Part shown: in pieces, positions 1 to 64,000 of the stretch | How positions within the stretch are numbered: the stretch's first letter is position 1 | Layout of the letters: every line of letters starts with the position of its first letter | Assembly (NCBI GenBank): GCA_025808555.1 | Contig: CP075526.1 | Location: forward strand, 558,387-622,386 | DNA length: 64,000 nucleotides | Source: Anaerolineales bacterium | GTDB taxonomy: Bacteria > Chloroflexota > Anaerolineae > Anaerolineales > UBA11579 | Direction of reading: 5' to 3' | Program-made: the position numbers and the translations under genes | Notes under the pieces: model-generated | The model's input: the letters and a program-made list of their open reading frames with translations, nothing else | What the model was told of the DNA's origin: nothing | Databases searched by the model: none

Positions 1-441
1 TTCAGGATAGCGCTTGCCTGGTTTGAACAAGCTGGCCGCATGGCGCAGCACGACTTCTAGTTTCCTGCGTTGGGCAGGCAGTGTAGCCAACCGGCCATCC
101 GCCCCGCGGAAGTTGCGTAGCACGGCACGGTCATAGGCTTGCATGTCCACATCGGCCGCCATGGCGGGCAAGGTGTCTTTGGCCAGCAGACGCTCGGCCA
201 TGCTCTCCAGACGGTCCGTGTTCAACTCGTAGATGCTGTAATGCCCGTCCGCGCGGGCGCGCACAAGATTGGCGCGGCCAAGGATGCTGAGGTGATGCGA
301 GACGGTCGCCTCTGAAAGCTGCAACAGGCTGGCCAGCTCCTCCACCGCATGCGGTGCCTGGGCCAGGATGCCGGCGATCTTGAGCCGTTTGGGCTCGGCC
401 AAGGCTTTAAAAAACTCGATCAGTTCGGTTTCAGCGCTCAT
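1..441 (-). CDS. ArsR-family winged-helix transcriptional regulator (3' end cut by window edge)
   Basis: Absent from the ORF track because it runs off the window. Reverse translation from the ATG at 441 gives MSAETELIEFFKALAEPKRLKIAGILAQAPHAVEELASLLQLSEATVSHHLSILGRANLVRARADGHYSIYEL..., a typical ArsR/SmtB HTH, followed by a DUF2087-like tail. Confidence 0.8.
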   Translation of the reverse strand, partial: MSAETELIEFFKALAEPKRLKIAGILAQAPHAVEELASLLQLSEATVSHHLSILGRANLVRARADGHYSIYELNTDRLESMAERLLAKDTLPAMAADVDMQAYDRAVLRNFRGADGRLATLPAQRRKLEVVLRHAASLFKPGKRYPE

Positions 442-454
442 ATTCGCCGTCTAA

Positions 455-478
455 ATAATTAGATACTTATCTAATTAT
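455..478. promoter_or_regulatory. AT-rich perfect inverted repeat, candidate ArsR-type operator
   Basis: aTAATTAGATA-ct-TATCTAATTAt has 10-11 bp perfect arms. It lies in the 93-nt divergent gap between the ArsR-like gene (start 441) and the GT-C gene (start 535). Confidence 0.5.
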
Positions 479-534
479 AATTCGTTGGCGCTAGCAAGTC
501 AAGTTGCGCGGCAGCCCATGATAGGCTTGAGCGC

Positions 535-1737
535 ATGCCTATCCGCAACAAAAGCGCCTTGGCGGTGCTATGTTTTGGCATCGCTTTCCTGGCCTATTGG
601 GGCTTTGCCCAGGCACTGGGCAAAGCCCACACAAGTGACGCAGCCTACTTCAACCTGCTGGCCGATGCGTTCTTGCACGGGCGGCTCCATCTCGTCAACC
701 CGCCGACTACGATCGATCTCGCCTTCTTCAACGGCCGCTGGTATGTACCCTTCCCGCCCCTGCCCGCGTTGCTCATGCTGCCCTGGGTGGCAGCCGCCGG
801 CGTGGACGCGGTGAACACGGTGGTGTTCAACGCCGCCTTCGCCGCCGCCAATGTGGCGCTGATATTCCTCATCCTCAGCGCGCTCAGCCAGCACAAGTTC
901 ACCGCTCTCAACACAGCCGACAATCTGTGGCTCACGCTGCTCTTCGGTTTGGGAAGCGTGCATTGGTACATGGCAACCCAAGGCAGCGTGTGGTTCATCG
1001 CCCAGATATGCACCGTCACCTTCGTGGCGCTGGCTGTGCTCATCACTTTGCAGCGCGGGCCGGCCTGGATGGCCGGCCTGGCGCTGGGTCTGGCCGTCGC
1101 CGCCCGCCCCAACGTCGCCCTCAGCTTTCCGCTCCTGCTCGGCATCGTAGCCATGGATGGCACGTCATCCATTGACTGGCGACGCATTCTACGCTGGGGC
1201 GCCCAGGCCGCGGTGCCCATCCTGCTGGTGGCCGCCGCCCTGCTGGCTTACAACCAGGCCCGCTTCCACAACCCTCTCGATTTTGGTTACGCCAACGCCG
1301 AGGTCAACCCACGCCTAGCGGCCGACCTGGCCGAGTACGGCCAGTTCAGCCCGCACTACATCCCGCGCAACCTGCGCGCCATGCTGTTTGCCCTGCCGGT
1401 GTGGGACGCCGAAGCCCGCCGCCCCACCGCAGACGGCGATGGCCTGAGCCTGCTGATCACCACGCCAGCCCTGGTCTATCTCGTGTGGGCGCGCAAACGC
1501 AACCCGCTTACGCTCGGAGCCTGGACTGCCCTCGGCTTGCTGGTCATCCCGCTACTGCTGTACTACAACACCGGCTGGTGGCAGTTTGGCTATCGCTTCA
1601 GCCTTGACTTTATGCTCCCTGTGATGGTGCTGCTGGCGAACGCCCTGTCCTCGCCATTACTCCGCCTGGCCCGCCTGCTCATCCTTGCCGGTGTTGCGGT
1701 TAACCTTTACGGAGTGCTGTGGTGGCATCTGCTGTAA
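535..1737 (+). CDS. polytopic membrane glycosyltransferase, GT-C fold (ArnT/PMT-like)
   Basis: 400-aa multi-TM ORF. The N-terminal loop AAYFNLLADAFLHGRLHL...FFNGRWYVPFPPLPALLMLP resembles lipid-carrier-dependent glycosyltransferases. Confidence 0.55.
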   Translation: MPIRNKSALAVLCFGIAFLAYWGFAQALGKAHTSDAAYFNLLADAFLHGRLHLVNPPTTIDLAFFNGRWYVPFPPLPALLMLPWVAAAGVDAVNTVVFNAAFAAANVALIFLILSALSQHKFTALNTADNLWLTLLFGLGSVHWYMATQGSVWFIAQICTVTFVALAVLITLQRGPAWMAGLALGLAVAARPNVALSFPLLLGIVAMDGTSSIDWRRILRWGAQAAVPILLVAAALLAYNQARFHNPLDFGYANAEVNPRLAADLAEYGQFSPHYIPRNLRAMLFALPVWDAEARRPTADGDGLSLLITTPALVYLVWARKRNPLTLGAWTALGLLVIPLLLYYNTGWWQFGYRFSLDFMLPVMVLLANALSSPLLRLARLLILAGVAVNLYGVLWWHLL

Positions 1738-1767
1738 CGCGTCGCCGCCCGCGCCGTTCACTCCACT

Positions 1768-2685
1768 ATGGCTAAAGCTCTTCACGTCAAACTGATCTAC
1801 AACCACACCGCCGGCAACCAGAGCGAGTCGCCGCAGCAGCTGGTGGATATCCTGCTGGCAATGCAAGCCAACGACATCCACCCTGAAGTATTTGTGATCG
1901 ACCCCAACATGGATGTAGCCAACGTGGTGCGTCGAGCCCAGGCTGACGGCACCCGCCTGGTGGTGGTGGCGGGCGGCGACGGCACGGTGGATAGCGTGGC
2001 CCACAACATGGTCAATTCACCCCTGCGCCTGGGCATCATCCCGGTCGGTACGCGCAACAACCTGGCCCTCAATCTCAACATCCCGTCCGACATCCTCTCA
2101 GCCGTCAAGCTGTTGCGCCGCGGCCACGCTCTGCGCATTGACGTGGGCCGGGCGCGCAGCGGCGGCGTGGTGCGCCACTTCCTCGAGCTGGCCACCATTG
2201 GCTTGCTGTCTGATCTGTACGAGATCACCGACGAGCTGCAGCACGGTGATATCACCCGCGTGGGCGAATGGCTGAGCACCTTCATGGCCGCCGAACCCAG
2301 CCAGGCCCAACTCATACTCGACCGGGCCCGTAAGGTTGGCGCCAGCGGCCACATGGTGTTGGTGGCCAACATGCCCTACATCGGGCCTAACATCCAGATC
2401 GACCCAAAGGTGTCGTACCGTGACGGCAAGCTGGATGTGTTCGTGTTCTCTGATATGAGCAAGTTCCACTTCATTTCGTTCGCTTTGCGCTCTCTGGCCG
2501 GCACGGTGGAGAAAGAATCGATCAAGCACTTCCAGGTAAAACAACTTAAGCTAGACTCTAAGCCCGCCATGAACATCATGACCGATGGTCTGGAACTGGG
2601 CAGTGGCCCGGTCAAGATCGAAGTGCTGCCCAAGGCGCTCACCGTAATGGCCGGTCGCCGCCCGCATAAAAAGAAGAAAAAGTAG
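1768..2685 (+). CDS. diacylglycerol-kinase-family lipid kinase (YegS/BmrU-like)
   Basis: DAGK catalytic motifs VVVAGGDGTVDSV and GIIPVGTRNNLALNL. Confidence 0.8.
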   Translation: MAKALHVKLIYNHTAGNQSESPQQLVDILLAMQANDIHPEVFVIDPNMDVANVVRRAQADGTRLVVVAGGDGTVDSVAHNMVNSPLRLGIIPVGTRNNLALNLNIPSDILSAVKLLRRGHALRIDVGRARSGGVVRHFLELATIGLLSDLYEITDELQHGDITRVGEWLSTFMAAEPSQAQLILDRARKVGASGHMVLVANMPYIGPNIQIDPKVSYRDGKLDVFVFSDMSKFHFISFALRSLAGTVEKESIKHFQVKQLKLDSKPAMNIMTDGLELGSGPVKIEVLPKALTVMAGRRPHKKKKK

Positions 2686-2693
2686 TTCACTGT

Positions 2694-3509
2694 ATGCCCA
2701 AAAAAGCCTCCAATCCCCCCATCGTTGAAAATCTGCAAGACCAAGTCGAAGGCCTGCAAGAGCAGGTCAAGCCCGATCCGCGGGCTCACAAGCGGCCGCT
2801 GCCCTACCGCATCGGCATCTTTGTGGCCTGCCTGGCCGGCTTGCTGTTCCTGCTCAGCTATGCACCGCCTGAGCAACGTGAAGTCCTGTGGCGCGCCATG
2901 ACCCTCCAGCGCAACCTCATCGTCCCCATGTTGACGCTGGGGTTGCTGGCGCTCTCGCTGCTGTGGGCCCGCGGCCAGGAGATTGATAACCGCGCTTTCC
3001 TATTCTTCAACCTGCGCGGCCGCCGCCCGCGCTGGCTGGATATTGCCCTGGGCACCTTCAGCCAGCTGGGCAGCGGCATATTGGCCATCGGCCTGGCCGT
3101 GTATTTCCTGCGCAGCAACCGCGATCTTTCGCTGCAACTGGTGCTGGGCACCCTGACCCTCTCCCTGATGGTCGAAGTGATCAAGGCGCTGACAGACCGC
3201 GCCCGTCCCTTCCTCGCCAATCCCAATGCCCGCGTCGTAGGCTGGCGCGAACCCGGGCGCTCGTTCCCCAGTGGGCATACCTCGCAGATATTCTTTCTGG
3301 CCGCGCTGCTCAACCACCAGATGGAGCCTGGCCTGGTGTTGGGCGGGCTTATGTATGCGATTGCGGCCGGAGTCGGCTTCACGCGTATGTACGTTGGCGC
3401 CCATTACCCGCGCGATGTGGTGGGTGGCGCGCTGCTGGGCCTGATGTGGGGTACGCTGGCCAATCTGATCGATCCCTATTGGGTGCCGTTCTTTCTGGTA
3501 TTCGGATAA
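2694..3509 (+). CDS. PAP2-family membrane phosphatase
   Basis: PAP2 motifs KALTDRARP, SFPSGHTS and RMYVGAHYPRDVVGG, with multiple TM segments. Confidence 0.8.
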   Translation: MPKKASNPPIVENLQDQVEGLQEQVKPDPRAHKRPLPYRIGIFVACLAGLLFLLSYAPPEQREVLWRAMTLQRNLIVPMLTLGLLALSLLWARGQEIDNRAFLFFNLRGRRPRWLDIALGTFSQLGSGILAIGLAVYFLRSNRDLSLQLVLGTLTLSLMVEVIKALTDRARPFLANPNARVVGWREPGRSFPSGHTSQIFFLAALLNHQMEPGLVLGGLMYAIAAGVGFTRMYVGAHYPRDVVGGALLGLMWGTLANLIDPYWVPFFLVFG

Positions 3510-3595
3510 GCGTTAGGTACTCAACACAAGTAATCATGCGCCCACGAGGTGAAGCCACGCATATCTATATCTGAGGCGTTGTATACTCACATCAC

Positions 3596-5389
3596 ATGAG
3601 CAAACACATTCTCGTGGCCGTTGCCTGGCCATATGCCAATGCTGATATCCACGTCGGCAACCTCACCGGCTCGTACCTGCCTGCCGACATCTTCGCACGC
3701 TACCACCGCCTGAAGGGCAACCAGGTGCTCATGGTCTCCGGCTCGGATGCGCACGGTACGCCCATCACCGTCAAATCAGACGCCGAGGGCGTAAGCCCCG
3801 AGGTGGTCTACCACCGTTACCACGCCGGCTTCATTGACCTGTTCCAGAAGCTGGGCCTGCAATACGACCTGTTCACCAGCACGCATACCCAGAACCATTT
3901 CAAGGTCTCGCAGGCCATGTTCACCGCCCTGAAAGCGCGCGGCTACCTATACACCGAGGAGCAGCAGCAGTGGTATTCGTCCAGCCTGCGCAAGTTCCTG
4001 CCTGACCGCTATGTGGAAGGCACGTGCTACATCTGCGGCTTCGAAGGCGCCCGCGGTGACCAGTGCGACAACTGCGGCAACGTGCTCGACTCGACCCAAC
4101 TGATCAACCCACGCGCCAAAGAAGATGGCTCCAGCCCGGAGCTGCGCACCACGACCCACTACTTCCTTGACCTGGGGCAGCTGGAGGCGCCGGTAGTGCG
4201 CTTCCTTGAAGAGCGCCAGGGCTACTGGCGCCCCAATGTGGTCAACCGCTCGCTGGGTTGGATCCGCAAAGAGCGCCTGCACGGCCGCCCCATCACGCGT
4301 GACCTCGACTGGGGTATCCCCGTGCCTGAGGAAGGCTGGGAGACCAAACGCCTCTACGTCTGGTTCGAGGCGGTCATCGGCTACCTCTCCGCCGCCATCG
4401 AATGGGCCACCCTTAGCGGCCAGCCCGAAGCCTGGCACCGCTGGTGGACCGATCCCGAAGCGCGCGCCTACTACTTTCTGGGCAAGGACAACATTGATTT
4501 CCACGCCATCATGTGGCCGGCGGAGCTGATCGGCGTGGCTGACGAATTTGCACGCATCTTCGAAGGCACGGAAGGCAAATCGCTCACCCTGCCCTATGAT
4601 GTGCCGGCCAACGAATTCATGAACATGGAGAACCGCAAGATCTCCGGCAGCCGCAACTGGGGCGTGTGGGGGTTGGATTTTCTCAGCCGTTACGACGCGG
4701 ACCCGCTGCGCTATTACCTGACCGTCAACATGCCTGAGACCAGCGACTCAAACTGGGACTGGGATGATTTTGTGCGCCGCAACAATAACGAGCTTGTCGC
4801 TACCTGGGGCAATCTGGCCAACCGCGTGCTCTCCTTCGCCGCCAAACACTGGGACGGCAAAGTGCCCCAGCCCGGCGCACTGCGCCCGGCTGACGAAGCG
4901 CTGCTGGCGATCGTCGAGGACGGCTTTGACAGCGTCGGTGAGCTCATCGAGAGCGTAAAGCTGCGCGGCGCCCTGGCCGAAGCCATGCGCCTGGCCGCCG
5001 AAGTCAACCGCTATCTGGATGAGCAGGCGCCCTGGGCGCAGGTCAAGACCGATAAGGACGCCGCGGCGATCACCATCTACACTGCCCTGCGCGCCATTGA
5101 TAATCTCAAGCTGCTGCTGGCGCCTTTCCTCCCGCACAGTTGCGAAGCGCTGCACAGCATGCTGGGCTATCACGCCCCGCTGTTCGGCGAGCAGTACACC
5201 GAAAGCATTGCCGACAACCTGGGCGAGCACCAGGCGCTGCGCTACCGCGCCGCGGCTATCCCCGGCCACTGGCGCCCCAGCAGGCTGGAGGGCGGCCGCC
5301 AACTGCGCCAGCCCGGCCCACTGTACAAGAAGCTTGAACCCGAGATCGCCGATCAGGAACGTGCCCGCTTGGGCGGAGGCGCCACATAG
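3596..5389 (+). CDS. metG: methionine--tRNA ligase
   Basis: Class I aaRS with HIGN-type motif (ADIHVGNLTG), a CxxC...CxxC zinc knuckle (CYICG...CDNCG) and a KMSKS-like KISGSRN. Confidence 0.95.
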   Translation: MSKHILVAVAWPYANADIHVGNLTGSYLPADIFARYHRLKGNQVLMVSGSDAHGTPITVKSDAEGVSPEVVYHRYHAGFIDLFQKLGLQYDLFTSTHTQNHFKVSQAMFTALKARGYLYTEEQQQWYSSSLRKFLPDRYVEGTCYICGFEGARGDQCDNCGNVLDSTQLINPRAKEDGSSPELRTTTHYFLDLGQLEAPVVRFLEERQGYWRPNVVNRSLGWIRKERLHGRPITRDLDWGIPVPEEGWETKRLYVWFEAVIGYLSAAIEWATLSGQPEAWHRWWTDPEARAYYFLGKDNIDFHAIMWPAELIGVADEFARIFEGTEGKSLTLPYDVPANEFMNMENRKISGSRNWGVWGLDFLSRYDADPLRYYLTVNMPETSDSNWDWDDFVRRNNNELVATWGNLANRVLSFAAKHWDGKVPQPGALRPADEALLAIVEDGFDSVGELIESVKLRGALAEAMRLAAEVNRYLDEQAPWAQVKTDKDAAAITIYTALRAIDNLKLLLAPFLPHSCEALHSMLGYHAPLFGEQYTESIADNLGEHQALRYRAAAIPGHWRPSRLEGGRQLRQPGPLYKKLEPEIADQERARLGGGAT

Positions 5390-5517
5390 CTACACGAAAA
5401 CAGGGGGCTCGCAAGACTGCAGCCTCCAAATGCTCCACCGTTAAACGCGCCGCCCGGCGCATAGCTCCCACCACTCCGCAACCACCAACCACTGCGTCAA
5501 AGACTCGCATCACACCT

Positions 5518-6771
5518 GTGCTGGTTGTGTTGGGCATTGTGCTGTTGGCGCTGCTCTTCTATCTCAATGCGTATGTGGGTTTTGGCAAAGGCCAGCCCGA
5601 GTTCAATGACTACATGCTGGTGCACATGGCCGGCAAAGCGCTGCAACACGGGCTGGACCTGTACGACCCGGCTCAGTGGGATGCGGCTCATCGCCTATTC
5701 GGCAATGGCTACACCGATAACGCTGTATTCATCTACCCGCCGCCCATGGCGCTCATCTACGCGCCGTTCTCGTTCCTGCCGGTAAAGGCGGGCGAGATTG
5801 CCTGGCTGTTCTTCGGGCAGTTGCTGCTGGCTGTCTCGAGCTACTGGTTGTTGCGCGGAGTGCAGTTTAAAGAACCGCGGCGCTTTGCCCTGGTGGTAGC
5901 GTGCATCGTGCTGTTCCTGCCTACGATCAACGCCTGGTGGTCGCGCCAGCCCTCTTTCCTGCTGTTGCTCTTTCTCGCGACTGCGTACATGCTGCTGATG
6001 CGCCGCAAGGACTGGGCGGCAGGCGCCTTCCTGGCGTTGGCCGCCCTGCGCCCGAGCCCGGTGCTGTTCCTGGCCTGGGCCATCATGGGCTGGGCGCTGG
6101 CCCACCGCCGCTGGCGGGTGTGGATCAGCACCGCCGCCAGCGCGGTGGCTCTGTACTTCATCAGCGAACTGGTGCGGCCCGGCTGGCTTCAGGTCTGGCT
6201 GGAGCACACGGTGGGCGCCAGCGGCAAGCTGCCGGCCTTCCAGGCCTACGTACCCACGCTGTGGGGCTTGGTGGCCGAATTTGGCGCGCCGGCCTGGTCG
6301 CTATTCGGCGGCGTGCTGGCCGTTGGGCTGTCCATCTTCTCGGTGTGGTGGATGCGCCGCTACAAGCACACCAATCTGACCTCAGTGATGCTGCTGTTCG
6401 TACCGCTCTCGCTTTTCCTGTCCCCCTATGCCTGGAACTATGACTTTGTTCTGCTGCTGATCCCGCTGCTACTGGCCATTCGCCACGCCGAGCATTCGGC
6501 GCCCGAGCTGCGCCGGCGCCTGTGGCCCTGGCTGCTTGCGCTCATGCTGGCCCTGCCCTATGCACTGCGCATGATCGCCCTCCTACGCGGGCGCGATACA
6601 CTGAGCGCGCTGCTGCCGCTGGCCGTTTGGGCACTGGGGCTGTGGGTAGTGAGCACGCCGTACGCGCGTGACCCGCGCGGTACACTGCCGCCCGGCGGCG
6701 TGGAGCGGAGGCGGCGGGGCAAGGCCCGGCCTGCACGCAAAACCAGTGCCAGAGCAAAAGCTTCACGCTAA
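5518..6771 (+). CDS. polytopic membrane protein, DUF2029/GT87-like glycosyltransferase
   Basis: GTG start. About 10 TM segments. The loop DYMLVHMAGKALQHGLDLYDP...FIYPPPMALIYAP is typical of DUF2029 mannosyltransferase-like proteins. Arg/Lys-rich C-terminal tail. Confidence 0.6.
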   Translation: MLVVLGIVLLALLFYLNAYVGFGKGQPEFNDYMLVHMAGKALQHGLDLYDPAQWDAAHRLFGNGYTDNAVFIYPPPMALIYAPFSFLPVKAGEIAWLFFGQLLLAVSSYWLLRGVQFKEPRRFALVVACIVLFLPTINAWWSRQPSFLLLLFLATAYMLLMRRKDWAAGAFLALAALRPSPVLFLAWAIMGWALAHRRWRVWISTAASAVALYFISELVRPGWLQVWLEHTVGASGKLPAFQAYVPTLWGLVAEFGAPAWSLFGGVLAVGLSIFSVWWMRRYKHTNLTSVMLLFVPLSLFLSPYAWNYDFVLLLIPLLLAIRHAEHSAPELRRRLWPWLLALMLALPYALRMIALLRGRDTLSALLPLAVWALGLWVVSTPYARDPRGTLPPGGVERRRRGKARPARKTSARAKASR

Positions 6772-6918
6772 AAAGAGCGCAAACCCTGTTGATTGGCGGG
6801 GCTTAACTGCTTTGTAAGTGCCCGCCTACCCTATTGGATTGCTGCAGGGCTGAATTAGTGGCAAATGACCCTATGAACCGTCTTGGCATTCCGTAAGCTT
6901 AAGATGCAGGAGGAAGCC

Positions 6919-7098
6919 ATGGAAACTCAAATGTTCGAGATCAAGTGTCCGTTTTGCAATGCCACAACGCATGCAACCCTGCCGGCCGACCCGGCTGCCC
7001 GCGACTCCGCCCTGATGATGACCTGTGAAGACTGCGGGAAGGAGTTCGGGTTTACTGAGGAGCTGGTCTACCAGCCAGTCGAAGAGGGCAAGGACTAA
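6919..7098 (+). CDS. small 4-Cys zinc-ribbon protein
   Basis: AGGAGG sits 5 nt upstream of the ATG at 6919. METQMFEIKCPFCN...CEDCGKEF carries two CxxC pairs. An intrinsic terminator follows immediately. Confidence 0.5.
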   Translation: METQMFEIKCPFCNATTHATLPADPAARDSALMMTCEDCGKEFGFTEELVYQPVEEGKD

Positions 7099-7126
7099 AA
7101 AAGGGCGGGTTTGAGACCCGCCCTTT
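7097..7126. terminator. bidirectional intrinsic terminator (zinc-ribbon gene / leuS)
   Basis: AAAAAA-GGGCGGGT-ttgag-ACCCGCCC-TTT: an 8-bp GC stem with A and T runs on either side. Confidence 0.7.
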
Positions 7127-7162
7127 GCTGTCTTTGCTTCGCGTCGAACAGCGCAGCGCTGC

Positions 7163-9619
7163 TTACATCACAATATTCACCAGCTTGCCCTTGACCACGA
7201 TCACTTGGCGCGGCGTCTTGCCGCCCAGCGCCTTGGCCACGGCTTCGCTGGCCAGGGCGCGGGCCTTGGCGTGGTCCTCGCTGATGCCAGCCGGCACGGT
7301 GATGCGGTCACGCAGCTTGCCATTGACCTGCACCACCAGGGTGATCTCGTCCTCGCGGGCGGCGGCTTCGTCGGCTACCGGCCAGGGCTGCTGGTGCACC
7401 GAGTACGGCTTGCCCTCGTGCACCCACAGCTCCTCGGCCACATGGGGCGTGACCGGCGCCATCAGGCGCAGGTAAACGTCCTTGGCCTCGGCCCATTCCG
7501 GGCTGCCCTCTGTCTTGGCGCGCAGCTCAGTCATCGTGTTGGCCAGCTCCATGTAGGCCGAGATGATGGTGTTGAACTCAAAGGTCTCCAGGTCACGGGC
7601 CACTTTTTGGATGGTCTGGTGCACCTTCCGGCGCAGGGACTTAGCGGCCGCCGCGTCCGGTTTGCCTCCGCCCTCATCCTTGGCCGTATACAGGGTCCAT
7701 ACCTTGTGCATCCAGCGCACCACGCCCTGGATGTTCTCATCGCTCCACGCACCGCCTTCGTTCCAGCGATAGCCGAACATCAAATAGGCGCGAACGGTGT
7801 CCGCTCCGTACAGGCGCACCTGCTCATCCGGGTCGATGACATTGCCGCGCGATTTGCTCATGCGCTGGCCGTCCGGCCCCAGGATCTGGCCCTGGTTGCG
7901 CAGCTGCTGCATGGGCTCATGGCCTTCAGTGATCCCGATGTCACGCAGCGCCTTATGAAAGAAGCGCACATACAGCAAGTGCATCACGGCATGCTCAGCG
8001 CCGCCGGTGTAGGTATCTACCGGCATCCAGTAGTCGTACTCGGCCGGGTCAAAAGGCGCCTTGTCGTAGTGCGGGCTCAGGTAGCGCAGGAAATACCACG
8101 ACGAGCACATGAAGGTGTCCATCGTGTCGGTGTCGCGTTCGGCGGGTTTGCCGCAGTGCGGGCAGGTGGTGTACTTCCAGGTGGGGTGCAGTTTCAGCGG
8201 GCTTTCGCCGGTGGGCGTCCACTCCACATCATCGGGCAGCAGCACGGGCAGCTGGTCATCCGGCACGGGCTGAGCGCCGCAATCTTTGCAATACACGATT
8301 GGGATCGGCGCGCCCCAGTAGCGCTGGCGCGAGATCAACCAATCACGGATGCGGTAGCCCACCGTGGCCGTGCCCACTTGCTTCTGTTGCAGGAAAGCGA
8401 TGGTGTCGGCAATGGCTTGGTCCGCCCGCGTGCCGGTCAGCGGGCCGCTGTTGACCATCATGCCTTCGCCAGTGGCGGCTTCGGTCATTGTTGCGCCGTC
8501 TAGCGCTTCGCCTTCGGGTTGGATGACCGACGGTTGAATAACCGGACGTATCTCCAGGCCATACTTGCGCGCAAAGGTGAAGTCGCGCTCATCGTGAGCC
8601 GGCACGGCCATGATGGCGCCGGTGCCATAGGTCATCAACACATAGTCAGCAGTCCAGATCGGCACGCGCTCCCCGCTGACCGGGTTGATGGCGTAACCAC
8701 CGGTGAACACGCCGGTCTTTTCTTTCTCGGTCGATTCACGTTCAATGTCGGTCTGGCGCGTGGCTTCGGCCACATAGGCTTCCACCTCGGCCTTCTTGTC
8801 CGGCGTGGTCACCTTAGCCACCAGCGGGTGTTCGGGGGCCAGCACCATAAACGTTGCGCCCCACAGCGTATCCGGCCGGGTGGTGAAGATGGAGAACTCA
8901 TCGCCCGTCTCGGTCTTGAAGACCACGTTAGCGCCCTCGGAACGACCGATCCAGTTGGTTTGCAGGGTCTGGATCTGCCCCGGCCAGTCAATGCCGACAA
9001 AGTTCAGCAGCTCATCTGCATAGTTGGTGATGCGGAAGAACCACTGCTCCAAGTTCTTTTTGATTACCGGCGTTCCGCAGCGCTCACATACGCGCTTCTC
9101 GCCCACCACCTGCTCGCGCGCCAGGGTCGTGTTGTCCTTGGGGCACCAGTCCACCGCGGCCATCTTGCGGTAGGCCAGGCCGTTCTTATACAGCTGCAGG
9201 AAGAACCACTGCGTCCATTTGTAATATTCCGGGTCAGAGGAAACGGCTTCACGCCGCCAATCGAACATGGCGCCCATGCTGCGCAGTTGCTTGCGCATAT
9301 TCTCGATGTTGGCGTAAGTCCATTTCTTGGGATGGATATTGCGCTGGATGGCGGCGTTCTCGGCCGGCAGGCCGAAGGCGTCGAAGCCCATGGGGAACAT
9401 GACGTTGTAGCCGCGCATGCGCATGAAGCGCGCCCGCGCGTCCGAAGGGGTCATGGCATACCAGTGGCCGATGTGCAAATTACCCGATGGGTACGGCAGC
9501 ATGGTGAGCGCGTAGTGCTTGGGGCGCTTAGGGTCAATGTCGGCATGGTAGATGCCGTCTGCCTCCCATTTTTGCTGCCACTTGGCCTCGATCTCGGCCG
9601 GGTTGTACTTCTCTGCCAT
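7163..9619 (-). CDS. leuS: leucine--tRNA ligase
   Basis: 818 aa with a HIGH-type motif (PSGNLHIGHWY), KMSKS (QRMSKSRGN) and a typical LeuRS N terminus MAEKYNPAEIEAKWQQKW. Confidence 0.97.
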   Translation of the reverse strand: MAEKYNPAEIEAKWQQKWEADGIYHADIDPKRPKHYALTMLPYPSGNLHIGHWYAMTPSDARARFMRMRGYNVMFPMGFDAFGLPAENAAIQRNIHPKKWTYANIENMRKQLRSMGAMFDWRREAVSSDPEYYKWTQWFFLQLYKNGLAYRKMAAVDWCPKDNTTLAREQVVGEKRVCERCGTPVIKKNLEQWFFRITNYADELLNFVGIDWPGQIQTLQTNWIGRSEGANVVFKTETGDEFSIFTTRPDTLWGATFMVLAPEHPLVAKVTTPDKKAEVEAYVAEATRQTDIERESTEKEKTGVFTGGYAINPVSGERVPIWTADYVLMTYGTGAIMAVPAHDERDFTFARKYGLEIRPVIQPSVIQPEGEALDGATMTEAATGEGMMVNSGPLTGTRADQAIADTIAFLQQKQVGTATVGYRIRDWLISRQRYWGAPIPIVYCKDCGAQPVPDDQLPVLLPDDVEWTPTGESPLKLHPTWKYTTCPHCGKPAERDTDTMDTFMCSSWYFLRYLSPHYDKAPFDPAEYDYWMPVDTYTGGAEHAVMHLLYVRFFHKALRDIGITEGHEPMQQLRNQGQILGPDGQRMSKSRGNVIDPDEQVRLYGADTVRAYLMFGYRWNEGGAWSDENIQGVVRWMHKVWTLYTAKDEGGGKPDAAAAKSLRRKVHQTIQKVARDLETFEFNTIISAYMELANTMTELRAKTEGSPEWAEAKDVYLRLMAPVTPHVAEELWVHEGKPYSVHQQPWPVADEAAAREDEITLVVQVNGKLRDRITVPAGISEDHAKARALASEAVAKALGGKTPRQVIVVKGKLVNIVM

Positions 9620-9646
9620 TCGATCTCCTCGTTCGCGCAGTGCTTA

Positions 9647-9915
9647 AACAAAAAACTCTCACCCATGTGACCTTCAGGTCACGGGGTGAGAGTAACTCCC
9701 ACGGTACCACCCGCATTGCCCGCACACAATGGGTGCAGACCGCTCATCACGCTGTATTGGGCGCACCCGCTGCCGTGCCGTCTGGCTTACAGGCGAGTTC
9801 AGTTGCTTTTGCGCATGCCGGGCTTGCACCACTGCACCCGGCTCTCTGTGAGCGTAAAGCCAACCTACTACTCCTGCTCGGCGTGACCGGTTTCACCGGC
9901 CACTCTTCACTTGAC
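9647..9915 (-). promoter_or_regulatory. T-box riboswitch leader of leuS (Leu specifier CUC)
   Basis: Minus-strand elements: AG-bay CAGAGAGC; distal loop GTGGTGCAAGCC; specifier context GAA-CUC-G (CUC at 9797-9795); T-box sequence GCGGGTGGTACCGTGGG (9714-9698); terminator CTCTCACCC...GGGTGAGAG+TTTTTT (9692-9650); then GAGGAG and the leuS ATG. Confidence 0.85.
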
Positions 9916-9922
9916 TTACTAG

Positions 9923-9995
9923 TGGACCCAGAGGGATTCGAACCCTCGACCTCCTCAATGCCATTGAGGCGCGCTCCCAGCTGCGCCATGGGCCC
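9923..9995 (-). tRNA. tRNA-Ala (anticodon GGC)
   Basis: 73-nt cloverleaf folded by hand. Acceptor GGGCCCA/TGGGTCC with the G3:U70 Ala identity pair, anticodon loop AT-GGC-AT, T-loop GGTTCGAATCC. No encoded CCA. Confidence 0.9.
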
Positions 9996-10030
9996 GTACG
10001 CACGACTGCGTCGTGCTTTCGGCGTGCCCT

Positions 10031-10056
10031 ACTCGGCTTCGCCGAGTAACGGAACG
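10031..10056. repeat. 26-nt tRNA-associated repeat, copy 1
   Basis: ACTCGGCTTCGCCGAGTAACGGAACG is identical to 34937-34962. It contains the hairpin CTCGG-cttcg-CCGAG, and a shared CGTCTGTGT follows a few nt downstream. Confidence 0.7.
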
Positions 10057-10096
10057 CCACGTCTGTGTAAATGTGCCGTGCCTAACGATCGCACAG

Positions 10097-10169
10097 TGGA
10101 CCTGGAGGGATTCGAACCCTCGACCTCATCAGTGCGATTGATGCGCGCTCCCAACTGCGCTACAGGCCC
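10097..10169 (-). tRNA. tRNA-Ala (anticodon CGC)
   Basis: 73-nt cloverleaf with acceptor GGGCCTG/CAGGTCC (G3:U70), anticodon loop AT-CGC-AC and T-loop GGTTCGAATCC. Confidence 0.9.
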
Positions 10170-10184
10170 TAGTACAGAGGCAGG

Positions 10185-10213
10185 ATTGTACTTTGCCGCA
10201 GGGGCGCTGTCAA
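10185..10213 (-). promoter_or_regulatory. sigma-70-type promoter upstream of the tRNA-Ala pair
   Basis: Minus strand reads TTGACA-17 nt-TACAAT. The -10 ends 15 nt before the tRNA-Ala(CGC) 5' end. Confidence 0.6.
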
Positions 10214-10283
10214 GAATTGATTGCAGCCAAAGGGTTATAATTGGATTTTACTCATCCCCAATCCTCCCGAAAGACCAAAACCT

Positions 10284-11663
10284 ATGACCGCAACTGCATC
10301 CGCCCCGGCTCCTGGGCAACCGCAAAGCATGCGCACCTTCTACACCATCTGGCTTGGCCAACTGGTCTCGCTGCTCGGCTCCGGCCTCACCGGCTTCGCC
10401 TTGGGCGTATATGTCTACCAGGAGACCACCTCCATCACCGCCTTCGCCATGAGCATCCTGGCCTTCACCCTGCCCGGCGTGCTGTTCTCGCCGGTGGCCG
10501 GCGCCTTGGTGGACCGCTTCCCGCGCCGCTGGATGATGATTCTCAGCGATACCGGCGCCGGGCTGACCACCCTGGCCATCCTAACCCTCATCCTGACCGA
10601 CAACCTGCAGATCTGGCACATTTATGCCGCCAATTTTGTAGCCTCGCTGTTCAACACCTTCCAGTGGCCGGCCTACTCCGCCGCCACCACCATGCTGGTG
10701 CCGCAGGCCCAGCTGGGCCGCGCCAGCGGCATGGTGCAAATGGCGGATGCCATTGCCCAACTGGCCGCACCCGCCATCGCCGGCGCCCTGTTCGTCACCT
10801 GGGGCATGCCCAACATCATCATGATCGATATCATCACCTTCCTGTTCGCGGTTGGCACCCTGCTCTACGTCCGCATCCCTGAGCCTGTACGCACCGCTGA
10901 AGAATCGGCCAACAAGCCATCCATCATGGCCAGCATCCGCGCCGGCTTCACCTATATTCGCAACCGGCCCGGCCTGTTCCGTCTGCTGATGTACTTTGCC
11001 GGGATCAATCTCTTCTTCTCCATGCTCCAGCCCTTATGGACACCGCTACTGCTTGATCTGGGTACACCGGCCCAGGCTGGCATCGTCGGCTCGATTGTGG
11101 GCGGCGGCATGCTGGTGGGCACTTTTGTGATGAGCGCATGGGGCGGCCCCAAACGCCGCGTGTATGGCGTCATTGGTTCGGGCATCTGGATGGGCGCTAT
11201 GCTGCTGCTGCTGTTGCTACAAGCCAGCGTGACCCTGATCGCAGTGGCAGGCTTTCTCTCCATGCTGGTGCTGCCTATCATGAACGGCAGCAGCCAGGCG
11301 CTGTGGCAAAGCAAAACCGAGCCTGATCTGCAGGGCCGCGTGTTCTCTGTGCGGCGCATGCTGGCCCAGTTCACCGCGCCCATCGCCATCCTGCTCTCCG
11401 GCCCGTTGGTGGACCGCGTGTTCGGCCCGGCCCTGCTGCCCGGCGGCGCGCTGGCCGATACGCTCATCGGTGAACTGGTCGGCGTTGGCCCCGGTCGCGG
11501 CATGGCCCTGTTCTTTGCCGTCATCGGCCTGCTGGTGCTGGCAATCTCCATCCTCGCCCTGAGCAGCCCGCGCCTGCGCAACGTGCAAGACGAGATCCCT
11601 GATGTGATCATCAAGAGCCAGAGCGAAGAAGAAACGCTAAAAGAAGCGCTAGGAACGAGCTAG
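10284..11663 (+). CDS. MFS transporter (DHA3/EntS-like family)
   Basis: Start moved to the in-frame ATG at 10284. FYTIWLGQLVSLLGSGLTGFALGVYVY with about 12 TM segments. Paralogous to the MFS genes at 62246 and 63593. Confidence 0.85.
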   Translation: MTATASAPAPGQPQSMRTFYTIWLGQLVSLLGSGLTGFALGVYVYQETTSITAFAMSILAFTLPGVLFSPVAGALVDRFPRRWMMILSDTGAGLTTLAILTLILTDNLQIWHIYAANFVASLFNTFQWPAYSAATTMLVPQAQLGRASGMVQMADAIAQLAAPAIAGALFVTWGMPNIIMIDIITFLFAVGTLLYVRIPEPVRTAEESANKPSIMASIRAGFTYIRNRPGLFRLLMYFAGINLFFSMLQPLWTPLLLDLGTPAQAGIVGSIVGGGMLVGTFVMSAWGGPKRRVYGVIGSGIWMGAMLLLLLLQASVTLIAVAGFLSMLVLPIMNGSSQALWQSKTEPDLQGRVFSVRRMLAQFTAPIAILLSGPLVDRVFGPALLPGGALADTLIGELVGVGPGRGMALFFAVIGLLVLAISILALSSPRLRNVQDEIPDVIIKSQSEEETLKEALGTS

Positions 11664-11667
11664 TTTT

Positions 11668-11698
11668 AAAAAAAAGCCCCGCATGTGCGGGGCTTTTT
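11668..11698. terminator. bidirectional intrinsic terminator
   Basis: AAAAAAAA-GCCCCGC-atgt-GCGGGGC-TTTTT between convergent genes. Confidence 0.75.
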
Positions 11699-11702
11699 AT
11701 TG

Positions 11703-12212
11703 CTACAGGTAGTTTGCCAGCAGCATGGCAATGCCGGCGATGACCATCGCGCCAAGGATTTGGCGCGGCAGCAATTTGAGGTGAACCTGGGCGTGGAAGC
11801 CATAATCTTTATAGCCCGCCAACCCCTCAGTACCAGGGAACACCGCCCACTTCGGCGTAAGCGTATTGAGAATGAACCAGTCAATGAAGATCAGGTCAAA
11901 CGTGGTGATAATGAGCTGGATCAGCAGCGCGTGGAAAAACAATGTGCCGAAACCGGCGCCGCTTTGCTGCGCAAACGTGTAGGTGGAGTACAGCGTACCG
12001 CCCACCAGGATCGCCATCAGCGGAAAGATGGCTTTCTTGGCCTCTTCCTTCTCCTTCTTGCTCAAGGGCTTGGCCTTGGCCAGAATATCCGGCGGCACTT
12101 CGTCGGGGGTCAGGAAGGTGCGCGGCTTGTTCATGGCGGTGTACAACACCAGCCCGGTAAATACGGCGGTGAAAATGCCGCCATCCATGATCAGTTTGGT
12201 CCAGTCAAGCAT
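11703..12212 (-). CDS. 4-TM membrane protein of unknown function (tandem paralog A)
   Basis: Start set at MLDWTKL (ATG 12212, GAGGAG 8 nt upstream), because the longer ORF would run through the upstream terminator. Shares GAGFG..FHAL...TFDL..IDW..LNT.TPK...PGTEG.AGYK.YGFH with the neighbouring gene. Confidence 0.6.
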   Translation of the reverse strand: MLDWTKLIMDGGIFTAVFTGLVLYTAMNKPRTFLTPDEVPPDILAKAKPLSKKEKEEAKKAIFPLMAILVGGTLYSTYTFAQQSGAGFGTLFFHALLIQLIITTFDLIFIDWFILNTLTPKWAVFPGTEGLAGYKDYGFHAQVHLKLLPRQILGAMVIAGIAMLLANYL

Positions 12213-12261
12213 TTGAATGATCTCCTCGTGGCCACATTCTAAACGGGCGCGGCCCTTGGGT

Positions 12262-12293
12262 AAACAAAAGCCCCGCAAAGTGCGGGGCTTTTT
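12262..12293 (-). terminator. intrinsic terminator of paralog B
   Basis: Minus strand reads AGCCCCGCA-ctt-TGCGGGGCT followed by TTTTGTTT. Confidence 0.7.
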
Positions 12294-12294
12294 G

Positions 12295-12795
12295 TCATGT
12301 TAGCAGCATCACGATGCCGGCTGCCATAGCGGCGAAGACAGCCTGCCCAGGCAACGCCCGCAGGTGCGCCCGGCCATGGAAGCCGTAAGCCTTGTAGCCG
12401 GCAAAGCCTTCCGTGCCTGGGTATACAAACTGCTTGGGAGTGATGGTGTTGAGCAGCAGCCAGTCAATCACCACCAGGTCAAAGGTGCTTACTGCCAGGA
12501 TCAGGATAAGCGCGTGCAGGAACAGCAGTCCGAAGCCGGCCCCACTCTCCCGGCCAAAGACAAAGGTTGAGTAAAGCACGAGACTCAGCAAGCCCAACGC
12601 CAGCGGGATGCCGGCCCAGAGCGACTGGCGTCGCTCTGCTTCCGTGCGCGGCGGCACCGCAGCCAGAATATCCGGCGGCACGTTCTTCTTCACAAGGAAC
12701 CAGCGTGGCCGCTTGACCCCTACAGTCAGGATGATGCCGCTGATGGCAACAATGCCCACAAGGCTATGAATTAGCAGTAGTTTCAGGTCCAACAT
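12295..12795 (-). CDS. 4-TM membrane protein of unknown function (tandem paralog B)
   Basis: 166 aa, clearly homologous to 11703-12212, with its own promoter and terminator. Confidence 0.65.
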   Translation of the reverse strand: MLDLKLLLIHSLVGIVAISGIILTVGVKRPRWFLVKKNVPPDILAAVPPRTEAERRQSLWAGIPLALGLLSLVLYSTFVFGRESGAGFGLLFLHALILILAVSTFDLVVIDWLLLNTITPKQFVYPGTEGFAGYKAYGFHGRAHLRALPGQAVFAAMAAGIVMLLT

Positions 12796-12806
12796 AAGTC
12801 CTCGAT

Positions 12807-12852
12807 AATTTAGGTATGCCTAAATTATAGGGTTGATATTCAGTTGTGTCAA
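12807..12852 (-). promoter_or_regulatory. consensus sigma-70 promoter with overlapping operator palindrome
   Basis: Minus strand reads TTGACA (12852-12847)-17 nt-TATAAT (12829-12824). It is followed by and overlaps the perfect inverted repeat AATTTAGG-cata-CCTAAATT (12826-12807), 11 nt before the ATG. Confidence 0.65.
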
Positions 12853-13469
12853 GCGGCAGGCAGCGGATAAGCCTGCTCGCCGGCAGGCACCGCCAGCGCC
12901 AGCTGGTTCTCCGCCGGGGCACCCTGCCGCGGCGCAGCCGGGTCGTAGGCGCTGGCGGGGTTATAGGCAAAGTTGAAATCCAGCACCAGCTTGCCGTGCT
13001 CTTCGCCCAGATCGGCGCCGTGCGGCGTATCCAGCAGCCAGCGCGCCCCGGCGTAGATCTTGCCGCTGCGGGCGCTGGCATCCGCGAACGGCAGCAGCAA
13101 GCCGCCGCCGTAGCCCAGCACGCTGAACAGCGAGAGGCTCAGTGTGCTGCCAGCAATGGCGAAGTGCACGCGGCCCACGCGCTGCACGTCTGCGCCCGCC
13201 AGTTCAAAACGCTCAGGCTGCACATCAATATCCACATCCACAACAAAACGCAGCGCCGGGTCATAGGGGTAATAGGCCAGGTTCATGAAGTGCGCCCGCT
13301 GGGCGGCCGGCACCGGCGAATGCGGGTGTCCGCCCAGCAACTCATTGCGGGCCGCCACCCAATACTGCCAGCGCTGCTCGACCGGGATGCGGCGATCACG
13401 CACGCTGGCATAGATGGCGTGCATCTTGCGGTAATAATCCAGTTGGTCCAGTTCTTCCAATCGAAACAT
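12849..13469 (-). CDS. DUF1684 domain protein
   Basis: YYPYDPALRF...LLPFADASARSGKIYAGARWL...DFNFAYNPASAY matches the DUF1684 pattern. Confidence 0.8.
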   Translation of the reverse strand: MFRLEELDQLDYYRKMHAIYASVRDRRIPVEQRWQYWVAARNELLGGHPHSPVPAAQRAHFMNLAYYPYDPALRFVVDVDIDVQPERFELAGADVQRVGRVHFAIAGSTLSLSLFSVLGYGGGLLLPFADASARSGKIYAGARWLLDTPHGADLGEEHGKLVLDFNFAYNPASAYDPAAPRQGAPAENQLALAVPAGEQAYPLPAA

Positions 13470-13547
13470 GTCGCTAGCCTAACACCAAATTCCGCGAAGA
13501 GTGCACAGGCGTATAATCAACTTCTTTCCACTACTCAGAGAGCCGCC

Positions 13548-14678
13548 ATGACCAATCCCTTCTCCACCGAAAATCTCGTCCGCCGCCAGGCCCAACTCAG
13601 CGATGCTATGGAAGCCGGCGGCTTTGACGCCTTGGCGCTGAACGCCGGCCCCAGCCAGGTCTATATCAGCGGCCTGCACTTCCACCTGATGGAGCGCCCC
13701 ACCGTGCTACTGCTGGCGCCGGGCAAAAGCCCGGTGATCGTGCTGCCGGACTTCGAGAAGGGCAAGCTGGCCAACCTCGGCTTTGAACTGCGCGCCGTGA
13801 CCTACAGCGAGAACCCTGCCGAATGGCAGGCCGCCTTCAACCAGGCCGCGGCGCTCATCGGCCCGGCCAAGCGCATAGGCGTGGAAGGTTTGCGCATGCG
13901 CGTGATGGAGCTGCGATACCTGCAGGCCGCCTTCCCCGGCGCCGAGTTCCCCATAGCCGAAGAGTTGATCGCCGACATGCGCAAGCACAAGGACGCCGGC
14001 GAGATCGCTGCGATGAAGAAAGCAGTCGAGATCGCGGAGGGCGGCCTGGAAGCCACGCTGAAGAAGATCAAGATCGGCATGAGCGAGAAGGAGATCGCCG
14101 GCATCCTGGTGCAGCAGCTATATGCGCTCGGCTCCGACCCGGAACTGCCCTTCGCCCCCATCGTGGCCGCCGCGGCAAACAGCGCCAACCCGCACTCCAC
14201 CGTCAGCGACTATCGCATCCAAAAGGGCGACCTGCTACTGATCGACTGGGGAGCCTCCTACAATGGTTACCTTTCTGACCTGACCCGCACGTTTGCCGTG
14301 GGCGAGATCAGCGAGGAGCTCAAGCGCATCTACGAGATTGTGAAACTTGCCAACCAGGCCGGCCGCGAGGCGGCCGCCATCGGCGCCCCCTGCGCCGCGG
14401 TGGACCAGGCCGCCCGTGACGCCATTGACGACAATGGCTACGGCCAGTACTTCACCCACCGCACCGGCCACGGCCTGGGCATGGAAGGCCACGAAGAGCC
14501 CTACATGCGCGGCGACAACATGCTGCCGCTGGCCGAAGGCATGAGCTTCACCGTTGAGCCGGGCATCTACCTTGACGGCCGCGGCGGCGTGCGCATCGAA
14601 GACAACGTCGTGATGACCGCCGACGGTCCACTGACCCTCAGTACCTTCCCGCGCGAGCTGCGCGTGGTGGGCCACTAG
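13548..14678 (+). CDS. M24-family Xaa-Pro peptidase (PepP/PepQ-like)
   Basis: Start set at MTNPFSTENL (ATG 13548); the upstream part of the 610-aa ORF is antisense to the DUF1684 gene. Creatinase-like N domain plus M24 metal ligands (DWGASYNGYLSDLTRT, HRTGHGLG, SFTVEPGIY, IEDNV). Confidence 0.9.
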   Translation: MTNPFSTENLVRRQAQLSDAMEAGGFDALALNAGPSQVYISGLHFHLMERPTVLLLAPGKSPVIVLPDFEKGKLANLGFELRAVTYSENPAEWQAAFNQAAALIGPAKRIGVEGLRMRVMELRYLQAAFPGAEFPIAEELIADMRKHKDAGEIAAMKKAVEIAEGGLEATLKKIKIGMSEKEIAGILVQQLYALGSDPELPFAPIVAAAANSANPHSTVSDYRIQKGDLLLIDWGASYNGYLSDLTRTFAVGEISEELKRIYEIVKLANQAGREAAAIGAPCAAVDQAARDAIDDNGYGQYFTHRTGHGLGMEGHEEPYMRGDNMLPLAEGMSFTVEPGIYLDGRGGVRIEDNVVMTADGPLTLSTFPRELRVVGH

Positions 14679-14737
14679 TCAATTCCCGGGCGTAGCAGGC
14701 TGCGCCTCTACGAACTAGCTTCATCCGAAGCTACGCC

Positions 14738-16963
14738 CTATAACAACGGCGCCTGCAAGGCCTCTGAGGTGAGCGGATCCAGGCGAGCTGCATCGGCGAT
14801 GCTGTCTGGCGTCAGCGCCCGGGCCGCCAGCAGGCGGCGCACGGCGCGGTACTTGAGGAAGCGCCAACCGTCTTCTACTGCTTGCGCCAAACGTGGGTCA
14901 CGCTCCAGCTTGAAGAGCGCCAACGGGGCGCGGCGGCCGGGCAGCACCACCAGGCTGTTGTGCGCCGGGGTTTTGGCGTTCAACAGTACTTCGCCCAACA
15001 AGGCTGAAGCGATCACGTAAAAGTTGAGCACTGCTTGGCCGCTTTGCAGCCATCGCAGCGGTTCGCCCTGCGCCTCGCCCTGCTCCTGCACTTCGTAGCC
15101 CAGCTGCTGGCCCAATATCACCAGGGCGGCGTTCATCTCGGCCAGGTCGGCGCGGCGTTGGCGCGGCTGGTCCTCGGCAGCCAGCTGCCACAGCCCATCG
15201 GCCTGTTGTGCGTACGAGCTCAGCACCGCCTGCAACAAAGCCGGGTGCGGCGTGAGCAGGCCGGGGAAGATGGCGCACAGCGCCTGGTCGTGCGCCCGCG
15301 TGCTTTGCGGCTGGCTGCGCAGCAGGCTGCGCACCACGGCGATCTCGACCCGGTCGGCCAGTGGGGCGCGCGGCGTTTGCGGGTTGGCCGGCCACCATAG
15401 GCCGGTCTCCGGTGTTTCGGGGTTGCCGCCATACTGCACAAAATCGCCGTGCATGGTCAGCGCGGCGGCAATTTGCTTGCGGGTGTGGGTATATAGCTCG
15501 GAAGGGTCGCTTTGTCCGCTGCCCATGGCGGCTTGCTTGTTGAGCACGCTCAGCGCGGTAGCCTGCAAATAATCGTATGCACTGGGCTGGCCGCGCCCGC
15601 TGAGCACAAAATGGGCCGCGCCGCGAATGGCCTCATCTTGCGCTTCGCTGGCGGTTTGCGCCGCGCTTTTGCGCAGGGTCAGCTGCATCTCGCTGTCAGC
15701 GTGGCGGTAGGCCATGGCATGGATGCGCAGGCTGGCCAGGTTGGCGGCCACCGCCGCGGCGGCCTGCAGGCCGCTTTCGCCCTCGGCCAGCATCATAAAC
15801 AGCGGCATCTTGTCGGTCATGTGCTCGGCCACCGCGGCCAGGGCGGCATGCAACGCCTCAGTGTGCCAGGCCCAGTCGTAACGGCGACGACGTAACACCA
15901 GCACGAACGGGCCGATGGCCTCGCGCCCCCACAGCCAGCCGGCCCACAGAGCGCACAACGTCCAGAACGCTGGCGCGGGGCGCGGCACCGCGGCGGTCAC
16001 CGCCGCTAGCGACAGGTCTTGCATCTCGGCCGCCAGGTCACGCATGCGGCCTTCGTAGATGCAGATGCCGCCGCTTTCCGGCGGCGCCTCGGGCCATTCG
16101 GTCACCGGCAGCGCTTCGCTGGCCTGCGCCCATAGGGCGATCGAACGCTCCATTTCGAACCAGATGTTGTATTCGCGGAACTGCGGCGGCGCGCTCAGTT
16201 GGCGCGGTCGCATGCGCCCGCTGGGGTGCGCCCACAGCTTGGTGGCGCGATCGCATGCGCTCAACAGCAGGGCCGAGAGCAGGCGGCGCTCGTCTGCATC
16301 GCTATCCAAACTGTCCAGGCGATTGATGATGGTGATGAGCGCGTAGGCGGCGCGCGGGAGATAGGCCTGCAACGCCTCTTCGGCGTGCTGGCGGTCAGGG
16401 TCGTCCTTGGCGGCGATGCGCTCCAAGGCGCGCGCGAGAGTTGGCCCGCTCAACGGGTAGGCATTGGCGCGAGCCGCGTCCTGCGCGTCGCAAGGGTATT
16501 CACCGTGCTGCCCGCACTGTTTGCAGTTGAGCAACTTGGCGTGCGGCGCGGCTGCCTCGCGTTCCCAGATGAAAGCCTCGGCCGGTATTTGCGCCGAACA
16601 GTTGGGACACTCGGTCAGGTACATCTCGAGGATGGCTGGCTCCAGACGCTCGTCACCCCGGCGGGCGGCGCCCAGTGCAGCCAGGGCGGCGGTTAGCGCC
16701 TCGACGCTGGGCGGCTGAGCGTGCATTTCGATCAGGAAACGCGCCACGGGATTGTTGGCGGCTACTAGCACGCGGTAACCCGCGCGGGCCCCTTCGGCCG
16801 CCCAATGGGGCGATGCGCCGAAGGGCTCCAGCACCCAGCCGCCGGGGGCCGCATGCTGCGCCAGCCACTGGGCGGCCACACCGCGCGGCACGGGCGGCAG
16901 GTAGCGCTCCAGCGGGCTGGGCGGGTGTGATGTGCCAATAAGGAATGTATTGGGCTCAGCCAT
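14738..16963 (-). CDS. large hypothetical protein (methyltransferase-like N terminus plus zinc ribbon)
   Basis: Start at MAEPNTF (ATG 16963). GWVLEPFGASP resembles the DPFxGSG motif of N6/N4 methylases. CPNC...CKQC forms a 4-Cys ribbon. No motif was recognised in the remaining ~550 aa. Confidence 0.55.
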   Translation of the reverse strand: MAEPNTFLIGTSHPPSPLERYLPPVPRGVAAQWLAQHAAPGGWVLEPFGASPHWAAEGARAGYRVLVAANNPVARFLIEMHAQPPSVEALTAALAALGAARRGDERLEPAILEMYLTECPNCSAQIPAEAFIWEREAAAPHAKLLNCKQCGQHGEYPCDAQDAARANAYPLSGPTLARALERIAAKDDPDRQHAEEALQAYLPRAAYALITIINRLDSLDSDADERRLLSALLLSACDRATKLWAHPSGRMRPRQLSAPPQFREYNIWFEMERSIALWAQASEALPVTEWPEAPPESGGICIYEGRMRDLAAEMQDLSLAAVTAAVPRPAPAFWTLCALWAGWLWGREAIGPFVLVLRRRRYDWAWHTEALHAALAAVAEHMTDKMPLFMMLAEGESGLQAAAAVAANLASLRIHAMAYRHADSEMQLTLRKSAAQTASEAQDEAIRGAAHFVLSGRGQPSAYDYLQATALSVLNKQAAMGSGQSDPSELYTHTRKQIAAALTMHGDFVQYGGNPETPETGLWWPANPQTPRAPLADRVEIAVVRSLLRSQPQSTRAHDQALCAIFPGLLTPHPALLQAVLSSYAQQADGLWQLAAEDQPRQRRADLAEMNAALVILGQQLGYEVQEQGEAQGEPLRWLQSGQAVLNFYVIASALLGEVLLNAKTPAHNSLVVLPGRRAPLALFKLERDPRLAQAVEDGWRFLKYRAVRRLLAARALTPDSIADAARLDPLTSEALQAPLL

Positions 16964-17072
16964 GAAAGCGATCCACAGATGAACACAGAGGATACAGGCA
17001 GACAAACACAGATGAATACACCAAGCTTTCCCCTCTGATCGCTCCGTGCGGTCTCATGGCGTTATTCTCGCA

Positions 17073-17996
17073 TCACTCCCGGTGGGGATAGAACTGCAGG
17101 ATGGCGGGGGTGACGTGGCTGAGGTCTTGCAGCCCGGCGCAGAACTGCTGGCGCAGCTCCGGCGCGCCGATGACCAATGCCGGCACCGGATTGTCGGTAT
17201 GGGTGCGGCGGCTCAGGTCTTCCATGTTGCCGTGGTCTGAGGTGATCAGGGTCAACCCCTCGTCGTCAACCCAGGCGTCGAGAAGGCCGCCCATCACGCC
17301 GTCAAAATGCTCCAGCAGTTTGACCGCGCCCTCGTGGTCCTGATGGTGGCCGGCGTAGTCGCTGGGCCAGAATTCAAAGAAGGCCAGATCGTAGGTGCGG
17401 GTTACCTCGGCCAGGCGGCGGCCAGCCTCGTGGGGAGTGTGCAGCGGCGAGTCGGTGAAGCCGAGGTGCGTGCGCCAGCCCTCGCCGGTGAAATCGGCCG
17501 AGAAGCCATCGCCATGCAGCATGTCCTCATGGGTCTTGAGAGCGATGCCGGCGCTGGTGACTGCCAGGGGGATGGCGGAGAGCAGGCGTTTGCCGCTCTC
17601 GATGCCCTGGAAGTAGGGCGGCGGGTAGGCGTTGAGCAGGGTGCTGCGGTAGCCACGCTGAGCCAGCTGCATGAACAGGTTGTCTTCTTTCACCACGGCG
17701 GCCACCGGTTTGTTGGGCTTGGGGCCGTAGTGCTCACCGACCAGTTGGGGCACGTTCTTACCGGTGACCAGGGTGGCCTGCCCGGTGGCGGATTGCGGCA
17801 GGCCGGGCATGCCCAGATTGGGGTCGAGCGCCAGCAGGCTGGCGCGGGCAGTCTGGAGCGGGGCGCTGCCCGCCACCAGACGGGCGCCGCCCAGCAGGGC
17901 GTCTATATTAGGAGTTTTGGCGGCGACGAAGGGGTTGGTTTCGGGGTTATTGTCCCCAAAGCCGATGCCATCCATGAAGAGGAAGAGAAAATGCAT
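17073..17996 (-). CDS. alkaline-phosphatase-superfamily metalloenzyme (cofactor-independent phosphoglycerate mutase / phosphopentomutase-like)
   Basis: MHFLFLFMDGIGFG...TSDHGNMED. Start chosen at MHFLF; the TTG at 18065 is an alternative. Confidence 0.7.
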   Translation of the reverse strand: MHFLFLFMDGIGFGDNNPETNPFVAAKTPNIDALLGGARLVAGSAPLQTARASLLALDPNLGMPGLPQSATGQATLVTGKNVPQLVGEHYGPKPNKPVAAVVKEDNLFMQLAQRGYRSTLLNAYPPPYFQGIESGKRLLSAIPLAVTSAGIALKTHEDMLHGDGFSADFTGEGWRTHLGFTDSPLHTPHEAGRRLAEVTRTYDLAFFEFWPSDYAGHHQDHEGAVKLLEHFDGVMGGLLDAWVDDEGLTLITSDHGNMEDLSRRTHTDNPVPALVIGAPELRQQFCAGLQDLSHVTPAILQFYPHRE

Positions 17997-18132
17997 TGGA
18001 GGATTGTAGCCGCTTTGCGAAGCCTCGGAGTTTGCGTAGAACCAGCGCCTTGACGGGGTCGCCAAGTTCCTTGCTTAGCGCCCCGCACGTGGTATTCCTT
18101 ACCTCAAGATGAACAATCCCTCTCCCGTGCTC

Positions 18133-18187
18133 CAGATATCTTTTAAGTTGCACCCCCCACCCCCATGCCCAAAACGAACAACATCTT
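18133..18187 (+). repeat. 55-nt intergenic repeat, copy A
   Basis: CAGATATCTTTT...CCCCCACCC...CAAAACGAACAACATCTT. Same length as the reverse complement of 48314-48368, with 45/55 identities (12-nt and 18-nt perfect blocks). Confidence 0.75.
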
Positions 18188-18266
18188 CAGCGGTTATTGA
18201 AAGAGTCCCTGGCCTGGGTTTGGCCTCGGAATGACAAAAGGGACGAAGCGGCCACTAGTTGGTAGC

Positions 18267-21200
18267 TTACGGCGTGGCCGTCGGCTCAGGCGTGTTGGTG
18301 GGCGTTTCCGTCGGCAACGGGGTGTTAGTAACCGTGGGCGTAGCCGAAGGCAGGGGTGTGATGGTCGGCGTTGCCGAGGGGATGGCGGTTGGCTCTGGCA
18401 TATCGTTGTAGATCACAATTTCATATTCAGCATACGTGTTCTGCGTGCTGTAGATGGTGAGGCGCAGCGAGAGCGCCCCACGCGTGATCTCATTCATGCG
18501 CAGGGTGTACACCCGCTCCTGCTGCGGAATGGGCGTGTTGCTGGCAGCGAGCTCCTCCCAATCGTGGTCATCCGGGTTGGTGCCGCGCGCCCATTCCAGC
18601 ACATAGCGCTGGAAGTTCTGCGTAGCATCCGCCCGCACTACCACCTGCACCTCGTGCTGGTTGAAGTGCTCGCCGTTGTTGGGCAGAATGATGTCAAGCA
18701 GCGGGCGTGGGTCGGTATCGCGGCACTCGCGCAGCGGGGAGAAGTAGATCGGGTCATCGAAACCATTCGCCTCAGCCCAGTTGCGGCCCTGGCTGGTCTG
18801 CGTGATCCACTTGATGGCCCAGGGATCTTCCACATTGAGGCCAAAGCGCTCCTCGGTGAAGCGGTTGCCGCAAGCAGCCGAGGACTCGAGCCCGGTCCAC
18901 GTATCGGCCAGCACGTCCTGCCACAGGTCATTGTCGGCGTCGGCTGGCGGCTGGCCTACGACGAAGTATTCGCGGCGCTGATCATCGCAGTATTGGGAGG
19001 GCTCGGCACCGGAGATCGTGCAAATGATCTTTTCCTCAATGCCTGCCGGGCGCACAAAGCTGCTGGGGTTACCGCCCGTGAGGTAGTTCACGGCTTCCTG
19101 CATGAACTCGGCCCAGATCGGCGCCGCGCCGCTGAGGCCGCTGGTGCCCTGCATCTCGGTATTGTCGGGGTTACCCACCCACACGCCCACGGCCACATCG
19201 GGGGTGTAGCCCATGGTCCAGTTGTCGCGGAAGTCAGTGGTGGTGCCGGTCTTGGCCGCTACGGGGAACGGCAGGTTGAGAAGCGAGTTGCTGCCGAACA
19301 TCGGCGTGCGGGCCTGATTGTCCGACATGATGGAGCTGATGAGGAAAGCATGCTCCTCACGGATAACTTGCTCGCCACTGGGCTGCGGGGCTTCAAAGAT
19401 CACGTTGCCCTGGAAATCCGTAATGCGCGTGATGGCCACCGGAGTGAGAGCGCGGCCCTGGTTGGCAAAGATGGCGTAGGCATTGGTCAGATCCAGCAGC
19501 TTGACCTCGCCGCCACCCAGAGTGAGCGCCAGGCCGTACTGGTCGCTGTGCAGATCAGTGATGCCCAGGCGGTGGGCGAAGGCCACCAGGCCCTCTTCCT
19601 CCGGCGTGTCAGGATTGTCGTAGATGCCGACGAAATCGAGCGCCTTGACCGCGGGCACATTGTAAGAATTGGCCAGCGCCGAGCGCACGGTGACCGGGCC
19701 GTGGAAGCGCTCGTCATAGTTCTGCGGGATGTACGGCGGGCGCGTATCGGTGGCCAGGCCCGAGGGGGGGAACTCCGACTCCACGTCCCAGATAAGCGTG
19801 GATGCAGTCCAGCCCTTCTCGAAGGCGGCCACATAGGTGAGCGGCTTGATGGAGGAACCCGGCTGGCGCGGGGAGACAGCCATGTTGATTTGGCCGTCGA
19901 TCTCCTCGTTGTAAAAATCGGCCGAGCCGACCATGGCAAGGATGTGCCCATCGCTGGGGCGCATGGCCACCAGTGCGCCGCTGCCCACATTGCGGTCTTG
20001 CAAACCGGCGATGTGCTCGCTCAATGTATCCTGCGCCATGTCTTGCAACTCCGGATCAAGCGTGGTGTGCACGGTGAAACCGGAGCGATAGATGGTCTGC
20101 GGGTCGTACTGGGCTTCCAGCAACGAGCGGATGTAGTGCACCCAGTGCGGGTAGCGGATCTCTACCCCGGGTTGGTTGAAGCGATAGTCAAGCATTTCCA
20201 GGCCGGCCGTAGCGGCTTGATCCAACGAGACGCATACGCGCTCCGAGCTGTTGCTGACGTAGATGCAGCCAGCTTCAGCGCTGAGGCTATAGATGAGTCG
20301 CAGCACATATTGCTGGCGGCCCAGCGCAGCCTCACGATTGGTATAGACATCGTATACGGATGGCGATTGCGGCAAGCCGGCCAGGAAGGAGGCCTGGGCC
20401 AGGGTGAGCTCGCTGGCTGAAGTGCCGAAGTAGGTCTCGGCGGCAGCTTCCACACCGTAGGCCATGTTGCCGAAGTAGATCTCGTTGAGGTACAGCTCCA
20501 GGATCTCCTCCTTGGAGTAGCGGCGGGTGATCTCGGCCGCCAGGATCGCTTCGCGCACTTTGCGAATATAAGTGCGCTGCGAGGCTTCCTCGGGCGAGAA
20601 TAGCAGCATGCGTGCCAACTGCTGCGTAATGGTGGACGCGCCGGAGACGATCTCGCCATCGGCACGGTTCTGGAAATAGGCGCGCGCAATGGACATCACA
20701 TTGAAGCCGGGATGGTTGTAAAACTCCTTGTCCTCAGCGGCGATGGTGGAAGCGACCATGTACGGCGAGATTTCGGCCAGCGGCACATAGCTGCGGCGGC
20801 CAGCATTGGGGTCAAGGATCTCGTAGAGCAGGTTGCCGTTCGCATCCAGAATGCGGGTGGTCTCGAACTGCGAGGTGCGCTCGTGCAGATCAGCCACCGA
20901 GGGCAGGCTGGAGGCGATGACGTAGTATTCGTAGAAGGCGAAGGCCAGGCTGGCCATCGCCAGCAGGATGGCGGCGATGCCGCCATACACCAGCACGCGC
21001 GGCAGGCAGCCCATGCGGCTGACCCGGCCCCACCATTGCTTGAAGCGCGAGCCGCCGCCGTTGCCGGTGGCACTGGCGGCTGTGCGCCCGGTAGTGCTGT
21101 AAGCGGCGCGGCTGACGCGGGTAGCTTCGGGGTCCACTTCGGCGACGCGGCGCGGCAGGGGCATGCCGAACTCGTCCATGGCCGGGCGCGGCCCCGAGGG

Positions 21201-21503
21201 CGTGTGGCCCAGAGGCGGCGGGGCGGGCGTGGAATCGCCCACGGGTTCAAAGATGGTGGGGGCCTCGTCCGGCGCGATAGTACTGCCAGCAGGGGTCACC
21301 GGCACCGGGCGGCTGGGCTGGGTGTCGCTCAAGTCAGGAGTAGTACTCTCCTGCGGAGAGTTGCCCTGTGGAGAGTTGTCCTGCGAGGAGTTTACGGAAT
21401 GGGCGCCCGAAGCCGAGAGGCGGCGGAAACGATCGGTAGCGCCCTCGCCGGGGTGCTGTTTCTCTGGGGGCTGGCCGGTATCTTCGGGCAGGCTGCCAGT
21501 CAT
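18267..21503 (-). CDS. class A penicillin-binding protein (PBP1A-type transglycosylase/transpeptidase) with long terminal extensions
   Basis: GT51 motifs (AAEDKEFYNHPG, GASTITQQL) and transpeptidase motifs SSIKP, SYN and KTGTT. Also has a ~170-aa low-complexity N terminus, a TM segment, and a ~300-aa C-terminal extension ending in a Pro/Thr-rich tail. Confidence 0.9.
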   Translation of the reverse strand: MTGSLPEDTGQPPEKQHPGEGATDRFRRLSASGAHSVNSSQDNSPQGNSPQESTTPDLSDTQPSRPVPVTPAGSTIAPDEAPTIFEPVGDSTPAPPPLGHTPSGPRPAMDEFGMPLPRRVAEVDPEATRVSRAAYSTTGRTAASATGNGGGSRFKQWWGRVSRMGCLPRVLVYGGIAAILLAMASLAFAFYEYYVIASSLPSVADLHERTSQFETTRILDANGNLLYEILDPNAGRRSYVPLAEISPYMVASTIAAEDKEFYNHPGFNVMSIARAYFQNRADGEIVSGASTITQQLARMLLFSPEEASQRTYIRKVREAILAAEITRRYSKEEILELYLNEIYFGNMAYGVEAAAETYFGTSASELTLAQASFLAGLPQSPSVYDVYTNREAALGRQQYVLRLIYSLSAEAGCIYVSNSSERVCVSLDQAATAGLEMLDYRFNQPGVEIRYPHWVHYIRSLLEAQYDPQTIYRSGFTVHTTLDPELQDMAQDTLSEHIAGLQDRNVGSGALVAMRPSDGHILAMVGSADFYNEEIDGQINMAVSPRQPGSSIKPLTYVAAFEKGWTASTLIWDVESEFPPSGLATDTRPPYIPQNYDERFHGPVTVRSALANSYNVPAVKALDFVGIYDNPDTPEEEGLVAFAHRLGITDLHSDQYGLALTLGGGEVKLLDLTNAYAIFANQGRALTPVAITRITDFQGNVIFEAPQPSGEQVIREEHAFLISSIMSDNQARTPMFGSNSLLNLPFPVAAKTGTTTDFRDNWTMGYTPDVAVGVWVGNPDNTEMQGTSGLSGAAPIWAEFMQEAVNYLTGGNPSSFVRPAGIEEKIICTISGAEPSQYCDDQRREYFVVGQPPADADNDLWQDVLADTWTGLESSAACGNRFTEERFGLNVEDPWAIKWITQTSQGRNWAEANGFDDPIYFSPLRECRDTDPRPLLDIILPNNGEHFNQHEVQVVVRADATQNFQRYVLEWARGTNPDDHDWEELAASNTPIPQQERVYTLRMNEITRGALSLRLTIYSTQNTYAEYEIVIYNDMPEPTAIPSATPTITPLPSATPTVTNTPLPTETPTNTPEPTATP

Positions 21504-21508
21504 GAGGG

Positions 21509-21976
21509 CTATTTAGGGCGGCTGAGGAACAGCGCCGTCCACACGCCTTTCATCAGGGTTTCGCCAGTCTGGTTCTTGAGCTCGACCTGCAGGTTGATGG
21601 AACCGCCGCCGATGCGCGGCAGCGCCTTGGTGACCAATACTTCGGTCTCAACATGTACAGTATCGCCAATGAAGATGGGCTTGATGAACTTCCACTCAGT
21701 GATCTCGCGGAAGGCCATGATGGTGCCCGACATGATGCCGGTTTGAACGATGAGGCCGGAGGCGTAGGAAAGACCCAGCAGGCCATGGCCCACGCGGGCG
21801 CCGAAGGGCGTGGTCTTGCTGTACTCGGCGTCTACGTGAATTTGGTTAAAGTCGCCCGTGAGACCAGCGAACATGACGATATCGGTTTCGGTGACGGTGC
21901 GGCCGGCGGTAGCCAGCTTCTGGCCCACCTCAAAATCTTCAAAGTACATACCGCGTACGGCTGGTTCTGCGCTCAT
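21509..21976 (-). CDS. MaoC-like (R)-specific enoyl-CoA hydratase/dehydratase
   Basis: 155-aa hot-dog fold pattern: FAGLTGDFNQIHVDAEYS...FGARVGHGLL. Confidence 0.85.
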   Translation of the reverse strand: MSAEPAVRGMYFEDFEVGQKLATAGRTVTETDIVMFAGLTGDFNQIHVDAEYSKTTPFGARVGHGLLGLSYASGLIVQTGIMSGTIMAFREITEWKFIKPIFIGDTVHVETEVLVTKALPRIGGGSINLQVELKNQTGETLMKGVWTALFLSRPK

Positions 21977-22110
21977 GGGAGTCCTCCGGCTGGCTGTGAT
22001 GTAAGCTCTGGAGCGATTCTAGCATATGGCGCTTGGCAGCATGTGCGGCATGCTTTTGTTAAACTAGGCATGCTATTTTGAACGAAACTCGACCCAGGCT
22101 TGTTCCCCTC

Positions 22111-23238
22111 ATGCGCGTACCTGTCATTCTACTTTTAGCGCTAGCCCTGGTGGGATGCAACTACCCCACCAGCCCGGCTGTGCTGACGCCAGCCACGGCG
22201 CAGCCCAGCGCCACCCCGCCGCCCACTGAGGCGCCGCGGGTGCTACCGCATGCGCTGTACTTTCTGAGCGAGCGCGAAGGCAGCGCCGCCATCTGGCGGC
22301 TGGATGCCGACGGCGTGAGTTTGCAGCAACTAACCAGCGAGAGCGAGCCGGTGGATGAGTACGAGGTGGCCGGCGACGGCACGCTGGTGTACCGCATCCA
22401 GAACCGCATCTATCGCTACAATGCGACCGGCCCACAAACCCTGGTGGACAATGCCAGTGCGGATGCCGGCGAGGCCAGCTTCGCCTACACGGATGCGGTG
22501 CGTGCCCCGCGCCTGACGCCCAACGGCGCCACGCTGGCGTATGCGCAGGGCGGCGTGTGGCTGTTCGATCTGGCCAGCGGAAATTCGCTGCAAATTCTCG
22601 AAAACATCATTGAAATTGAAGATGGCAGCATCACTCCGCTGGAACTGTACGCGCCGGTGGCCTGGTCGCCCTCAGGCTTGCAATTGCTGATCTCGGTGGC
22701 TGGGCCGGATGGCAGCGGGCTGGGCGTTTGGGATGTGCGCACGGAAAGCTTTACGCGCCTGCAGGGCGAAGCCGTCCTGTGCTGCCAGGCAAGCTGGACG
22801 GCAGACAGCCAAAGCGTGCTGCTGGCCAGTGCGGCGCTGGGCCTGGTGGAGCCAGGCTTGTGGCGCTTCGACGCCAGCACGGGCGAGGCTACGACGCTTA
22901 TCGAAACGCAAGCCGAGGACGCTTACCATTTTGTGGGCTGGCCGCTGCAGCTGCCCAATGGCGACCTGCAGTACTTCTACGCCAGCGCAGCCGAGATCCA
23001 CGATGCGGACCTGCCGCTGTACATGGTGCGCTCGGCGGCAGACGGCGCCGGCGGGCGCAGCCAAATGCGCGACGACGCCTTCAGCCTGCGCGAGGCGCTA
23101 TGGGCGCCCGACGGCAGCCTGGCGCTGGTAGCGCAGAGCGCCGCCAGCGGTGCGGGGCCGATCGTGCTGGCCTATGCGGATGGCCGCCCGCTGCTGGTGC
23201 TGGTGGATTTTGGGTATGAACTGAAGTGGGGAGAGTAA
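22111..23238 (+). CDS. secreted lipoprotein, beta-propeller (TolB/WD40-like) repeats
   Basis: MRVPVILLLALALVGC has a lipobox. Repeated ...DG..LA/Y... blades follow. The TTG at 22078 is an alternative start. Confidence 0.55.
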   Translation: MRVPVILLLALALVGCNYPTSPAVLTPATAQPSATPPPTEAPRVLPHALYFLSEREGSAAIWRLDADGVSLQQLTSESEPVDEYEVAGDGTLVYRIQNRIYRYNATGPQTLVDNASADAGEASFAYTDAVRAPRLTPNGATLAYAQGGVWLFDLASGNSLQILENIIEIEDGSITPLELYAPVAWSPSGLQLLISVAGPDGSGLGVWDVRTESFTRLQGEAVLCCQASWTADSQSVLLASAALGLVEPGLWRFDASTGEATTLIETQAEDAYHFVGWPLQLPNGDLQYFYASAAEIHDADLPLYMVRSAADGAGGRSQMRDDAFSLREALWAPDGSLALVAQSAASGAGPIVLAYADGRPLLVLVDFGYELKWGE

Positions 23239-23273
23239 AGGTTAGTTAAAACTAGCGATAGGTGCCACTACAG

Positions 23274-23798
23274 CTACGGATCGAGTTTGCGATAAGCGCG
23301 GTTGAAATAGACCAATGGCTGCTCATCCTGCTCATCGAGCGGGGTTCCGGCGGCGAGCACCTCGCTGATGAAGATGGTATGCGTGCCGGCGTCATGCGTC
23401 ACCGAAACACGGCAGTCGAAATAGGCGATCGCCTGGCGCAATAGTGGGCTACCCGTCTCCAGCGTAAAGATATCTACGCCCTCAAAACGATTGCTCTGCT
23501 CGCTCTCACGCCCGGCAAAACGGTTGGATAGCTCTTGCTGGCCGGCGGCCAGGATGCTGACGCCAAAGCGGCCAGCCTGCATCACCAGCTGGTGCGTGCG
23601 GGTGGCCTTCTCCAGAGAGATGGAGACCAGCGGCGGCTCCAGCGAGAGCGACGTGAACGAGTTGACCGTCATTCCGTGCTGGCTGCCTTGGTGGCTGGTA
23701 GTGACCACGGTCACACCAGTAGTCCAGAAGCGCAGAACATCTTTGAGTTGATCGGGGTTGGGGCGCAAAATGGCGCCAGGTTGGGCTTGCTGCTGCAT
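23274..23798 (-). CDS. flavin reductase-like (HpaC/NADH:FMN oxidoreductase family)
   Basis: Start at MQQQAQPG (ATG 23798). FWTTGVTVVTT...GMTVNSFTSLSLEPPLV. The rest of the 404-aa ORF is antisense to the amidase gene. Confidence 0.85.
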   Translation of the reverse strand: MQQQAQPGAILRPNPDQLKDVLRFWTTGVTVVTTSHQGSQHGMTVNSFTSLSLEPPLVSISLEKATRTHQLVMQAGRFGVSILAAGQQELSNRFAGRESEQSNRFEGVDIFTLETGSPLLRQAIAYFDCRVSVTHDAGTHTIFISEVLAAGTPLDEQDEQPLVYFNRAYRKLDP

Positions 23799-23892
23799 GA
23801 AATCATTGTAACCCTCTGGATTGGCGGGCTGCAGGTGCAAATCACGTGCCAGCGCCAAAAAGCTATTGGAACGCCGCCCGATTCGGGGTAGC

Positions 23893-24729
23893 ATGGTTTT
23901 CCTTATGCTGCAAGATGACCTTCCGTCTGAGATCAACGAGCCTGGCTTCAGCGAGCCTGCAGGGCGACGCCAACGGCCGCGCCGCGCCAGCATGAACGTG
24001 TTCGCCCAGCTCACAAGCATTCTGGCGGTCAGCGCGGTGCTGGCCACGCTGTTCACAGCGTTCACACCGCTGGGCTTGCTGCCGGCGGGGTTGACCGAAT
24101 GGGTGGCCGAGCAGTTGAGCGGCGGTGGCAGCAGCGTGGGCAGCAACTTCCCCACGCCCACTCCGCGCCCCCGCCCGTTGATAGGCATCGTGGCCGGCCA
24201 TTGGGGCAACGACTCGGGCGCAGTGTGCAGCGACGGCCTGACGGAAGTGGAAGTAAACCTAGATATTGCCACGCGCGTGCAGCAGAAGCTGACCGACGCC
24301 GGATTTGATGTGGACTTGCTGCAAGAGTACGACGATCGTCTGCAGGGGTATAACGCGCTGGCGCTGGTATCGATCCACGCTGACACCTGCGAATACATTG
24401 ACGATAATGCCACCGGCTTCAAGGTGGCTTCATCCCTGGCCAGCAGTGCGCCTGAAAAAGCACAGCGCCTGGTAGCCTGCCTCAGCAATCGTTACCAGAG
24501 CGCCACTGGCTTGCGTTATCACCCGGCCAGCATCACGGCCCACATGAGCAACTATCACACCTTCAACGAGATCCATCACGACACGACAGCCGCCATCATC
24601 GAAACCGGCTTTATGAACCTGGACCGGCAGATGCTGACCCAGAACTCAGACAGTGTGGCGGATGGGATTGCGCGCGGCATGCTGTGCTACATCTACAACG
24701 AAAGCGCCACCTCGCCGGAGGGTAACTAG
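23893..24729 (+). CDS. N-acetylmuramoyl-L-alanine amidase (Amidase_3)
   Basis: TM anchor followed by IGIVAGHWGNDSGAV...EVEVNLDIA...LVSIHAD...IIETGFMNL. Confidence 0.85.
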   Translation: MVFLMLQDDLPSEINEPGFSEPAGRRQRPRRASMNVFAQLTSILAVSAVLATLFTAFTPLGLLPAGLTEWVAEQLSGGGSSVGSNFPTPTPRPRPLIGIVAGHWGNDSGAVCSDGLTEVEVNLDIATRVQQKLTDAGFDVDLLQEYDDRLQGYNALALVSIHADTCEYIDDNATGFKVASSLASSAPEKAQRLVACLSNRYQSATGLRYHPASITAHMSNYHTFNEIHHDTTAAIIETGFMNLDRQMLTQNSDSVADGIARGMLCYIYNESATSPEGN

Positions 24730-24730
24730 C

Positions 24731-25744
24731 ATGGCGGCGGCCGCCTGGCACACGCTGTGTGTCGAAGCCCGCGCCGCGCTGGCCGCCGGACACAAGCCTG
24801 AGGCGCGTCGCCTGGCGCGCCAGGCGGCGAAGCTGGCGCCGCAGCAGGAGGAGCCTTGGCTGCTGCTGGCCGCCATGGCCGCTCCTGCCGCAAGCATGGC
24901 CTATTTAAAAGAAGCGCTGCGCATCAACCCGCGCTCTACGCGGGCGCGCAAAGCCATGCAATGGGCGCAGGAGCGCACAGAGAGTAAGAAACAGGCGCGG
25001 GCGCAGGTGGCTACCGGCGGCAAGACAACTTTGGCCATGCCGCGCCTCAGCGGCCTGGTGCTGATGGCGCTGGCGGCCGGCACGGTGGCGTTCGCATTGT
25101 TTGCCTGGCTGCGCCCTCCCGGGCTGGATGACGGCTTGCGTTTCGTCAGTGCGGCCGCGGCGCAAAGCATTGACGGCCTGCTGGCCACCAGCACGCCCAC
25201 CGAAACCGCCACGCCCACAGCCAGCAATACACCCACGGCCACCCATACGCCAACCCACACGGCTACTCCGAGCGCCACGCCTTCCCCCACGCCCACGCTG
25301 ACCCCTAGCCCAACCCCTACAGCCACCATCGGAGCGGATGTGAGCGAGCTGGAGAAGCACTTCGTCGAGCTGCCGCGCGGCGTTGGCCCCAACGAGCGCT
25401 GGATCAATGTCAACCTGAGCAATCAAACTCTAGAAGCCTATGAGGGCAGCACGCTGGTGCGCAGCTTTGTGATCTCCAGCGGCCGCTCGGGTTCGCCCAC
25501 CGTTACGGGCACCTTCAAGATCTGGATCAAGGTGCGCATTCAGGATATGTCAGGCCCCGGCTACTACATTCGGGATGTCCCCTGGGTCATGTATTTCTAC
25601 GGAGACTACGGCATCCACGGCACCTGGTGGCACAACAACTTCGGCACGCCCATGAGCGCTGGCTGCGTGAACATGACGGTGGAAGACTCTCAGTGGATGT
25701 ACAGCTGGGCCAGTGTGGGCACCACTGTGCAAGTGCACTATTAG
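24731..25744 (+). CDS. L,D-transpeptidase (YkuD domain) with TPR-like N terminus and PT linker
   Basis: Start at MAAAAWH. YkuD catalytic region GIHGTWWHNNFGTPMSAGCVNM. Contains a 45-aa Thr/Pro linker. Confidence 0.85.
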   Translation: MAAAAWHTLCVEARAALAAGHKPEARRLARQAAKLAPQQEEPWLLLAAMAAPAASMAYLKEALRINPRSTRARKAMQWAQERTESKKQARAQVATGGKTTLAMPRLSGLVLMALAAGTVAFALFAWLRPPGLDDGLRFVSAAAAQSIDGLLATSTPTETATPTASNTPTATHTPTHTATPSATPSPTPTLTPSPTPTATIGADVSELEKHFVELPRGVGPNERWINVNLSNQTLEAYEGSTLVRSFVISSGRSGSPTVTGTFKIWIKVRIQDMSGPGYYIRDVPWVMYFYGDYGIHGTWWHNNFGTPMSAGCVNMTVEDSQWMYSWASVGTTVQVHY

Positions 25745-25800
25745 TTTTATTTTTTATATATCGCTAACGCAGGCTGCCACCAGCTTGAGTAAGATAAGGC

Positions 25801-26229
25801 ATGGCAAAACATGCACTTTTCAGCGGCCTGGTGATTGACGAATTTGACCAGCCGGTCAATTCCACCCATGTTGGGCAGGAAGCCTTCTATGTGGTCAACG
25901 ACCAGGGCTTCATGCGCCATGTCCCCTCAGAAGATGTAGACCGCCAGGTGCTGCGCCAAATGGGCGAGATGCTCTCCGGCCACGAAGAAGAGCTGAGCAA
26001 GCAAGCCGCCCAGATGATGGGCCAGGACGATATCTTTACCCAGGCCGCCATTTTTAACCAGCTCAAGAACGTAGACGAGCAGTTTGACCAGGTGCTGGCC
26101 CAGGGCCTGCCCGAAGCCAGCCGCGCCTACCTGGGTATGAGCGGCTTCAAAGTGCGCATTAACCTGCATGGCGAGGTGCTGGAAGTGATCCAACCCGGTC
26201 AGATTGCCCCCGAAGATGGCGAGGAATAA
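25801..26229 (+). CDS. hypothetical acidic cytoplasmic protein
   Basis: 142-aa ORF with GC3-rich codons, followed by a terminator. No motif recognised. Confidence 0.5.
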   Translation: MAKHALFSGLVIDEFDQPVNSTHVGQEAFYVVNDQGFMRHVPSEDVDRQVLRQMGEMLSGHEEELSKQAAQMMGQDDIFTQAAIFNQLKNVDEQFDQVLAQGLPEASRAYLGMSGFKVRINLHGEVLEVIQPGQIAPEDGEE

Positions 26230-26234
26230 GTAAC

Positions 26235-26266
26235 AAAAAGCTCGGGCATTTTTGCCCGAGCTTTGA
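26235..26266. terminator. bidirectional intrinsic terminator
   Basis: AAAGCTCGGGCA-tttt-TGCCCGAGCTTT between convergent genes. Confidence 0.7.
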
Positions 26267-26284
26267 TTTATATAGCAGTTATGC

Positions 26285-26554
26285 CTACGGCAGGCGGATG
26301 ATGAACTGGTAACCGAACCAGGCAGCCGGGATGGCAGCCAGCCACGGCAGCACCTGGGAGGCAATATGCAGGCCATCCGCCGCTATCTGAGGCAGCTGCA
26401 CCTGGAAGTACTCCAGGCCGAAGGCCGCACCAGCGAACAGGCCAAAGACCACAGACCACACTACGCCGGCGATGGTGCCCGCGCCCAGCAAGCCCACAAA
26501 AATATCTGTGGCCGAGAGGCCGCTACCGTGCTCAGATGTGTGTTCAGCAGACAT
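26285..26554 (-). CDS. small membrane protein (2-3 TM), unknown function
   Basis: 89-aa hydrophobic ORF, divergent from the rpmH promoter region. Confidence 0.45.
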   Translation of the reverse strand: MSAEHTSEHGSGLSATDIFVGLLGAGTIAGVVWSVVFGLFAGAAFGLEYFQVQLPQIAADGLHIASQVLPWLAAIPAAWFGYQFIIRLP

Positions 26555-26605
26555 GCATTCCTCCGAAAAAGTGACTAACGGGCATTATAGTTCAAATTGT
26601 GCAAT

Positions 26606-26636
26606 TTGCAACTTTTGCCCAAAGTACGGGTATAAT
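26606..26636 (+). promoter_or_regulatory. candidate promoter of the rpmH operon
   Basis: TTGCAA-19 nt-TATAAT, 42 nt upstream of the rpmH ATG. The spacer is longer than optimal. Confidence 0.4.
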
Positions 26637-26678
26637 CCTGCCTCGTTACTTTAGACTTAGTAAAAGCAAGGAAAGAAG

Positions 26679-26855
26679 ATGCCCAAAAGAACTTATCAGC
26701 CCAAGAAGCGCCGCCGCGTGCGTGTGCATGGCTTCCGCAAACGCATGTCCAGCTCCTCGGGCCAGGATGTGCTGAAGCGCCGCCGCCTCAAGGGACGCAA
26801 GAAACTCACGGTGAAAGCCAATAACCACGTCAAGAAGGTGGACTGGAACGCCTAA
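26679..26855 (+). CDS. rpmH: 50S ribosomal protein L34 (C-terminally extended)
   Basis: Below the ORF-track size cutoff. [45 protein letters not shown] is canonical L34, with an extra [13 protein letters not shown]. Confidence 0.9.
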
Positions 26856-26910
26856 GCGCGCTTGCGTTTAGCTTCCACCGCCTACGAGGCGAGCAGGCTT
26901 TTGACTATCG

Positions 26911-27261
26911 GTGAAGCGAGGATTCCGCCTCAGCAGACCAGCCGATTTCAAACGGGTGCGGCGACTGGGAAAGTCTTACACGCACCCGTTTGTTGTGCTT
27001 GTAGTGTTAACAAATGATGCAACCGACCCACCAGTTGGCAGCAGCCTACGGGTGGGCGTGGCTGCCGGCCGCAGTGTAGGCGGCGCCGTGCAGCGCAACC
27101 GCGCCAAGCGCGTGCTGCGGGCAGCCATGCAGCCGCTGCTGCAACGCATCAAGCCCGGGCACGACCTTGTGCTGATCGCCCGGGAAGCAATTCTTGCCAG
27201 CAGCAGCCAGCAGGCACAGGGGGTGCTGGAGCGGCTGCTGCAACGAGCCAAACTACTATGA
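26911..27261 (+). CDS. rnpA: ribonuclease P protein component
   Basis: GTG start. [14 protein letters not shown]...[14 protein letters not shown] (RNR motif). Located directly after rpmH. Confidence 0.85.
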
Positions 27262-27563
27262 ACGCACACCTCACGCACGACCACGCCGAGATCCATGAGC
27301 AGCCAGACCCGCGGCTGCGCGATCTGCCGCGCACATTGACCAACCTGCCGCGCTTTCTGCTGCTGATCCCCATCCGCATCTACCAGCTCACCTGGTCACG
27401 CACCCTGCCGCCGGATACCTGCCGCTTCTATCCCACCTGCTCTCATTACACCTACCAGGCCATCTATAAATATGGCGCGCTCAAGGGCGGCGGCATGGGC
27501 TTCTACCGCCTGCTGCGCTGTAACCCTTTCAATAAATCTGCCGGCTATGACCCGGTGCCATAA
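27258..27563 (+). CDS. yidD: membrane protein insertion efficiency factor YidD
   Basis: ATGA overlap with rnp[24 protein letters not shown]...RLLRCNPF. Confidence 0.85.
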
Positions 27564-27576
27564 ATTGGGAAGAGGA

Positions 27577-28632
27577 ATGAAGAAAAACACTCTGCTTAAA
27601 CTTGCCCTGTTGGGCCTGCTGAGCCTCGCCTTGAGCGCCTGTGGCACTGTGCCACCGCTGTCCTGGCCTGGCATCCATGTAGATGAGGCCAGCGGCCGCG
27701 CATACGTGGCTTATCAGAACCAAGTCACCGCCTTGAACAGCCAGACTGGCGCTTCGGTTTGGCAGTACCCCGCCGATCGCGACAATGGCTTCACGGCCTT
27801 TGCCGAACCTGCTCTGGGCGACGGCCAATTATTCTTTGGCAGCTACAACCACAACTTCTACGCGGTGACCCCTGGCAACGGGGCGCTGGAGTGGAGCTAC
27901 GAAGGCCCCGCAGGCCAGTTCATCGCCAGCCCGCTGGTGGATGGCGAGCGCATCTATGCACCCAACGCCGACCACACGCTGTACACCTTCGACCATGCCG
28001 GCGCGCTGCTGTGGACCTTTACGACAAGCCATCCGCAATGGGGCAAGCCCGCTCTGGGCGACGGCGTAGTGTATATCAGCTCGCTCAACCATTTCCTCTA
28101 TGCGCTGGATGCTGAAAGCGGCCAGGTGTTGTGGACGCTGGACACCGGCGGCACGCTGGCCGCCGGCCCGCTGCTGCACGAGGGCGTGCTGTACATCGGC
28201 AGCTTCAACAGTGAAGTGCTGGCGGTGGACGCGGCCGGCGGCGAAGTGCTATGGCGCGTGCCAACGGATGGCTGGGTTTGGGGCACCCCCGCCCTGTACG
28301 AAGGCCAGCTGCTGGTGGGTGACCTGAATGGCTTCCTGTATTCGCTGGATCCGGCCAGCGGCAGCCAAAACTGGACGCTGGAAACCGGCAGCTCCATCAC
28401 GGGCACTCCACTGGGCTTGAACGAGCATATCTACGTCATCAACGAGGCCGGGAGTGTGATTTCGGTTGATCTTGACGGCAGCATTGTCTGGAATCAGGAC
28501 TTTGGCACCGAGCTGTACGGCTCCGCCGTGGCAGCTGGTGACCTGATCCTGGTGGGCCAGCACAACAACACCACCACCGTGGTGGCCGTGAACGAGAGCG
28601 GCTCCCGCGTATGGACCTTTCCGCAACAGTAA
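27577..28632 (+). CDS. PQQ-like beta-propeller repeat lipoprotein (BamB/YfgL-like fold)
   Basis: Start MKKNTLLKLALLGLLSLALSAC with a lipobox. At least six repeats of the form LY.LD...G...W. Confidence 0.8.
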   Translation: MKKNTLLKLALLGLLSLALSACGTVPPLSWPGIHVDEASGRAYVAYQNQVTALNSQTGASVWQYPADRDNGFTAFAEPALGDGQLFFGSYNHNFYAVTPGNGALEWSYEGPAGQFIASPLVDGERIYAPNADHTLYTFDHAGALLWTFTTSHPQWGKPALGDGVVYISSLNHFLYALDAESGQVLWTLDTGGTLAAGPLLHEGVLYIGSFNSEVLAVDAAGGEVLWRVPTDGWVWGTPALYEGQLLVGDLNGFLYSLDPASGSQNWTLETGSSITGTPLGLNEHIYVINEAGSVISVDLDGSIVWNQDFGTELYGSAVAAGDLILVGQHNNTTTVVAVNESGSRVWTFPQQ

Positions 28633-28645
28633 TTAAAGGACAGCC

Positions 28646-29401
28646 ATGTTAGACATCATCATTGTCCCGTTTACCAATGTTCTTGTGTTTCTGTATGACA
28701 TTCTGGGCCAGAACTTTGGCCTGGCGATCATTGTCTTCACCCTGCTGATCAAGCTGCTCACCTACCCTCTGTCGGTATCGCAGCTCAAGAGCGCCCGCAT
28801 GACGCAGGAACTGCAGAATGACCCGCGCTGGAAGCAGATCCAGACCAAGTACAAGGACAACCGCGAGAAGCTGGCCCAGGAACAGATGAAGTTCTACCAG
28901 GAGAAGGGCATCAGCCCATTCAGCTCCTGCCTGCCGATGCTGATCCAGTTCCCCCTGCTGATCGCCATGTACTGGTCCATCCAGCGCTCGCTGGCGGCCA
29001 CGCCGCTGGCCCTGCTGGACTTTGCACGCGGCATCGCCCTGCCCAATGCGGCTGAATTGCTGCCGCTGAACAGCAGCTTCCTGTGGATGGACCTGTCGCA
29101 GCCGGAGCGCTTGCACCTGGCTTTTCTGCCGTTCGCCATCCCGGTCCTGACCATCGTCGTGGTGGTCACCACCTGGCTGCAAAGCAAGATGATGACCCCT
29201 GCCTCCACCAACCCCAACGACCAGAGCGCGCAGATGGCTCGTTCCATGAGCCTGACCATGCCATTGATGATGGGTTACATCTCGATGGTGTTCCCTTCCG
29301 GTCTCTCCATCTACTATGTGATCAGCAACCTGTTTGGCATTGCTCAGGCCTGGCTGATGCGCCGCCAGCCAGCCAGCGCGGCTGCGCCGGCCAGCAAGTA
29401 A
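28646..29401 (+). CDS. yidC: membrane protein insertase YidC (short, Oxa1-like form)
   Basis: GLAIIVFTLLIKLLTYPL...KMKFYQEKGISPFSSCLPMLIQFPLLIAMY. Confidence 0.9.
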   Translation: MLDIIIVPFTNVLVFLYDILGQNFGLAIIVFTLLIKLLTYPLSVSQLKSARMTQELQNDPRWKQIQTKYKDNREKLAQEQMKFYQEKGISPFSSCLPMLIQFPLLIAMYWSIQRSLAATPLALLDFARGIALPNAAELLPLNSSFLWMDLSQPERLHLAFLPFAIPVLTIVVVVTTWLQSKMMTPASTNPNDQSAQMARSMSLTMPLMMGYISMVFPSGLSIYYVISNLFGIAQAWLMRRQPASAAAPASK

Positions 29402-29425
29402 GTTAGAATTCCGGCAAGGTATCGC

Positions 29426-30160
29426 ATGGAACATCGCACAAGTCTGGAAGTCATTGCCCCCACCGTGCACGAAGCCATTGAAAAAGGTTTGGTGGAACTG
29501 GGGCTTGAGGACACACAGGTAGACGTTGAGGTTTTGGACGAAGGCGGCACAGGCTTTTTGGGCCTGGGCGGCCGCCAAGCCCGTGTGCGCCTGATCGTCA
29601 AAGAAGGGCTGGCAAAGCCCGCCGCTGCAGCCACTCCGAAACGCAGCCGCCCTGCCGCCGAACCCAGCGCTCCGCTGACCGAAGCGGAAACCGAGAACTT
29701 GCTGGCAATTACCCGGGCCACAGTGCTGACCCTGCTGGAGCACATGAGTGTGCGCGCCGAGGTCAGCACGAGCCTGGGCGAACCAGACGAGCCGGATATG
29801 GCCCCGCCGGTGCTGGTGGATGTAGAGGGTGGCGACCTTAGCTTTCTGATCGGCCGCCATGCTGAAACCCTGAGCGCACTGCAACTGATCACGCGCCTGA
29901 TTGTCGGCAAAGAAGTTGGCCGGGCAGCCCACATCATCATTGATGTGGCCGGCTACCGCCAACGCCGCGACGAGAATCTGCGCAAACTGGCCAACAAGAT
30001 GGCCAAGCAGGCCGTCTCAACCGGGCGCCGTCAGACGCTGGAGCCGATGTCGCCCTCCGAGCGGCGCATCATTCACCTGGAGCTGCGCGACAGCGCCGAG
30101 GTGACCACAGAGAGCACGGGCGAAGAGCCGCGCCGCAAAGTCGTCATCATTCCGAAGTAG
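29426..30160 (+). CDS. jag: Jag/KhpB RNA-binding protein (KH + R3H)
   Basis: N-terminal Jag_N-like segment and a C-terminal R3H (EPMSPSERRIIHLEL). Located downstream of yidC. Confidence 0.85.
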   Translation: MEHRTSLEVIAPTVHEAIEKGLVELGLEDTQVDVEVLDEGGTGFLGLGGRQARVRLIVKEGLAKPAAAATPKRSRPAAEPSAPLTEAETENLLAITRATVLTLLEHMSVRAEVSTSLGEPDEPDMAPPVLVDVEGGDLSFLIGRHAETLSALQLITRLIVGKEVGRAAHIIIDVAGYRQRRDENLRKLANKMAKQAVSTGRRQTLEPMSPSERRIIHLELRDSAEVTTESTGEEPRRKVVIIPK

Positions 30161-30178
30161 CCCCTTCTTTTACTCAAC

Positions 30179-30211
30179 AAAAAAAGCGCATGCATACGCA
30201 TGCGCTTTTTT
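30179..30211. terminator. intrinsic terminator (jag; usable from both strands)
   Basis: AAAAAAA-AGCGCATGC-atac-GCATGCGCT-TTTTTT. Confidence 0.8.
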
Positions 30212-30334
30212 GTTTCCAGAATCGCTGACACAGATTCGAATACCTATGACAGAACCATTGGTCAAAAACTGACCTACTGTTGAAGCAACTCCATGCAGTA
30301 CAAATGCTTGTCCTACTTTAACAACTGAATAGAT

Positions 30335-32632
30335 CTACTGACTCGGCCACAACAAACGTATCTGGGTTCCTTCACCGAGCTTTGAGTCAATGTAAAGATA
30401 GGCGCCAATCACGGCGGCGCGTTCATTCATGCCGGCCAGGCCATAGTGCCGGGCCGCCAGCAACTCTGTCAGGCTTGTGCCGTGTATGTCAAAGCCTGAT
30501 CCGTCGTCTTCGATCAGCAAGTCGATCGCGTTGGCGCTCAATTGGCCGCTGATGTTGATCGTCTCCGGCTTGCCGTGCTCTATGGCGTTGTCAATCGCCT
30601 GTTGCACGATGCGGTACGCATGTTCAGCCACATGACCATCGAACATGACCTGGCTTTCGGGCAGCATCAGCGAGACCTGCACCTGTCCGTTCAGCCGGCT
30701 GGTCAGCTCATCCGTAAGCTCAACCAATGCGCGATACAAGCCAAAATCGAGCATCCCTGGGCGTAAGCGATAAATGAGCCGCCTAACGCCATCGCTGACA
30801 GCCTGGTGCTGTTGGTGCAAAGCCTCGCGATCTCCCTGGCCAGCGAGCAGGGCCATGCGGTCAATGCCGGTTAGCACGTCATCATGCAGCTCACGCGCCA
30901 AGTAGGCGCGGCTCTCCTCTTGCTGGTCAATGTCACGTTGGTAGAGCGCACGCAGCATGTCGGCCTGGTGGATGTTGACCAAGGCGATCGCCATCTGGTC
31001 AGCCAAAGAATGGAGCAAATTGGTTTCGGAATACGAATAGTAGTCATCCGGATCCTTGCGGCCCAATAGCCACAAGCCAACCGTGTCGGCGCCAGCCCTA
31101 ACGGGAATGGCCAGTTGCACCCAGTCAGAACGGTGTTCCAATGCATCCGCGGTATGTGGGCCGATGGCCATCAGTTTTTGCTGAGTTTCTTCCCCAGGCA
31201 CTTGCTGGGCCGTGACGCCCTGTGCATAGATCAGTTGGCGCCCAGGTGTTCGAGCATCAAATTGCAGCAGGGCTGATTGACGGATCAGCAGCGTAGGCAA
31301 TACTTGCTTCTGCAACGTTTGGCCAAGATGCTGGCGGGTGAAACTGGTAGAGATCAGATTGGCAAAACGCTGCTGCAAACCCTCGGGCGGCATGGGGATG
31401 TTGAGAAAGCGGCGCTCGACAAAGCGCTGAAAACGCTCAAAGGCAAAGATGTTGAACAGGGTGACCAGCAAACCGGTAACCAGAATGGCCAGGGCGATCT
31501 CTTGTGGATTCTCAAGCCGCGGGGCAAACGACGACACCAGGATGAGAGTACCTATGAACAAGAGCAACAGGAATAGATAGACCGAGATGAGACGATTGGC
31601 TCGCAGCTCCATGCCGCCCAGCTGGCGGCGATAAACCACATACAAGTAGCCGCCTGGACAGGCCGCCAGCGAGAACACGCCACCCGCGCTTAGCAGCGGC
31701 AGGGGCACCTGGGCTGTGGCTAGTCCAAGAATGAGCGTGGGCAGCAGCGCCAATGCGAAGGAGCCTAACAGCAAACCGACCTCGCGGCGCTCGCCCCGGC
31801 TGGCGAAGAAGCGCACCAGAAGCATCAGGAAGCTGCCCACTACCGCGACGAACAGCGCGTAGGCAAAGGCATTCGGGTCTACACGGTTGAAGGCTTGCAA
31901 TGCCGCGAAACCCATGCCAATGGCATACAAGACGCCCCATACCGCTCTGGGCAGGCGCGGGAATGGCCTTGGAAAGTTCCAGTGCAGATGCAGATACACC
32001 GGCAAGCTGAGCCAGATACCCATGCGGAAGACTTGTGGGCTGTAGAACACAGCAGTGCGCGAGATCGAACCTGCTATCAGCCATACCGCGGTCACATAAG
32101 AAAAAAGCACCAGCAGCCGCCAGCGTACATCCTGCGGGCGTACATGGAAGTAGATGATAGTGCCGGCAACCCAAAAAATATAACTTAGCCACCAGGTGTT
32201 GATAAGCCTGCCCCAAAACTCTGGCAGGTTGAACCCTGGTACTACGATCTGCACTTCTCGTTCTGTGCCGGCTGTACTGACATGCATCTCCACCACATCG
32301 CCAGGGTGCACATCAATAAACCATGGCTTGTGAATACTGTCTCGATACTCAGCGTAGGTGACTCCATTGACCTCCTGAACCATATCGCCCACCGTCAAAG
32401 CGCTTGAAACCTCAGCGGTAAAGAGATCGCTGATCTCGCCGCTGGTGGAATATTGGAACCCCAAATACGGGATAGCAAAGAAGCGCGCATAGGTGTAGAG
32501 CAGCAAGATAAACAGCACCAGGGCCGGCAAGATGAATTGCTTCAGGGGGTGAGCCAATTGATTACGCATAGCTTCAGTCAATGACGCAGGAGGTGATGCC
32601 CATCGAAAACCAGCAATGAACGCCAGTAGCAA
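30335..32632 (-). CDS. polytopic sensor histidine kinase, HisKA_3 type (ComP-like architecture)
   Basis: 765 aa with about 8-10 N-terminal TM segments and a beta-rich extracytoplasmic loop. GAF-like region. H-box ARELHDDVLTG, N-box QAIDNAIEHG, G-boxes EDDGSGF and GLAGMNERA. Start is ambiguous: TTG at 32632 or ATG at 32569. Confidence 0.85.
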   Translation of the reverse strand: MLLAFIAGFRWASPPASLTEAMRNQLAHPLKQFILPALVLFILLLYTYARFFAIPYLGFQYSTSGEISDLFTAEVSSALTVGDMVQEVNGVTYAEYRDSIHKPWFIDVHPGDVVEMHVSTAGTEREVQIVVPGFNLPEFWGRLINTWWLSYIFWVAGTIIYFHVRPQDVRWRLLVLFSYVTAVWLIAGSISRTAVFYSPQVFRMGIWLSLPVYLHLHWNFPRPFPRLPRAVWGVLYAIGMGFAALQAFNRVDPNAFAYALFVAVVGSFLMLLVRFFASRGERREVGLLLGSFALALLPTLILGLATAQVPLPLLSAGGVFSLAACPGGYLYVVYRRQLGGMELRANRLISVYLFLLLLFIGTLILVSSFAPRLENPQEIALAILVTGLLVTLFNIFAFERFQRFVERRFLNIPMPPEGLQQRFANLISTSFTRQHLGQTLQKQVLPTLLIRQSALLQFDARTPGRQLIYAQGVTAQQVPGEETQQKLMAIGPHTADALEHRSDWVQLAIPVRAGADTVGLWLLGRKDPDDYYSYSETNLLHSLADQMAIALVNIHQADMLRALYQRDIDQQEESRAYLARELHDDVLTGIDRMALLAGQGDREALHQQHQAVSDGVRRLIYRLRPGMLDFGLYRALVELTDELTSRLNGQVQVSLMLPESQVMFDGHVAEHAYRIVQQAIDNAIEHGKPETINISGQLSANAIDLLIEDDGSGFDIHGTSLTELLAARHYGLAGMNERAAVIGAYLYIDSKLGEGTQIRLLWPSQ

Positions 32633-32667
32633 AACCCCATTTTGTTCACTTTGAAAGGAAAACTACG

Positions 32668-32817
32668 ATGTCTATGCAAGCATTTTACACAAACATTGCC
32701 GCCAATACGGTGGCTGAGCAGCTGCAAGGCCTGCTGCGCATCACCAAGGCCAGCCTGGAGCAAGTGCAGGCCGTGCGTAGCGAGCTCGCCTGGGACACCT
32801 GGGGCGAAGCCAAGTAA
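32668..32817 (+). CDS. 49-aa small peptide, candidate ComX-like pheromone precursor
   Basis: Below the ORF-track cutoff. AAAGGA lies 8 nt upstream of the ATG. MSMQAFYTNIAANTVAEQLQGLLRITKASLEQVQAVRSELAWDTWGEAK. Codons are GC3-rich after the first ten. A strong hairpin follows, then the prenyl-synthase-like gene. Confidence 0.5.
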   Translation: MSMQAFYTNIAANTVAEQLQGLLRITKASLEQVQAVRSELAWDTWGEAK

Positions 32818-32824
32818 GTAGGAC

Positions 32825-32856
32825 CAGGGGCCGGCCACATAAGTGGCCGGCCCCTG
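32825..32856 (+). other. 14-bp GC-rich hairpin between the peptide ORF and the enzyme gene (no U-tract)
   Basis: CAGGGGCCGGCCAC-ataa-GTGGCCGGCCCCTG starts 8 nt after the peptide stop. AGGAGG and the next ATG follow it. Confidence 0.6.
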
Positions 32857-32877
32857 ACACTATCAGGAGGAAAGACG

Positions 32878-33831
32878 ATGAGTATCTATCATTCTGCTAT
32901 TGAATTGCTTCTCGAACAACCTCAGGTAGCGGAATGGCCGCTGCTGCAGCGCGTGGTGCGCCAGGCCACCGGCAAGCCGCCGGTGGCCTGGGACTTCCCG
33001 ATCGCCGGCTGCGTGGCGTCGGGGGCCGCCGAGCAGCAAGCGATACCTGCCGTGGCCGCCATCACCTGCGTCCACATTGCCATCATCCTGATCGACGACA
33101 TTCTGGACGAGGATCCGCGCGGCGAGCACAACCAACTCGGCGCTGGCCGCGCCGCCAACCTGGCAGCCGGCCTGGGCAGCCTGGGTCAGTACATGCTGGA
33201 AACGTACCCGTGCCAGCACCCGCACCTGGCCACAGCGTCCCTCAACCAGATGATGGGCAACACCGCTTATGGGCAAGACCTGGATGTGCAGAACAACCAC
33301 AGCGAAGAGGGTTACTGGGCCGTAGCACGCGCCAAGAGCTCACCCTATTTTGCTGCAGCGCTAACCCTGGGCGGATTGTACGGCGGCGCGGACCCTGGAT
33401 TGGCCGAGCAGCTACGCCAGTTCGGCGCCCTGTTCGGCGAGGTGATGCAAATTCACGATGATCTGAATGACTGTCTGGCAGAGCCGGCCAATGTGGACTG
33501 GCTGCAGGGCCGCGCCCCGTTGCCGCTACTGTTCGCTGAGCTGGTTCCCCACCCTGCTCGCAAGCGCTTTGTGGAACTGCGCGGCCAGGTGGCCCAGCCA
33601 GATGCTTTGCGCGAGGCGCAAAGCATTCTGGTGAGCAGCGGCGCGATCAGCTATTGCGTGAATGAGCTTGTGACCCGCCACCAACGCTTGCAAGCGATGC
33701 TGGACAAGATGCCGCTGGTTGAGCCGCGACTGCTTCAGCAAATCCTGGACCATGCCATTGCGCCGGTAGAGCACTTGTTTGCCTCAGTGGGGACAAGCTT
33801 CAACCCGGGTACAGATCGTCCATCGGCGTGA
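32878..33831 (+). CDS. divergent polyprenyl-synthetase-fold protein (ComQ-like isoprenyl transferase candidate)
   Basis: 317 aa with two Asp-rich motifs, IDDILDED and IHDDLND, and GQDLD between them. I could not find the canonical GGKRxR, the RRG after motif 1, or the GK...GK.T after motif 2. Confidence 0.7.
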   Translation: MSIYHSAIELLLEQPQVAEWPLLQRVVRQATGKPPVAWDFPIAGCVASGAAEQQAIPAVAAITCVHIAIILIDDILDEDPRGEHNQLGAGRAANLAAGLGSLGQYMLETYPCQHPHLATASLNQMMGNTAYGQDLDVQNNHSEEGYWAVARAKSSPYFAAALTLGGLYGGADPGLAEQLRQFGALFGEVMQIHDDLNDCLAEPANVDWLQGRAPLPLLFAELVPHPARKRFVELRGQVAQPDALREAQSILVSSGAISYCVNELVTRHQRLQAMLDKMPLVEPRLLQQILDHAIAPVEHLFASVGTSFNPGTDRPSA

Positions 33832-34504
33832 TGAGCCCAAGCTCGCGCGCTTTCAGCACTGCTGCGGTCATGTTGTTGACGCGCAAGCGCTTGTAGGAGT
33901 TCGAGAGCAGGTTGCGCACCGTGGATGAGCGGATCTTGAGTTGGGTTGCGAGCTGGTCGGTGGACATATCCGGGTTGGCCGCGCACAGCGATAGCACTTC
34001 GCGCTGGCGATCCGTGAGCATCTCTATATCCGCTCTGCTATCTGTTTGAGCCAAAGCCGCCACGGATTGTTTGGACAAATAGGTGCCGCCGGCTGCCACG
34101 GACAGGACGATCTCACCCAGCCGCTCAGAAGCGGCCACATCGGACTTGATGATATATCCACTGGCGCCAGCTTCCATGATGGAGCGGATCAACGTGGGCA
34201 GCTTGTGCCCGGAGATCACCAGAATAGCCATGGCAGTGTGATCCCTACGCAAGCGAGGGATCACACTGAACAGAGGGTAAGGTGCAAGCGTGCCTTGACT
34301 GGCTGGCGCCACCACGTCCAATATCAGCACATCCACCTCGTGCTTTGCCAGCAGCTGATCCAATTCCTCACCATTACGTGCAGAGGCGACCAACTCAATG
34401 TTGGGGTAAGCCGACAAGCGATAGGTGTAACCGTCCACCACCACTGGGTGGTCTTCCAAAACAGCAACACGAATCTTCTTTTCTGAGTTCAAGTGAGTGT
34501 TCAT
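33800..34504 (-). CDS. NarL/LuxR-family response regulator
   Basis: REC domain (IRVAVLEDH...VLILDV) plus a GerE HTH (LTDRQREVLSLCAANPDMSTDQLATQLKIRSSTVRNLLSNSYKRL). GGAGGAGG lies upstream of the ATG. Confidence 0.9.
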   Translation of the reverse strand: MNTHLNSEKKIRVAVLEDHPVVVDGYTYRLSAYPNIELVASARNGEELDQLLAKHEVDVLILDVVAPASQGTLAPYPLFSVIPRLRRDHTAMAILVISGHKLPTLIRSIMEAGASGYIIKSDVAASERLGEIVLSVAAGGTYLSKQSVAALAQTDSRADIEMLTDRQREVLSLCAANPDMSTDQLATQLKIRSSTVRNLLSNSYKRLRVNNMTAAVLKARELGLITPMDDLYPG

Positions 34505-34777
34505 TCTGTGCCCTCCTCCACAGATACCTATCAGTACAAATGCCTATGCCGCTCAAACATGTGTCTATCGCAAACTACGACAATAAGTCGTATAACCAGA
34601 GCCAGTTCTACGTTGCATTTCGCTATTATCTTGCCATCAGCCAGAGGGGTACGGCTGATGGCAATGTTCTTTTTAAACCCCATCCCAAACACGCCACCCT
34701 CTACTTAGCAAGTATCCACTAAAAAACATTATAAGACCCAGCATGGCTGGCGAGCAATAGCCTAAAAGTGCGCATGA

Positions 34778-34783
34778 TAAAAT
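34778..34783 (+). promoter_or_regulatory. candidate extended -10 element for tRNA-Arg
   Basis: TGaTAAAAT lies 45 nt upstream of the tRNA 5' end. No convincing -35 element. Confidence 0.35.
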
Positions 34784-34828
34784 GCGCTCTGCTTGTACCT
34801 GCGCACGCTACTGCGTGCACCTAGGTGC

Positions 34829-34900
34829 GCCCCTATAGCTCAGTGGATAGAGCACTGCCCTCCGGAGGCAGGGGCCTGCGTTCGAATCGCAGTAGGGGCA
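34829..34900 (+). tRNA. tRNA-Arg (anticodon CCG)
   Basis: 72-nt cloverleaf with acceptor GCCCCTA/TAGGGGC, D arm GCTC-AGTGGATA-GAGC, anticodon loop CT-CCG-GA and T arm CTGCG-TTCGAAT-CGCAG. Confidence 0.9.
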
Positions 34901-34936
34901 TACGCCCGCCTGGCGGGCGGGCTTACAGCAGTTCCC

Positions 34937-34962
34937 ACTCGGCTTCGCCGAGTAACGGAACG
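34937..34962. repeat. 26-nt tRNA-associated repeat, copy 2
   Basis: Identical to 10031-10056, 37 nt downstream of tRNA-Arg. The CGTCTGTGT motif recurs at 34979-34987. Confidence 0.7.
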
Positions 34963-35213
34963 TCAGGTTTCCTTAAGCGTCTGTGTCATCACTTACAAGA
35001 TGAAGGTTCCTGCGGACTATGACACCCAGCATGGCTGGGTACAGTTCAAGCGCGGGCGGCTGGAGGCCGATGTAAAAGGGCAAGCATTTGCGCTTGCGCA
35101 TCATTGCCCCTAACTGGCTGGGCATGTACGTTATCAAGCGCTCGCTGAACCGGCATGTGGAGATGTTCGGGCAGCGCGAGCAGCTGAGTATACGTTGGAG
35201 AAATTCAGACAAT

Positions 35214-35245
35214 AAAAAAGAGCCGGCATATGCCGGCTCTTTTTT
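35214..35245. terminator. bidirectional intrinsic terminator
   Basis: AAAAAAGAGCCGGCA-ta-TGCCGGCTCTTTTTT, 9 nt beyond the modA stop. Confidence 0.8.
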
Positions 35246-35253
35246 AGGCGAGG

Positions 35254-36054
35254 TTACGGCTTTGGCCCAAAGCCCCACTTCGCCAGAATCGCCTGGCCTT
35301 CGGCACCCAACACAAAGTCCACAAAATCTTGCGCCACGCTGCCCGCCGGCGCTCTCTCCACGACGGCGATTGGATAGCTGGCGACCACGTTGAGCTCATC
35401 CGGAATGGGGATCTGCAGCACGCTCCCGGCAATATCCGGCGTAACATCAGAGGTGTACACGATGCCCGCATCCGCCTCCCCCAGCGAAACCTTGGTAGCC
35501 ACCTGGCGCACATTCGGCTCCTCAGACACCAGGTTGGCGTAGATGGCCGCGCCAAAGGCCGCATCACCCATTAATGCGATGCTCTGGTCGCTGTATTCAC
35601 GCACGGGCACGTCCGGTGCAGCCAGCACCAGCGCAATGCCAGGGTTGGCAAGGTCGGTGTAGGTCTCAAGACCAGCCGGGTTATCCGCCGGCACGATGAT
35701 GGTCAGGCGATTGGAGAGAAAGGCGATCGGATCGCCCTCAATGCGGCCAGCGTCCGAAGCCACGGTCATCTGCGTGAAGTTGGCCGCGGCGAACACATCC
35801 GCCGGGGCGCCTTCAATCAATTGCATAGCCAGCGAGGACGAGCTGGCGTAGTTGAGCAGCACATCCACGCCAGGGTTGGCCGCTTCAAAGGCTTCGGCGA
35901 TCTCTTTGAACGCATCTGTCAATGAGGAAGCCGCCATCACCACCAACTCAGTGCTAACGCTAGTTTGTGTTTGCGTGGCTGCCGGCGCGGGGGCGCCGCA
36001 GGCGGCCAGAAGTATTGCGAAAAATACCAATATGGAAAGTGCCGGCCTCTTCAA
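35254..36054 (-). CDS. modA: molybdate/tungstate ABC-type substrate-binding lipoprotein
   Basis: Lipobox LLAAC. VMAASSLTDAFKEIAEAFEAANPGVDVLLNYASSS...ADVFAAAN is typical ModA. Confidence 0.8.
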   Translation of the reverse strand: MKRPALSILVFFAILLAACGAPAPAATQTQTSVSTELVVMAASSLTDAFKEIAEAFEAANPGVDVLLNYASSSSLAMQLIEGAPADVFAAANFTQMTVASDAGRIEGDPIAFLSNRLTIIVPADNPAGLETYTDLANPGIALVLAAPDVPVREYSDQSIALMGDAAFGAAIYANLVSEEPNVRQVATKVSLGEADAGIVYTSDVTPDIAGSVLQIPIPDELNVVASYPIAVVERAPAGSVAQDFVDFVLGAEGQAILAKWGFGPKP

Positions 36055-36071
36055 CGGGACTCCTTGGCGAT

Positions 36072-36605
36072 TTAGGTGCGTACTTCAGCCACGCGTTCTT
36101 CGCAGCGATCCAACCAGGCCAGCACAGCACCCAACTGACCGAGCACAAAATCCAGCACCAGATCCTCCATACCGTCTGAACTGGTGCTAGCAGCCAGCAG
36201 CTGGCTGCGCTGCCTTTCACACACTGCACGCTGTGCATCGATCAGAGGCTGAGTTGGCCAACCCAGGCGGCGCGCCACATACAGGCGGCTCATGAACTGC
36301 ACGCGCACCTGGCGCACACTGGCGGAGAGCTCGGACGCCTGCAGCCAGCCTTCCAGCCGGCGGCGGCCGGAGGCGGTGATGCTGTAATGACGGCGCGGCG
36401 GGGCATCGCCGCTTTGCAGGGTCTTGCCGCGGATCAGGCCTCCGCCCTCGAGGCGCTTGAGCACGGCGTAGAGTTGGCTGGTGCTCAGGGTCCACACCCG
36501 CCCCAGGTCAGCCTTGGACTGGAACAGAGCCAGCAGTTGATAGCCGTGCTGCGGCTCAGCCGCCAGAATGCCCAGGATCGTTTCGTCCGGAACGGGAATG
36601 GCCAT
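36072..36605 (-). CDS. PadR-family transcriptional regulator
   Basis: Start at MAIPVPDE (ATG 36605). ILGILAAEPQHGYQLLALF...LYAVLKRLEGGGLI. Confidence 0.8.
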   Translation of the reverse strand: MAIPVPDETILGILAAEPQHGYQLLALFQSKADLGRVWTLSTSQLYAVLKRLEGGGLIRGKTLQSGDAPPRRHYSITASGRRRLEGWLQASELSASVRQVRVQFMSRLYVARRLGWPTQPLIDAQRAVCERQRSQLLAASTSSDGMEDLVLDFVLGQLGAVLAWLDRCEERVAEVRT

Positions 36606-36625
36606 ACGCGCAGTATAGCACAACT

Positions 36626-36644
36626 CTATTCCATCATGGAATAG
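36626..36644. promoter_or_regulatory. perfect 9-bp inverted repeat, candidate PadR operator
   Basis: CTATTCCAT-c-ATGGAATAG, 21 nt upstream of the PadR-like start, in the divergent gap to gap. Confidence 0.45.
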
Positions 36645-36770
36645 CAAGAGCAAAAGAACAGTACAAACGACATGCTCTTCACCAGTCACTGCTCACTGAG
36701 CGCTAGTTCCATTGCGCACTATAATAGGTGACGAAACTAGCCATAATTTGCATTCACTTGGAGGAACAGC

Positions 36771-37778
36771 ATGGCACGTGTAGCTATTAATGGTCTGGGG
36801 CGTATTGGGCGCGCGGCGTTGCGCCTGGCCCTGGAGGATGACAATCTGGAAGTGGTGGCGGTCAACGATATTGCCTCGCCTGAGAACATTGCTTACCTGA
36901 TCAAGTACGACACGGTGTATGGCCGCTTTGGCGAAGATGTGCGCGCCGAGGGCACAACCCTGCACGTAGACAAGCACAGCTTCCAATTCCTCAGCGAGAA
37001 AGACCCGGCCGCCCTGCCCTGGAAGGATCTGGGCGTGGACATTGTGATCGAGAGCACCGGCCGTTTCACTGAGAAGGCCGACGCCGCCAAGCACATTGAG
37101 GCCGGCGCCAAGTACGTCATCATCTCCGCCCCCACGAAGAGCGCCGATGTGCCCACGGTGGTGTTTGGCGTCAACACCTCTGACGAGGACGCCAACATCA
37201 TCTCCTGCGCAAGCTGCACCACCAACTCGCTGACCCCGGTGGTTGAAGTCATCGGCCGCCGCCTGGGCATCCAGAAAGCGATCATGACCACGGTGCACGG
37301 CTATACCGCCGGCCAGGGCCTGGTGGACGGCCCCGGCGGCAAAGGCGGCGATTTCCGCCGCGGCCGGGCCGCCGCCGCCAACATCGTGCCCGCCACCACC
37401 GGCGCGGCCAAGGCCACCACGCTGGCTCTGCCCCAGTACAAGGGCAAGTTTGACGGCGTGGCGCTGCGCGTGCCGGTGCCAGTCGGCTCCGTTTCCGACA
37501 TCGTGATGCTGACCGAGAAGAACACCAGCGCTGAGGAGATCAACCAGATCCTCACCGAAGAATCCGAGGGCCGCTACAAGGGCATCATCCGCGTGACCAA
37601 CGACGAGATCGTGTCTTCTGACATCGTTGGCGACCCGCACGCCTGCATCATTGACATGGAAATGACCAAAGTGGTCGACGGCAACCTGGTGAAGATCTTC
37701 GCCTGGTACGACAACGAGTGGGGCTACACGAATCAGATGATCCGCAAAGCCCGCGAGATCGCTGGCACGCTGAAGTAA
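36771..37778 (+). CDS. gap: type I glyceraldehyde-3-phosphate dehydrogenase
   Basis: INGLGRIGR NAD-binding motif and the active-site region SCASCTTNSL. Confidence 0.95.
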   Translation: MARVAINGLGRIGRAALRLALEDDNLEVVAVNDIASPENIAYLIKYDTVYGRFGEDVRAEGTTLHVDKHSFQFLSEKDPAALPWKDLGVDIVIESTGRFTEKADAAKHIEAGAKYVIISAPTKSADVPTVVFGVNTSDEDANIISCASCTTNSLTPVVEVIGRRLGIQKAIMTTVHGYTAGQGLVDGPGGKGGDFRRGRAAAANIVPATTGAAKATTLALPQYKGKFDGVALRVPVPVGSVSDIVMLTEKNTSAEEINQILTEESEGRYKGIIRVTNDEIVSSDIVGDPHACIIDMEMTKVVDGNLVKIFAWYDNEWGYTNQMIRKAREIAGTLK

Positions 37779-37798
37779 GCCTGCCGAACGTATGCAAA

Positions 37799-37832
37799 CA
37801 AAAAAAAGCGCCGCAGCTGCGGCGCTTTTTTT
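37799..37832. terminator. bidirectional intrinsic terminator
   Basis: AAAAAAAA-GCGCCGCAGCTGCGGCGC-TTTTTTT between gap and the ExoD-like gene. Confidence 0.8.
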
Positions 37833-37851
37833 CTCTCTGGAGCAGCGGAGC

Positions 37852-38505
37852 CTACCCGCCCTGCATCAGGCGCAACAGCTCAACGATCGTCCAACCACCG
37901 CCTGCCACTAGGATGCCGAAATAAATGATGGTGGCAACATTCATCAGGTGGCCAAACAAAATACTCAGCCCATCTTTCTGAATTGCGCCAATGGCGAAGA
38001 AGATCAACGCGATCGCAGGCAGGGTATTGCTGAAGGGCACAAAGCCGAACGGCAGCATCAGCAGGCCGGCCGCCAGAATGTAGGCCAGCTTATTTAGCAA
38101 ACCAGCGCGGGTGGCGAGCCAGGGAATGCGGCCGGGCTTGCTGACCTTCTCCAGGCGGCGCAGCCAGGTCAGCGCGCCATTCATGCCCTTGACCAGTTTC
38201 TCGCTGGCGATGGGACGCTCCTTGATGCGCTTGGGCAGATACACGGTGTTGCTGAACAGCAACGAGACGCCGATCAGCATGATGGCGCTGCCAAAGATCG
38301 TGCTGACCCCGGGGATGGATACGGGAATAAGGAATACCAATGATAAAAAGATTGTGATAAGCATCAAACTATCGTTGCCAATAATGTCCATGATCTTGGC
38401 CAAGGTTACATGGCCAGGGGGAATGGTCTTGATGATGCCTTCCAGCTTCTCCACAAGGGATTCGTTGGTGACAGGTTCTTTGATCGGAGCAGCTTCGGTT
38501 GTCAT
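37852..38505 (-). CDS. ExoD-family membrane protein
   Basis: ITIFLSLVFLIPVSIPGVSTIFGSAIMLIG...YLPKRI matches the ExoD pattern. Noticeably lower GC than its neighbours. Confidence 0.65.
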   Translation of the reverse strand: MTTEAAPIKEPVTNESLVEKLEGIIKTIPPGHVTLAKIMDIIGNDSLMLITIFLSLVFLIPVSIPGVSTIFGSAIMLIGVSLLFSNTVYLPKRIKERPIASEKLVKGMNGALTWLRRLEKVSKPGRIPWLATRAGLLNKLAYILAAGLLMLPFGFVPFSNTLPAIALIFFAIGAIQKDGLSILFGHLMNVATIIYFGILVAGGGWTIVELLRLMQGG

Positions 38506-38641
38506 GCGCGCGTATACCTTTCTGACTTGCTGTGCGTGGTGCTGTATCGAGGGGGATTGACCAGGTTACAACACCTGATTGTACCTATGGAATCCTACTA
38601 CTTGCCGCTCGCGGTTCATTTGTGATATTGTTAACAAACGA

Positions 38642-39340
38642 ATGAGCGACCCAACCGCCCTACTCCAGATCAAAGGCCTTTCCAAAAGTTATCAGGAAGC
38701 CGGCCAGCGCCGCTCAATCCTGCGTCAGGTTGATCTCCAAATTCAGCCTGGAGAGTTCGTAGCGCTGCTCGGCTCTTCGGGCAGCGGCAAGAGTACTTTT
38801 CTCAACCTCATCAGCGGAATCGACCTGGCAGACGAGGGCGAGATCTGGCTGCAGGGCCAGAACCTGGTCGCCATGAACGAGGGCGAACGTACGCTGTTCC
38901 GCCGCAACCACATTGGCTTCGTGTTCCAGTTCTTCAACCTGTTACCCACTCTGACCGTGCTCGAGAACGTGACCCTGCCCGCCGAACTGCGCGGTACCCC
39001 TCTCAAACAAGCCCAGCAGCGTGCCGGCGAACTGCTGACCCAGGTCGGCTTGGCGGGGCGCGAGGGCGCCTTCCCTGACCGGCTCTCCGGCGGGGAGCAG
39101 CAGCGCGTCGCCATCGCTCGCGCCCTCTCGCACGACCCGCTGCTCGTGCTGGCCGACGAGCCCACCGGCAATCTGGACGAGGACACCGGTGCGCAGATCA
39201 TGACCCTGCTGGAGAAGCTCACCCGCCAGGCCGGCAAGAATCTGATCATGGCCACGCACAATCTTGACAATGCCCGCCTGGCCGACCGCATCCTGCGCAT
39301 GCACGACGGCAAGCTGGTCAGCGAGCCGGCCCGCCCATGA
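38642..39340 (+). CDS. ABC transporter ATP-binding protein (MacB/LolD-type)
   Basis: Walker [10 protein letters not shown], signature [13 protein letters not shown], Walker [14 protein letters not shown]. Confidence 0.9.
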
Positions 39341-41919
39341 GCACCCGCAGCCGCAGGCTGCTTGCGCCCAGCCTGCTCAATGTCGCCTGGCGCTACCTGC
39401 TCACCCACCCGCTGCAAAGCCTGCTCATGCTCATTGGCATCGCCATGGGCGTGGGCGTCGCCGTCAGCGTGGATATTGCCAACGCCAGCGCGGCGCAAGC
39501 CTTCGAGCTGAGTACTGAAGCTGTGGCTGGCAAAGCCACCCATTACATCTCCGCCGGGCCGCTGGGCCTGGATGAGCAGGTCTATGTAGACTTGCGCACC
39601 GCCGGACTGGGGATTCCCATGGCTCCGGTGCTCAGCCAGCTGGTTACCTCTCCTCAGCTTGGCAATACCCCGTTGCAACTCATGGGCATTGACCCTTTCG
39701 CCGAGCAACCCTTCCGCAGCTACATCGCCGGCGAAGATGGCGAGGACAGCCCCAGCGCCGCCATGGGCGCCTTCTACGCCATCCCCGGCGCGGTGCTGCT
39801 CCCCACGCCAATGGCAGAGCAGTACGGCCTCAGCGAAGGTGACCCGCTTGAGCTCAACATCAACGGCATGGCGTTGCCCGCAGTTGTGGCGGGGCTGCTG
39901 CAGCCGCGCGACAACCTGAGCGCCCAGGCCTTGCAAGGCTTGCTGCTGGCCGACCTTGCCACTGTGCAAGAGTTCAGCGGCCGCCTGGGCAGCCTTGAGC
40001 GCATCGACCTCATCATCCCCAGCGAGAACCGCGACGCCATCATTGCCGACCTGGAGGCGCGTTTGCCACAAGGCGCGGTCGTGCTGCAATCAGACAGCCG
40101 CAACCAATCCGTCGAGCAGATGACGGCCGCCTTCCGCACCAATATCACCGCTCTCAGTCTGCTGGGTTTGGTGGTGGGCGTATTCCTGATTTACAACACG
40201 GTCACATTCTCGGTCGTGCAGCGCCGTCAATCCTTCGGCACACTGCGCGCCCTGGGCGTCAGCAGCCGCGAGATCTTTGTGCTGGTACTGGGCGAAGCGC
40301 TGCTGGTGGGCGTCATCGGCTCGCTGCTCGGTCTGGCGCTCGGCATCCTGCTAGGCCACGGCTCGGTGGCCCTGGTTTCGCAAACCATCAATGATGTTTT
40401 CTACACCATGACCGTGCGCGAGGTCAGTCTGCCCGCCCAGAGCCTGCTCAAAGGCGCACTGTTGGGCCTGCTAGCCACCCTTGTGGCCGCTATCGTGCCC
40501 GCCTGGGAGGCGGCCAAGTCGCCGCCACGTCGCACCCTGTCTCGCTCACAACTCGAGAGCGTTTCACGCCGCATGCTGGCCCAGGCCGCCATCGCCGGAG
40601 CGCTGCTGGCAACCGCCTCGGCGCTGGCGCTGGCTCGGCTGGATCTACAGCTCATTCCCAGCTTTGGAGCCATGTTCGGCGTGGTCATCGGCGCAGCGCT
40701 GGTGGCCCCGTTCATCATGCAGGTCAGCATGCCGCTGCTGGCGCGTGTGCTGGCTCCGCTCATTGGCCCGTTGGGGCGCCTGGCCCCGCGTGAGGTCTCG
40801 GCCTCGGCCAGCCGTACTTCGCCAGCCATGGCTGCGTTGATGGTGGCGGTGGCCGTCACCATCGGCGGCAGCCTGATGGTGAGCAGCTTCCGCGCCAGTG
40901 TGGTGGATTGGATGGAAGTCATCCTGCGCAACGATGTCTACGGCTCGGTGGCCGGCGCCAACCTCTCCGAGCCGCAGGAGGCGATTGACCCTGAGGTGCT
41001 GCGCCGCCTGGAGAGCTGGCCTGGCATCGAGGCGACGTATTACCTACGCAACGTCATGGTGGATTCGCCCTATGGCCCGCTGATGATCGCCGCCAATAAC
41101 AATCCAAACGATGGCGATGAGCAGGTCTACTTCGCCGCTGAGGGCAGCGGGCAACAAGTCTGGCAGGCCGTAAAAAATGGCGCAGTCATGATCTCAGAGC
41201 CGCTGGCCAACCGCCTGGAGCTGGGCGTGGGTGACAGCATTACGTTGTATACGCCTGAAGGCCAGCGCGATTTCCATATATCCGCCATCTTTAGCGACTA
41301 CACCTCCAGCCGCGGCAACATCACCATGTGGCTGGAAAACTATCGACAGATTTGGGGCGACGAGAGCGTGACAGCGTTCTCCGCGGTTGTAACGCCTGGC
41401 ACGGACGCAGACTCGATGGTGGCCGAGTTGCAGAACCAGCTTAGCCAGCAACAGCTACTGCACATCCGCTCCAACAGCACGCTGCGCGCCGAAAGTCTTA
41501 GCGTGTTCGACCGCACCTTCCTCATCAGCAGCGCTCTGCACCTCATCACTACGAACGTGGCCTTCGTAGGCGTGCTCTCCGCCATGCTGTCGCTCCAGCT
41601 TGAAAAGCAGCGCCAGATGGGCATACTCAAAGCCATTGGGCTCACAATCCGCCAGATCTGGTCACTGACCCTGCTGGAAACCAGCCTCATCGGCGCGCTG
41701 GCGGGGTTGTTGGCGCTGCCCATGGGCCTGGTCATCGCTCAGGTGCTGCTTACGCTAATCAATCGCCGCTCCTTTGGCTGGACGCTGCAACTGCACTTTG
41801 AAAGCGCGCCATTCATTGAAGCCCTGCTGGTGGCGATTGCCGCCGCCCTGTTGGCCGGGCTATACCCCGCCTGGCGCGCCAGCCGCCGCAGCGCCGCCGA
41901 CGCCATGAGGTTCGACTGA
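39337..41919 (+). CDS. ABC transporter permease with two FtsX-type domains
   Basis: 860 aa with an ATGA overlap with the ATPase gene. Two 4-TM FtsX-like modules are separated by large extracytoplasmic domains. Confidence 0.85.
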
Positions 41920-43073
41920 TGCGCCGCTTTGCACCGTTTCTTGTATTGTTAGTGGGCCTGGCTGCGGCGGCCTACTTCGCATTCCGTCCGCCCGCCAAAC
42001 CCACCAATCTCAACGCCTCCGTGCAAAGCACGCCGCAGGTGATCGAAGGCTTTGCCCGCGCCGAAGGCGTGCGTGACTTCAGCTTCCCGCAGGATTTTGG
42101 GCCACACCCTGACTTCCAGACCGAGTGGTGGTACTACACCGGCAACCTGGAGACGGCAGACGGCCGCCACTTCGGCTACCAGCTCACCTTCTTTCGCCGC
42201 GGCCTGCTGCCGCCGGCCCAGCTGCCGCCACGCAGCAGCCAATGGGCCACCGGCCAGGTCTACATGGCACACTTCACCATCACAGATGTGGAGACCGGCG
42301 CTTTCTACGCCCAGGAACGCTTCTCGCGCGGGGCGGCTGGCCTGGCCGGCGCGCAAGGCGAACCCTACGCGGTCTGGCTGGAGGATTGGCGCGTGGAAGC
42401 CACCGGCCCCGACACCTTCGCCCTGTTTGCCGCCAACGATGGGCTGCGCCTGGAGCTGATCCTGCAAGACGCCAAAGGCCCGATCCTGCAGGGTGAGCGC
42501 GGCTACAGCCGCAAGGGCGACGAGCCCGGCAATGCCTCCTACTACTATAGCCAAACCCGCCTGCTGAGCGAAGGCAGCCTGAGGATCGGCGATGAGACCT
42601 TCCAGGTCAGCGGTCTCAGTTGGAAGGACCACGAGTTCAGCACCTCTGTGCTGACCAGCGACATTATTGGCTGGGATTGGTTCTCGCTTCAACTGGACAG
42701 CGGCTACGAGCTCATGCTCTACCAGCTGCGCCGTGCTGACGGCAGCATTGCGCCGCGCTCCAGCGGCACGCTGGTGGCGCCGGATGGCAGCACCACTCAG
42801 CTCTTCGCTGGTGATTTTGTGCTCACCCCGCTCAGCCAGTGGCGCAGCCCGCACTCGGGCGCCGAGTACCCGGGCAGTTGGCGCATCACTCTGCCTGGCC
42901 ACGACCTAGAGCTTGAGGTTACCCCCTACATCAGCGACCAAGAACTCAACCACACCTTCACCTACTGGGAAGGCGCGGTACGCTTAACCGGCCGCCAAAA
43001 TGGTCAGGCCGTCAGTGGCTCCGGCTATGTGGAGTTGACCGGCTATGCCGAACCCTTCAACGGTGACTTTTAG
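41919..43073 (+). CDS. AttH/CrtC-like (hydroxyneurosporene-synthase-fold) secreted protein
   Basis: TGATG overlap with the permease gene. FPQDFGPHPDFQTEWWYYTGNL...GYQLTFFR is the AttH/CrtC N-terminal signature. Confidence 0.75.
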   Translation: MRRFAPFLVLLVGLAAAAYFAFRPPAKPTNLNASVQSTPQVIEGFARAEGVRDFSFPQDFGPHPDFQTEWWYYTGNLETADGRHFGYQLTFFRRGLLPPAQLPPRSSQWATGQVYMAHFTITDVETGAFYAQERFSRGAAGLAGAQGEPYAVWLEDWRVEATGPDTFALFAANDGLRLELILQDAKGPILQGERGYSRKGDEPGNASYYYSQTRLLSEGSLRIGDETFQVSGLSWKDHEFSTSVLTSDIIGWDWFSLQLDSGYELMLYQLRRADGSIAPRSSGTLVAPDGSTTQLFAGDFVLTPLSQWRSPHSGAEYPGSWRITLPGHDLELEVTPYISDQELNHTFTYWEGAVRLTGRQNGQAVSGSGYVELTGYAEPFNGDF

Positions 43074-43077
43074 CCCC

Positions 43078-43428
43078 ATGCCCATTAAGCTCACTGCCCG
43101 CTTCGCGCTTTTGGCGCTGCTCGCCGCAGCCCTGGCGGCCTGCATGCCAGAGCCGCTGCGCGTCACCATGACCGCTCATGACATTATGTGGGATGTTGAG
43201 GAGATCCATGTGCGGGCTGGCCAGCCCATCGAGCTGACCCTGCAAAATCACGGCGCGCTCGACCATGCCCTGCAGATCCGCGATCTGGGGATCGATGTAT
43301 TGCTTTCCCCGGGTGATGTGGAGATCATCACGTTTACAATCAAACTGCCGGGCGTCATTGAATTCATTTGCAGCATCCCGGGCCACGACGAAGCCGGCAT
43401 GGTGGGCTATATCTTCGTCAATGAGTGA
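43078..43428 (+). CDS. cupredoxin (type-1 copper) lipoprotein
   Basis: Start MPIKL, lipobox LAAC. FICSIPGHDEAGMVGYIFV carries Cys/His/Met ligands, with an upstream His in NHGALDH. Confidence 0.75.
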   Translation: MPIKLTARFALLALLAAALAACMPEPLRVTMTAHDIMWDVEEIHVRAGQPIELTLQNHGALDHALQIRDLGIDVLLSPGDVEIITFTIKLPGVIEFICSIPGHDEAGMVGYIFVNE

Positions 43429-43560
43429 CCGGAGCACCGAACTGCTCATTCTATTCTTAACCCATCGGGTAGAATCTATAAGACCCAAGGCCGCCAGACA
43501 ATCAAGCTTGCCATCATTGACGCCTGGCGCGTCTAGCAGGTATTTGCATACGGGAGATGT

Positions 43561-44274
43561 ATGACCACTAAAGGACCTTACAGGCTACTCACTCGTGGAA
43601 GGGGGCGCGGCGGGCGCAGCAACATCTTTGCCTATGGCTTAGGTCTATTGGCTTTATTGCTGCTGGCCAGCGGTTGCTATACCACCTACAGCTGGTACTC
43701 GGGCGGCGGCATTGGCGGCATCTTCCCCAGCGACACGCCCACCCCCACCATCACGCCGACCCCCAGCCTGACCCCTACCGTTACCGAGATCCCCTCCGAA
43801 ACGCCGATTGCGAACACCCCCACGGCTTCGGCGCCCTTCCTCTACACAGTAGCTTCAGGCGACACCATTTCCAGCATCGCCGATCAGTTTGGCGTTGAGT
43901 ACATCATCATCATGATCCTGAACGGGCTGAACAACAGCAGCGTGTTGCTGGTTGGGCAGGAGCTCGTCATTCCCAATCCGGATATGCCCTTCCCCGAGCC
44001 GACGCCCCTGCCAGAGAACCTGCGTTTTGGCGACGAGATCCAGTATCTCGTGCTGCCTGGCGATTCCCTGGCCGCCATCGCCGAGCGCTTCCTCAGCACG
44101 GTGGATGACATTATGCGTGAGAACGGGCTGGACAATCCCAACAATATCTTTGTCGGCCAGTTGCTCACCGTGCGCGTGCGTCTTATCACGGCCACGCCCG
44201 GCCCCTCGCCCACACCCGTGGGCACCAGCGGCCCCATCCCCACTGTAACCCCCTCGCCTTCGGCTACGCCGTAG
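43561..44274 (+). CDS. membrane-anchored protein with two LysM domains and PT linkers
   Basis: YTVASGDTISSIADQFGV...LLVGQELVIP and YLVLPGDSLAAIAERF...IFVGQLLTV. Confidence 0.8.
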   Translation: MTTKGPYRLLTRGRGRGGRSNIFAYGLGLLALLLLASGCYTTYSWYSGGGIGGIFPSDTPTPTITPTPSLTPTVTEIPSETPIANTPTASAPFLYTVASGDTISSIADQFGVEYIIIMILNGLNNSSVLLVGQELVIPNPDMPFPEPTPLPENLRFGDEIQYLVLPGDSLAAIAERFLSTVDDIMRENGLDNPNNIFVGQLLTVRVRLITATPGPSPTPVGTSGPIPTVTPSPSATP

Positions 44275-44295
44275 GCGAAGCGACTAACTCACACA

Positions 44296-44329
44296 ATAAA
44301 AAACCCGCTGCTTTCGCAGCGGGTTTTTT
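44296..44329. terminator. bidirectional intrinsic terminator
   Basis: AAAAAA-CCCGCTGC-tttc-GCAGCGGG-TTTTTTT between the LysM gene and rnj. Confidence 0.8.
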
Positions 44330-44331
44330 TA

Positions 44332-45978
44332 TTAGCGGGAATTGATCAGTACGAAGATCATGGGCTTGCGCTTGGTCACATCAAAGAAGTGATCGCGCAG
44401 CTTGACCTCCAGCTGGCGCTGCAGGTCACCGTTGGCCTCGGTCAGGGTCTTCTCGATCTGGCGGCGGGTCCCCGCCAGCAGATCGTCCGACTCGCGCTGG
44501 TACACAAAACCACGCGTGATAATCTCCGGCTCGCGCAGCAGCTTGCGCGTCTGCGGGTTGATGCTCAGGTTGACCAGCACAAAGCCTTCGCGGGCCAGGG
44601 CGTCACGCTCACGCATGACCGCCGGGCCAATGTCGCCCACACTCGAGCCATCCACGAAAACGTGCCCGCCGGGGATGCGCTCGCCCATGAACATGCGGCC
44701 GGCGCTGAACTCGATGACCTGGCCGTTCTCAACAATGGCCACGTTGTCCTTGGCATAGCCCAAGCTCTGGGCGATGGCGGCGTGTTGATGCAGGTGGCGC
44801 AGCTCGCCGTGCACGGGGATCAAGTACTTGGGCTTGATGAGGTTCAACATGAACTTCATCTCCTCCTGGCTGGCGTGGCCGGAGACGTGCACGGCCTCCA
44901 CAGGGTCATAGACTACGTGTGCACCGCGCTGGAACAGCTTGTTGATCGTGCGCGAGACGCTTTCCTCGTTGCCCGGGATGGGGTGCGAGGACAGCACCAC
45001 CGTATCGGTGGGCAGCAGGTCGAACTGGCGGTTGGTGCCAGAGGCCAGACGGCCCACAATACTCGAGGGCTCACCCTGCGAGCCGGTGCACATCAGCACC
45101 ACCTCGTGTGGGGGCAGGCGCAGGGCCTCGTCAATGGACACAAGCAGCTCATCCGGCAGGTTCAAGTAGCCGAGTTGCTTGGCCATCTTGGCGTTCTCAC
45201 GCATGCTGGTACCTACGAAGGCCATCTTGCGCCCGTGGCGCAAGGCGGCCTCGCCGACCAGCTGAATGCGCGAGATCAACGAAGCGAACGTGGCCACCAG
45301 GATACGACCCTGGGCGGCACGGAACACTTTATCAAAAGCGGGCTCGATGACGCGCTCGGACGGCGTCCAGCCGGCGCGGTCTGCGTTGGTGGAGTCGCCC
45401 AGCATGGCCAGCACGCCGCGACCGGCAAATTCGGCCAGCTTGGCATAGTCGGTCGGCCAGTTATCCACCGGGGTGTGGTCTAGCTTGTAGTCGCCGGTAT
45501 GCACAACCAGGCCGGCTGGCGTGGTGATGCCGAGGGCGACACAATCAGGGATGGAGTGGCACACATGGCAGAACTCCACCTTGAACACGCCGATCTGCAC
45601 CGTATCGCCGGCTTTGATCTCGGTCACCTTGGCTTTGCCAGACTGCCCGCCACGGGCCAGCTTGACCTCAAGCAGGCCTTTGGTGAGCGGGGTGGCGTAG
45701 ATGGGCGCGTTGATCTGCTCAACCACATGGTGGATGGCGCCGGTATGGTCTTCATGGCCGTGGGTGATGACGATGCCCTTGACCTTGTCCCGCTTGTCCA
45801 GCAGGTACTTGAAATCAGGGATGATGTAATCGATCCCCAGCATGTCGCTTTCCGGGAACATGATGCCGGTATCCACGACCAAAATTTCATCTCCGTATTC
45901 GAAGACGGTCATGTTTTTGCCGATCTCTCCCAAGCCCCCCAGCGGGAGGATGCGCAATTTTTGTGCTTTCTTACTCAT
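44332..45978 (-). CDS. rnj: ribonuclease J
   Basis: Start MSKKAQKLRILPLGGLGEIGKNM. Metallo-beta-lactamase motif ITHGHEDHTGA plus beta-CASP and C-terminal domains. Confidence 0.9.
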   Translation of the reverse strand: MSKKAQKLRILPLGGLGEIGKNMTVFEYGDEILVVDTGIMFPESDMLGIDYIIPDFKYLLDKRDKVKGIVITHGHEDHTGAIHHVVEQINAPIYATPLTKGLLEVKLARGGQSGKAKVTEIKAGDTVQIGVFKVEFCHVCHSIPDCVALGITTPAGLVVHTGDYKLDHTPVDNWPTDYAKLAEFAGRGVLAMLGDSTNADRAGWTPSERVIEPAFDKVFRAAQGRILVATFASLISRIQLVGEAALRHGRKMAFVGTSMRENAKMAKQLGYLNLPDELLVSIDEALRLPPHEVVLMCTGSQGEPSSIVGRLASGTNRQFDLLPTDTVVLSSHPIPGNEESVSRTINKLFQRGAHVVYDPVEAVHVSGHASQEEMKFMLNLIKPKYLIPVHGELRHLHQHAAIAQSLGYAKDNVAIVENGQVIEFSAGRMFMGERIPGGHVFVDGSSVGDIGPAVMRERDALAREGFVLVNLSINPQTRKLLREPEIITRGFVYQRESDDLLAGTRRQIEKTLTEANGDLQRQLEVKLRDHFFDVTKRKPMIFVLINSR

Positions 45979-46074
45979 AACTTTTAAATACACCTTGCAG
46001 GGCCTACGCACGCGCGTAGTCACCCTGCCCTTTCTCATTCTTTTATTGGTGCTACTTGAACTACTTACTGCAAC

Positions 46075-46105
46075 AAAAACCCCGACACGTGTGCCACGGC
46101 CGGGG
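46075..46105 (-). terminator. terminator-like hairpin inside the rnj 5' leader
   Basis: Minus strand reads CCCCGGC-12 nt-GTCGGGG followed by TTTTTG, about 100 nt upstream of the rnj ATG. Confidence 0.45.
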
Positions 46106-46189
46106 TAATGATCTCATCAGGTACTGCTAGTTGTAGTTAGCAAATCCAGAAAAGGCCAAATGCGAGGCCGTATGTCAAATAACACTGCA

Positions 46190-46219
46190 ATTATAGCATG
46201 CGCCACCTTAGCCACACAA
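46190..46219 (-). promoter_or_regulatory. candidate rnj promoter (extended -10)
   Basis: Minus strand reads TTGTGT-18 nt-TGcTATAAT. Confidence 0.5.
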
Positions 46220-46263
46220 GCGGCAGGATGAGGCGCAGATGAGCAGAAGATGGCAATGCTTAT

Positions 46264-46295
46264 AAAAAAAGACGCCCCGCATGTGCGGGGCGTCT
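46264..46295 (-). terminator. groEL intrinsic terminator
   Basis: Minus strand reads AGACGCCCCGC-acat-GCGGGGCGTCT followed by TTTTTTTAT. Confidence 0.8.
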
Positions 46296-46307
46296 CTTTG
46301 TGCCGAT

Positions 46308-47945
<1,638 letters not shown>

Positions 47946-47994
47946 AAATCTGATTTCTCCTGATTAATTCGTAGTAATGAGGCTGTTGATGCTG

Positions 47995-48288
47995 TTAGCC
48001 AACGATGGCCAGCAGGTCAGACTGGCGCAAGATCATGAGCTTCTTGCCTTCCACCTTGATCTCCGTGCCAGCATATTTAGCAAACAGCACGATGTCGCCA
48101 ACAGCTACTTCCATGGCGATGACCTTGCCATCATCATCACGCCCGCCCGGGCCAGCAGCAAGGATCTTGCCACGCTGGGGCTTTTCTTTGGCGGTTTCGG
48201 GCAGCACAATGCCGCCTGGAGTGATCTCCTCGTCCTCAATGGGCTCCACCAAGACGCGGTCAGCGAGCGGTTTGAGATTCTGAGCCAT
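47995..48288 (-). CDS. groS: co-chaperonin GroES
   Basis: [12 protein letters not shown]...[20 protein letters not shown]. Confidence 0.95.
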
Positions 48289-48313
48289 ACAAATGCCTCC
48301 TAAAACAAATTGA

Positions 48314-48368
48314 AAGATGTTGTTCGTTTTGCGGGTGGGGGTATGGGCTGTAGCCCAAAAGATATCTG
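48314..48368 (-). repeat. 55-nt intergenic repeat, copy B (inside the groES 5' UTR)
   Basis: Its reverse complement aligns to 18133-18187 with 45/55 identities and no gaps. Confidence 0.75.
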
Positions 48369-48375
48369 CCCACCC

Positions 48376-48402
48376 TTAGCACTCTAACAGATTGAGTGCT
48401 AA
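48376..48402. promoter_or_regulatory. CIRCE operator (HrcA binding site) of groES-groEL
   Basis: TTAGCACTC-taacagatt-GAGTGCTAA is a perfect match to the CIRCE consensus. Confidence 0.9.
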
Positions 48403-48411
48403 AGCGGCCAG

Positions 48412-48440
48412 ATAATAACCAGTTTGGGGAGGCAAGTCAA
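48412..48440 (-). promoter_or_regulatory. groES-groEL sigma-70-type promoter
   Basis: Minus strand reads TTGACT-17 nt-TATTAT. CIRCE starts about 10 nt after the -10. Confidence 0.7.
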
Positions 48441-48658
48441 GAGATATCAAGGGCCTGGACGAGTTTCTGAGACATTTCTGACATTTGAGGTTGGGAAACG
48501 AGGGGAGGCTTTGCCCGGCGAAGCAACAAAGTTTTAACCCAGGTTAATTGTTTTGCCCGTAAAGTTTGCACTTTTAATTTTCCGACGATTTGGTTAATAC
48601 TTTCGGGATGTCAAGGCATTGGTATGGTGATTTGAGAGGGCGCACCGCGGTGCACCTA

Positions 48659-49990
48659 CTATGGGTCTGGCGTGGCGATGGGTGCAGCCGGTGTGGGGCT
48701 GGACTGACCCGCGCGGGCTGCGAGATTGGCGCACACCTGGAAGCTCTCATCCACAATACCCATTACCACCGGATCGGTAGGGTACGAGGCGCGCAGCGCC
48801 TCGAGCACCGGGAAAGCCTGTGGGCACTGGTCGAGAGCCGACAGCACCGAGCCGAGGGTGTAGTAATACGGCAAAGTTGTATCGTTGAGGGTCATGCCGA
48901 TGACGGCTACATCCTCTTCGGTGTTCTCCTCGGCCGAGCAGCCTTGCACGGCACAGATAAGAACCGGAATGGAGCCTTCGTAATTGCGTGAGCGGAAACG
49001 CACGATGCCCAGTTGGCCGTACCAATCCGGGTTGGTGGGGTCGATCTCAATGGCGCGCTCTGCGTTGAGCGCTGCGGCGTAGAACTCACCATCACGCGAA
49101 TACGTGCGGGCGATAGCGATATAGGGCAGCGGATCGCTGATGCCGAGCACATTGTTGATCGTGGCGGCGCGGTCGAAATACTCCAGCGCCTGGTCGTGCA
49201 GGCCAAGTTGGCGGTAGTTCTGGCCGATCGAGATGTAGAGGAAGGTGAGGTTGGGGGCCAGCTCGGCGGCCAACTGGTATTGCTCGATGGCGGCAGAGTA
49301 CGCTCCGCTGGCTTCGAGCACATAGGCGTACACGCGGCGGGTATCCAGCGAATTGGGGTCAAGGGAGATAGCCAACTGGGCGCGCTGTTGGGCCTGGTCA
49401 TATTGCTGCTGGTCTACCAGGATCTCGGCCTGGTAGGCCTGGGCCAGCACATTGCGGTTGTCGAGCTGCACGGCGAGGATGGCGGCGGTGCTGGCCTCGG
49501 AGACGAAGGCCTGGCGTTCGGCGGCGTTGGTGGCCGAGCTGCCGCTCCAGTTGTATACGAAGGCTTTAACGGCATTGGCCATGCTGTCTTGCGGGGCCAG
49601 CGTGACGGCCGTGTCAATGCTCTGGCGCGCCTCGGCCATGCGGGTGCGGCGTCGGTCCTGGGTGAGCAGACTGGCGGAATAGGTTTGGATGCGGGCCAGC
49701 TCGGTCCAACCGACGTAATCGCTGGGGTTGACCGCCAGCGCGTCCTGATAGGCGGCGATGGCGGCATCCAGGTTGCCGGCGTTGAAGAAGGCGGTACCCT
49801 CCTCACGGTAAGAGGTGGCGCTGCGCGTGGCGGTGGCGGTGGGCAGGAAGAGCGGCTCGATGGTCCCGGCGCTGATGCCGCGCAACGTGCTGATGCCAGC
49901 CAGGATCAGTGTGCCCCACAAGAGCAGGCGCCAGGGATTGGATTGCCGGCCGGGGTCACGGAACAGATAGCGCCGGTTGGTGACGCGCAT
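48659..49990 (-). CDS. membrane-anchored TPR-repeat protein
   Basis: N-terminal TM segment (WRLLLWGTLILAGI) followed by many TPR-like A..Y..AL..DP units. Confidence 0.7.
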   Translation of the reverse strand: MRVTNRRYLFRDPGRQSNPWRLLLWGTLILAGISTLRGISAGTIEPLFLPTATATRSATSYREEGTAFFNAGNLDAAIAAYQDALAVNPSDYVGWTELARIQTYSASLLTQDRRRTRMAEARQSIDTAVTLAPQDSMANAVKAFVYNWSGSSATNAAERQAFVSEASTAAILAVQLDNRNVLAQAYQAEILVDQQQYDQAQQRAQLAISLDPNSLDTRRVYAYVLEASGAYSAAIEQYQLAAELAPNLTFLYISIGQNYRQLGLHDQALEYFDRAATINNVLGISDPLPYIAIARTYSRDGEFYAAALNAERAIEIDPTNPDWYGQLGIVRFRSRNYEGSIPVLICAVQGCSAEENTEEDVAVIGMTLNDTTLPYYYTLGSVLSALDQCPQAFPVLEALRASYPTDPVVMGIVDESFQVCANLAARAGQSSPTPAAPIATPDP

Positions 49991-49992
49991 AG

Positions 49993-51189
49993 CTATCCGC
50001 CCCCGCCAGAGCAGATTGAGATCATCTCGTTGGCGTTGGAGACTGCAATCAGGTCTTCAGGCACGGCGGCGATGAGGCCCTGGGCAATGGGCAGGGCCTC
50101 GGGACAGCGGCCTTCACGCGCCAGCGAGAGGCCGTACATGTAATAGAAGGCAGCCACCTGGCCGTATTCCAGCGGCAGACCTTGAACGGCGACGCCGTTC
50201 TCGGTCATGCCGCCGCGAATGGCGAGTGTGAAGGCGTCGATGGCTTCCACCGGCTGGCGGTTGCGATAGTAGGCGACGCCAAGATTGCCGTGGCGGATGG
50301 GGTTGCCCGGGTCTTCGCTGACCGCTTGCAGCATTGCCTGCACAGCGCGGCCAAACTCACCGGTGGTGATGTAGATGAGGCCGATCTGGGTATTGGGGAT
50401 GGGGTCAGCGGGGTTGAGCGAATCGGCGATGACGAACTGCTCGATGGCATCGTCGTAACGCTCCAAGGCGCGGTAGGTGCGGCCGAGGGCCAGGTGCAGA
50501 CCGGCGATGCGGTCATTGATGGCCATGGCCTGCTGGTATTCGAAGGCGGCCTCTTCGTAATTGGCGGTGGTCTCGAGAACATAGCCGCGGGCGCGGCGTA
50601 CTTCCAGCAGGGTGTTATCCAGCTCAAGGGCAATGCGCGATTCTTCGCCGGCTTGAACATATTCCTGCATATCGGCCAGGTACTCGGCGTAGAAGGCGTG
50701 TGCCAGCGCGCTGTTCGGGTCGAGCTGGAGGGCGCGCTGGAGGGCAGCTTCGGCACTGCTGCGGTCGCCCAGATAGTTCAGCGTCCAGCCCAGGATGGCA
50801 TGACCGGTGGGGTTATCCGGGCTGAGCAGGAGGGCATTGGAGGCGGATGTCTGGGCGGCCTCGTAGCGGCCGGAGAGCACCTGCACGCGGGCAAGCTCCA
50901 GATAGATGGCGGGGTTGCCCGGCGAGAGCATGATGGCCTGCTGGTAGCTCTCGATGGAGTTCAGCAGATTGCCTTCGTTGAAGGCGGTCTTGGCGGCGGA
51001 GATGAAGGACTCAGGGTCGCGCGTAGGTGTGGGCGTAGGCGCGCTGGGCAGCGGGATGGTGGGAATAACGTAGTTATTGAAGTAAATGCCGGCTGCGATA
51101 AGCATGACCAGCAAACCAATGAACGCCGGGTTGGAGCGGCGCTTTTTGCGCTGGCGCTGCATATGCCAGCGTGAACCTCTCAGATACAT
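49993..51189 (-). CDS. membrane-anchored TPR-repeat protein
   Basis: TM anchor, short PT linker and TPR units. The stop is 2 nt before the next TPR gene start. Confidence 0.7.
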   Translation of the reverse strand: MYLRGSRWHMQRQRKKRRSNPAFIGLLVMLIAAGIYFNNYVIPTIPLPSAPTPTPTRDPESFISAAKTAFNEGNLLNSIESYQQAIMLSPGNPAIYLELARVQVLSGRYEAAQTSASNALLLSPDNPTGHAILGWTLNYLGDRSSAEAALQRALQLDPNSALAHAFYAEYLADMQEYVQAGEESRIALELDNTLLEVRRARGYVLETTANYEEAAFEYQQAMAINDRIAGLHLALGRTYRALERYDDAIEQFVIADSLNPADPIPNTQIGLIYITTGEFGRAVQAMLQAVSEDPGNPIRHGNLGVAYYRNRQPVEAIDAFTLAIRGGMTENGVAVQGLPLEYGQVAAFYYMYGLSLAREGRCPEALPIAQGLIAAVPEDLIAVSNANEMISICSGGGG

Positions 51190-51298
51190 GGAATGGATTT
51201 TACCTGTGGGAGGTTAAGTGAAGCGTGAGAAGGGGGTGGGAATTGGGAATAGAGTGAGCAGGAGCCGTGCGAGACTGCCTGCTCTCACTGTTCACCGC

Positions 51299-52024
51299 TC
51301 ACTTCTCACTGTCTTCAAGCAACTTGCGGTCTTCGTCGCTCAGACTGGCTTTATCCAGAAGATCCGGGCGGCGCTCGGCGGTGCGGCGCAGGGCCTGCTG
51401 GCGACGCCAGCGGGCAATGCGGGCATGGTCGCCTGAGAGCAGCGCGGGCGGCACACCCCAGCCGCGGAACTCGGCGGGGCGGGTGTAGTGCGGGCCTTCG
51501 AGCAGGCCGGTGGCGTGCGAATCGGTGAGGGCACCATCCACCTGGCCGAGCACGCCAGCGAGATTGCGGGCCACCGCATCGATGAGGATGAGGGCGGGCA
51601 GCTCGCCACCGGTGAGCACAAAATCACCGATGGAGATCTCGTCGGTGGCCAGGTGCTGGCGGACGCGCTCGTCCACGCCTTCGTAGCGGCCGCAGATCAG
51701 CGCCAGGCGGGGGTGTTGGGCCAGCTCCTGCGCCACGGCCTGGGTGAAGACGCGGCCCTGCGGGCTGAGCAGGATGACGGGCCCAGCGGGCGGCGCACCG
51801 AGGACCGCCTCGACCGCGGCGAAGATGGGCTCAGGCTTCATCACCATGCCCCCGCCCCCGCCGAAGGGCGTGTCGTCGGTGACCTGATGCTTGTCGGTGG
51901 CGTAGCTGCGAATGTTGTGGACGCCGACGCCCAGCAGGCCGGCCTGCTGGGCGCGGCCGAGGATGCTGGCATCGAGGTAGACGGGAAAGAGTTCGGGGAA
52001 GAGGGTGAAGACGTCTATTTGCAC
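51299..52024 (-). CDS. trmD: tRNA (guanine37-N1)-methyltransferase
   Basis: [13 protein letters not shown]...[17 protein letters not shown]...[11 protein letters not shown]. Confidence 0.95.
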
Positions 52025-52222
52025 GGTGGGATTCTAAGGCAAATTGGGATCGGGGGCAGAGATTCTCCTGTGCGTCCCGAGCGAAGCGAGGGAACCTTAC
52101 TACGCGTATGGTTAGTTCTAACGCATCAAAGAAGATTCGCCAGCGAGGATCCTTCGCTGGTTGGGTTCGGCATTCAGGTGGTGACGTTCTTACCGGCTCA
52201 GGAAGCACGTGTATGCATGCAG

Positions 52223-53143
52223 CTACACGTGCTTGGCCGCTAAGGCCAGCCAATCGCCGCTGCGCTGCTCGGCGAGGATGGCGAAGCCAGCCGCGCTGAG
52301 GGCGGTGCGCAGTTCCGGCTCCTGCTCGTTGAGGATGCCGGAGAGCACCAGCACGCCGCCCGGCGCCACCAGGCGAGCCAGCCCGGCGGCCAGCAGGCGC
52401 ACCAGCACGGGGGCGAGGATGTTTGCCAGCACCACATCCGCCTGCTGCAGGCTGTATTCGCCGGCCAGCACTTCGGCCACGGAACCGGGGCCAATCTCGA
52501 CCTGGACATCGTTCAGCTCGGCGTTCAAGCGGGCGTTGTCGAGCGCCTGGACGTCAATATCGACGGCCACGGCCTGGGCCGCGCCGAGCTTCATGGCGGC
52601 GATGGCCAGAATGGCCGAGCCGCAGCCAATATCTAAGACTGAATTGCCCGGCTGGACATGCTGCTCGACCAGCAGCAGGCAGAGCTGGGTGGTGGGGTGC
52701 ACGCCAGTGCCGAAGGCCATGCCGGGTTCTATGCGCACACGGATGCGGCCGCCCTCGGCGGGCGCATCCGTTTCCGCGTACCAGGCCGGCACGACGTGCA
52801 GCCGCTCACCGATGGTGAGCGGCTTGTAGTGCTGCTTCCAGGCCTCCATCCAGTTCTGCTCCTGCACCGGCTCGTAGGCCGGCGCGGGGATGGGCTGGAT
52901 GAGGGCGAGGTAACGCAAGTCTTGCTCGATCTGCGTGCGGCGCTGCTCCAGCTGGGCGTCGTGCGGGATGTAGCCCAGCACGCGCAGGTTGCCGATCACA
53001 GTACCTTCGTCCTCGGCATCGGCCTGGATGGCGGTGCTCTCGATCACCACCCCGCCGGGGATGTGGCGCGCCAAGACTTCGGAGACGGCTTCGGCTAGCT
53101 CAGGCTCAACTTCAAGGGCAATGCGCAACCAGGAGGCGGGCAT
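52223..53143 (-). CDS. prmA: ribosomal protein L11 methyltransferase
   Basis: WL.I...EP...A..V plus IEPGMAFGTGVHPTT and SAM motif VLDIGCGSAILAIAA. Confidence 0.9.
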   Translation of the reverse strand: MPASWLRIALEVEPELAEAVSEVLARHIPGGVVIESTAIQADAEDEGTVIGNLRVLGYIPHDAQLEQRRTQIEQDLRYLALIQPIPAPAYEPVQEQNWMEAWKQHYKPLTIGERLHVVPAWYAETDAPAEGGRIRVRIEPGMAFGTGVHPTTQLCLLLVEQHVQPGNSVLDIGCGSAILAIAAMKLGAAQAVAVDIDVQALDNARLNAELNDVQVEIGPGSVAEVLAGEYSLQQADVVLANILAPVLVRLLAAGLARLVAPGGVLVLSGILNEQEPELRTALSAAGFAILAEQRSGDWLALAAKHV

Positions 53144-53739
53144 CAGCTTGGCGCGCCCTCCAGCCAGTGCAGGAAGATCGAGTACGTCTCGCGTAGGGTG
53201 AAGACCACGCGGGACACTGTGGAGCGATAGCGGCTGGTGGGCGTGGGCGAAGAGTAGAGCGACAGCCCGTGCTCAGCGGCCAACTGCTGGGCGCGGTACA
53301 TGTGCAGGGGGTCACTGATCAGCAGGCCGCTGGTGAAGCCCAGCGATTGCATCAGCTTCTGGGCTTCGATCAGGTTCTCTTCGGTATCGGTGGAGTTGGT
53401 TTCCACATAGATGACACTGGCAGGGATGCCGCGTTGGATGGCGTATTCACGGGCGATCTCGGAATCGGCCACCTGCGGGTTGCGGCCGTAGCCGCCGGTG
53501 AAGATGATGGCGCGCACCATGCCGCGATTGTAGAGCTCGATGGCGTGGTTGATACGTTCGGCGAAGACCGGCGATGGGCGGTTGCGCCAGGCGGCAGCGC
53601 CCAGCACCACGGCCACTTCGGCGGGCTGGGTCTCGTCCACATGGGCATATTGGCGAATGCGCAGGGCGGTCAAACCCACAGAGTGGATGCCAAGCACGAG
53701 GGCAATGATGAGGACGATGCGAAGAATGCGCCGGAACAT
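53143..53739 (-). CDS. DUF218 (YdcF/ElyC/SanA-like) protein
   Basis: TM anchor followed by VVLGAA......PSPVFAERINHAIELY......IIFTGG. TGATG overlap with the prmA start. Confidence 0.8.
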   Translation of the reverse strand: MFRRILRIVLIIALVLGIHSVGLTALRIRQYAHVDETQPAEVAVVLGAAAWRNRPSPVFAERINHAIELYNRGMVRAIIFTGGYGRNPQVADSEIAREYAIQRGIPASVIYVETNSTDTEENLIEAQKLMQSLGFTSGLLISDPLHMYRAQQLAAEHGLSLYSSPTPTSRYRSTVSRVVFTLRETYSIFLHWLEGAPS

Positions 53740-54008
53740 CAGCAGATTTTATCCCCCTTGACAACATGGCGCCGCAGGACAAGACATGCTTTGAGTAGCT
53801 TTTTATGGTAGATGGCTTGAATGGGGATTGCTCGCAATGGCAGGGCTAGCTTACCGCCGAAAGAGGTGATGCTGAAATGGGCGCTGAGGGTACCCTTCGC
53901 TACGCTCAGGGCGACACGGTTGGCGTGCTGGCGAGGCAGCTGCTGCAGGCTCAACTTGGAGATTGCTTCGTCGATAGTGTGTGCTGTGCGCAGCGCACAC
54001 TACGCTTG

Positions 54009-54037
54009 TTAAAAGAGCCGCACCTTGTGCGGCTCTT
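54009..54037 (-). terminator. dnaJ terminator hairpin
   Basis: Minus strand reads AAGAGCCGCAC-aag-GTGCGGCTCTT followed by TTAAC. The U-tract is short. Confidence 0.5.
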
Positions 54038-54060
54038 GCTCGCAATGACGATGGGTTGGC

Positions 54061-55182
54061 TTAACCGCCGAAGGCGTCTTTTAGGCGGTCGAGGAAGCCG
54101 CTTTCACGCGGCTGGACCTCGGTGCCCATGGTGGCAGCGAGCTGCTCGAAGAGCTGGCGCTGATCGGCGCTGAGCTTGGTGGGCACGGCGACGTTGACCA
54201 TGACCAGTTGGTCGCCGCGACCGGCACCGCGCAGGTGCGGCACACCCTTGCCGCGCATGCGCAGCACCTTGCCGGGCTGGATGCCGGAGGGCACGCTGAG
54301 CACGGCCGGGCCGTCAACGGTGGGCACTTCCACTTCGGCGCCGAGGGTGGCCTGGGCAATGTTGATATCCAGATCGAGCAGGATGTTGTTCTCCTGCCGC
54401 TGGAAGAATTTGTGATTGCGCACGTTGAGCGCCACATACAGGTCGCCCTGCGGGCCGCCGTTCATACCCGGCTGGCCTTCGCCGTTGAGGCGCACCTGGT
54501 TGCCACTGTCCACGCCGCCAGGGATCTTGACCTCGCGGCGCACCTGTTTGCGCTCGAGGCCCACGCCGTTGCACACGCTGCACGCCTTGTCGAACAGCTC
54601 ACCGGAGCCGCGGCAGTCGGGGCAGGTGGTGACCTGGATCATGTTGCCCAACAGGGTGGCACGCGCTCGGCGCACCTCCCCGGCCCCACCGCAGGTGGTG
54701 CAGGTGTGGGCCTTGCTGCCCGGCTCGGCGCGGTTGCCGCTGCAGTGATGGCAAATCTCGTCACGCGAGAACTCAATGGTCTTGTCGACACCGAAGACGG
54801 CTTCTTCGAAGTCAAGGGTCAGGTTGTATTGCAGGTCGGCACCGCGGGCGGGGGCATTGCGGTCACGCGTGCGGCGGCCGCCGAAGGGGAAGCCGAACAT
54901 CTCGCCGAAGAGATCGCTGAGATCAATGTTGGTGAAATCAGGCATGCCGCCGAAGCCATCCATGCCGGCGTGGCCGTAGCGGTCATAGGCGGCGCGCTTC
55001 TGGTCATCCGAGAGCACCGCGTAGGCTTCGTTGAGCTCTTTGAATTTCTCTTCGGCGCCCGGGTCTTTGTTCACATCCGGGTGGTATTGGCGCGCCAAAC
55101 GGCGGAAGGCACTCTTGAGCTCTTCCGCCGTGGCGTTGCGAGGAACGCCGAGGGTCTCGTAGTAGTCGCGTTTTGCGGCCAT
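54061..55182 (-). CDS. dnaJ: molecular chaperone DnaJ
   Basis: J domain (DYYETLGV...HPD), G/F region, and four CxxCxGxG zinc motifs. Confidence 0.95.
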
Positions 55183-55240
55183 GGGTTAATTTGCCAAGGA
55201 GTTCGCCAAAGGCGAACTCCTCAGGCTGGCGTACGCCAGC

Positions 55241-57160
55241 CTACGCTTCTTTGAACTCGCCGTCCACGACGTCTTCGCCGTTGGCAGGGCCGCTACCGGC
55301 GCTGCCGGAACCGGCGTCGCCGCCGGAGCCAGCTTCCGGGCCGCCGGGCGCAGCACCGCCGCCCTGGTAGGCTTCGGCGCCCAGTTTCTGCAGGCGCTCC
55401 ATCAGGGCTTCGGTGGCGGATTTCATGGCGGCGACATCTTCGCTGCCCAGGGCTTCACGGGTCTTGGCGACGAGATCTTCGATCTCTTGCTTGCTGGCGG
55501 CGGGCACTTTGTCGCCTAGGTCCTTGAGGGTCTTCTCAGCGGTGTAGATCGCGCTGTCGGCGGTGTTGTGGGCTTCGACCAGCTCCTTGCGCTTGTCGTC
55601 CTCGGCCTTGTGGGACTCGGCGTCCTTGCGCATGCGCTCGACCTCGTCATCCGAGAGGCCGGAGGAGGCGGTGATGGTGATGTGCTGGCTGCGGCTGGTG
55701 GCCTTGTCGGCGGCGGTGACATTGATGATGCCGTTGGCATCGATATCAAAGGTCACTTCCACCTGCGGCACGCCGCGGGGGGCGGGCGGAATACCGTCGA
55801 GCACGAACTTGCCGAGCGACTTGTTGTCTACGGCCATAGGGCGCTCACCCTGCAGCACGTTGATCTCCACCTGGTTCTGATTATCAGCGGCGGTGGAGAA
55901 CACCTGACTCTTGCGGGTGGGAATGGTGGTGTTGCGCTCGATGAGCGGGGTGGCTACGCCGCCCAGCGTCTCGATGGACAGGGTCAGCGGGGTCACGTCG
56001 AGCAGCAGGATGTCCTTGACATCGCCGCCCAGTACGCCGGCCTGAATGGCGGCGCCTACGGCGACGACTTCGTCAGGATTGACGCCCTTGTGCGGCTCTT
56101 TGCCGAACAGCTTCTTGACGGCTTCCTGCACGGCAGGCATGCGGGTCATACCGCCCACCAATACGACTTCGTTGATCTCGCCTGGTTTGAGATCGGCGTC
56201 CTTGAGGGCCTGGCGCACCGGGGCCAGCGTGCGTTCGATCAGGTCTTCGGTGAGCTGCTCCAGCTTGGCGCGGGTGAGCTTGGTGACCAGATGCTTGGGG
56301 CCAGCCGCATCGGCGGTGATGTAGGGCAGGTTGATCTCGGTTTGTTGCAACGAGGAAAGCTCGATCTTGGCCTTCTCGGCGGCTTCTTTCAGACGCTGGA
56401 GAGACTGGCGGTCCTGGCGCAGGTCAATGCCATTCTGGGACTTGAAGTCATCGGCCAGCCAGTTAATGATGCGCTGGTCAAAGTCATCACCGCCCAGGAA
56501 GGTATCACCGCTGGTGGAACGCACCTGGAAGACGCCATCGCCGACATCGAGGATGGAGATATCAAAAGTACCACCACCGAGGTCGTACACGGCGATGATC
56601 TCATTCTTTTGCTTGTCGAGACCGTAGGCCAGAGAAGAAGCGGTGGGCTCGTTGATGATGCGCAACACCTCCAGGCCGGCGATCTTGCCGGCGTCCTTGG
56701 TGGCGTTGCGCTGGGCATCGTTGAAGTAGGCCGGCACGGTAATGACGGCCTGGGTCACGGGTTCGCCCAGGTAGGCTTCGGCGTCGGCCTTGATCTTGGC
56801 CAGGATCATGGCCGAGACCTCGGGCGGCGTATAGCGCTTGTCAGCCATCTCGACTTCGATGCCGCCGTTGCTGGCCTGGTGGATCTTGTAGGGCACAACT
56901 TCCAAAGCTTTGGAGGTCTCGGAGTCATCAAACTTGCGGCCCATGAAACGCTTGATGGAGTAGATGGTGTTCTCCGGGTTCACCACGGCCTGGTTGCGGG
57001 CCGGGCGGCCGACGAGGCGCTCGCCGTTCTTGTTGATGGCCACCACGGAGGGAACGATGCGTTCACCTTCGGCGGTGGGGATGACGACCGGCTCGCCGCC
57101 TTCCATCACAGCGCCAACGGAGTTGGTGGTGCCCAGGTCAATACCGATAATTTTTGCCAT
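55241..57160 (-). CDS. dnaK: molecular chaperone DnaK (Hsp70)
   Basis: [28 protein letters not shown]. 639 aa. Confidence 0.97.
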
Positions 57161-57184
57161 GTCTATTTCTCCTCAGAATGATTG

Positions 57185-57700
57185 CTATTTTGCAACTTTG
57201 ACGGCGGCCGGGCGCAGCACACGCTCGCCCAGGCTGTAGCCAGTGCGCAGCACCTCGGTCACGGTGCCGCTCTCGTATTCGTTGTTATCTTCCTGCACCA
57301 CCGCTTCGTGCAGGTTGGCGTCGAAGGGTTGACCCAGCGGGTCAACCCGGGTGACGCCTTCGGCGTCGAGGAAGCCGAGCAGCTTGCGATAGATCAGCTC
57401 GATACCCTTGGGCCAGTCTTCGCCGGCGGGCTGGTTCTTGAGAGCCAGCTCCAGGTCATCCACAATTTCCAGGTAGCGCTTGATGACGCGGCCACGGATC
57501 TCAGCCTCTTGCTGCTCCTGATCACGCGCCATACGCTTTTTGTAGTTGGCGAACTCGGCCTGAGCGCGCTGCCAGCCTTCGAGGTTCTCGGCGGCCTTGG
57601 CATGTGCGGCGGCCAGCTCTTGCTGCAGGCCCAAGTCCGCGGCGGTCTCGCCATGGGCTGGTTGCATCTCTTCAGGTGTTTGGGTTGTCTCGTCCATCAT
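57185..57700 (-). CDS. grpE: nucleotide exchange factor GrpE
   Basis: QRAQAEFANYKKR...FDANLHEAV pattern, located between hrcA and dnaK. Confidence 0.9.
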   Translation of the reverse strand: MMDETTQTPEEMQPAHGETAADLGLQQELAAAHAKAAENLEGWQRAQAEFANYKKRMARDQEQQEAEIRGRVIKRYLEIVDDLELALKNQPAGEDWPKGIELIYRKLLGFLDAEGVTRVDPLGQPFDANLHEAVVQEDNNEYESGTVTEVLRTGYSLGERVLRPAAVKVAK

Positions 57701-57708
57701 GTCCTAGA

Positions 57709-58755
57709 TCAGTCCTGTGTACTCATGGTTTCGGCCATCATGCCGCTGAGCAAGCCGGCAACATAGTCAACGGTGGAAACGGCGCGACCGTACGACATGC
57801 GAATGGGGCCAAGCACACCGAGGTAGCCGCTGGCGGCGTTGGGCGTGCCGTAGCGCGCCAGAACCAGCGAAAAGTCATTCAGCTCTTCCCAGCGGCCTTC
57901 GCCGCCGATAAGCACTTGCACGCCACCGATCTCGCTGTTCATCAAGGTCTGCGCCAGCAAATCGGCCAGCATGGGGCGCTCCTCGAACACGCGCAGGGCG
58001 CGCTGGGCCGAATCCGCATCGCTGAACTCTGGCTGGGCCAGCACGTTGGTCAGGCCGTCCTGCAACACCTCGCCGGTGAGCGGGCTCTGCGTGTTCTGGA
58101 GCTCGGCATGCACCAGCTTGTAGATCTCGCCAGCCAGCTCGCCCATTTCGGGCGCGGGCGGCAGCACCGTATCCAGGGTGGCGCCGCGCAGGTGCTGATT
58201 AAGCTTGGCAGCCATGCTACTGAGGCGCTCCTGGTCTACGGAATCTTTGAGGGCCAGCATCTGTTGGCGAATGAGGCCGTTCTCCAGCACCAGCACCATC
58301 AGTACCTGCCGGCCGGTTGTCAGAATGAGCTCGAGGTGCTTGAAGCGCGCCGACTGGGTCTGCGGGGCGGTGATGAGCGAGGCGGCGCGGGACTGGTTGG
58401 CCAGTACGGAGGCGGCCAGCTTCATCCACTGCTGGGTCTCGTGGCGGGCCTGGTAGAACTGGTGGCTGATGGTGTGCTTGAGGGAGGCCGGCAGCTCCTG
58501 GCGGGCCATGAGCTCGCCGACGAAGAAGCGGAAGCCTTCTTCGGTGGGCACGCGGCCAGCCGAGGTGTGCGGCTGGCGTAGGTAGCCAGCCTCGGTAAGC
58601 TCGGCCATGTCATTGCGGATGGTGGCCGAGCTGAAGTCGAGCGCATATTGATCCAGCAGGCGTTTGGAGCCGACTGGCTGGGTGCTCTCGACATAATCCT
58701 GGACGATCAGGCCCAGGATCAGCTTCTGGCGTTCACTGAGTGGTTGCGGTGTCAT
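57709..58755 (-). CDS. hrcA: heat-inducible transcription repressor HrcA
   Basis: LSERQKLILGLIVQDYVESTQPVGSK...SSATIRNDMAELTEAGYL. Confidence 0.9.
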   Translation of the reverse strand: MTPQPLSERQKLILGLIVQDYVESTQPVGSKRLLDQYALDFSSATIRNDMAELTEAGYLRQPHTSAGRVPTEEGFRFFVGELMARQELPASLKHTISHQFYQARHETQQWMKLAASVLANQSRAASLITAPQTQSARFKHLELILTTGRQVLMVLVLENGLIRQQMLALKDSVDQERLSSMAAKLNQHLRGATLDTVLPPAPEMGELAGEIYKLVHAELQNTQSPLTGEVLQDGLTNVLAQPEFSDADSAQRALRVFEERPMLADLLAQTLMNSEIGGVQVLIGGEGRWEELNDFSLVLARYGTPNAASGYLGVLGPIRMSYGRAVSTVDYVAGLLSGMMAETMSTQD

Positions 58756-58767
58756 AGGTGTCTTGTT

Positions 58768-58794
58768 TTAGCACTCTCACATCGAGAGTGCTAA
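58768..58794. promoter_or_regulatory. CIRCE operator of the hrcA-grpE-dnaK-dnaJ operon
   Basis: TTAGCACTC-tcacatcga-GAGTGCTAA is a perfect match to the CIRCE consensus. Confidence 0.9.
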
Positions 58795-58809
58795 AAGCAT
58801 ACTTTACTC

Positions 58810-58838
58810 ATTTTAACAAGCGTAAACAGGGCAGTCAA
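58810..58838 (-). promoter_or_regulatory. hrcA operon sigma-70-type promoter
   Basis: Minus strand reads TTGACT-17 nt-TAAAAT. The -35 overlaps the upstream gene's terminator hairpin CAGGGCAGT...ACTGCCCTG. Confidence 0.7.
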
Positions 58839-58890
58839 GAAAATAACTGCCCTGCTGGAGTTTCTTACAAAGGTCTAAGAGTGAACCTGA

Positions 58891-60096
58891 CTACTGGTTT
58901 ATGGAGCTGAAGGCCAGCTCGACGTAGCTGGAGTTGGGGTTGGCGGCGCGGGCCAGGTTGAATTGTTCAAGCATACCGGCATGGTCGCCCTGCTTTTGCA
59001 TCAGCCAGCCGCGCCAGATCAACACTTCTTCTGAGTTGGGGGTGATGACCAGCGCATAGTCCACCAATTTCTGCAGGTCTTCCAAGCGGTTGGTGTGATA
59101 GTAGGCAAAGAAGGGCCCAAACTGATAGCGCAGCATGCGCATGGGCCACCCGATCACGCGGGCCTGGTCAAAGGAGACGGCCGCGTTGGCATAATCGGCA
59201 AGATTGACCTGGTTCATGCCCAGATTGAACCAGGCATAAGCATTATCCGGCTGCTGCTGCACTTCTTCTTGTGAGGCAACCAGTGCATTCTGGCGATTGA
59301 CGCTGGCATCCCAATCATCGCCGAGGATAGCCTGCACCACCTCGGACTGGTCAGGCCGGAACACCAGGTTATAGACCCGGTTGAAGTGCTGCCACCACAT
59401 GTCAAATTCTTCGTAGCCCATGCGCTGGTCAGGGCCGTTGTAGCTATCCTGGAAGATAAATTCCTGCGTGGCATCGTCATAGCCGGTCACCAGGGCATAG
59501 TGCCCGTTCCAGTAGTCATCGTTGAAAAGATAGTCGATCTCGATGACGTGGCCTTTTTCAACCATGACCGGAACGCCAGCGGCGAGCAGTTGCTTGATCA
59601 GCTCCAGGCTGCCGTTGACGCGGAAGAGCGTATTGAGCGCGCCAACGTTCACGCGCACGTAATGATCCAACTCATCCACATTGACATTGCGGTCGGCAGT
59701 GACTGGCTTGATGACATCTGAAATGGTGTATTGGTCCCGATCCCACCCGTAATAGCGCAAGTACATGGCTAATGTGGCCGGGCCGCAGTTGTTTGGGCCC
59801 TGGGTAACGTGCGCAGGCGGCGGAAGCAACACGCTGGGTGGCAGCGGGGTTGGGGTGGCCTGTAGGGTTGCGGTGGGGGTGGTCAGCATGGGAGTTTGCG
59901 TGAGCTGGAAAACCGGGCTGCTGACCGCGATCTGGGGCGGCGGCAGCTCGCCGACGGGGTTGAGGCGGCTGCGCACGAAGACCTGCGCCAGGTCCAGGCG
60001 CCATTCCAAACGTTCTTTGACCCAGGGGATCTGATACACCAGCAAGGCCAGGACCAGCAGGCCGAGCAAACCAAGAGCAATGTTACGAATACGCAT
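58891..60096 (-). CDS. membrane-anchored C39-like cysteine peptidase domain protein with C-terminal TPR
   Basis: TM anchor and PT linker, then GPNNCGPATLAMYLRYYGW (papain-like C39_2/BtrH-like Cys motif) and a TPR-like tail. Confidence 0.65.
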   Translation of the reverse strand: MRIRNIALGLLGLLVLALLVYQIPWVKERLEWRLDLAQVFVRSRLNPVGELPPPQIAVSSPVFQLTQTPMLTTPTATLQATPTPLPPSVLLPPPAHVTQGPNNCGPATLAMYLRYYGWDRDQYTISDVIKPVTADRNVNVDELDHYVRVNVGALNTLFRVNGSLELIKQLLAAGVPVMVEKGHVIEIDYLFNDDYWNGHYALVTGYDDATQEFIFQDSYNGPDQRMGYEEFDMWWQHFNRVYNLVFRPDQSEVVQAILGDDWDASVNRQNALVASQEEVQQQPDNAYAWFNLGMNQVNLADYANAAVSFDQARVIGWPMRMLRYQFGPFFAYYHTNRLEDLQKLVDYALVITPNSEEVLIWRGWLMQKQGDHAGMLEQFNLARAANPNSSYVELAFSSINQ

Positions 60097-60247
60097 CGGG
60101 TTGATTGTATCCAGCTATCTTGAGTGCAGGCTAAGTATTGTAGTGTGTGTGCACGGGAACTATTGCCACGCAGCTGGCGTTTAGCACACACACTAAGGAG
60201 AAACCACGAAATGGAGTATCGTTCTACTAAGCGCACTACTGCTGCTG

Positions 60248-60622
60248 GTGGCCGCCTGCAGCCCAGCGGCGGGCAACCGAGTGTTTGAGGCCGGCCAGGC
60301 GGAAATGAAGCCGGGCGAGAGCCTGGATGACGTGCAGTCCGGCTCGGTGTTAACCTTTGCCGGAATCGTGCAAGACAGTCGCTGCCCGGCCGATGCGATC
60401 TGCTTAACGTCCGGCTTCGTGCAGGCACAATTTGCGATCCAGGAGGGCAACAACACCCGCGTGGTGGTGCTGACCCTGGGCGACATGAGCGCCGGCGATG
60501 TGAATTCCACCAACGTGGGCGAGTTCACCGTGACCCTGGTGGAGGTCAACCCCTACCCGTTGGCCTCAGCTCCCGTGGACTATGCCGATTACAGCGTCGT
60601 GCTGGATCTGGACGCTGACTAA
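60248..60622 (+). CDS. small secreted lipoprotein-like protein (start codon unresolved)
   Basis: The reading frame is open from 60197 and encodes ...KWSIVLLSALLLLVAACSPAAG (signal peptide plus lipobox) upstream of the first canonical in-frame start, GTG at 60248. See findings. Confidence 0.5.
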   Translation: MAACSPAAGNRVFEAGQAEMKPGESLDDVQSGSVLTFAGIVQDSRCPADAICLTSGFVQAQFAIQEGNNTRVVVLTLGDMSAGDVNSTNVGEFTVTLVEVNPYPLASAPVDYADYSVVLDLDAD

Positions 60623-60637
60623 TAATGCTACATCAAC

Positions 60638-60669
60638 AAAAAAGCGCACTCATACGAGTGCGCTTTTTT
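60638..60669 (+). terminator. intrinsic terminator
   Basis: AAAAAA-GCGCACTC-atac-GAGTGCGC-TTTTTT. Confidence 0.8.
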
Positions 60670-60699
60670 GTTGCGCTGATTTAGCTATAATCCCTGACC

Positions 60700-62067
60700 A
60701 TGAAATACCACATCTGGACCGAGGGCTGCCAAATGAACGTGGCCGACTCGCAGCGGGTCGCTTCGGCGCTGGAGCGGCTGGGCTACCAGGCCACACCGGT
60801 GATCGAGGACGCGCAAGTCATCGTGCTCAACACCTGCGTGGTGCGCCAGAGCGCCGAGGACAAGGCCATGGGGCGGGTTACCTCGCTCAAGCCGCTCAAG
60901 CAGGCCAAGCCAGATGTGACCATCAACTTGATGGGTTGCATGGTGGGCGTAAAGGGGCAGGACAAGCTGCGCGAAGCCCTGCCGTTTGTGGATGTATTCT
61001 CGCCGCCCTCCGACCCCGGCCCGCTGGTTGCCCACCTGACCCAGGACGACAGCCGTTACATTGAACTGCAGGACACCCAGCAGCGCTTTGACGCCATGGA
61101 TGATGAATCGCTGATCCTGCCTGCCGAGGAACGCGGCAACCTGGTGAGCGCGCATGTGCCGGTGGTGTATGGCTGCTCGCATGCGTGCACGTTCTGCATC
61201 ATCCCCTACCGCCGCGGCGTCGAACGCAGCCGGCCGCTGGGCGAGATCGTGGCCGAGATCCGCTCGCTGGCGGCGCAGGGCGTGAAGGAAGTGACCCTGC
61301 TAGGCCAGATCGTCGACCGCTATGGCAAAGACGTGCCAGACGGCCCCAACCTGCCCGCCCTGCTGCGCCACGTGAGCGAAGTGGATGGCATTGAGCGCAT
61401 CCGCTTCCTGACCTCGCATCCCAACTGGATGACCGACGAGCTACTGGAGACGGTGGCCGCCCTGCCCAAAGTGATGCCACATATTGAAGTGCCGGTGCAA
61501 GCCGGTGATGACGAAGTGCTGGCCAACATGAAGCGCGGCTACACGGTTGCGGAGTACCGCGCACTGGTGGAGCGTATTCGCCGCATCATTCCGCACGTAT
61601 CGATCGCTACTGACATCATCGTCGGCTTCCCCGGCGAGAGCGAGGCGCAGTTCGAAGGTACGCGCCAACTGCTGGCCGAGCTCAAGCTGGATGTGGCCCA
61701 CCTGGCGCGCTATTCGACCCGCGAGGGTACGGTGGCCGCCCGCCGCATGGTGGACGATGTGCCCGAGGACGAGAAGATGCGCCGCCTCAAAGTGCTTGAC
61801 CGCCAGCAGGAAGCCATCCTGAGCGAGATCAACGCCCGTTACATGGGCGAGACTGTGACAGTATTGTTTGAGGAAGAAGTGCGCGGCCGTTGGAAGGGGC
61901 GCACGGAAACGAATAAGCTGGTCTTCGTGCAGAGTGATGCCAGCCTGCGCGGCCAGGTGTTGCCGGTGCAGATCACCTGGACCGGCCCATGGTCAATGCA
62001 GGGCCGCTTGCTGCCCAGCCCGGCTAGCGCTCCTATTTTGCTGGAGACGATAGCCATCTCCGGCTAG
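60700..62067 (+). CDS. miaB: tRNA-2-methylthio-N6-dimethylallyladenosine synthase
   Basis: UPF0004 domain (WTEGCQMNVADS), radical-SAM CxxxCxxC (CSHACTFCIIP) and a TRAM domain. Confidence 0.93.
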   Translation: MKYHIWTEGCQMNVADSQRVASALERLGYQATPVIEDAQVIVLNTCVVRQSAEDKAMGRVTSLKPLKQAKPDVTINLMGCMVGVKGQDKLREALPFVDVFSPPSDPGPLVAHLTQDDSRYIELQDTQQRFDAMDDESLILPAEERGNLVSAHVPVVYGCSHACTFCIIPYRRGVERSRPLGEIVAEIRSLAAQGVKEVTLLGQIVDRYGKDVPDGPNLPALLRHVSEVDGIERIRFLTSHPNWMTDELLETVAALPKVMPHIEVPVQAGDDEVLANMKRGYTVAEYRALVERIRRIIPHVSIATDIIVGFPGESEAQFEGTRQLLAELKLDVAHLARYSTREGTVAARRMVDDVPEDEKMRRLKVLDRQQEAILSEINARYMGETVTVLFEEEVRGRWKGRTETNKLVFVQSDASLRGQVLPVQITWTGPWSMQGRLLPSPASAPILLETIAISG

Positions 62068-62075
62068 TTTGCAAT

Positions 62076-62109
62076 AAAAAAAAAGACTGCGCCAATGGCG
62101 CAGTCTTTT
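62076..62109 (+). terminator. miaB intrinsic terminator
   Basis: AAAAAAAAA-GACTGCGCC-aa-TGGCGCAGTC-TTTT. Confidence 0.75.
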
Positions 62110-62245
62110 ACTTTAAGCGCAAACGGGCGCCTCGCCGCGCCCGTTTGCGATCTCAAGGGAGGAGAGAAGTGCAGAGATCACTTGCTCCTACTTCAGCAGA
62201 CGCAAGCGTAGCCGCAATCCTTACCTGCCTAACCAAACAAGTTTG

Positions 62246-63532
62246 TTAGCCTGTCGTGGCCGCCGAAGCCGCCTCCGCGGCCTGGGTGCGCGGGTGGCCT
62301 TTTTCCACGCTCATCACCGGGCGCATGAAGAAGCCTGCCGCGCCGATCAGCACACACACCAGGCCGCCGGCCATGTACCAGGTCTGCACGCCAAACTGAT
62401 CAGACAAGGGACCGGAAAGCACCAAGCTGATCGGTGAGGCGGCGGTGGCAAAACTGCCGATGAGGGTGAAGACGCGGCCCTGCATGTTGGGGTCCACCGC
62501 GGTCTGGAAGATAGCGCCCAGCGAGCCATTGGTGACCGGTACAGCGATGCCCACGCCGAACATGCCGGCAACCGCCAGCAGGAAGGCGTTGGGCGGCACC
62601 ACGCCGACCACGAAGGAGAACAGGCCAATGCCAATGATCCCCACCAGCACGGTGGCCACCTGGCGCTTAAAGCCACCCCAGGCGCCGAGGACCAAGCCGC
62701 CGGCGATCACGCCAACGCTGAACACGGCATCGAACAGCGCCAGGTCCTTCACCCCGCCTTCGAAGTATTGTGTGATCAGCAGCGGGGTCAATGCGCCGGC
62801 CGGGGTGAGCATGAAGTTGATGGCGGTGGCCATCAGCAAAATGATCATCAGGCCCTTCCATTCAAAGACGTAACGGAAGCCGGCACGAAAATCCTGCCAG
62901 AAGCTGGTCGGCTCGGCGCCGGCGGGCGGCGCGGGCGGCTGCGGCACCTGGAAGAAGAACAACGGCGTCACAGCCAGCAAGGCGGTGACCACATCCACGG
63001 CCAGCACGCCCTGCATCGGCAGCAGCTCCAGCAGCAAGGCGCCCAGCGGGGCGGCGATGATGTTGAGGCCGCCGCCCAACATCTGGTTGACGCCCTGGAT
63101 GCGGGCGAGATGGCGCTTGGGCACCATCAGCGAGGTGGAAGCGGCCATGGCCGGGCCATGGAAACTGCCGCCCAGCGAGCGCAGGAACATGAGCACATAG
63201 ATGTGCCAGATCTGCACCAGGTCCAGCGCGAACAGGATCGCCAAGGTGAGCGTGAGCAGCGCAATGCAGCTATCAGCGATCATCATGATGCGGCGGCGGT
63301 TGCCGCGGTCTACGAAGGAACCAGCCAGCGGGCCGAGAAAGATGCTAGGCAGCAACGCGACCAGGGTCGCGGTGGTGAGCACCACGGCCGAGCCGGTTTC
63401 ACGGGTCAGGTACCACACCAGGGCAAACTGCACCAGCTGGCTGCCCAGGATGGAAAAGGCCTGGCCAGTCCAGATGGTGAAGAAACGGCGCTGCCAGTTT
63501 TGTTGCTCTAGCGGATCTGCTTGTTCGGTCAT
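62246..63532 (-). CDS. MFS transporter (DHA3/EntS-like family)
   Basis: FFTIWTGQAFSILGSQLVQFALVWYL. Paralog of the gene at 10284-11663. Confidence 0.85.
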   Translation of the reverse strand: MTEQADPLEQQNWQRRFFTIWTGQAFSILGSQLVQFALVWYLTRETGSAVVLTTATLVALLPSIFLGPLAGSFVDRGNRRRIMMIADSCIALLTLTLAILFALDLVQIWHIYVLMFLRSLGGSFHGPAMAASTSLMVPKRHLARIQGVNQMLGGGLNIIAAPLGALLLELLPMQGVLAVDVVTALLAVTPLFFFQVPQPPAPPAGAEPTSFWQDFRAGFRYVFEWKGLMIILLMATAINFMLTPAGALTPLLITQYFEGGVKDLALFDAVFSVGVIAGGLVLGAWGGFKRQVATVLVGIIGIGLFSFVVGVVPPNAFLLAVAGMFGVGIAVPVTNGSLGAIFQTAVDPNMQGRVFTLIGSFATAASPISLVLSGPLSDQFGVQTWYMAGGLVCVLIGAAGFFMRPVMSVEKGHPRTQAAEAASAATTG

Positions 63533-63592
63533 TCTCTCTCCTCAGGATGCACTACGGATGAATTCAGGCAAAGTTGTCAGCTGTCAGTGAGC

Positions 63593-64000
63593 TTAGTTCT
63601 GCGAAGCGGCGGGTTGAGCCGGCTGCTTTGAAGGTTCAGGGCGTCCGTCTTCTAGATCGCGCACGGCGGGGATCATCAAACCAAAGGCTCCAATGAAGAT
63701 GCACAAACCACCGGCCACCAGATACCACAACGGCACACCATATGTGTCAACGATGGGGCCAGCCAGCAGCAAACCTACTGGCGCCATGGCGCTCGCCAGG
63801 CTGATCACCAGTGAGAACACGCGGCCCTGGCGGGCAGGGTCAACGGTGGCCTGCATCACGGCCCAGAAGGCGCCGTTGGATAGCGGCAGCATCAGCCCCG
63901 CCAGCAGCGTGCATGCCAGGGCGAAGGTGAACCCGCCGGGCGGCAGCAAGCCCATCAGGCCGAAGGCCAGGCCAAGGCCCAGCAAGCCGAGCTGCGAGGT
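63593..64000 (-). CDS. MFS transporter, same family (5' part beyond window edge)
   Basis: The C-terminal 130+ aa align in pattern with the C terminus of the neighbouring MFS gene (QGRVFSL...PVGLLLAGP..D..G). The ORF stays open to the window end. Confidence 0.8.
   Translation of the reverse strand, partial: TSQLGLLGLGLAFGLMGLLPPGGFTFALACTLLAGLMLPLSNGAFWAVMQATVDPARQGRVFSLVISLASAMAPVGLLLAGPIVDTYGVPLWYLVAGGLCIFIGAFGLMIPAVRDLEDGRPEPSKQPAQPAASQN

Follow-up and report, generated by a model that had tools for sequence, protein, structure and literature searches.

A 49-codon open reading frame (ORF) in an Anaerolineales genome, contained in a stretch of 64,000 nucleotides that we call the window, is a genuine protein-coding gene under purifying selection, and it is linked across its family to a stem-loop, to the gene of a trans-isoprenyl-diphosphate-synthase-like enzyme and to genes for a sensor histidine kinase and a response regulator. 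The reading that in our view suits the locus best is a ComQXPA-like system organized around a Trp-prenylated peptide. We consider it probable, with considerable room for doubt, that the ORF encodes the precursor of a ComX-like modified peptide signal and at the same time the substrate of the neighboring enzyme. Both the chemistry and the signaling role are inferred and not shown: this concerns prenylation and the site that would carry it, processing and export of the peptide, its sensing by the kinase and any role in quorum sensing.

The proposed precursor gene occupies positions 32668..32817 of the forward strand, starts with ATG at 32668 and ends with TAA at 32815-32817, the usual stop codon of the peptide gene amongst 72 loci. 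Its product of 49 aa (MSMQAFYTNIAANTVAEQLQGLLRITKASLEQVQAVRSELAWDTWGEAK) terminates in the decapeptide LAWDTWGEAK, in which W45 is the fifth-last and W42 the eighth-last residue. A ribosome-binding site, AAAGGA (32654..32659), stands 8 nt before the ATG; third-position GC content is 0.74, equal to that of the enzyme gene (0.74; kinase 0.68, regulator 0.69), and exactly 60 nt separate the peptide stop from the ATG (32878) of the enzyme gene, which carries a PF00348 match. The reading frame with its Trp numbering and terminal decapeptide, the ribosome-binding site and GC3-rich codons, and the position 60 nt upstream of a prenyl-synthase-like gene had all been proposed in a first-pass annotation and were reproduced on the sequence. 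Its description of the ORF as unannotated applies to an ORF track with a 60-aa cutoff only, as a 47-aa gene is called at the equivalent place in the NCBI metagenome-assembled genome CP075527.1; in a look-up the exact window peptide was absent from public gene calls, where relatives do occur. An AF2 model of the peptide predicts helices at residues 3-11, 17-26 and 30-39, followed by LAWDTWGEAK as a less confident tail (mean pLDDT 74; tail 61).

By length alone this ORF would remain within chance expectation, since a six-frame count over the surrounding 10 kb returns 119 ORFs of at least 30 aa; it is conservation that lifts it beyond chance. Against five close relatives the dN/dS ratio is 0.06-0.11, as compared to 0.85 and 1.55 in off-frame controls. 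The comparison with one relative, L001, yields 11 synonymous and 3 non-synonymous differences, and variable columns are distributed 6/3/17 over codon positions 1, 2 and 3. Our set of loci comprises 80 species-level genomes of Chloroflexota, mostly Anaerolineales, and in at least 76 of them a homologous small ORF of 43-69 aa is situated just upstream of the homologous enzyme gene, persisting in genomes where enzyme identity drops to about 40%. Neither of two outcomes named beforehand as refuting the proposal, the lack of a small ORF beside homologous enzymes and equal substitution at synonymous and nonsynonymous sites, was thus encountered. The amino-acid pattern is kept down to 15-30% identity despite fully diverged DNA: F6, L22 and W42 are invariant, and an L-x-x-L-T core is also conserved. 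An independent set of 54 related peptides from a large protein collection reproduces the same invariants; those that bear a name are all termed 'hypothetical protein', and none has a Pfam domain. The expectation that the leader would be more variable than the Trp region was not met, as F6, L22 and the L-x-x-L-T core are conserved as well.

Flanking nucleic-acid elements are part of this picture. Between the peptide stop and the enzyme ribosome-binding site, on the forward strand, lies a stem-loop (32825..32856; inverted repeat I1) with a perfect 14-bp GC-rich stem and a 4-nt loop (ΔG -37.7 kcal/mol, z = -6.6). Stem-loops with ΔG ≤ -20 kcal/mol are present in 67 of 72 loci, as against 6.7% of random segments, and 33 of the 72 share the stem core GG[CT]C[GA]G...C[CT]G[GA]CC. 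A canonical intrinsic terminator was rejected, because a T-tract is missing in the window and present in no more than 6 of 72 loci; we propose that the structure stabilizes or attenuates mRNA and sets a high peptide-to-enzyme ratio. Programmed read-through from peptide to enzyme was likewise rejected, given that the two genes share a frame in the window but in only 17 of 72 loci overall, which equals the chance rate. A Shine-Dalgarno-like element, AAGGAGGTGA (32587..32596, forward strand), precedes the peptide ATG by about 79 nt and, in antisense, the kinase ATG by 18 nt. This block is identical in 16 of 16 close loci, with variable flanks. Of 71 loci, about 50 have GGAGGTG between -76 and -119, and 60 have GGAGG at a distance of more than 25 nt upstream; GGAGGTGA has a background frequency of 0.065 per kb. 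What the element does is unresolved, candidate roles being a 5' mRNA stabilizer, a regulator-binding site and an antisense element. A small ORF beginning after AAGGAGGTGA was dismissed, as neither its start codon nor its frame is conserved in the aligned loci, and no σ70-consensus promoter was found in the region.

These elements lend some support to the idea that the ORF is not translated at all and that conservation acts on RNA or DNA, for instance on a 5' leader belonging to the enzyme gene, the frame being incidental: a conserved Shine-Dalgarno-like block and a stem-loop flank the ORF, and there are no translation data. The dN/dS result already contradicts this explanation, with a strong synonymous bias in frame and off-frame values near or above 1, and so does an amino-acid pattern that survives complete divergence of the DNA. 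In a 16-locus alignment of close loci the AAAGGA/AAGGAG block is conserved at the same position, together with the start codon, and no Rfam family matches in the region. The conserved ribosome-binding site and the dN/dS ratio argue for translation, and we regard an untranslated element as extremely improbable.

Within the translated product, the hallmark of the family is W-x-x-W, in the window W42-D-T-W45 (codons at 32791..32802, forward strand), of which W42 is the proposed prenyl acceptor. The position of W42 is occupied by Trp in 75 of 75 peptides, a second Trp follows at +3 in 72 of 75, and in 61 of 75 the first Trp comes directly after a small residue (A/G/S/T); two peptides ending in ...GWD or ...GWA possess the first Trp only. 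The residues after the second Trp, including the position of 'GEAK', vary in sequence and form a tail of 0-16 aa (4 residues in the window peptide); a mere 6 of 72 peptides end on the second Trp. It is followed by Gly in 14 of 66 peptides only, and with tail lengths of 0-16 the likeness of WGEAK to WGD, which the first-pass annotation had called striking, proves coincidental. Judging from the aligned peptides, the family-conserved feature is a small residue followed by W-x-x-W, and W42, not W45, is invariant.

The adjacent enzyme, a proposed Trp prenyltransferase similar to ComQ and PalQ, is a protein of 317 aa (32878..33831, forward strand) whose gene is preceded by the ribosome-binding site AGGAGG (32865..32870), 7 nt before the ATG. 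It has a single PF00348 match of 68.7 bits that covers only profile positions 38-197 of 251, leaving the N-terminal profile part unmatched. The first Asp-rich motif (FARM) reads D73-D-I-L-D-E-D79-P-R-G (33094-33123) and the second Q191-I-H-D-D-L-N-D198 (33448-33471); all readable enzymes of the 80 loci conform to DD[MIL]LD[ED]DPRG and Q-x-x-DD-x-x-D, and Q191, D194 and D198 are invariant in the family. GGKRxR constitutes region I of trans-isoprenyl diphosphate synthases (trans-IPPS) and binds the diphosphate of isopentenyl diphosphate (IPP). In the window family it is replaced by GKPPVAW38DFP41, a segment without conserved basic residues in which W38 and P41 are (nearly) invariant; the GQxxD and KS/KT motifs are kept, and the RRG after the FARM is shortened to PRG. 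An AF2 model (pLDDT 94.3) adopts the IPPS fold, with Foldseek TM scores of 0.75-0.79 to polyprenyl synthases. On sequence and model, then, the enzyme has the IPPS fold, with both Asp-rich motifs retained and the one for IPP binding missing.

Could this be an ordinary chain-elongating synthase, and the small protein not its substrate but a partner without catalytic activity, or a regulator, of the kind found in heteromeric hexaprenyl and heptaprenyl diphosphate synthases? Both Asp-rich motifs are canonical, and the best sequence matches are chain-elongating synthases in the PDB (E = 2e-15 to 1e-11, about 20% identity), amongst them large subunits of heterodimeric HexPPS/HepPPS; vertical inheritance at a fixed chromosomal site also accords with such a function. 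The enzyme is in fact closer in sequence to these synthases (E ~1e-15) than to ComQ (hhalign E = 5e-7). Alignment with 11 genuine ComQ sequences by hhalign gave 92.5% probability (E = 4.9e-7, 20% identity over 207 columns) with the motifs in register. The fold search is uninformative in this respect, as the best 50 Foldseek matches listed were almost all chain-elongating synthases (TM 0.67-0.79) and the predicted structure does not discriminate a peptide prenyltransferase from a synthase. The enzyme family forms a compact group of its own, with 247 representative clusters at E ≤ 1e-30 as compared to 12,694 at E ≤ 1e-3. An ordinary synthase is at odds with the replacement of GGKRxR by an invariant W/P segment and with the partial Pfam match, and its known small subunits, of about 140-250 aa, contrast with family peptides of 43-69 aa that carry an invariant C-terminal W-x-x-W and a variable tail. 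It would also leave unexplained the conserved kinase and regulator and the stem-loop that uncouples the genes, and the enzyme evolves faster than its housekeeping neighbors (83% versus 96-98% identity). We therefore give this explanation little credence and retain that of a peptide-modifying enzyme.

The precursor and enzyme genes are flanked by two-component genes on the reverse strand. The ComP-like sensor histidine kinase, of the NarL type (30335..32569; HATPase_c E = 9.8e-9) has an ORF extending at its longest to TTG 32632, and alignment start points together with a conserved ATG suggest ATG 32569 (MRNQLAHPLKQF...) as the likely true start. Hydropathy indicates about 10 hydrophobic segments with a loop of about 100 aa after TM1, followed by an ELHDD H-box and the C-terminal HATPase_c domain; residues 543-763 give partial NCBIfam matches of the NarQ/UhpB/LiaS type, and PF07730 (HisKA_3) was not reported at E ≤ 0.01. 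The ComA-like response regulator (33800..34504, 234 aa) combines a REC domain with a GerE/LuxR helix-turn-helix (Pfam Response_reg 1.3e-11, GerE 7.3e-9), shows partial NCBIfam matches of the NarL/UhpA type and is convergent with the enzyme gene, which it overlaps by 32 nt. Synteny extends to both: the kinase is found divergent from the peptide gene in about 60 of 80 loci (32-81% identity) and the regulator in about 65 of 80 (40-90% identity), which completes a ComQ/X/P/A-like set. The genes follow each other as kinase(-), peptide(+), enzyme(+), regulator(-) in the window and in about 60 loci, and a distant subgroup has a single-strand arrangement, peptide-enzyme-kinase(-regulator).

Small-protein modulators of sensor kinases are common, and the peptide gene is divergent from the kinase gene with a shared control region. 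The peptide might hence be a two-component regulator, for example a kinase-binding modulator, without functional link to the enzyme, their adjacency being mere operon packaging. Where the order has changed, in the distant subgroup, the peptide nevertheless stays upstream of the enzyme and not beside the kinase, and in one database protein, P0208, a family peptide is fused in frame to the enzyme. Trp, the residue kept invariant here, is moreover the sole acceptor so far recorded for enzymes of this class (PMC13290415). A kinase modulator independent of the enzyme accordingly receives very little credence from us, and we continue to treat the peptide as the enzyme's partner and likely substrate.

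More serious is the possibility that the peptide is prenylated by the neighboring enzyme without being a diffusible quorum signal, acting as a CaaX-like membrane-anchored modulator of the kinase in cis or as a bioactive ribosomally synthesized peptide (RiPP) under two-component control. Identity between the window and L001 amounts to 96% for the peptide, 83% for the enzyme, 74% for the kinase (78% in the sensor part, 70% in the kinase domain) and 75% for the regulator, with 96% for YidC and 98% for GAPDH. The peptide is therefore the most conserved part of the cassette amongst close genomes, the opposite of the pherotype diversification of Bacillus, and a peptide that is conserved above enzyme and kinase, over its whole length and not in the tail alone, with a predicted three-helix fold, would befit a non-signal function. 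The cassette has no conserved gene for a protease or an exporter, and the physiological roles of PalX (PMC10853753) and, as far as the accessible part of its preprint goes, of StheX are also unknown. Yet the tight four-gene linkage with a polytopic kinase, maintained in two arrangements, has the look of an autoinducer circuit; the locus has none of the immunity and transporter genes that typically accompany antimicrobial RiPPs, and the ComX locus also lacks a dedicated exporter or protease gene (PMC4008528). We judge a prenylated peptide without a signaling role to be unlikely, albeit not negligible.

For the preferred ComX-like reading, a mechanism can be outlined. The peptide gene would be transcribed from the divergent kinase/peptide intergenic region, and the stem-loop after its stop would leave peptide mRNA in excess over the downstream enzyme message. 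The three-helix N-terminal part may serve as recognition element for the adjacent enzyme, whose DDxLDxD motif would bind an allylic prenyl diphosphate (C10-C20) and which, instead of using IPP, would alkylate the Trp indole in the C-terminal W-x-x-W; W42 appears the most probable acceptor, W45 or both being possible. The lipidated peptide, probably trimmed, would be released and sensed by the histidine kinase with its approximately 10 transmembrane segments, and phosphorylation of the LuxR-type regulator would then alter transcription, plausibly including that of the cassette itself.

In favor of this reading we count a real gene, its linkage to the enzyme, the Trp motif, the features of the enzyme and the precedent for Trp as acceptor, along with a ComP-like polytopic kinase and a regulator in two arrangements, the stem-loop and the StheX-like shape of the peptide. 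Against it weigh the lack of experimental or omics evidence for translation, modification, export and signaling, all of which are inferred, the absence of catalogued leader homology, the canonical DDxxD of an enzyme nearer to synthases than to ComQ, and a peptide conserved above enzyme and kinase in a cassette without protease or exporter gene. The first-pass proposal of a ComX-like precursor serving the adjacent enzyme is consequently upheld as to linkage (at least 76 of 80 genomes), the invariant Trp and dN/dS; it is not upheld as to ComX homology, and Trp prenylation remains unproven. We speculate further, and with more doubt than conviction, that Anaerolineae harbor a peptide-based quorum-sensing circuit that is inherited vertically and arose independently of Bacillus ComQXPA, being built on a prenyl synthase with a canonical second Asp motif (SARM), with a W-x-x-W pheromone prenylated on one or both Trp, a self-contained stable mini-mRNA (5' Shine-Dalgarno-like stabilizer, 3' stem-loop) and, in some genomes, two orthogonal channels.

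Trp-prenylated ComX signaling has so far been treated as a speciality of Firmicutes. A census of 2014 recorded no ComQXPA loci outside this phylum (PMC4008528), a survey of 2022 found only a kinase-regulator pair in Chloroflexi, and a ComQ-type enzyme of Chloroflexota was reported only in a preprint of August 2026, in the accessible part of which no kinase or regulator is described (bioRxiv 10.64898/2026.08.29.745113). We found no paper describing the peptide and enzyme family of the window, the nearest being this preprint on StheQ/StheX. The locus would apparently be the first complete peptide/enzyme/kinase/regulator cassette outside Firmicutes, with a new precursor family that bears a clear W-x-x-W signature in dozens of species-level Anaerolineae genomes. 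Anaerolineae are filamentous, largely uncultured Chloroflexota of sludge, sediments and digesters that shape granule and floc structure in wastewater, and we did not find cell-cell signaling described in the Anaerolineae concerned. The enzyme is a natural variant within its class, combining a canonical second Asp motif with a double-Trp acceptor that lies internally, and also bears on how isoprenoid synthases are repurposed for peptide lipidation.

Amongst known systems, canonical trans-IPPS (GGPP, hexaprenyl, octaprenyl and nonaprenyl diphosphate synthases) provide the best sequence and fold matches of the window enzyme, and the free-Trp farnesyltransferase Ord1 (PDB 9V4G/9V4J) matches it with E = 1.2e-11. 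Like the canonical synthases, the window enzyme keeps both DDxxD motifs, GQxxD and KS/KT; unlike them it has no GGKRxR in region I, has PRG in place of RRG and is always encoded with a Trp peptide.

In ComQXPA loci of the Bacillus type, ComQ is a single-domain PF00348 protein of about 286-309 aa, ComX comprises 52-73 aa with a Trp in the last 5-10 residues, ComP is polytopic with PF07730 and PF02518, ComA unites PF00072 and PF00196, and the order is comQ-comX-comP-comA on one strand (PMC4008528). The window locus offers the same kinds of components, namely a Trp precursor of about 50 aa, a PF00348 enzyme of about 300 aa, a polytopic ELHDD/HATPase_c kinase and a REC+GerE regulator. The single-domain enzyme of 317 aa and the REC and GerE domains of the regulator satisfy the descriptions of ComQ and ComA, and the peptide that of ComX, slightly short at 49 aa and with W45 and W42 fifth and eighth from its end. 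Enzyme motifs of window and ComQ correspond as DDILDEDP/DDLEDEDN and GQDLDVQN/GQHDDIxN, within the second motif Gln and the second Asp are also aligned, GGKRxR is absent from both, and both are weak partial Pfam matches (68.7 bits for the window enzyme, 46-56 bits for genuine ComQ). They differ in that the second motif of the window enzyme is a canonical DDxxD (QIHDDLND) and not a pseudo-SARM, at about 20% identity; the equivalent Asn of ComQ and StheQ is needed, N-to-D mutants losing 90-98% of activity according to the accessible part of the preprint (bioRxiv 10.64898/2026.08.29.745113). The gene order, P(-), X(+) Q(+), A(-) or X-Q-P-A, departs from Q-X-P-A, the family peptide has two conserved Trp, and it is not hypervariable amongst close genomes as pherotypes are. 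No match to ComX (PF05952) was obtained against Pfam at E ≤ 10, and an NCBIfam scan of 43 family peptides returned no meaningful match, NHLP included, and only noise at relaxed thresholds; the peptide is hence not a member of the ComX or NHLP families.

The characterized trans-IDS-like peptide prenyltransferases ComQ, PalQ and ChrPC all act on Trp (PMC13290415), and so does StheQ, as described in the accessible part of its preprint (bioRxiv 10.64898/2026.08.29.745113). PalQ and StheQ were compared with the window enzyme at the motif level only, from the descriptions in the respective papers. StheQ/StheX of Sphaerobacter thermophilus (Thermomicrobia) belongs to the same phylum as the window, Chloroflexota, and since StheQ is a demonstrated Trp farnesyltransferase, the chemistry does, on what is accessible of that source, exist in this phylum. 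In both cases an IPPS-fold enzyme adjoins a small ORF whose product carries two Trp close to its C-terminal end; the N-terminal part of the peptide is helical and ordered and its Trp-bearing tail flexible, for the window according to the AF2 model. StheX, at 69 aa, is encoded downstream of StheQ and ends in ...WW-x, whereas the window peptide is encoded upstream of its enzyme and has W-x-x-W. The pseudo-SARM of StheQ is N215-D-x-x-D, and N215D loses 98% of activity, as far as the preprint could be consulted; every readable member of the window family has Asp at this position. The accessible part of the preprint mentions no kinase or regulator linkage.

PalQ, from the PalP-PalX-PalQ cluster of Paenibacillus alvei, is encoded after its precursor and adjoins a histidine kinase (PMC10853753). 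It strictly requires a terminal Trp (PMC13290415), whereas the window peptide has 4 residues after W45; PalX is of the NHLP type and about 100 aa long, whereas the window peptide matches no NHLP or other model, and the PalQ sequence cluster comprises Paenibacillaceae and Clostridium only. The window cassette also differs in its dedicated response regulator. PalQ prefers its acceptor Trp to be preceded by a small residue or by Gly, in keeping with the small residue before W42 in most family peptides, and the second Asp motif with its upstream Gln is retained in both enzymes (Q197/D200/D204 in PalQ, Q191/D194/D198 in the window). As in PalPXQ, a kinase, a precursor and a trans-IDS-like enzyme are clustered with the precursor before the enzyme, and in gene order and second Asp motif the window locus, as far as motifs can tell, differs from ComQ and StheQ and resembles PalQ.

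The frame running on the plus strand from ATG 32668 to TAA 32815-32817 encodes MSMQAFYTNIAANTVAEQLQGLLRITKASLEQVQAVRSELAWDTWGEAK, a 49-aa peptide whose tryptophans are correctly numbered W42 and W45 in the first-pass annotation. The accompanying claims of a ribosome-binding site, GC3-rich codons and a 60-nt spacer also hold: AAAGGA lies 8 nt 5' of the ATG, GC3 is 0.74 and equals that of the downstream gene, and the peptide stop is separated by exactly 60 nt from the ATG of that gene (32878-33831, plus strand), which encodes a 317-aa PF00348 (polyprenyl synthetase) protein, here called the enzyme. In DNA of 61.5% GC a 49-codon ORF is unremarkable, the surrounding 10 kb containing 119 ORFs that reach 30 aa or more, and the case therefore depends on comparative evidence.

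MAGs and metagenomes of Anaerolineales contain numerous relatives of the enzyme. With each GTDB species represented by a single genome, a scan gave 219 confirmed loci; the best 80 of these were retained, all from Chloroflexota and mostly from Anaerolineales. Under a strict pattern, a same-strand ORF of 43-69 aa directly precedes the enzyme gene in 72 of the best 80 loci, and four more (L018, L050, L054, L080) carry a small ORF that differs slightly in its N terminus or spacing; that of L045 is frameshifted. No call was possible for L061 and L070, whose contigs lack upstream sequence, and no small ORF was found upstream of the enzyme in L067 and L076. Nei-Gojobori dN/dS against the five closest genomes is 0.06-0.11, with 11 synonymous and 3 non-synonymous differences from L001, and variable columns are distributed 6/3/17 over the codon positions; pN/pS in the two other frames of the same alignment is 0.85 and 1.55. 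Thus neither outcome that would have refuted the proposal, namely a lack of homologous small ORFs beside homologous enzymes elsewhere or equal synonymous and non-synonymous change, was seen. Start codon and ribosome-binding site are both conserved among related loci, and a 47-aa gene has been called at the equivalent position in an NCBI MAG. A profile built from 43 family peptides matched 54 proteins among 5.8 billion; all those named by their source are "hypothetical protein", and none contains a Pfam domain. Judged by these comparisons, the 49-codon ORF is a real gene; the notion of a conserved but non-coding element is contradicted by the codon evidence and is hardly credible.

Anchored on the first tryptophan (n=75), the family peptides share W42 without exception (75/75) and mostly a tryptophan at +3, corresponding to W45 (72/75); two exceptions end in ...GWD or ...GWA and one carries W-x-W. 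A small residue (A/G/S/T) immediately precedes W42 in 61/75 peptides, Leu at -2 and Ser at -4 each occur in 45/75, and 69/75 are free of Cys. The tail beyond the second tryptophan comprises 0-16 unconserved residues. The expected contrast between a conserved W-x-x-W-G tail and a variable leader is only partly borne out: both tryptophans are largely kept, but the glycine is not, and F6, L22 and an L-x-x-L-T core are conserved as well. Since Gly follows the second tryptophan in only 14/66 peptides, the proposed likeness of WGEAK to the ComX ending WGD is coincidental. Given the family alignment, AlphaFold2 models three short helices (residues 3-11, 17-26 and 30-39) with a pLDDT of 74 overall and 61 in the last block, the Trp tail being less confident. 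The peptide matched no model in Pfam (E <= 10) or NCBIfam (E <= 1), and neither ComX PF05952 nor NHLP-type leaders were matched at these relaxed thresholds.

The enzyme is modelled with confidence as an all-α IPPS fold (pLDDT 94.3; TM 0.75-0.79 to polyprenyl synthases), and the motifs DD[MIL]LD[ED]DPRG and Q-x-x-DD-x-x-D occur in 80/80 homologs from the best 80 of 219 loci. Canonical synthases carry an IPP-binding GGKRxR motif; in its place the family has ...KPxAW38xFP41..., with no basic residue conserved, and the match to the PF00348 profile begins only at position 38. The family is compact, with 247 representative clusters at E <= 1e-30 versus 12,694 at E <= 1e-3. It is improbable that the peptide is a non-substrate partner of a true synthase, given the loss of the IPP motif, the peptide's size and Trp signature, and the linkage to kinase and regulator genes. 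In the 396-aa database protein P0208, a family peptide (MKNFYDKI...FEPWFTWADAQ...) is fused in frame to the enzyme by a linker of ~30 aa. In a second protein, P0281 (655 aa), a frameshifted-looking stretch connects the enzyme with a kinase sensor domain; both proteins could be natural fusions or assembly artefacts.

The kinase gene (30335-32569, minus strand) encodes ~10 hydrophobic segments, a loop of ~100 aa following TM1, an ELHDD H-box and HATPase_c; the 234-aa regulator (33800-34504, minus strand) has a REC+GerE architecture. Taken at its longest (TTG 32632), the kinase ORF runs too far, into the shared control region; the conserved ATG at 32569, which alignments to relatives also favour, is suggested as the true start, giving 744 aa. 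By tblastn, the order kinase(-), peptide(+) enzyme(+), regulator(-) recurs in ~60 loci, while identity drops to 32% for the kinase and 40% for the regulator. In a distant subgroup the order has changed to peptide-enzyme-kinase(-regulator), all on a single strand, and the peptide gene remains adjacent to the enzyme gene in both layouts. This arrangement, together with the P0208 fusion, speaks against a peptide that modulates the kinase without relation to the enzyme, which we consider very unlikely. The enzyme gene and the convergent regulator gene share their last 32 nt (33800-33831; 4 nt in the relative L081), with no terminator between them in the window. The first extracytoplasmic kinase loop contains a GDMVQEVNGVTY...PGDVVEMHV stretch (32315-32410, minus strand; long-ORF residues ~75-105), and P0281 has a similar GDQLLSIGDLSHEEY in its kinase portion; the stretch has some likeness to a PDZ-like ligand-binding segment, though no Pfam model matched.

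The peptide stop and the enzyme RBS flank a perfect 14-bp GC stem (32825-32856; ΔG -37.7 kcal/mol, z = -6.6). All loci examined have an equivalent stem-loop, which begins a median of 10 nt 3' of the peptide stop and ends 15 nt short of the enzyme start. A ΔG of -20 kcal/mol or lower is reached in 67/72 loci versus 6.7% of random segments. A standard terminator is ruled out because only 6/72 loci have a T-tract. In RiPP and bacteriocin operons, a stem-loop between precursor and modifying-enzyme genes is the usual route to excess precursor message. The sequence differs among loci, with compensatory changes; the core GG[CT]C[GA]G...C[CT]G[GA]CC is found in 33/72 loci (0.6% background), and another palindrome, (A)CGTGTGG...CCACACG(T), in 7 loci belonging to the distant co-directional subgroup. 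Such partial conservation hints that the hairpin is not a generic one but is recognised by a protein or RNase.

Further upstream, a perfectly conserved Shine-Dalgarno-like block, AAGGAGGTGA (32587-32596, plus strand), lies ~79 nt 5' of the peptide ATG and, in antisense, 18 nt upstream of the kinase ATG; the longest kinase ORF would span it. It keeps a near-fixed distance (-76 to ~-119) in ~50/71 loci and is followed by neither a start codon nor an ORF. Possible roles are a STAB-SD-type 5' mRNA stabiliser, a regulator-binding site, or part of a sense/antisense overlap between the divergent transcripts.

The cassette of kinase, peptide, enzyme and regulator occupies a fixed chromosomal site between a yidD/PQQ-repeat/yidC/jag group (~26900-30160), preceded in L081 by rpmH and rnpA, and a tRNA (34829-34900), modA-like SBP, padR and gap (34829-37778). 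The flanking genes are 90-98% identical to those of the related loci L001-L003, which points to vertical inheritance and not a mobile island. Two MAGs hold two cassettes each (MFD01213.bin.1.46, L016/L018; SRP077602_co5_33, L025/L057, from two different gene-order subgroups), with differing peptides, e.g. ...SDLIWETW and ...APAWESWTGLN; the pairing suggests that these genomes run channels in parallel, possibly orthogonal ones.

A ComQXPA-like circuit is the most economical reading, with prenylation, processing, export and sensing each being an inference. The enzyme would bind an allylic prenyl diphosphate at its first Asp-rich motif and, having lost the IPP site, would use it to alkylate a tryptophan in the peptide tail; the resulting lipopeptide would be sensed by the polytopic kinase, which would signal via the LuxR-type regulator. 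W42 is the likelier putative acceptor, since it is the sole invariant tryptophan of the family, the only one in two members, and follows a small residue, as is favourable for PalQ. All characterised trans-IDS-like peptide prenyltransferases act on Trp (PMC13290415), including the Chloroflexota enzyme StheQ (bioRxiv 10.64898/2026.08.29.745113). A prenylated product that does not diffuse or does not signal is unlikely but cannot be excluded.

The 2014 census recorded no ComQXPA loci outside Firmicutes (PMC4008528), a 2022 survey credited Chloroflexi with the kinase-regulator pair only, and we found no literature on an Anaerolineae system of this type. In comparison with ComQ (the query sequence was 100% identical to a database entry, and sources name several of its matches ComQ), profile-profile alignment gave 92.5% probability and 20% identity with motifs in register, canonical synthases scoring better. 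The enzyme family has Asp where ComQ and StheQ need Asn. Gene order differs from ComQXPA, and the peptide is unrelated to ComX; its predicted shape resembles the description of StheX, with helices and a Trp tail. In contrast to Bacillus pherotypes, no component of the cassette is better conserved among close genomes than the peptide (96%, versus enzyme 83%, kinase 74% and regulator 75%; YidC 96%, GAPDH 98%). As in PalPXQ of Paenibacillus alvei, the second Asp motif is kept, the precursor precedes the enzyme and the kinase is adjacent (PMC10853753); unlike PalPXQ, whose PalQ cluster is restricted to Paenibacillaceae and Clostridium, the peptide lacks an NHLP leader and a strictly terminal Trp. 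Small-ORF linkage, synonymous bias and the kinase/regulator context thus support, with corrections, the initial reading of a ComX-like precursor, here as a ComQXPA/PalPXQ-like Trp-peptide cassette that is widespread in Anaerolineae and whose precursor family is new.
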